From: Campylobacterota bacterium
Lineage (GTDB): Bacteria > Campylobacterota > Campylobacteria > Campylobacterales > Sulfurovaceae
Length of the DNA: 25,103 nucleotides
Assembly: GCA_034722955.1 (NCBI GenBank)
Contig: JAYEOM010000104.1
Location: forward strand, 1-25,103
Reading direction: 5' to 3'
In this document: in pieces, positions 1 to 25,103 of the stretch
How positions within the stretch are numbered: position 1 is the stretch's first letter
How the letters are laid out: each line of letters opens with the position of its first letter
The notes under the pieces: model-generated
Database searches by the model: none
What the model was told of the DNA's origin: nothing
The model's input: only the letters and a program-made list of their open reading frames with translations
Made by a program: the position numbers and the translations under genes

Positions 1-493
1 TATCATCTTTATGATTTTGTACTATCCGAGCATCTTTGAGACACTCTGGTATATTGTTTGTTAGAAAATGGTTATAAGAGCTATAGGGGTACTCTTCTAA
101 TGTTTTTACTATCTTTGCTTTGAGTGGATTTTGCTCTATATAGAGCATTAGAGTATAGAGATAAGCTTCATCTGTGACATACCAAGACTTGAACCGTCCT
201 TGCCACAGGTGTCCTGATCTTCTGTATTTTTTATTGAAGTAGATGGCGTAGTTCATATTGAGTTGTCTCATAAACTTAGAGAGGTTCTCTTTTTCTATCC
301 CTATGAGTAGATGATAGTGGTTTTTCATAAGACAATAGTTATGTATGGTGATACCATAGCTTTTTGCATAAAAGCACATTAGCTCTTCAAACTGTTCATA
401 GTCAGCAGGCTCTTTGAAGATAACTCTTTTGTCTACCCCTCTATTGATGATATGATAATAACCTGCTATCTCTATGCGTGGTTTTCTTGGCAT
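1..493 (-). CDS. REP-associated tyrosine transposase (RAYT, Y1/HUH family), runs off the window start
   Basis: Absent from the ORF track. Manual translation from ATG 493 gives MPRKPRIEIAGYYHIINRGVDKR...YCLMKNHYHLL...SGHLWQGRFKSW...LYIEQNPLKA...EEYPYSSY. It shows the HUH motif (HYH), catalytic Tyr (YIxxNP) and WQxRF motif, with RBS AAGGAG upstream. Open to position 1. Confidence 0.92.
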   Translation of the reverse strand, partial: MPRKPRIEIAGYYHIINRGVDKRVIFKEPADYEQFEELMCFYAKSYGITIHNYCLMKNHYHLLIGIEKENLSKFMRQLNMNYAIYFNKKYRRSGHLWQGRFKSWYVTDEAYLYTLMLYIEQNPLKAKIVKTLEEYPYSSYNHFLTNNIPECLKDARIVQNHKDD

Positions 494-546
494 CACTATC
501 TCCTTTGTTTGGTAGTATAGCTTATGAATACTTAGTTGTAGTTGTT

Positions 547-556
547 ACCTGACCCC
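547..556 (-). repeat. GGGGTCAGGT element-end motif upstream of the RAYT gene
   Basis: ACCTGACCCC at 547-556 is identical to 672-681 and lies about 55 bp upstream of the RAYT start codon. Confidence 0.75.
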
Positions 557-560
557 TTAA

Positions 561-677
561 CTACAAGCATACCAAAAAGGATATTCACAGCATTTGATTG
601 CTAAAGTATTAGGATTAAATCAAGCAACTGTACAGAGGATTATTAAGAGGACAAAGGATAGCATTAGCATCACCTGA
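561..677 (+). pseudogene. Startless C-terminal helix-turn-helix fragment of a RAYT transposase
   Basis: Translates LQAYQKGYSQHLIAKVLGLNQATVQRIIKRTKDSISIT*, a clear HTH (GYSQxxIAKVLGLNQATV) like the C-terminal HTH of this RAYT subgroup. Its stop TGA (675-677) lies inside ACCTGACCCC. No start codon; in-frame TAA at 558-560. Confidence 0.75.
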
Positions 678-818
678 CCCCGGGCTTATCTCTCCCTCAA
701 ATACTGAAAACTGCACACGCGTTAAATACTTCTCAACCTCTTTTCGTATCTTGTAGCTGTTATCTTTTTTAGCCCTTAAGCTTTTGTCGGCTATGTCGTA
801 AAATAGGATAATGTACAT
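615..818 (-). pseudogene. cas2: CRISPR-associated Cas2, 3'-truncated at about 682
   Basis: MYIILFYDI...KYLTRVQFSVFEGEISP carries the Cas2 YDI and Q.SVFEG motifs. After ISP the frame reads into GGGGTCAGG and unrelated sequence, leaving about 46 Cas2 residues of an expected ~90. Confidence 0.85.
672..681 (+). repeat. ACCTGACCCC element-end motif at the cas2 breakpoint
   Basis: Second exact copy of the 10-mer. It contains the HTH fragment stop codon and abuts the end of Cas2 similarity. Confidence 0.75.
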
Positions 819-822
819 ATCA

Positions 823-1353
823 TTACTTTTCTAGAATTTTATGTATGGTTCTCATAGAGAGATACATCATGGTTTGAGTAGGCTTCACCCCAAGTTCTCC
901 ATCTATCACAGGGACTATCTCAAAATCATACTTATGATAAAAAGCCACAGCATCATCTTTTGCATCAACAAAGATTCCAACACACCCAACCAACTCTTCT
1001 ATCTCTATGGCAAGATACAACATGTGTTGTAGTAGTTTTCGCCCTATACCTTGTGATTGAACGCTCTTATCTACTCCAAGCCGTGCAATCCTAAGAATAG
1101 GTAGTGGATAGTTAGGAAACTTTTTAAATTCAGATATATCCAAACTATCTATTTTCAAAGATGAAGCAGATATGGTTGCATATCCCAAAATCTTTTCTGA
1201 ACCACTCTCTATAGCTACATAAGAGTTCCCTATCTTGTGTTTAAACTGGTTCTGCCCTGCAAATTTGATAAAAAATCTATCTATCTCAATATCTCCACTA
1301 CAAAACTCTTTTCGGTTATCTCTCTTTTGGAGCTTTCTAATCTCTATCTTCAT
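823..1353 (-). CDS. GNAT-family acetyltransferase toxin (TacT/AtaT-like)
   Basis: FCSGDIEIDRFF N-terminus, RIARLGVDKSVQSQGIGRKLL acetyl-CoA motif and VDAKDDAVAFYHKYDF. Overlaps the upstream small gene. Confidence 0.88.
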   Translation of the reverse strand: MKIEIRKLQKRDNRKEFCSGDIEIDRFFIKFAGQNQFKHKIGNSYVAIESGSEKILGYATISASSLKIDSLDISEFKKFPNYPLPILRIARLGVDKSVQSQGIGRKLLQHMLYLAIEIEELVGCVGIFVDAKDDAVAFYHKYDFEIVPVIDGELGVKPTQTMMYLSMRTIHKILEK

Positions 1354-1597
1354 TCATCAGCTCTCTCAATGCACTGCTTGGTTCTCTATCTCTCATAATT
1401 ACATCTTCAAAAACCTCTTTCGAGACAGTAATATGTGGGGGGATAATAACATCCTCAGGCAACTCTTGATGAGCATTGATATAGTGAAGCAGTGCCTGTT
1501 CAATAATGAAACCTTTCTTCTGCCCAGATTTTGCTGAAAAGTTCTCAAATATCATCTTTGTCTCATTTGATATATAGGCTGATACTTGTGTTGTCAT
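1337..1597 (-). CDS. Antitoxin (RHH/DUF1778 TacA-like) of the GNAT toxin
   Basis: Start reassigned to ATG 1597 (MTTQVSAYIS) behind RBS AAAGGAG. 86 aa, with an RHH-like N-terminus and a C-terminal EPSSALRELM resembling DUF1778. Overlaps the GNAT gene. Confidence 0.72.
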   Translation of the reverse strand: MTTQVSAYISNETKMIFENFSAKSGQKKGFIIEQALLHYINAHQELPEDVIIPPHITVSKEVFEDVIMRDREPSSALRELMNEDRD

Positions 1598-1647
1598 GCT
1601 ATCTCCTTTGATTTCTACTATTTTGTAGATTTTTTTGTATTTTATCA

Positions 1648-1653
1648 ATTATA
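1648..1653 (-). promoter_or_regulatory. Possible -10 box (TATAAT) for the GNAT TA pair
   Basis: Perfect TATAAT on the minus strand about 50 bp upstream of the antitoxin start. Confidence 0.35.
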
Positions 1654-1664
1654 GCTAAAATGAT

Positions 1665-2130
1665 TTAATAACAATAATCCCTTACTCACAGCCCTTACAA
1701 AACTTTATCTCCACAAAAGGTGGTGGCTTAGGAGTGTCCAAAAATTGACTTAACTCAGACATAAGTGCTTCAATGGTTTGCATGTTCTCCTCATTCCCCT
1801 CTACAAATATGACTGTACGACCAGAAATAATCTTGCCATTAATCACTTTGAGTTTGAGAGAGGTTTTGAGTTGCCACATATAAAAGAGCAGTTGCATCTT
1901 TGCCCCTTGGGTATTGCTCATAGATTTTTTATACTCTGTGACCATAATATGCCCTCGCTCTTTGCCAATCTTGTCAAATTTGAGATGTGCAAAAGGAAAC
2001 TTATGCAAAGTATCCTCTTTTATCTCTGCCAATGCCTTACCCATCAAGATATTCTCATCCCACTGATCAGCATGAATACGCCTACTATAGAGCCATGCTT
2101 CTCTTGGGCAAGTGGCGTAGTAGTGTGTGA
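1665..2130 (-). pseudogene. cas4: CRISPR-associated exonuclease Cas4, 5'-truncated and frameshifted
   Basis: The frame extends upstream of the ORF call as HYYATCPREAWLY (first Fe-S Cys) with no start codon, and includes FDK, EYKKS and QLLFY motifs. At the end, TGT GAG TA AGG GAT TAT TGT TAT TAA is CEYRDYCY* with one base missing. Confidence 0.85.
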
Positions 2131-2280
2131 TATATGAAAGATTGTAATAGTTTGGCTAAGACCATTTTGACGGGTAGATTTCGTGTGGGCAAGGTTGCTT
2201 TTATGGTGAGCAATGTATGAACTCCAATTGTAAAATAACACTATGAGCTTATTATATATTTGTTCAACTAAAATTTTTTT

Positions 2281-2372
2281 ATTACGGGTCAGGCGTTGAA
2301 AATACACTTTTAAAATATGTTACATTTGTACTCAAATAATTAAAAGTAAATATTCAACGCCTGACCCGTAAT
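2281..2372. repeat. 92-bp inverted-repeat element (REPIN/MITE-like) with GGGTCAGG ends
   Basis: Perfect 20-bp IR: ATTACGGGTCAGGCGTTGAA (2281-2300) and TTCAACGCCTGACCCGTAAT (2353-2372). Inner IR: ACTTTTAA (2306-2313) and TTAAAAGT (2340-2347). Confidence 0.85.
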
Positions 2373-2389
2373 TGTAATTTATAATGAGA

Positions 2390-2527
2390 TTATTTCACCA
2401 ACTCCAAAAACTCCAACCCCTTATCATAATCTATTGAACTATCAGGCTCTCGAACTATTAAAGATTTTATAGTCTCTTTTTCTGTAATTGTTTTTCCAAT
2501 GTTGTATAGTTTACTTGCTAGGCTCAT
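2390..2527 (-). pseudogene. Probable N-terminal stub of type I-B Cas8b (TM1802/Csh1-like)
   Basis: MSLASKLYNIGKTITEKETIKSLI starts in ATGA overlap with the PIN gene and resembles Campylobacterota Cas8b N-termini as I recall them. It stops after 45 codons. Its position upstream of cas4 and cas2 fits. Confidence 0.45.
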
Positions 2528-2949
2528 CTTTTTCCTCCACCACATTTTTTTAAAAAACCATCCGTACCCATCACAGAAATACCACACTCAAAAAATCTTC
2601 TATCTTCTGTTATCAAAACACTACATTGATTCTCTTTAGCACAGAGACATTGTAATACATCTTCTAAATCTAAATTTTTTTCAAGAGCCAAAGCTATAGC
2701 TTTTTCTATGAGAGCTTTTCCATAAGGTACAACTTCCCATTTTTTAAGGATTTTTTGAAAAAACAGTAAAGTCGTTCTTTTATTTTTTATAATATAAAAA
2801 ATCGTACTCATCATATCTTCACTTATGACAATGGAATATGCGTTTAGAGTGAGATAGCTTATTAACTCTTGAACTTTTTGATGATTATCTCTCTTCTCAT
2901 CTAAAAAGTCTATAATAATATTTGTATCTAAAAAGATTTTTTTACTCAT
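2524..2949 (-). CDS. PIN-domain (VapC-like, PIN_3) toxin
   Basis: IFLDTNIIIDFL, DLEDVLQCLCA and LITEDRRF acidic PIN motifs. Confidence 0.9.
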   Translation of the reverse strand: MSKKIFLDTNIIIDFLDEKRDNHQKVQELISYLTLNAYSIVISEDMMSTIFYIIKNKRTTLLFFQKILKKWEVVPYGKALIEKAIALALEKNLDLEDVLQCLCAKENQCSVLITEDRRFFECGISVMGTDGFLKKCGGGKR

Positions 2950-3229
2950 AGTTATATCTATCTGCTTTTTTTTCTTTTATCTCTTGTACCGTCATATTCT
3001 CGGTATCTCCACTTGCAATACCTGCAAACTGCATAATCTCATCAAGCTCTTTTTGTCTCTCTAATTGTAATTTATTTTCTAAAAAAGCTTTAATTTCATC
3101 TGCATATTGGGCTGAGATGAGTAGCCCCTTATACTCTTTGGTTTTCTTATCTTCAATATCTATATAATCATACTCTTGCAATATATTTATATTTCGTGCT
3201 ATCTCTCGCACACCTATGGTAGCTGTCAT
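2942..3229 (-). CDS. Putative antitoxin of the PIN toxin (Phd/YefM-like N-terminus)
   Basis: MTATIGVREIARNI resembles Phd-type starts. 95 aa, overlaps the PIN gene, RBS AAGGA. Confidence 0.7.
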   Translation of the reverse strand: MTATIGVREIARNINILQEYDYIDIEDKKTKEYKGLLISAQYADEIKAFLENKLQLERQKELDEIMQFAGIASGDTENMTVQEIKEKKADRYNYE

Positions 3230-3368
3230 TTTAAATCCTTGTTGTCTTTTATATATTTATAGTATATCTAATTTATATTGAAAATAACTATACCACCTCC
3301 ACAACTAAAATTTTTATGAAAGCATTAGATCTGCAGGCTTGTACAATAGTACTCTTTTAAGGATCTTG

Positions 3369-3377
3369 TGCTATGAT
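3369..3377 (+). promoter_or_regulatory. Extended -10 promoter (TGcTATGAT) for ffs
   Basis: TGnTATGAT upstream of a hairpin and the SRP RNA. Confidence 0.55.
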
Positions 3378-3427
3378 ATCACTCTTCAAAAGAGGCAGTG
3401 AGAACATTTGGGTGTTTTGACTGCCTC

Positions 3428-3523
3428 TTTCTAGACCTGTGCAATAGCATTTGAGGGTACTGGGTCAGGATGGGAACATAGCAGCCCGTCTTCATCTACT
3501 ATGTGCCGCAGGGATCTGGGGGG
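3428..3523 (+). ncRNA. ffs: Signal recognition particle RNA (4.5S, small bacterial SRP)
   Basis: Helix-8 motif GGGTCAGG-ATG-GGAA-CAT-AGCAGCCC at 3462-3487. The 5' end CTAGACCTGTGC pairs with the 3' end GCAGGGATCTGG. Ends are approximate. Confidence 0.88.
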
Positions 3524-3549
3524 AGGTTACTATGCGTTGTACCTCTTTT
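3523..3549 (+). terminator. Probable intrinsic terminator of ffs
   Basis: GAGGT(T)AC...GTACCTC stem followed by TTTT. Confidence 0.55.
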
Positions 3550-4651
3550 ACAAATCTATATTATCTTGAAAATCATCCTCATCTTCATTTAGAATACTCC
3601 ACTCATAAAATGGAAGAGCTTCAAATCGTATCTTCTCTATCTCATAACTGTATTGATTGGCTACTGTGATTATAGTCACCTTCTCTACGCCATGTTTTTT
3701 GTAAAGAGAAAATTTGTTATGTGACTTTTTCCAGATACTCTCTTCACTCTCAAATGGAGCAGGAGTGATGAGCTCTCCGTATAAAGTAAGGTAGCCATGT
3801 ATCCCCAAAGTTTTGAAGGCTCTATGGTGTTTTATAAGGGCTAGTGCGATTATGCTATCAAACTGCGTGATAAAAGGCTGTCCCATCGTGAGATATTTGC
3901 CAAGGGCAAAATCAAATATGATAAGCTTTTTGCCGCCTTTTTGATGGATATCTTCAATAAAATAGAGTATACCCTCCTGCTGAAAATCCTTGATCTTTCG
4001 ATAGAGCCAATCTTTGGAGACTTTGAACCTCTCTTTTGCAGCTCTATAGATCTGATGAGTTGTGAGGTGTTTAGTCTGGTATATTGCCAGAAGAGCAAGA
4101 AGTTGCTGCTCTTGCCTCTCAAACCTACTCTGTAGAAAAGTTTTTAACTCTATGGTGGCGGTTTGTGTAGATCGTGATGTCACCGGCAGTGTACCTAGCT
4201 TGAGAAAGTGGTTGAAACTGTTAGCAGCTGATGTGCTTCGTTCAAAAGCTAGGAACTCTTCGTAGTCTAGAGGAAATAGTTCAACTTCCGCAAAACCTGC
4301 TAGAGATAGAGGAGTTCTTGATAAGATGATAATCCTCTCTGCATGCGGAATCTCCTCTAGTATAGATGGCTCATAGTGGTCAAGCACCAAAAGTTCGATG
4401 CTGCTCTCCCATATATAGCTCTGCAGCTCATCTCTATCTATGGAGCCAAAGAGTAGGTTGGGGTCATCACCATCTATATAGAGCAGTGTCTCATGATCCA
4501 TCTCCTCTAGATAATCTACCACCAACATACTCTTGCCAGCACCCCTGACTCCATGAAGATTGATATGGTTCTCATCGGGGAGTTGGAGCTTTCTGGGTGT
4601 ATAGTGAGTTATCTCCGGAGGGTGACTCTGGAAGTAATCGAAGAGTTTCAT
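3548..4651 (-). CDS. AAA+ (AAA_14-like) ATP-binding protein
   Basis: Walker A GVRGAGKS and FPLDYEEF motif. A similar gene flanks rpsJ in Helicobacter. Confidence 0.8.
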   Translation of the reverse strand: MKLFDYFQSHPPEITHYTPRKLQLPDENHINLHGVRGAGKSMLVVDYLEEMDHETLLYIDGDDPNLLFGSIDRDELQSYIWESSIELLVLDHYEPSILEEIPHAERIIILSRTPLSLAGFAEVELFPLDYEEFLAFERSTSAANSFNHFLKLGTLPVTSRSTQTATIELKTFLQSRFERQEQQLLALLAIYQTKHLTTHQIYRAAKERFKVSKDWLYRKIKDFQQEGILYFIEDIHQKGGKKLIIFDFALGKYLTMGQPFITQFDSIIALALIKHHRAFKTLGIHGYLTLYGELITPAPFESEESIWKKSHNKFSLYKKHGVEKVTIITVANQYSYEIEKIRFEALPFYEWSILNEDEDDFQDNIDL

Positions 4652-4801
4652 ATCTTATCCTTCCTTATAAAAAGGAAATAAATTTTCTTATTGTAGCGAT
4701 TTTGGACTAAATTCTAGGCTAACGAAAAGAGAAACTCGGTACAATACGCGTCCAACAAATTTATGTTAGGTGAAACTAACGAGTTCTTTATAAGGGTAAA
4801 A

Positions 4802-5113
4802 ATGGAAAAGATTAGATTGAAGCTTAAGGCTTATGATCATCGTGTATTGGATAGATCAGTTGCTGCTATTGTCGATGCAGTCAAGAGAACAGGTGCTGAA
4901 ATTATAGGACCTATCCCTATGCCGACAAAGATAAAGCGTTATACAGTGCTTAAGTCTCCGCATGTAAACAAAGATGCCAGAGAGCAGTTTGAGATTAGAA
5001 TACACTCAAGAATGATTGATATCGTTTCTGCTACTTCGGATACTATAGATTCACTGATGAAGTTGGATTTAGCACCGGAGATCGAAGTAGAAATAAGATC
5101 GATGGACAAGTAA
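4802..5113 (+). CDS. rpsJ: 30S ribosomal protein S10
   Basis: [17 protein letters not shown]; start reassigned to ATG 4802. Confidence 0.98.
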
Positions 5114-5120
5114 GGAGTAG

Positions 5121-5705
5121 ATGATGGAATTTATCATAGAAAAAATTGGTATGAGTAGAACAGTCGATGTACCAAGTGTTCCTGTTACGCTTCTTAAAGT
5201 CGTTGAGACAAAAGTCTGCGAAGTCAAAGAAGATGGCAAAGCACTTGTTGCATACCACAGTAGTAAAAAGCTCAACAAGAGTATAGAGGGTCAACAGACC
5301 AAATTTGATATCGCTAAAGAGTTCAATAAGTTTATGACGATTGAAGTAGCAGAGGGTACTGAAGCTGGTGATCTTGATCTAGTCGCATTAGCCGAAGCAA
5401 CTTTAGTAAAGACTTCTCTCAATACAAAAGGTAGAGGTTTCTCCGGTGGTATGAAGCGACACAACTTCCACGGTGGTCCTGGTTCACACGGTCACAGATT
5501 TGGTAGAAGGATTGGTTCAATCGGTAATGCAGAGTGGCCTGGTCGTGTTCAAAAAGGTAAAAAGATGCCAGGTCAATATGGTAATACCAAAGTGACTGTA
5601 AAAAATGATGTGATCTCATTTGATGCTGAAAATGGTATCCTCATATTAAAAGGTTCAATTCCCGGTCACAATGGGGCTAGAGGATTAGTAAGGATTGTTA
5701 AATGA
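5121..5705 (+). CDS. rplC: 50S ribosomal protein L3
   Basis: [19 protein letters not shown] and GKKMPGQYG motifs; operon order. Confidence 0.98.
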
Positions 5706-6295
5706 GTAGTGCAGTATTAGTTAAAACAGAAGAGCTTCCAAAAGCATTTTTGGAAGTTCACCCACACAACCTTTACCTATATTGTAAAGCTTATGCATCA
5801 GGTCTCAGAGCAAACACTGCTCAAACAAAGACTCGTTCACAAGTGAGTGGTGGCGGTAAGAAGCCTTGGGCTCAAAAAGGTGGCGGTCGTGCGAGAGCCG
5901 GTTCTACTAGATCTCCTATATTTGTAGGTGGTGGTGTAGCATTTGGTCCAAGTGCAAACAGAAACTATGATCAAAAAGTAAACAAAAAGCAGAAGAGATT
6001 GGCTCTTTATCATGCAGTAGCTGAAAAAGTTGCCAATAATAGACTCTATGTTGTTGATAGTGTTGTTGTAGAATCAGGAAAAACAAAAGATGCTTTGGCG
6101 TTTGTAAATAGTCTTGAGCAGAGAGATGTTTTAGTTGTCAAAGAGATGATCGATGATAAAACATTCCTAGCATTTAGAAACCTTCAAAATGCATACCTTA
6201 TTGAAGCTAATGAGCTAAATGCTTACCTTGCAGCTGCATATCACTCTATCGTGATCGAAAAAGCTGTTTGGGAAAAATTGACAAAAGAGAGTTAA
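5702..6295 (+). CDS. rplD: 50S ribosomal protein L4
   Basis: [21 protein letters not shown]. Confidence 0.98.
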
Positions 6296-6296
6296 G

Positions 6297-6578
6297 ATGG
6301 CAGATATTACAGATATTAAAGCGATTATGTATACAGAGAAGACCATTGATCTTCAAGAAGATGGTGTCATCGTAGTTCAAACAACACCTAGAATGACAAA
6401 AAATGGTCTCAAAGAGGTTTTCAAAGAGTTTTTCGATATCACACCATTGAAGGTTAACTCAATGAGAGTAAATGGAAAAGTGAAGAGATTTAGAGGTGTT
6501 GAGGGCAAGAGACCAGATATGAAAAAATTCTATGTCAAGCTTCCTGAAGATGCAAAAATCGAAAGCTTAGCGGTATAA
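6297..6578 (+). CDS. rplW: 50S ribosomal protein L23
   Basis: TEK, GKVKRF and KKFYVKL motifs; operon order. Confidence 0.97.
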
Positions 6579-6588
6579 GGAGAAGTAG

Positions 6589-7416
6589 ATGGCAATTAAA
6601 ACATATAAACCAACCACACCTTCGCGTCGTTATATGACTAACTTGGATAGTAGTGATATCACTGCTAAAGCAAGTGTAAGAGGTCTCCTTAAAAAGCTCC
6701 CAGCACATGCGGGTAGAAACTCAAACGGTAGAATCACCTCTAGACATAGACAAGCAGGTGCAAAAAAACTATATAGAGTTATAGACTTTAAAAGAGATAA
6801 GTTTGGTATCGAAGGTACAGTAGCTACTGTAGAGTACGATCCATACAGAAACTGTAGAATCTGCCTAGTCAAATATGTAGATGGCGATAGAAGATATATA
6901 CTTCAGCCAAAAGGTCTCAATGTAGGCGACAAGATCGTATCAGCAGAAGCTGATCTTGATATCAAAACCGGTAATGCTATGAAACTAAAGAGTATTCCGG
7001 TAGGTACATTGGTTCACAACATAGAGCTCAATCCTGGTCAGGGTGGTAAATTTGCCAGATCTGCCGGCGGATATGCACAGATCATGGGTAGAGATGGCAA
7101 ATATGTATCTCTCAGAATGCCTTCAGGCGAGATGAGATATATCCTTGCTGAGTCTCTTGCAACTATCGGTACTGTTGGTAACGAAGACTTTGCAAATATT
7201 GTTATCGGTAAAGCCGGTAGAAGTAGACACCTTGGTAAAAGACCACAAACTAGAGGATCTGCTATGAACCCAATCGATCACCCACACGGTGGTGGTGAAG
7301 GTAAAACAAACTCAGGTCGTCATCCGGTATCTCCTTGGGGTATGCCAACTAAGGGATATAAGACTCGTAAGAAAAAATCAAGTGATCGCTTAATCATCAC
7401 TAAGAGAAAGAAGTAA
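6589..7416 (+). CDS. rplB: 50S ribosomal protein L2
   Basis: EYDPYR and [14 protein letters not shown]. Confidence 0.99.
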
Positions 7417-7425
7417 GGGGCTAAG

Positions 7426-7704
7426 ATGTCTAGATCTACAAAAAAAGGTCCATTTATTGATGGTCACCTAATGAAAAAAGTGCTTAAAGCAAAAGAAGAG
7501 GGTTCAACTAAACCTATCAAAACTTGGTCAAGAAGATCTGTAATCTTCCCTGAGTTTATAGGTTTGACGATCAATGTACATAACGGTAGACAGTTTGTGC
7601 CTGTATTTGTAACTGAAAATCATGTTGGTTATAAATTGGGTGAATTTGCACCGACTAGAACATTTAAGGGCCATAAAGGTTCTGTTCAGAAAAAGATAGG
7701 GTAA
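7426..7704 (+). CDS. rpsS: 30S ribosomal protein S19
   Basis: KKGPF, TWSRRS and KLGEFAPTR. Confidence 0.99.
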
Positions 7705-7710
7705 GGGTGA

Positions 7711-8052
7711 ATGATGAGTAAAGCATTATTAAAATTCGTAAGAGTTTCACCTATAAAAGCACGATTGATAGCACAAGAAGTACAGGGTATGAACGCAGAG
7801 CTTGCATTGGCAAGTTTGGAGTTTATGCCAAATAAAGCAGCAGGTATCATCTCCAAAGTAATTGCATCGGCAGTAGCCAATGGTGATTTTGAACCTGAAG
7901 AGGTTGAGATCGTTAGCTGTAGGGTAGACAAAGCAGCAGTGATGAAACGATGGAGACCAAGAGCTCGTGGTACAGCAAGCAGAATCATCAAGCCAACTGC
8001 ACACATCTTAGTGGAAGTGGCAGAGCAACAAACTACTGAGAAGGGTGCATAA
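7711..8052 (+). CDS. rplV: 50S ribosomal protein L22
   Basis: [14 protein letters not shown] and TAHI. Confidence 0.98.
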
Positions 8053-8054
8053 CT

Positions 8055-8759
8055 ATGGGTCAGAAAGTTAATCCAATAGGTCTTAGACTAGGAATCAACA
8101 GAAACTGGGAATCAAGATGGTTCCCAGCAAAAGGCAGAACAACTGCTTTTATCGCTGAAGATTATAAAATCAGAAAATACCTTAAAAAAGAGCTCTACTA
8201 TGCAGGTGTATCCAACATTATTATTGAGAGAACAGCTAAAAAGCTAAGAGTCAATATCGTTACTGCTCGTCCTGGCATCATCATCGGGAAGAAGGGTGCA
8301 GATATTGAAAAACTCAAAGCAACTCTGACTAAAATGCTCGATAAAGATATTGTTATCAATATCAAAGAGGAGAAGCGACCACAAGCGAATGCACAATTGG
8401 CTGCTGAAAATGTTGCAACTCAACTAGAGAGAAGAACAGCATTTAGAAGAGCTATGAAAAAAGTTATCCAAGGTGCATTGAAATCCGGAGCTAAAGGTAT
8501 CAAGATATCTGTAGCCGGTAGACTTGGTGGTGCTGAGATGGCGAGAACTGAGTGGTATCTTGAGGGAAGAGTTCCTCTACATACACTAAGAGCAAAAATC
8601 GACTATGGTTTTGCCGAAGCACATACTACATATGGAATCATCGGTATCAAAGTATGGATCTTCAAAGGTGAAGTACTTCAAAAAGGTATCCAAGCTGAGC
8701 CAAAAGAAGAGAAAAAAGAACGAGGTGGCAGAAAGCCATCTAGAAGAAGAGGTGAATAG
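8055..8759 (+). CDS. rpsC: 30S ribosomal protein S3
   Basis: [13 protein letters not shown] and [10 protein letters not shown]. Confidence 0.99.
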
Positions 8760-8761
8760 TT

Positions 8762-9187
8762 ATGTTAATGCCTAAAAGAACAAAATGGCGAAAGCAGATG
8801 AAAGGTCGTAATAGAGGCAAGTCATTTCGTGGAAACAAGATCGAATTTGGTGAATATGCACTCAAAGCGATAGAGGCAGGAAGAATCGAATCGAGACAGA
8901 TCGAAGCGGCTAGAATTACTATGACTCGTAAGATTAACAGAATGGGTAAAACATGGATTCGTGTCTTCCCAGATAAGCCTTTGACTGCTAAACCCCTCGA
9001 GACAAGAATGGGTAAAGGTAAAGGTGCTGTTGATAAGTGGGTAATGAATATCAAACCAGGCAGAGTCATCTTTGAGATGGCTGGTGTAGAAGAGGATCTT
9101 GCGAGAGAGGCTCTGACACTTGCACGACATAAGTTGCCATTTAAGACAAAAATTATTTCAATAAAGGACAGTAATGAATTATACTGA
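8762..9187 (+). CDS. rplP: 50S ribosomal protein L16
   Basis: [11 protein letters not shown] and RMGKGKG. Confidence 0.99.
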
Positions 9188-9365
9188 TATTGCAAATAAA
9201 ACAGAGGCAGAACTCCTTGAGACACTCAAAGAGAAGAAGCTTGAGCTTTTTACACTAAAAGCAAAACAGAAAACAATGCAGCTTACCAACACAACAGAGT
9301 TGAGAATTGCCAAAAAAGATATCGCAAGAATCCAGACAGCACTAACCGCTGCCAGATCGAAGTAA
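9174..9365 (+). CDS. rpmC: 50S ribosomal protein L29
   Basis: KKDIARIQT; operon order. Confidence 0.97.
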
Positions 9366-9375
9366 AGGATCAACT

Positions 9376-9624
9376 ATGCCAAAAAGAGAGATAACAGGAA
9401 CAGTGATAAAAAAAGCTGGCGATAAGACAGCTACTGTTATGGTTGAAAGACGCGTTCTTCATCCTAGATATCACAAAACTGTCAAAAGATTTAAAAAATA
9501 TCTAATCCATGATGAAAAAAATGAGACAACACTTGGAGATACTGTTACTGCTATCGAATGTAGACCACTATCCAAGTCAAAAAACTTTAGACTGCTTGAA
9601 ATCCTCAAAAGAGGAGAAGTGTAA
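9376..9624 (+). CDS. rpsQ: 30S ribosomal protein S17
   Basis: HPRYHK and ECRPLSKSK. Confidence 0.98.
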
Positions 9625-9992
9625 TGATCCAGAGTTTTACTAGATTAAATGTAGCAGATAACAGTGGTGCCAAAGAGATCATGTGTATCAAAGTTCTCGG
9701 TGGATCCAAGAGAAGATATGCATCTGTAGGTGATGTTATTGTAGCCTCTGTCAAAAAAGCACTTCCTAACGGAAAAGTCAAAAAAGGTAAAGTGATCAAA
9801 GCTGTTGTTGTCAGAACAAAAAAAGAGATCCAGAGAGAAAATGGCTCACTGATTCGTTTTGATGATAATGCAGCAGTTATTATAGATGACAAAAAAGAGC
9901 CTATAGGTACGCGTATTTTTGGACCCGTTAGCCGTGAAGCTAGATATGCAGGTTTTATGAAGATCGTATCACTAGCACCGGAGGTATGGTAA
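9624..9992 (+). CDS. rplN: 50S ribosomal protein L14
   Basis: [15 protein letters not shown] and GTRIFGPV. Confidence 0.99.
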
Positions 9993-10225
9993 TGGCAACT
10001 AAGTTTAAAATCAAAAAAGGTGATCAAGTTTTGATCATTGCTGGTAACGATAAAGGCAAGACAGCAGAAGTGCTTCAAGTTCTTTCTAAAAAAGATGCTG
10101 TGATCGTTGCAGGATGCAAACTCGCTAAAAAAGCTGTCAAGCCAAGTGAAGAGAATAAAGAGGGTGGATTTGCTCAAAAAGAGATGCCTATCCATATCTC
10201 CAATGTTAAAAAAGTAGAGGGCTAA
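9992..10225 (+). CDS. rplX: 50S ribosomal protein L24
   Basis: [16 protein letters not shown] and EMPIHISNV; start at ATG 9992, overlapping the rplN stop. Confidence 0.97.
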
Positions 10226-10229
10226 ACCT

Positions 10230-10775
10230 ATGAGTAGAATGAAGCAAAAGTACAATGACATCGCTCCTGCACTCAGAGAAGAGTGCAGTATCGACAATGC
10301 GATGCAGACACCTAAGCTTGAAAAGATCATAATCAGTGTTGGTATTGGTGAAGAGGGCAAAGACAATAAGTTGACTCAAAACATGGCTGATACTATCTCT
10401 TTGATCGCTGGACAAAAAGCAGTCATCACTTTGGCAAAAAAATCTGTAGCAGGATTTAAAGCCAGAGAGGGTGCTGCAAGTGGTATCAAAGTGACACTTA
10501 GAGGTGAAAATATGTATAACTTCTTTGACAAGTTGGTCTCCATAGCACTCCCAAGAGTGAAAGACTTTAGAGGTGTTCCAAGAAAAGGTTTTGATGGAAG
10601 AGGAAGTTATAACTTTGGTCTTCAGGAGCAGATGATGTTTCCGGAAGTTGTTTATGACAATATCATCAAAACTCATGGTATGAATATCACGATCGTTACA
10701 AGCGTTCAAGATGACAAACAGGCATTTACACTTTTAGAGAAGTTGGGTATGCCATTTGCAAAAGGGAGAAAGTAA
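10230..10775 (+). CDS. rplE: 50S ribosomal protein L5
   Basis: LPRVKDFRG and FDGRGSY. Confidence 0.99.
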
Positions 10776-10960
10776 TGGCTAAGAAGTCAATGATCAACAA
10801 GCAGGAGAGAAAACCTAAGTTTGCTGTAAGAGCATACACTAGATGTTCTATCTGCGGAAGACCACACTCAGTATACAAAGATTTCGGTGTTTGCCGTATT
10901 TGTTTAAGAAAAATGGCCAATGAAGGCCTCATCCCCGGCATGCGAAAAGCAAGCTGGTAA
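10775..10960 (+). CDS. rpsN: 30S ribosomal protein S14, zinc-binding (type Z)
   Basis: 61 aa with CSICGR...CRIC. Confidence 0.98.
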
Positions 10961-10972
10961 AAGGAGTAAAAG

Positions 10973-11371
10973 ATGATGACAGACATAATTGCAGACTCTC
11001 TTACTCGAATAAGAAATGCTGCACAAAGAAGACTGGATGTAACCACACTTCTGCACTCAAATAATATTGAAGCAATAGTTTCTATTCTTGTAGACAAGGG
11101 TTACCTTGAGAGTTTTAAAGTAAAAGAGTTAGAGGGTAATAAAAAAACAATCAAAGTTGTTTTGAAATATGATGAAAATGGTCATAGTACCATCAATGAA
11201 ATGAAGAAGATCTCAAAGCCAGGGCGACGCGTTCACCAAGGTAAAGATGCGATCAGAACATTTAAAAATGGTTACGGAACGCTAGTTGTTTCTACAAGCC
11301 AAGGTGTACTTCCTAATGATGAAGCGTTCAAGCGTGGAATCGGTGGTGAAGTTATCTGTAGTATCTGGTAA
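10973..11371 (+). CDS. rpsH: 30S ribosomal protein S8
   Basis: [19 protein letters not shown] and GGEVI. Confidence 0.99.
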
Positions 11372-11382
11372 GGGGGAAGTTT

Positions 11383-11919
11383 ATGTCTAGAGTAGGAAAA
11401 CGACCTGTTACAGTAGCAAAAGGTGTTGAAGTATCAGTTGATGGTACAGTTATCGTTGCTAAAAAAGATAAACTAGAGAAGAGACTTGAGACTCACGGTC
11501 GCGTTGGTATTCAAGTTGATGGTGATAGGGTGACTTTTACTAAAGTCGGTGACAGTAAAGAGAGTGCAGCTTATTGGGGAACCTATAGATCACTTTTGAA
11601 TAATATCATTATCGGTCTTGATAAAGGTTTTACTAAATCATTGGAGATCAATGGTGTTGGTTATAGAGCATCAGTCGCCGGTAAAGTATTGACTCTTCAG
11701 CTTGGCTTCTCTCACGATATTCTATTTGATATCCCAGAGGGTCTTGATATTAAAGTTGATAAAAATATTATCACTATCAATGGTTCCGACAAGCAGGTAG
11801 TAGGTCAAGCAGCAGCTGAAATCAGAGCATATAGACCACCTGAGCCATATAAAGGCAAAGGTGTGAAGTATACTGAAGAAGTGATTATCAGAAAAGCTGG
11901 TAAAGCAGCTGGTAAGTAA
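11383..11919 (+). CDS. rplF: 50S ribosomal protein L6
   Basis: MSRVGK, GVGYRA and PEPYKGKG. Confidence 0.99.
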   Translation: MSRVGKRPVTVAKGVEVSVDGTVIVAKKDKLEKRLETHGRVGIQVDGDRVTFTKVGDSKESAAYWGTYRSLLNNIIIGLDKGFTKSLEINGVGYRASVAGKVLTLQLGFSHDILFDIPEGLDIKVDKNIITINGSDKQVVGQAAAEIRAYRPPEPYKGKGVKYTEEVIIRKAGKAAGK

Positions 11920-11929
11920 GGAGCGGTAG

Positions 11930-12286
11930 ATGTTAAAAAGTATTCAAAAAAGAAAAAATAAACTGCGCGCTCAGAGAAAAGCTAGAGTTAGAAGCAAAAT
12001 TGTTGGTACAGAAGTGAAGCCAAGATTGACAGTTTACAAATCTAATAAACATTTTTATGCTCAGGTTATCGATGATCTCAATGGTCATACAGTTGCCTCA
12101 GTTGATGGAAATAAGCTTGGTCTCAGATCTAACCGTGAAGATGTTAAAAAAGTAGCAGCAGAGCTTGCTAAGGATCTCGGATCAAAAAATATCGACACTG
12201 TTCTTTTTGACAGAAATGGTTATCTTTATCATGGTGTTGTTGCTTCATTTGCAGATGCACTTAGAGAAGCCGGTATTAAGTTTTAA
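11930..12286 (+). CDS. rplR: 50S ribosomal protein L18
   Basis: FDRNGYLYHG. Confidence 0.98.
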   Translation: MLKSIQKRKNKLRAQRKARVRSKIVGTEVKPRLTVYKSNKHFYAQVIDDLNGHTVASVDGNKLGLRSNREDVKKVAAELAKDLGSKNIDTVLFDRNGYLYHGVVASFADALREAGIKF

Positions 12287-12292
12287 GGGGAC

Positions 12293-12739
12293 ATGATGGA
12301 AAATATTAATAGAGAAGATTTTGAAGAAGTTATTGTAAATATCGGTCGTGTTACAAAGGTTGTCAAGGGTGGTAGAAGATTTAGATTTACTGCACTTGTC
12401 GTTATCGGTGATAAAAATGGTACAGTAGGATATGGATTTGGTAAAGCCAAGGAGGTTCCTGATGCGATCAAAAAAGCAGTTGATGATGCCTTTAAGAACC
12501 TTGTAAAGGTCAATATTAAAGGTTCTACTATTGCTCATGATATTGAACATAAATTTAATGCTAGTCGTATTGTACTTAGACCAGCTAGTGAAGGTACAGG
12601 TGTTATCGCCGGTGGTGCTGCCAGACCTGTAATCGAGCTTGCAGGGATCAAAGATATCCTTACCAAGTCTATCGGTTCAAACAACCCAAACAATCTCGTA
12701 AGAGCGACTATCCAAGCACTTACCAGAATCAAATCGTAA
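12293..12739 (+). CDS. rpsE: 30S ribosomal protein S5
   Basis: [12 protein letters not shown] and GTGVIAGG. Confidence 0.99.
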
Positions 12740-12748
12740 GGAGAATGG

Positions 12749-13147
12749 ATGTCACTACATAACTTACAGCCGGCTCCCGGTTCAACAAAAAATCGCAAGA
12801 GAGTTGGTCGTGGTCAAGGTTCAGGAACAGGTAAAACTGCCGGGCGTGGTAATAAAGGTCAAAAATCCAGAACAGGCTACAAGAGAAAAAGAGGCTTTGA
12901 GGGTGGTCAAATGCCACTATACAAAAGACTTCCAAAGATAGGATTCAACTCAGATGTTGAGAAGCCCTATGCTATCAATGTTGATAGAATCAAAGCTGTA
13001 GCAGAGCTAGACGAGATCACTCTAGAGAGTATCAAGTCAGTTCATAAGCTTGGCAAAACAGTAACTAGAGTCAAGTTGATCGGTGCAAGTGCCAAAGATC
13101 TTGTATCTAAAATCAAAGACGAAGCTGTTACAACAAGCGGAAAATAG
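12749..13147 (+). CDS. rplO: 50S ribosomal protein L15
   Basis: [13 protein letters not shown] and FEGGQMPL. Confidence 0.99.
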
Positions 13148-13148
13148 T

Positions 13149-14411
13149 ATGGGAAATGCTTTAACTCAAAAGATCTTGATTACATTGGGATTTCTTTTTG
13201 CTTATAGAGTTTTAGCTTATGTCCCAACACCGGGTGTTGATCTGGTAGTTATCAAGGAGTTCTTTGATAACAATACCAGCAATGCTCTGGGATTAGCCAA
13301 TATGTTCAGCGGAAACGCTATAGAGAGACTTAGTATTATCTCGCTGGGTATTATGCCCTATATCACCGCCTCCATCGTCATGGAACTCCTCGCAGCAACA
13401 TTCCCTACACTCGGACAGATGAAAAAAGAACGAGATGGTATGCAAAAATATATGCAAATTATTCGTTACTTTACTATATTTATCACTGTTATTCAGGCTA
13501 TTGGTGTCTCTATGGGGCTTCAGAGTATGACGGGCAAAGGTGGTGAGAGTGCTATCATGATCGATCCTATGATGTTTACACTGATTGCAACATTCTCTAT
13601 GTTGGCAGGAACGATGCTCTTGATGTGGATCGGTGAACAGATAACTCAGAAGGGTATAGGTAATGGTATCTCATTGATTATCTTTGCAGGTATTGTATCG
13701 GGTATACCTTCAGCGATATCCAACACAATCAGAGCAGTCAATGCAGGTGAGATGAACTTCTTGGCAGTATTGGCTATCTTTGCTATTATGCTGGTCACAG
13801 TGTTTGTGATTATATATATTGAGCTTGGTGAGAGGAGAATACCGATCTCCTATTCGAGAAAAACGATTATGCAAAATCAGAACAAAAGAGTTATGAATTA
13901 TATCCCGGTGAAAGTGAACCTTTCAGGTGTAATTCCTCCTATTTTTGCTTCAGCAGTATTGATGTTTCCGCTCACTATGCTTCAAGCTAGTACAAACCCT
14001 ATCATGACAGCTATCGCTGATACGCTTGCTCCTGGTGGTGTAGTGTTTAATGTCGCTACATTCCTAATGGTTGTATTCTTTGCATTCTTTTATGCATCGA
14101 TTGCCTTCAATGCAAAAGATATCTCTGATAATCTTAAGAGGCAGGGTGGGTTTATCCCAGGCGTTAGACCCGGTGAGTATACCAAAGAGTTTCTCAATGA
14201 AGTGGCAAGTCGTTTGACTGTGTCGGGGTCACTCTATCTGGCGATCATCTCTACCGTACCCTTTATCTTTATCAATGGTCTAGGGGCAAGCTTCTATTTT
14301 GGCGGTACCTCTGTACTCATCGTAGTGCAAGTGGCCCTTGATACTATGCGTAAGATCGAGGCACAAAGAACGATGAATCAATATGAGACACTAGGAAATG
14401 TAGGTCTCTAA
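13149..14411 (+). CDS. secY: Preprotein translocase subunit SecY
   Basis: LGIMPYITASI, GIGNGISL and FIPGVRPG; start reassigned to ATG 13149. Confidence 0.98.
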   Translation: MGNALTQKILITLGFLFAYRVLAYVPTPGVDLVVIKEFFDNNTSNALGLANMFSGNAIERLSIISLGIMPYITASIVMELLAATFPTLGQMKKERDGMQKYMQIIRYFTIFITVIQAIGVSMGLQSMTGKGGESAIMIDPMMFTLIATFSMLAGTMLLMWIGEQITQKGIGNGISLIIFAGIVSGIPSAISNTIRAVNAGEMNFLAVLAIFAIMLVTVFVIIYIELGERRIPISYSRKTIMQNQNKRVMNYIPVKVNLSGVIPPIFASAVLMFPLTMLQASTNPIMTAIADTLAPGGVVFNVATFLMVVFFAFFYASIAFNAKDISDNLKRQGGFIPGVRPGEYTKEFLNEVASRLTVSGSLYLAIISTVPFIFINGLGASFYFGGTSVLIVVQVALDTMRKIEAQRTMNQYETLGNVGL

Positions 14412-15166
14412 TGGCGATCAAACTTCGTAAGCCTGACGAAATAGCTAAGCTCCAACGAGCTGGCGAAATCGTCGGTAAAACACTACAATATCTCCAAGAA
14501 AATATCACAACAGGTATGAGCCTCAAAGAGGTTGATAGCATGGGTGAAGCTCATGTGCGTGAACTAGGTGCAATCCCCTCCTTTAAAGGACTTTACGGTT
14601 TCCCTTCCGCAGTTTGTACCTCACTAAATGAGGTGGTTATACACGGTGTACCTACAGATTATACTCTGCAAGAGGGTGATATTCTTGGGCTTGATATTGG
14701 TACAAAACTTGATGGATACTATGGTGATGCAGCTATTACCATGGGTATAGGTGATATATCTGTAGAGGATCAATTGTTGATTGATTGTTCTAGGGATGCA
14801 CTATATGTAGCTATTGATGAGATTCGTGTTGGCATGCGTTTTAAAGAGTTGACTAAGTTTCTAGAAGAGTTTATCTTGGCTAGAGGCTTTGTGCCTTTGC
14901 GTGACTATTGCGGTCATGGTATCGGGACAAAACCGCATGATGAGCCCAATATACCCAACTACCTTGAGGGCAAACCAAATCAGGGTCCAAAGATCAAAAA
15001 TGGAATGGTTTTTTGTCTTGAGCCTATGGTTTGTCAACAGAGTGGGCAATCTATTGTGCTCGACGATAAATGGTCTGTTCTCAGTGAAGATAGATTGCGA
15101 TGCAGTCACTATGAACACCAAGTTGCAGTCGTAGATGGTAAAGCAGTCATTCTTACAAATGCATAA
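14411..15166 (+). CDS. map: Type I methionyl aminopeptidase
   Basis: NEVVIHG, GYYGD, GHGIG, EPM and HYEH metal ligands. Confidence 0.98.
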   Translation: MAIKLRKPDEIAKLQRAGEIVGKTLQYLQENITTGMSLKEVDSMGEAHVRELGAIPSFKGLYGFPSAVCTSLNEVVIHGVPTDYTLQEGDILGLDIGTKLDGYYGDAAITMGIGDISVEDQLLIDCSRDALYVAIDEIRVGMRFKELTKFLEEFILARGFVPLRDYCGHGIGTKPHDEPNIPNYLEGKPNQGPKIKNGMVFCLEPMVCQQSGQSIVLDDKWSVLSEDRLRCSHYEHQVAVVDGKAVILTNA

Positions 15167-15213
15167 TAATCCATTTTGCATGCGTATAAAAATTAGTATA
15201 ATAAAGGAAAACA

Positions 15214-15432
15214 ATGGCAAAAGATGATGTCATAGAGATCGACGGCAAAGTAGTAGAGGCACTCCCTAATGCGACATTTAGAGTAGAGCTTGACAATAAG
15301 CATATTATTCTTTGTCATATCGCTGGCAAGATGAGAATGCACTACATCAAAATACTTCCAGGCGATAAGGTAAAAGTAGAGTTGACACCTTATAGTTTAG
15401 ATAAGGGTCGTATCACATTTAGATATAAATAG
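15214..15432 (+). CDS. infA: Translation initiation factor IF-1
   Basis: [11 protein letters not shown]...[12 protein letters not shown]. Confidence 0.99.
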
Positions 15433-15437
15433 CACTG

Positions 15438-15461
15438 GTAGGGTGCGTTTGCTAACGCACC
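15438..15461 (+). repeat. GTAG-type REP palindrome, possibly also the infA terminator
   Basis: GTAG + GGTGCGTT-TGCT-AACGCACC (perfect 8-bp stem) followed by TTT, 5 bp after the infA stop. Confidence 0.6.
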
Positions 15462-15515
15462 TTTCTGATATTGAATCTACATATTAAGATCAAAAACTCA
15501 GAGTATTTTTGAGAG

Positions 15516-16646
15516 TCATAGATCTATAATAAACTTCCGACCCTTTAGCGGTGAGTCTAGAAAATTGTCCAGATCACTTGATTTGAAGTTCGCACCCTTG
15601 ATAAATCCACCTCTGATACCGCTTGATTGGCTCACTTTTCGTCCCATGATCTTCTGAGCTAGCTGATGAACTGCCATAGCATAGTAGTCACTGTGGTTAT
15701 ATCTAGTGATAGCGTAGAAGTTTTTTGTACCAAACCATACTTCGTCTAGTCTGGATCGTTGTAGCTTTATGATGTAGATATCACCTTTGTAGTTAGTGGC
15801 TCTTTTGGGTCTGAGGTCTTTGAAGGCATATCTGCTATATTTGTGTCTGTACCCTATATCTTTGCGTAGATATCTATGTCCTAGAAAAGAGACAGGTATA
15901 GCCACCTCTTGACCTCTCCTCCATCCACTCTGCTTGAGATAGTTTGCCACACTTCCTATAGCATCTATATGGTTGTTCATGCTGATCTTTCCATCATTGT
16001 TGAAGTCTATGGCGAGCTTTTTATAGTTGCTTGGCATAAACTGACATAGGCCTATAGCTCCGGCATATGAGCCTTTGACATTGGATGGATCGACCCCCTC
16101 TCTATCTGTCATGTTCAAGAAAGATCTAAGCTCGGACTTGAAAAAGCTATTGCGTCTATTGGGCTCAAATGCAAGGGTAGCTAGAGTGTCAAATACGGGG
16201 TATTGTCCTGTATTTGCTCCGTAGTGGCTCTCTATACCTATGATAGCTGTGATATATTCAGGTGATATACCATATTTTTGATAGGCACGGTTCAGTATCT
16301 TTCTATGCTTTAGCATATAGGCTTTTCCCTTTTGAACTTTGGAGCTCTTGAGTAGGTTGTGAGAGTATCTATCCCAAGATCCTGACGAGCGGCATTTGGT
16401 ACCTGATCTGTTGGTCTTGGATTTGTCTGGGAGCGGTTTGACATCTTTGGAGTAGAAGGAGAGAGCAGTCTGCTGATATTTGACATCAGAAAAGAGTTGT
16501 TCTAGCGATACTCTATCTAGTTTGTCTGTTTTTACCAGATCATCTATGAAGAGTTGTACATCCTGTTTGAGGAGATAATTGGTCGCTTCAGCTGTAGTTG
16601 TGAAGAGCAGTATTAGTATAAAGAGCAGTTCTATTTTTTGTTTCAT
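15516..16646 (-). CDS. mltB: Lytic murein transglycosylase B (SLT_2 family)
   Basis: Signal peptide, AIIGIESHYG (catalytic Glu), GSYAGAIGLCQFMPS, DFNNDG and TRYNHSDYYAMAV. Confidence 0.9.
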   Translation of the reverse strand: MKQKIELLFILILLFTTTAEATNYLLKQDVQLFIDDLVKTDKLDRVSLEQLFSDVKYQQTALSFYSKDVKPLPDKSKTNRSGTKCRSSGSWDRYSHNLLKSSKVQKGKAYMLKHRKILNRAYQKYGISPEYITAIIGIESHYGANTGQYPVFDTLATLAFEPNRRNSFFKSELRSFLNMTDREGVDPSNVKGSYAGAIGLCQFMPSNYKKLAIDFNNDGKISMNNHIDAIGSVANYLKQSGWRRGQEVAIPVSFLGHRYLRKDIGYRHKYSRYAFKDLRPKRATNYKGDIYIIKLQRSRLDEVWFGTKNFYAITRYNHSDYYAMAVHQLAQKIMGRKVSQSSGIRGGFIKGANFKSSDLDNFLDSPLKGRKFIIDL

Positions 16647-16693
16647 TCTATGACTCCTAGTGCAAACTTGAAAGTTATTTTAGCTAAAAACTA

Positions 16694-17446
16694 TCAAATA
16701 ATCAAATCTGAAATCTCATAGACGATCTCTCTATGCACGCCTCTATTGAGTATCTCCCTCACCATAAGAGTATCGATCTCCATACTCATAAACTCTTCTA
16801 TATCTTGGATATTGTTTTGAGCTAGGGTGCGAAGAACAACTCCTCGATAAGCTTTTGCCCAATGACTGACCACCTTGCCATTTTTAATAAATTTCAGTGT
16901 TGTATATGGTGTAGAGGGTTTATAAAATTTATTATAAAATCCTGCACGCAAGTCTAAAAGAGGTCTATCTCGAAGCAGTTCATCTAAGGAGGATGAGAAA
17001 TATCTCCTATAGAACTCTTCAGGAGCAAAACCATCTATCTTCTCCCCCTGCTTTAGCTTGTAGTCTGGCAAGCCGGTATCTCCTGCCAACAGAGGACCAA
17101 AAAGATTTGAAAAGATGATAGTATTTTTATCGATATACTCTTGGGAATTTTTATCTAGTGATGGATAGTCCAAATAGTCATATGCAACACCATCATATCT
17201 GTCTATAGCCTTCATCGTATCTCTTTGAAATATATCATCAGAGTAGTACTCTACAATATTTTGTTTTTTAGTTCCTACTGTTTTCATCTTCTCTTCATGG
17301 GATGCTTGGCTCATATAGTCATTATATTGTGTAATAGTTTCCAATCTCTTTTCAAACAACTCCGGAAAGAGAAAACTATCTTTATCAAATACAGCACTGT
17401 TGCCACCTCTATGTTTTGCTTCACTAGGGGAGAAGAGTATTTTCAT
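16694..17446 (-). CDS. yaaA: YaaA/DUF328 family peroxide-stress protein
   Basis: MKILFSPSEAK, AIDRYDGVAY and SHWAKAYRG; start reassigned to ATG 17446. Confidence 0.85.
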   Translation of the reverse strand: MKILFSPSEAKHRGGNSAVFDKDSFLFPELFEKRLETITQYNDYMSQASHEEKMKTVGTKKQNIVEYYSDDIFQRDTMKAIDRYDGVAYDYLDYPSLDKNSQEYIDKNTIIFSNLFGPLLAGDTGLPDYKLKQGEKIDGFAPEEFYRRYFSSSLDELLRDRPLLDLRAGFYNKFYKPSTPYTTLKFIKNGKVVSHWAKAYRGVVLRTLAQNNIQDIEEFMSMEIDTLMVREILNRGVHREIVYEISDLII

Positions 17447-17494
17447 TATTGGATCCTTGTAGTTGTTTAGCAATTCTATTGCATAAGGCTACCC

Positions 17495-17754
17495 TAATTC
17501 GGGTTTAATAATTTTTTTCAGTTTTGGTATACTTGATATATAAACCCTATAATGCACCTCTTTGTCAAGACCACTTTTCAATTAATCCCTATTCCACCTC
17601 ACTATGCTACATCAAGTAACAAATTGATATTGTCAAAAGTTGTATTATCAGCTCCTCTAAAATATACTTTTAAAAATATGGATATAAAAAGTTAACTTTA
17701 TAGTATTATATCACAAGGAAAATAGGATAATATTGCATAATTCGGGTTTAATAA
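17495..17754. repeat. 17-bp direct repeat TAATTCGGGTTTAATAA (17495-17511 and 17738-17754)
   Basis: Exact duplicate in the divergent intergenic region. TATTGCATAA precedes or overlaps both copies. Confidence 0.7.
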
Positions 17755-17836
17755 AGATATAATATATTAAAAAGTGTATAAGGGACTATTTGCCACTCCT
17801 AAACATTAAAAAAGTAGATAAAACAAGGAAGAGTAT

Positions 17837-18682
17837 TTGAAAGAGATTATTAATATATATAAGACAAATAAGACAACTATAGAGGAGTATATCTCTACGG
17901 TTTTATTGGGGTTGCCAAAAAATACTGTTGAGTCTGCTGATAGTGTTTTGAAAAAATATAGCTTTATGCAACTTATGTATGAAGTGGACAAAGAGTACAA
18001 GCAGATTAGTCCTGTAGTTTGTCGAAGAGATAGAGATACAATAGGCATTAATAGTGACAAGAGTAACTACTTTACACGATTAAAACTTAATGAAAAAGGG
18101 CTCTTCTTCTCAAATCCATATATCCATTACCGTACAGGTAAAGCTAGTATATCAGTTGTTATAGATAGTGGTGATAAATACACTATTATTGATATCAACC
18201 TTATACTACTATTAGAGCATCTACGAATGATAGAGTATAATAGTGTACATGAAAAATTTAAAAGATTAATCTATCTTGTTGGATCAACTTTTTTGACTGT
18301 AGTCTCTATTATGCTGATCGTCTTTGGTGGGTATAAGTTTACTATAATCATACTTGGCATAGGAGAGATAGATTTTTTACAAGATATATTTAAGTCTATT
18401 ATCTCTATCACTCTTGGTTTGGCGATATTTGACTTAGCTAAACAGATTTTTGAACATGAAGTACTCTTTCAGTCTTTTCATCATCCTGAAGAGAAGCAAT
18501 ACAAAGTCTTAGGTAAATTTTTAATCTCAATAGTGATTGCTCTTGCCATTGAGACATTGATGGTAGTATTTAAAATAGCTCTTGATGACTATACACATAT
18601 GTTATCTGCTTTCTATCTGATGATAGGAACAACGCTAATGTTTGTTGGATTAGGGTATTTCTATAAGACTATAACAAAATAA
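17837..18682 (+). CDS. Membrane protein with an N-terminal soluble sensor (PDC/Cache-like) region and about four C-terminal TM helices
   Basis: TTG start behind AAGGA, SNPYI Cache-like motif and a hydrophobic C-terminus with IALAIE.LMVVFK (PsiE-like). Confidence 0.6.
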   Translation: MKEIINIYKTNKTTIEEYISTVLLGLPKNTVESADSVLKKYSFMQLMYEVDKEYKQISPVVCRRDRDTIGINSDKSNYFTRLKLNEKGLFFSNPYIHYRTGKASISVVIDSGDKYTIIDINLILLLEHLRMIEYNSVHEKFKRLIYLVGSTFLTVVSIMLIVFGGYKFTIIILGIGEIDFLQDIFKSIISITLGLAIFDLAKQIFEHEVLFQSFHHPEEKQYKVLGKFLISIVIALAIETLMVVFKIALDDYTHMLSAFYLMIGTTLMFVGLGYFYKTITK

Positions 18683-18834
18683 TTGACTCTCTACATATAT
18701 AGTGAGATTGAACATTGGCCACTTGAGTAACTCTAGTTGTGCTACAGCAGGCACTTCACAAAGTAGAAGAGTTAGCAATAAGCAGTGGAATGCTTTTTGG
18801 CACACAAATATGATACATCGATTGTAACTACATA

Positions 18835-19239
18835 TCAACTCAATACTATCATAGTCACTTGGCTAGGTGTTATGCAAGCACCAGCACAGTTCATCATCTC
18901 TCCGTTTTGTCCTGTTTCGCTCGTCAATCGTACCGCAGGGGCTCCCTGGAGAAAGAGTGTCTCACTCCCCAAGATATAGCGAGTAGGCCCCATAATCATA
19001 CCCGAGACTACACCTAGGTTGACCCCTGCTTCATCACCATTGCTCAGAGCTATCTCACTGAGTAGATTGAGAGCAGGGGTTCCATCTACGAGTATAGTCA
19101 TAGCGGTAGTAGGGGGGAGTGTGGTAGTCGTGAGAGATATATTTGGATAGGGGATAGGTACGGGGCCAGCGGGGGTAGGGGTGAGGCATACATCGGGTAG
19201 TGCCATATTCATAGCGTTGTTCATAGTAAGTTGAAACAT
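18835..19239 (-). CDS. PAAR-like DUF4150 spike-tip protein (TagD-like)
   Basis: PDVCLTPTPAGPVPIPYPN, SNGDEAG and PSQ motifs; no C-terminal toxin extension. Confidence 0.9.
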   Translation of the reverse strand: MFQLTMNNAMNMALPDVCLTPTPAGPVPIPYPNISLTTTTLPPTTAMTILVDGTPALNLLSEIALSNGDEAGVNLGVVSGMIMGPTRYILGSETLFLQGAPAVRLTSETGQNGEMMNCAGACITPSQVTMIVLS

Positions 19240-19248
19240 AACAATCCT

Positions 19249-19848
19249 TTATGCTATATTGATTTGTGCAGCATCTATCTTCACCTGTCCCTCGGCTGTG
19301 GTGATGCTCTCTTGGACTTGGTGTATATCACTGCCATTGACTACTCTACGACTAGAGCCACTCTGATGCTCTTCATGTGACTCTACAGAGGTGATCAGAG
19401 TTTTGTGTCTGCTCGTCACACGCTCTATGAATCCTTGGTAGCTAGTGGCGATGGTGTTGAGGGCTTTGGATTTGAGTGTCACTACCTTTGCGAGGAGGCT
19501 TACTTTGGGGATGACCATAGTGGCATTTTGTGCAAAAGCATTGAGTGACTCTTGGGCATTGAGGGTGATGTCACCACTGCTACTCTGGATAGAGAGACTC
19601 TGCTCTGTGACTATCTCTAGTGGAGCATCTGTAGCTTGCTCCAATATAGCGATGATATAGACATCTTCGCCATCTATACAGAGCAGTACTTTGTCACCAA
19701 TATTTGGTTCAACGAGACAACTGGTTGCTTTTTTTGCTTGGAGTGATACTTGCTTGTTTTGTACGACAATGCTCTCTTGGTTTCTCTCTTTGACTCTAGC
19801 ATTGACTATACTATTTTGGGGCATGACACTGGACATGAGGCTATTCAT
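19249..19848 (-). CDS. DUF3540 protein (TagC-like)
   Basis: AKKATSCLVEPNIGDKVL...YIIAILE and a C-terminal VKIDAAQINIA. Confidence 0.88.
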   Translation of the reverse strand: MNSLMSSVMPQNSIVNARVKERNQESIVVQNKQVSLQAKKATSCLVEPNIGDKVLLCIDGEDVYIIAILEQATDAPLEIVTEQSLSIQSSSGDITLNAQESLNAFAQNATMVIPKVSLLAKVVTLKSKALNTIATSYQGFIERVTSRHKTLITSVESHEEHQSGSSRRVVNGSDIHQVQESITTAEGQVKIDAAQINIA

Positions 19849-20923
19849 GGATATCTCCTTGGTAGATGGTTTGTGGGGGTTGGAATGTTTCTGCTTCGAG
19901 CAGGTCTGGGTCTGTGTAGCGTAGTGCGAAGCAGTTGGCTCGACTCAGCTCTGTATCTCTCAACTCCAGCTGATGTACTAAAGCATGTGAGAGATTTAGA
20001 TTTTGCAGGTAGACTCTATCGAAAGTCGCATGAGAAAAGTTGGCATACTTTGCATTGGCTCTTTGGAAATTTGTCTCTTCGCAGAGTACAGAGACGAAAT
20101 AGCCCTGTTCGATATTTGCATTTTCGAAAATCGTATGCTCTAGAGCTGCACTCTCGAAGTTACTCTGATAGAGATTGGCTCTAGTGAAATCTGCTGACTT
20201 TAGCTTCGCCTCCATAAAGATAGTATTGTTCGCTTTTACATCTCTCAAGGAGCAATACTCCAAGTTGCATCTATAGAAGTTGCTTTGTGTTAGATCCGCA
20301 GTATCAAAGTTGCTTCTGCTGAGGTCAGAGCCATTGAACTGTACCATATTGAGTGTAGCATTTTGAAAATCTTGCTCCACTAATGCACACTCCATCAGTA
20401 CGACTTTTACGAGATCTGTTTTGAGAAACTTCGTGCCATCCATCTCACTTTTGAAAAATGTTGTTGAGAGTAGGTGACACTCTCTAAAGAGAGAGTTTTT
20501 GATTTCGCACTGTGAAAATGTACTCTTCTTTGCAGAGATTTTACTGAACTTCACTTCATTGAGTTTGCATTGTGCGAAGGTAGCTTGTGCTAAGTTTGCC
20601 TCCCCAAAATCACACTGGCTAAAGTCTATCAAGTTAAATGTACACTTCGAGAGATCGCTAGCTATGAATGAACAGTTCTTGAGAGAGATATTTTGCCACA
20701 TGAGTTTCTCAAAATCTATAGCATTGAAGTTGACCCTCTCAAAAGAGCATCCCCTAAACCCTGTCTTGGCTATTTGGGATGCAGTGAAATCGACATCCAT
20801 AAATGCCACAGACTCAAAGCGAACACCTCGTAAATCCATATGGCTCAAGTCCAAATCTTGTAGAGTAGAGTCCGTTATGGTCTCATCTGCTTTGATAAGT
20901 TTGATCAATTCATCTTTTGTCAT
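19841..20923 (-). CDS. Pentapeptide-repeat protein (TagB-like)
   Basis: Continuous A(D/N)(L/F)xx repeats over about 340 aa. Confidence 0.92.
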   Translation of the reverse strand: MTKDELIKLIKADETITDSTLQDLDLSHMDLRGVRFESVAFMDVDFTASQIAKTGFRGCSFERVNFNAIDFEKLMWQNISLKNCSFIASDLSKCTFNLIDFSQCDFGEANLAQATFAQCKLNEVKFSKISAKKSTFSQCEIKNSLFRECHLLSTTFFKSEMDGTKFLKTDLVKVVLMECALVEQDFQNATLNMVQFNGSDLSRSNFDTADLTQSNFYRCNLEYCSLRDVKANNTIFMEAKLKSADFTRANLYQSNFESAALEHTIFENANIEQGYFVSVLCEETNFQRANAKYANFSHATFDRVYLQNLNLSHALVHQLELRDTELSRANCFALRYTDPDLLEAETFQPPQTIYQGDIHE

Positions 20924-23900
20924 CTATTAGCTCCACTCTATCTTCTAGGTTACTCTTTTTGAGGTTTGCACTTGAGAAATCCACTTCAGAGAGTTTGGTT
21001 TTATAGAGCTCAACGGCATAGAGATTACTATGAGAAAAGTCACACTTTTGCATATCCATCCTCCTGAGTGAGCCTTTCAATAGGTTGATCCCCGCAAATG
21101 AGCTCTGCACAAAGCTACTATATTCAAAACGACTCTGCTTTGCAACGACTCCTCTAAAGTCACATCGCTCTATCTGAGATTTTTCGATGAGTGATCTACT
21201 GAGCGAGCTTTTTTGTAGATTGCACCCATTGAGTGAGACTTGACTCATAGTAGTATTATCCATATGGCAGAGACTCAGATCACAGTGGCTCAATGCACTC
21301 TCTTTGAGCATTCGTGTATTTATGAGCGTACTTTGAGAAAAATCACAATCATCTACCTTTGATTTGTTGAAGAGCATACCTTTCGCCTCTATAGATAGAA
21401 GTTTGCAACTGCTCATAGTTGATTCACTCAAGAGTGTCTTATCCATCTTTGCGTTGGAGAGAGAGCTAGCTATTATGGATGATTTCAAGAAAGTAGCATT
21501 GGAGAGATCTGATGTATCAAAAAGAGTCTCCTCTATAGTCAGCTCTTTAAAAACAACACCCTCCAAACTAGATGCCATAAATCGACTCTTTTTAATGATA
21601 GCTTTCTCAAAAAGAGCCTTTTTCGCTGAAAAATTATTGAAAAGAGTTTCATCAAAAATAGACTCATTAAATATCGCCTGTGATGCTTTGGCTCTACTTA
21701 GGTCTGTTTGTGTGAAATCTGTTTGGCTACAGTTGGCTTGTGTCAAATCTATACCACTGAGATCAAGTCTACTTAGGTCGAGTCCTGAGAGATTTTTTTT
21801 CGCAAAAGATTTGCCTTGGGCATGGAGTTTGATGACCAGTTCTCTCGTGAGATCTGTAGGGTGGGGGTCATCTGGGTCTATGCCTGCTTTTTTCATCATA
21901 TCTTTCGCCCAAGGTGGGATAGGGTCTTTTGCTCTCTCTTTGGCTAGGGCTATCTTCTTCATCCCCTCTGCATACATATTTTCACTCTTTTGTGTGAGTG
22001 CTAGCATCTCCTCTTTTGCTTTTTGGAGTTTAGCTATTTGCTCTTTGAGGTCTATAGTGTTGCGAGCATCTTTTCTCTTGAGCTTTGCTATTGCTTTGTC
22101 GAAATGTTCTGATACCTCTGAGGCTTGGATGAAAGCACTAGCTTCTCTATTGGCTGGTATCTCTATAGGGTCAAGCCCCCGTTTTGCCAATGCTTCATTG
22201 GCTTTGGCTAGTGCTGCATCTTGTTGGCTCTGCATCTCTTTTTTGAGAGTCTCTCCTTTGGCTGTCAGCTCTAGCTTTACTTTACTCATTATGGCTTTTG
22301 CTTGGGTATTGATAGCTTTGGCAGATATATCTCGCTCTATTGCTAGGGAGTTTCGCATATCTTTGGACTCTGTCGTAGTTTTGGGTAAGTTTTGGATGAT
22401 CTGCTCTCTTATCTCTCCACCATTTTGCTGGAGTTCAAACAGGTTGCTATACTCAGCACAATCAAACTGCTTGGCATTAGGTAGTTTCTCTATCGTACCA
22501 TTCTCTTGGAGATAGAAAACTACAGATGCTTCTTCTAGTGCTTGCTTCGCACTCTCTCCCACAGAGGAGATATCATCACACACTAGGCTATTGCATATAT
22601 CAAACGCCTCTTGGTCACAGAGATACGCCTCTCTCTCATCTGTGAAGTAAAAGAGTGGGAAGTTATAGTTCCCTTCACTCAAAAAGAGCTCATAGCCCTC
22701 ATCAGAGCCGAGAACGAGCGTCTCTGCAATGCGTAGAGATTTGAGAGTCGCTTCCTCAAATCGGGCTCTTAGCAATCCTTTGGCTAGGGTGATATCCTCT
22801 GCACTCTCTAGCTTCCACTCACTCGCTTTGATAGTTTTGGCTGTGGGGTTATAGCCTAGCCAAGAGCGTTTGATAGTTCTCTGTGCCAAGCCCAAGTGAT
22901 GGAGTTTGTGTAACTCCTCAGGCTCTTGCTCCAGTCTCTTGACGCAGTCACAGAGAAACTCAAAAGCGTAGTCACTCCATACCTTCTCTTTGGGTTCTAG
23001 GGAGCTAGTATCTATCTGCTCTCTCATCGCCTCTGTGAGCTTTGGGTTCTCTTTGATTTTCTCTATCTCCTTGAGGGCATCTGCTCTCATAGTCTCTACA
23101 TCAGCAAGACTCTTCTCTATGGAGCTTGTAGCGTCAGTGAGTTTTGTTTTTGATGCAAGCAGCTTCTCCTTGGCACTCTCTAGTGCTGTGAAGTCTACCT
23201 TGTTGATATGTCCAAACTTCTCTTTCATATCTCGTAGTTTCAGTTTGGAGCTCTCTAGACGAGCGAGAGCATCATCTATCTGCTTGTGTGATTGTGCCAA
23301 CTTCTCTGCTGGGGTTCTCCTGAGGCTGGGTCGTTTGCCTTGGGATTTGGCTACAGACTCTTTGATCTGACGAGGGATATCAAAGATCTCCTTTTTTGCT
23401 TCGGCTATCTTGGCATTTGCCTCTTCAAAAGGGCTATTGTCGATCTCTACACTCTTGTCGAGTTCTCTCTTCTGTAGCTCATAATACTCCTCAAGCGTTT
23501 TGAGAGGTGCATCGGGCTCTATGGCTTTGAGGTTGAGATATCGGATATCACTATATACCTCATCTGCTACAGCTATCGTACCTCGGAAGATGACGATACC
23601 CCTCTCTATCTCAGGAAAGAGCCAGAGCGTATCTCTGCGGAGTGTGACCTCTAGGAACTCCTCCTGTTTATCTTTTTGTTTATTGTTTGGGGCTGATTTG
23701 GTAGCAAAACATCGTAGAGAGATCGTAGGTATTTTTGAGCTGATATGAGTATGCTTGGGGTGCATATTGACTAGCTCTATAGCCTCTCCTCCCTCAAAAA
23801 ACTGCTCCAACTGTTGATCAGCTGGTGCTAGATTGAAAAATGAATAATCCATATCCGAGGCAAATCCTGGCCATAGCTCTCGCTTCCACTCTGCATCATA

Positions 23901-24422
23901 AGTACCAAGTTTTTCCATATTTGTTTGGCGAAACATATCTAGTGGCATGAAGCCAGCAGGTACTTTCGTTTCTCCTCTATCAGTCGTGAGCTTGTGTGGC
24001 TCCTCTATCTGTGGGAGATGATACTCATCGGGAGGGAGAGCATGGGCATAATCGAGTGGGATTTTTCTAAAGGGCAGAGCTTCGCTAATGCGACCGAGTC
24101 TCCACTCTCTTTGACCAAAGATATAGAGCTCTTTCTCTATCTCTCCTACTTTGAGTTTGACATGGGATGCTCCCTCATTTGGCAGAGGATTGTGGCAAGA
24201 GCCACAGAGTAGTACCTCTGCTTTTGGTTTGGGCATAGCGTAGTCTAGGATAGTTTTGCCCAACTGCTCCGTACTCTCTCTGTACATCGCCTGCTCTTCT
24301 AGTAGAGCATCAGGGTTGTTGAGGTCGAAGTAGCAGAGGGCAGAGATACTGAGGTAGTCTTGGTTGTCCAATAAAAAGCTCTTTAAGAGGAGGGAGGTTT
24401 TTGTATCTTTGATTGTTTTCAT
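20910..24422 (-). CDS. DUF2169 T6SS adaptor fused to a central region and C-terminal pentapeptide repeats (TagAB-like)
   Basis: N-terminal PKPKAEVLLCG, GTYDAEW...P...D..FFNLAP.DQ and DTLWLFP motifs; the last ~300 aa are pentapeptide repeats. Confidence 0.9.
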   Translation of the reverse strand: MKTIKDTKTSLLLKSFLLDNQDYLSISALCYFDLNNPDALLEEQAMYRESTEQLGKTILDYAMPKPKAEVLLCGSCHNPLPNEGASHVKLKVGEIEKELYIFGQREWRLGRISEALPFRKIPLDYAHALPPDEYHLPQIEEPHKLTTDRGETKVPAGFMPLDMFRQTNMEKLGTYDAEWKRELWPGFASDMDYSFFNLAPADQQLEQFFEGGEAIELVNMHPKHTHISSKIPTISLRCFATKSAPNNKQKDKQEEFLEVTLRRDTLWLFPEIERGIVIFRGTIAVADEVYSDIRYLNLKAIEPDAPLKTLEEYYELQKRELDKSVEIDNSPFEEANAKIAEAKKEIFDIPRQIKESVAKSQGKRPSLRRTPAEKLAQSHKQIDDALARLESSKLKLRDMKEKFGHINKVDFTALESAKEKLLASKTKLTDATSSIEKSLADVETMRADALKEIEKIKENPKLTEAMREQIDTSSLEPKEKVWSDYAFEFLCDCVKRLEQEPEELHKLHHLGLAQRTIKRSWLGYNPTAKTIKASEWKLESAEDITLAKGLLRARFEEATLKSLRIAETLVLGSDEGYELFLSEGNYNFPLFYFTDEREAYLCDQEAFDICNSLVCDDISSVGESAKQALEEASVVFYLQENGTIEKLPNAKQFDCAEYSNLFELQQNGGEIREQIIQNLPKTTTESKDMRNSLAIERDISAKAINTQAKAIMSKVKLELTAKGETLKKEMQSQQDAALAKANEALAKRGLDPIEIPANREASAFIQASEVSEHFDKAIAKLKRKDARNTIDLKEQIAKLQKAKEEMLALTQKSENMYAEGMKKIALAKERAKDPIPPWAKDMMKKAGIDPDDPHPTDLTRELVIKLHAQGKSFAKKNLSGLDLSRLDLSGIDLTQANCSQTDFTQTDLSRAKASQAIFNESIFDETLFNNFSAKKALFEKAIIKKSRFMASSLEGVVFKELTIEETLFDTSDLSNATFLKSSIIASSLSNAKMDKTLLSESTMSSCKLLSIEAKGMLFNKSKVDDCDFSQSTLINTRMLKESALSHCDLSLCHMDNTTMSQVSLNGCNLQKSSLSRSLIEKSQIERCDFRGVVAKQSRFEYSSFVQSSFAGINLLKGSLRRMDMQKCDFSHSNLYAVELYKTKLSEVDFSSANLKKSNLEDRVELIDDKR

Positions 24423-24433
24423 CTTCTAGATTC

Positions 24434-25103
24434 TCAATTGATAACATGAAGATCATCAGTTTGAATACGAAGTGCTGAAGTACTGACCGTCGTTTCAACT
24501 TCTTCATTATCAAGGTTGGCTATAGTACTTACAGCATCAAAAGTATTGACTTGTGTCACTATATTATTTATATCCTCTTCAATATTATTGAGATTAGTTT
24601 CTATAGTTGCTATTTTAGTTCCAACAACACGAGTGATACTTTGGTCTATTGCTGACACATCATTTCGAACACCAATGGCAGTTTCAATAGCTAACACCTT
24701 GTTGGAAATAACATCCGTACTATTTTCTATAGAATCTACTTTATCTCCAATTATATTTGAACCTTGTACTGTAATTGCCCGTTCAACAACCCCAATTCTT
24801 GTGGAATCCTCTGTTACACTTGTCTCAACCTCTTCTAGCCTCTTTGATTCAGGTGTTATGACAGTTACACCCTCTGTAGCGATCTCCCATCCCCAAGCAG
24901 CTGTGAATTCAAACGAACCTGCGAACTTAAACTCTTGTTTCAGTCCTACCATAATACCTAGAGACTCACCAAGGAAAAAATCCTCTTTCAGTCCACCGAC
25001 AGTATTGTCCCAAGAACCTGATAAAAATTTAAACGGCCCTTTGGAGTAGTAGGCGATTCCCCCTTCACCAGCTTCATAGTTCTCTTTGTTCCAGCCCTTT
25101 TCT
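24434..25103 (-). CDS. C-terminal part of a probable VgrG/TssI spike protein (5' end outside the window)
   Basis: The frame of ORF 24434-24952 stays open to the window edge (EKGWNKENYEAGEGGIAYYSKG...). VgrG identity is inferred only from its position directly upstream of DUF2169-pentapeptide-DUF3540-DUF4150. Confidence 0.55.
   Translation of the reverse strand, partial: EKGWNKENYEAGEGGIAYYSKGPFKFLSGSWDNTVGGLKEDFFLGESLGIMVGLKQEFKFAGSFEFTAAWGWEIATEGVTVITPESKRLEEVETSVTEDSTRIGVVERAITVQGSNIIGDKVDSIENSTDVISNKVLAIETAIGVRNDVSAIDQSITRVVGTKIATIETNLNNIEEDINNIVTQVNTFDAVSTIANLDNEEVETTVSTSALRIQTDDLHVIN

Follow-up and report, generated by a model that had tools for sequence, protein, structure and literature searches.

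The first 681 bases of the window, by which we mean the whole 25,103-nucleotide stretch analyzed here (contig C104, positions 1-25103, of the Campylobacterota genome G000), hold the larger part of a transposase gene on the minus strand and, facing away from it on the plus strand, a startless coding fragment for a helix-turn-helix (HTH) tail. How did these two pieces come to lie side by side with the same short motif at their ends? The original prediction offered either an inversion within one element or a nesting of two copies, and saw in the motif a new kind of element end. We hold with good confidence that this region consists of parts of two different TIRtron copies, A and B, that abut at a joint transposase-made in appearance; copy A would lie on the minus strand with its left end intact, and copy B would contribute only its last 120 bp, on the plus strand (Table 1).

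Table 1. Features of the window as read here, with A and B denoting the two probable element copies
Feature	Position	Strand	Remarks
TIRYT gene, 5' two-thirds	2..493	-	residues 1-164 of ~255; Y1/HUH catalytic domain, HYH and YIEQNP
5' untranslated leader	494..534	-	between left terminal inverted repeat (TIR) and ATG; 98% identical at second locus C62:1-127
Subtype-A left end of copy A	535..561	-	hexamers, core and tip
3'-terminal remnant of second, subtype-B element (copy B)	562..681	+	last 38 codons (HTH) and right TIR
cas2, 5' half	682..818	-	~46 of ~92 codons; broken at 681/682 by subtype-B right end
Inverted TIR pair, 92 bp, third subtype C (ATTAC-GGGTCAGGCGTTGAA...)	2281..2372	.	internally deleted, non-coding family relative

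The transposase gene, its ends and its family

The motif ACCTGACCCC occurs at 547-556 and at 672-681, both times on the plus strand, as two oppositely oriented units would give. Read on the minus strand, the first copy is GGGGTCAGGT and lies upstream of the transposase gene, 53 nt from the ATG at 493..491 rather than the 55 bp first given; the GTG at 496 is only a mechanical start of the open reading frame. Frame 561-677 encodes a startless HTH peptide of 38 amino acids, LQAYQKGYSQHLIAKVLGLNQATVQRIIKRTKDSISIT, whose stop codon (TGA, 675-677) falls inside the second motif, just as originally described. Within the window alone the motif pair is not striking against chance: a scan allowing at most one mismatch gave two matches against 0.52 expected, and 8 of 100 shuffles reached two. 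A possible likeness to the motif over 8-10 nt is also seen at 2416-2423. The genome-wide scan that the original prediction proposed found the 10-mer core 57 times, spread over 35 of the 140 contigs, where a first-order Markov model predicts 1.56.

As the window begins where its contig begins, the truncation of the gene at base 2 comes from the contig start and not from mutation. Pfam Y1_Tnp matches 2-496 on the minus strand (E 2.1e-18), and 1767 of 1771 candidate proteins are homologous at E<=0.001, most of the best 120 being 254-256 aa long; in alignment A1 the HYH and YIEQNP motifs are invariant (H59, Y60, H61, Y118, N122, P123). The AF2 model of a close homologue, P0001, has TnpA-REP (4er8) as its nearest PDB structure (Foldseek E 1.7e-6, TM 0.73 on the target), with IS200/IS605 HUH/Y1 structures at ranks 2-26, and shows helices at 215-227, 232-239 and 243-254 in the C-terminal HTH region. 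A profile search of the PDB also returned 4er8 (E 0.0093), while single-sequence phmmer gave no match there. The 38-aa tail peptide just misses the Pfam cut-off for HTH_23 (24.5 bits against 24.6, E 2.2e-5) and scores 23.5 bits with HTH_28; it aligns with the C-termini of full-length homologues, as originally anticipated (P0005 ends in ...GYSQHMIAKVLELNQATVQRIIKRTK), several of which carry precomputed PF13384 or PF13518 matches.

Judged by homologous loci, the intact unit GGGGTCAGGT-transposase-HTH-ACCTGACCCC is real. Homologues across Campylobacterota carry matching TIRs of 20-30 bp. Where enough flank is available (71 homologous loci), the gene has the exact 8-mer core upstream in 61 cases and on both sides in 38, which bears out the short terminal inverted repeats proposed earlier. 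Embedding of the stop codon in the right end also recurs, the TGA of the core ending the gene in 14 of 56 intact homologues. Full units are present in the same genome as well, at C130:7152-8018 (a pseudogene with in-frame stop codons) and on C67 (an intact 258-aa gene).

This end architecture is already known, contrary to the original claim of novelty. It is that of the TIRtron, with its TIRYT gene, in the text of Di Nocera, De Gregorio and Rocco (2013, BMC Genomics 14:522, PMC3733652), and that of TnpA-REP subclass 2.1, which the text of Quentin, Siguier, Chandler and Fichant (2018, BMC Genomics 19:475, PMC6006769) equates with TIRYTs. A TIRtron as we would define it here comprises a RAYT-like Y1/HUH transposase gene of ~255 codons with a C-terminal HTH, flanked by TIRs of 22-28 bp. 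The window shares with the TIRtrons of the 2013 text a gene for a RAYT-like HUH/Y1 tyrosine transposase with long TIRs instead of REP hairpins (copy A showing its left end only), possible overlap of a TIR with the 3' end of the gene, and TIRs scattered as singles, dimers and groups; GGGGTCAG, found at both ends in the window and at most homologous loci, fits the published TIR motif GGGGWSAS. With subclass 2.1 (2.1.2), in the portions of the 2018 description that we compared, it shares the Y---NP motif (here YIEQNP), the HuH motif, a long protein, a C-terminal HTH_23/HTH_28/DnaA_C-like domain and the lack of REP hairpins nearby, an assignment made at the level of motifs and domains, not of tree placement. 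These two papers were the only literature on TIRYTs or TIRtrons that our search found, and among the papers it listed for Campylobacterota none mentions RAYT.

Two related systems fit less well. The REPtron or RAYT-REPIN system, as covered in what we consulted (E. coli TnpA-REP 4er8; Bertels and Rainey; Bertels 2017), provides the closest solved fold and likewise has inverted repeat units flanking the gene and short non-coding doublets that give long hairpins, like REPINs. Unlike it, the elements here have single ends that form no hairpin (-3.8 and -2.5 kcal/mol, z -1.8 and -0.06), no GTAG-tagged palindrome, an extra HTH domain and 34 gene-fragment matches rather than the usual single copy per genome, and NCBIfam REP_Tyr_transpos reaches 73.8 bits on the window gene, under its cut-off of 80.

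IS200/IS605 elements have subterminal hairpins and no TIRs, and their transposase, of ~130-150 aa, has no HTH. The window elements resemble them (IS608, ISDra2 TnpA) in the HUH/Y1 catalytic fold and probably in single-strand chemistry without target duplication, no direct repeats being seen by eye at the flanks of complete elements. TIRs are present here, and the score with NCBIfam transpos_IS200, 25.4 bits, is under its cut-off of 55.

One inverted element or two abutting copies

The left end of copy A is built from inner tandem hexamers (535-546, GTTGTAGTTGTT on the plus strand), the core and an outer tip, TTAAC (557-561). The same 22-27 nt recur at C62, C24 and C8 and in 50-bp dimers; TTAAT or TTAAC follows each subtype-A left end seen (window, C62, C24, C8), and the matching tip ATTAA stands at one flank in four of five complete dimers (C3, C20, C132, C134). 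The tip is absent at the empty site of an SDR gene in the relative G004. The right TIR of copy B (659-681) is TAGCATTAGCATC followed by ACCTGACCCC, and the B remnant is 97% identical to C120:96-215 and C92:11-130, where the sequence upstream reads ...AAATAG in place of the TTAAC of the window; a contig of public run X4 with a loose end at 562 carries the native upstream sequence of B. Because the tip of A is complete and B is cut inside its HTH codons, the joint looks transposase-made.

Had a single element inverted, so that its left end became fused to an internal site of its gene and the transposase was switched off, one would expect just such a layout, in which left end and startless tail stand in opposite orientations, and a left end does lie beside a short inverted piece of tail in one further place, C117 / the right end of C104. 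Nevertheless, the ends themselves make this history highly improbable. Left and right TIRs agree at 10 or more of their inner 14 nt in 37 of 38 intact elements but at 3 of 14 in the window, so the two ends in the window are of different TIR subtypes. In the window tail the recognition helix is LNQATVQRIIKR, which goes with the TIR class of that tail's own end, GATGCTAATGCT (L027, L037, L038), and subtype-A right ends elsewhere in the genome come after a different tail, ...VFAAIKRSRR*. Upstream flanks of homologues in other genomes held an inverted tail in 0 of 66 cases.

Evidence from left of base 1 points the same way. Public-run contigs identical to window 1-127 continue into an HTH stretch on the gene's own (minus) strand, as in X3 record 17 (472 nt), whose letters 346-472 lie on window 1-127, and in runs X3, X1 and X4 position 1 is joined to 564/576 of the opposite strand. 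These contigs come from a single study, perhaps the one that gave the window itself, and are collapsed repeats (in X3, depth is 6.4 for unique sequence and 24 here); the continuation is therefore established for near-identical copies and not certainly for copy A. In the assembly, the left side of copy A is missing: no contig overlaps window base 1 exactly, and no subtype-A right end leads into the reverse complement of the B interior. Most likely, the HTH and right end of copy A itself follow to the left of the contig start. Subtypes can be mosaic: C113 combines a B-type left TIR with coding sequence 97.7% identical to the window's, and P0005 a Y1 part 87% identical with a B-type tail, so that protein similarity alone cannot assign ends. 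Two copies, the other option of the original prediction, are favored by the subtype mismatch and the HTH found left of base 1 in these contigs.

Two routes could have brought the copies together. Copy A may have inserted into B, or an intramolecular event may have joined the left end of A to a neighboring B copy, with loss of DNA; the data fit both alike.

It is also conceivable that the joint at 556-562 was stitched by assembly or binning from repeat copies of different places or strains. The first 681 bases are all repeat, at tens to ~170 times the depth of 701-1500 (summed contig depth in X1, 388-4916 over 1-700 against 28.6 over most of 701-1500), and the contig ends in repeat, as do many others here, 35 of the 57 cores lying within 300 nt of a contig end. 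Among the matches listed no public contig bridges 556-562, and exact-pattern scans of public metagenome contigs gave 0 matches each for the A/B joint and the B/cas2 joint. Even so, we regard a stitched joint as quite unlikely. The 10-nt core is the sole sequence common across the joint and is below the usual assembly word size, which would make a false join improbable; loose ends at 558 and 562 show other copies departing precisely at the borders of the elements, which is what real ends should do; and two public contigs contain the B/cas2 joint, X1 record 8 and, identical to the window over 652-1500, X2 record 16.

Broken genes, copies and non-coding derivatives

The cas2 half matches Pfam CRISPR_Cas2 at positions 1-41 of 74 (E 3.3e-12), and homology to the intact 92-aa orthologue of the relative G006 begins at 682, directly at the B right end. 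The TIR pair at 2281-2372, ~150 nt past the end of cas4 homology, was correctly picked out as a related site, with arms of 33 nt that are 91% complementary and a single-strand fold of -30.2 kcal/mol (z -9.9). The decayed cas remnant therefore has TIRtron family members at or near its edges. That much agrees with the earlier suggestion of a cut-and-join system reshuffling this island, although no such event was observed. The missing 3' half of cas2 was not found in G000 with paralogues or the G006 orthologue as queries, and orthologues of cas1 and cas3, the neighbors of cas2 in G008, were likewise not found in G000, the search returning only paralogues 24-29% identical. Deletion fits these absences better than plain nested insertion; since the metagenome bin may have dropped short repeat-flanked contigs, they are no proof of it. 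At the cas2 break the B end meets GGGCT, whereas other B ends have a T-rich tip (TTTAG, TCTAG or TAAGG), and the B/cas2 joint is thus perhaps secondary.

Could the family instead be no selfish insertion sequence but a RAYT-like system of the domesticated kind proposed for class 2 Y1 genes, and the fragments old debris spread by recombination rather than transposition? In the portions of PMC6006769 that we drew on, class 2 genes are low in copy number and no evidence of mobility is given; the sole open full-length frame assembled in G000 is that of C67, many fragments carry stops, and 40 relatives hold 0-7 gene-fragment matches each, against 34 in G000. We consider domestication unlikely, if less so than the alternatives above. 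Near-identical end segments occur at different loci with different flanks: C62 is 98.4% identical to the window along 127 nt, 50-bp dimers that are nearly the same occur five times (with a few substitutions in that of C30), and 73-bp dimers four or five times. The breaks in coding genes fall exactly at the ends of elements, and relatives have the empty counterparts, cas2 in G006 and the SDR gene in G004; for the C41 dimer, relatives match the right flank only. Contigs at least 99% alike are abundant in four runs, and left and right TIRs stay matched with each other and with the recognition helix, arguing for selection on the whole unit.

Connected with the 2281-2372 pair, G000 contains 18 occurrences of CGCCTGACCCG; in longer copies, of 215-280 bp, the leader, start codons and the HTH are retained. 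Partial cores, a possible sign of target mimicry (insertion beside core-like sequences), were seen no more than 14 nt beyond the element in 7 of 61 left ends and in 3 of 38 right ends, and may also be remnants of older ends. A search of Rfam with 1-3000 returned two sub-threshold plant/animal miRNA models only, on the 2281-2372 hairpin, and a plasmid search matched 35 records, all at <60% identity. For annotation, these repeats explain why the assembly breaks at such sites and why cas2 is a remnant.

Recognition helix and inner TIR

Among the sequences compared, changes in the recognition helix of the HTH go together with changes in the variable inner part of the TIR. In a partial Mantel test on 55 of at least 521 homologous loci, whose pairs are not independent, r(TIR,HTH|Y1) is 0.46 (permutation p = 0.0005) and r(TIR,Y1|HTH) 0.11. 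At a Y1 distance of at most 0.25, the 12-residue helix differs at 6.9 positions in pairs whose left TIR differs (171 pairs) and at 2.0 in those whose left TIR does not (84 pairs); for helices 1-2 the two sets of pairs are similar (5.8 and 5.1 of 20 positions). The text of PMC6006769 leaves open whether the HTH reads the TIR, and in the texts that our literature search covered, nothing on helix-TIR matching or TIRYT mobility was found.

These patterns suggest a division of labor in which the catalytic Y1 domain would act at the conserved core GGGGTCAGG in single-stranded DNA and the recognition helix would read the variable inner hexamer pair, allowing several subtypes to coexist; closely spaced ends, the TIR dimers, may pair into a hairpin. 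The observations establish the anatomy, the family membership, the subtype mismatch, the excess of copies, the broken genes and the co-variation of helix and TIR; the cleavage chemistry, the moving strand and present activity are what we infer. We tentatively propose, at somewhat less than even confidence, that the TIRtrons of this clade are autonomous, recently active single-strand transposons with such two-part end recognition, and not domesticated genes. If so, mutually blind subtypes, each with hairpin-forming non-coding derivatives, would multiply together within one genome and erode loci such as the cas operon.

The picture differs from those drawn in the parts of the two papers available for comparison. 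The 2013 text describes moderately abundant TIR families and regards TIRYTs as possibly "less productive players", whereas here the whole unit is found in many copies and fragments that interrupt genes, with at least three named TIR subtypes (A, B, C) and further variants; relative to subclass 2.1 as the 2018 text presents it, both the high copy number and the co-variation of helix and inner TIR stand out. Class 2 Y1 transposases (RAYTs and TIRYTs) are widespread, with largely untested biology, and this genome provides a natural case in which a TIRYT unit acts as insertion sequences do: its copies are many and their ends matched, genes are broken, and relatives retain empty sites. It also provides a simple, testable rule linking recognition helix to inner TIR.

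Motif pair, homologues and anatomy of the unit

Consistent with the original prediction, the motif ACCTGACCCC lies at 547-556 and 672-681, the first copy reading GGGGTCAGGT on the minus strand, 53 nt from the ATG at 493..491, and a startless frame at 561-677 ends in a TGA that falls within the second copy. This frame encodes a 38-residue helix-turn-helix (HTH) tail (HTH_23, 24.5 bits, marginally below the cut-off), and the minus-strand reading frame carries a Y1_Tnp domain (Pfam, E 2.1e-18) with HYH and YIEQNP. The window spans bases 1-25,103 of contig C104, in a genome of 2.51 Mb (140 contigs, 40% G+C), and its nearest proteins are found in Sulfurovum and other Campylobacterales records. The minus-strand gene (2-493) is incomplete because C104 begins at window base 1, which is an assembly limit rather than a biological break. 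The motif pair is unremarkable in the window alone, with at least two matches (up to one mismatch) in 8 of 100 shuffles. Genome-wide, the 10-mer was observed 57 times against 1.56 expected, with 35 of these occurrences no more than 300 nt from a contig end, and the assembly is fragmented by the repeat family that bears it.

Nearly all candidates (1767 of 1771) were homologues at E<=0.001, the best 120 being mostly 254-256 residues long. Homologue tails are of two types, ...ITQQAVFAVIKRSRR (proteins P0001 and P0002) and ...LNQATVQRIIKRTK (P0005), the window's peptide being of the latter. Scanning one genome per species confirmed 521 loci, of which 80 were kept; ends were counted on the 71 that have 100 nt or more upstream and 45 nt or more downstream. 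The exact 8-mer GGGTCAGG lies 54-130 nt upstream of the start codon in 61/71 loci and CCTGACCC at the gene end in 39/71, with near-matches to the core in most of the remaining loci; cores at both ends in 38/71, together with full units on contigs C130 and C67, bear out the predicted unit of motif, transposase, HTH and motif. Each terminal inverted repeat (TIR) is 20-30 bp long and comprises an A/T-rich tip, a conserved core, (A)GGGGTCAGGT, and a variable hexamer pair (for example GATAAT-GATAAC, GATGCT-AATGCT or AACAAC-TACAAC). Among 56 intact homologues, the right core supplies the TGA stop codon in 14 and begins 6-29 nt past the stop in 22, and a pattern search found no right core at the gene end in 20.

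Coordinates of units and features of the window and genome
Feature	Position	Remarks
Full unit	C130:7152-8018	reading frame with in-frame stop codons
Intact unit, more distant	C67	258 codons
Remnant of cas adaptation/interference operon	window 682-2135	
GNAT acetyltransferase and small upstream ORF (RHH), toxin-antitoxin-like pair	window 823-1648	between cas2 and cas4
Subtype-C pair, 92 bp	window 2281-2372	folds at -30.2 kcal/mol, z -9.9

This end architecture, originally set apart from those of classical IS200/IS605 elements and canonical RAYTs, is already in print. Passages of Di Nocera et al. (2013, PMC3733652) describe RAYT-like genes flanked by long TIRs as 'TIRtrons' and their proteins as 'TIRYTs', with a common TIR motif, GGGGWSAS, that GGGGTCAG matches here; the TIRs may overlap gene ends, and TIR copies occur as singles, dimers and groups. 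Twenty of those authors' 26 were assigned to TnpA-REP subclass 2.1, whose members bear a C-terminal HTH_23/HTH_28/DnaA_C-like domain, in the relevant passages of Quentin et al. (2018, PMC6006769). Only these two papers use either name in the literature searched. The nearest fold to the P0001 model (pLDDT 83) is Escherichia coli TnpA-REP 4er8 (E 1.7e-6, TM 0.73 on the target), with the IS608 and ISDra2 transposases next, and a profile search of PDB sequences gave 4er8 at E 0.0093. Single ends show no folding (z -1.8 and -0.06) and the IS200 model scores 25.4 bits against a cut-off of 55; identity as a REPtron and membership of IS200/IS605 were therefore both rejected.

Inversion or two abutting copies

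The original prediction had weighed an inversion, joining the left end to a site inside its own gene, against nested copies. In complete homologous elements, the left and right 14 bases inside the core match at 10 or more positions in 37/38 cases, and at all 14 in 14 elements, while in the window TAACAACTACAACT at the left end and TGATGCTAATGCTA at the right end of the tail match at only 3/14; in a cross-locus control, 53% of pairs matched at 6 positions or fewer. Elsewhere in the genome, subtype-A right ends are preceded by a ...VFAAIKRSRR* tail (C69, C126, C138), and the window's tail helix LNQATVQRIIKR is that accompanying GATGCT-type TIRs in homologous loci L027, L037 and L038. We also compared window 1-1500 with contigs from four public runs (X1-X4) of one study, possibly of the source sample. 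X3 record 17 (472 nt) matches 1-127 and has 345 further letters on the left side. In X3, X1 and X4, joints link base 1 to the opposite strand at 564/576, so that HTH-coding sequence lies on the same strand as the gene. By the criterion set in the original prediction this counts against inversion, these contigs being collapsed repeats that reflect the behaviour of near-identical copies. The native upstream sequence of the tail-bearing copy is seen at a loose end at 562 (AAGAGAAATATAAAAATAG) and in copies on C120 and C92. With unlike end subtypes, a helix belonging to its own TIR class and, in near-identical copies, an HTH on the gene's strand, the inversion is rejected and the layout is read as two copies that abut: copy A (subtype A), the minus-strand gene with its left end at 535-561, and copy B (subtype B), the remnant at 562-681.

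Copy A's complete left tip is kept at the joint. TTAAT/TTAAC follows each subtype-A left end seen (window, C62, C24, C8), and 4/5 complete dimers (C3, C20, C132, C134) have the matching tip, ATTAA, on one side. A subtype-A dimer cluster breaks an SDR gene in this genome, and the subtype-A tip is not present at the empty SDR-gene site in the relative G004. The joint, an intact end on another copy's interior, is what transposition makes, by nested insertion or an intramolecular event.

At C134:27000-27850 (L105), a short-chain dehydrogenase gene that is uninterrupted in G004 breaks off after ...FLTKAVM, where a subtype-A 50-bp TIR dimer interrupts it; beyond the dimer lies a 31-nt piece from inside a transposase gene. 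A second case with the layout of window 535-681 occurs on C117:1380-1727 and C104:33000-33380 (outside the window), in which 18 nt separate a subtype-B left end from the point where an inverted, start-truncated tail (VFGVIKRSRE*) begins; the right end of this tail is degenerate.

Helices, TIRs and end repeats

Across 55 distinct intact homologues, distance between left-end inner TIRs correlates with HTH-region distance at r 0.71 and with Y1-domain distance at 0.61, with partial values of 0.46 (permutation p 0.0005) for the HTH region and 0.11 for the Y1 domain, the pairs not being independent. When limited to pairs with Y1 domains differing by 25% or less, the comparison gives 6.9/12 recognition-helix residues differing in 171 pairs with unlike TIRs (at least 5/12 bases) and 2.0/12 in 84 pairs with like TIRs (2/12 bases or fewer), whereas the two preceding helices differ alike across these groups (5.8 vs 5.1 of 20). 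Linkage does not explain this co-variation because the left TIR adjoins the Y1 codons and is separated by about 770 bp from those encoding the helix. We favour, as a well-supported hypothesis from sequence comparison, that the inner TIR would be read by the HTH recognition helix.

Element ends frequently have 'stutters' just outside them, tandem re-duplications of the core's last 2-7 bases plus a 5-7 nt tip, as in CCCC-TTTCTA-CCC-TTTCTA-CTTGACCCC-TTTCTA. End segments of 41-56 bp are also repeated in tandem on C22, C25 and C80 (a 56-bp array whose units, at least four, surround a run of N). Such sites lie at C126:1494-, C69:1767-, C22:22500-22600, C25:200-270 and C80:7015-7290, and in L019, L026, L029, L066 and L068. 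Tips vary among subtypes, and within subtype A the left tip is unlike the right. No cleavage positions emerged from the stutters, arrays or tips.

The cas remnant and the family in the genome

In the relative G006, which has an intact 92-residue Cas2, homology to the window begins at 682; the gene order in G008 is cas3-cas4-cas2-cas1. The GNAT/RHH pair also lies between cas4 and cas2 in G006, and these genes are adjacent in G008. Here, cas4 is degraded at both ends (short by about 12 codons at the N-terminus and 6 at the C-terminus), and only the first half of cas2 is found; its second half and orthologues of the cas1 and cas3 flanking in G008 were not found in this bin, which may lose short repeat-flanked contigs. 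The B end adjoins cas2 without the T-rich tip of other B ends and, with the missing cas parts, this hints that deletions as well as insertions shaped the locus. Because a metagenome bin can lose such contigs, nested insertion and intramolecular deletion are left undecided.

The window locus is one instance of an unusual TIRtron burst. Matches to P0001 number 34 in this genome; among 40 relatives the range is 0-7, and 26 have one or more. The TIRs fall into at least three subtypes plus further variants. Five near-identical 50-bp palindromic subtype-A dimers (the C30 copy with a few substitutions) lie at different loci, as do subtype-B dimers of 73 bp, of which there are four or five. The subtype-C core has 18 copies, among them the 92-bp pair at 2281-2372. 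C62 carries a differently flanked 127-nt segment with 98.4% identity to the left end in the window. Across the four runs, contig depth summed over 1-700 exceeds that of unique 701-1500 by a factor of tens to about 170, a community-wide figure rather than a copy number.

Subtype-C elements of 215-280 bp (C13:23725-23960, C31, C95, C57, C40, C96, C113 and, outside the window, C104:31560-31810) join the leader and first codons (MPRG...) in frame to the HTH, giving an ORF of ~50 codons predicted to encode the HTH alone (C13 translated; other copies alike at the DNA level). Free HTH from these short elements could compete for TIRs, damping transposition. At C113:132-380, a subtype-B left TIR and leader stand on coding sequence 97.7% identical to the subtype-A copy (window 366-493), a mosaic that suggests recombination between subtypes within the genome. 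Finally, ACCCCTTATC at window 2416-2425 comprises the core's last bases and a tip as at C104:33366-33380 and C117, and may be a worn end stub or a chance match.
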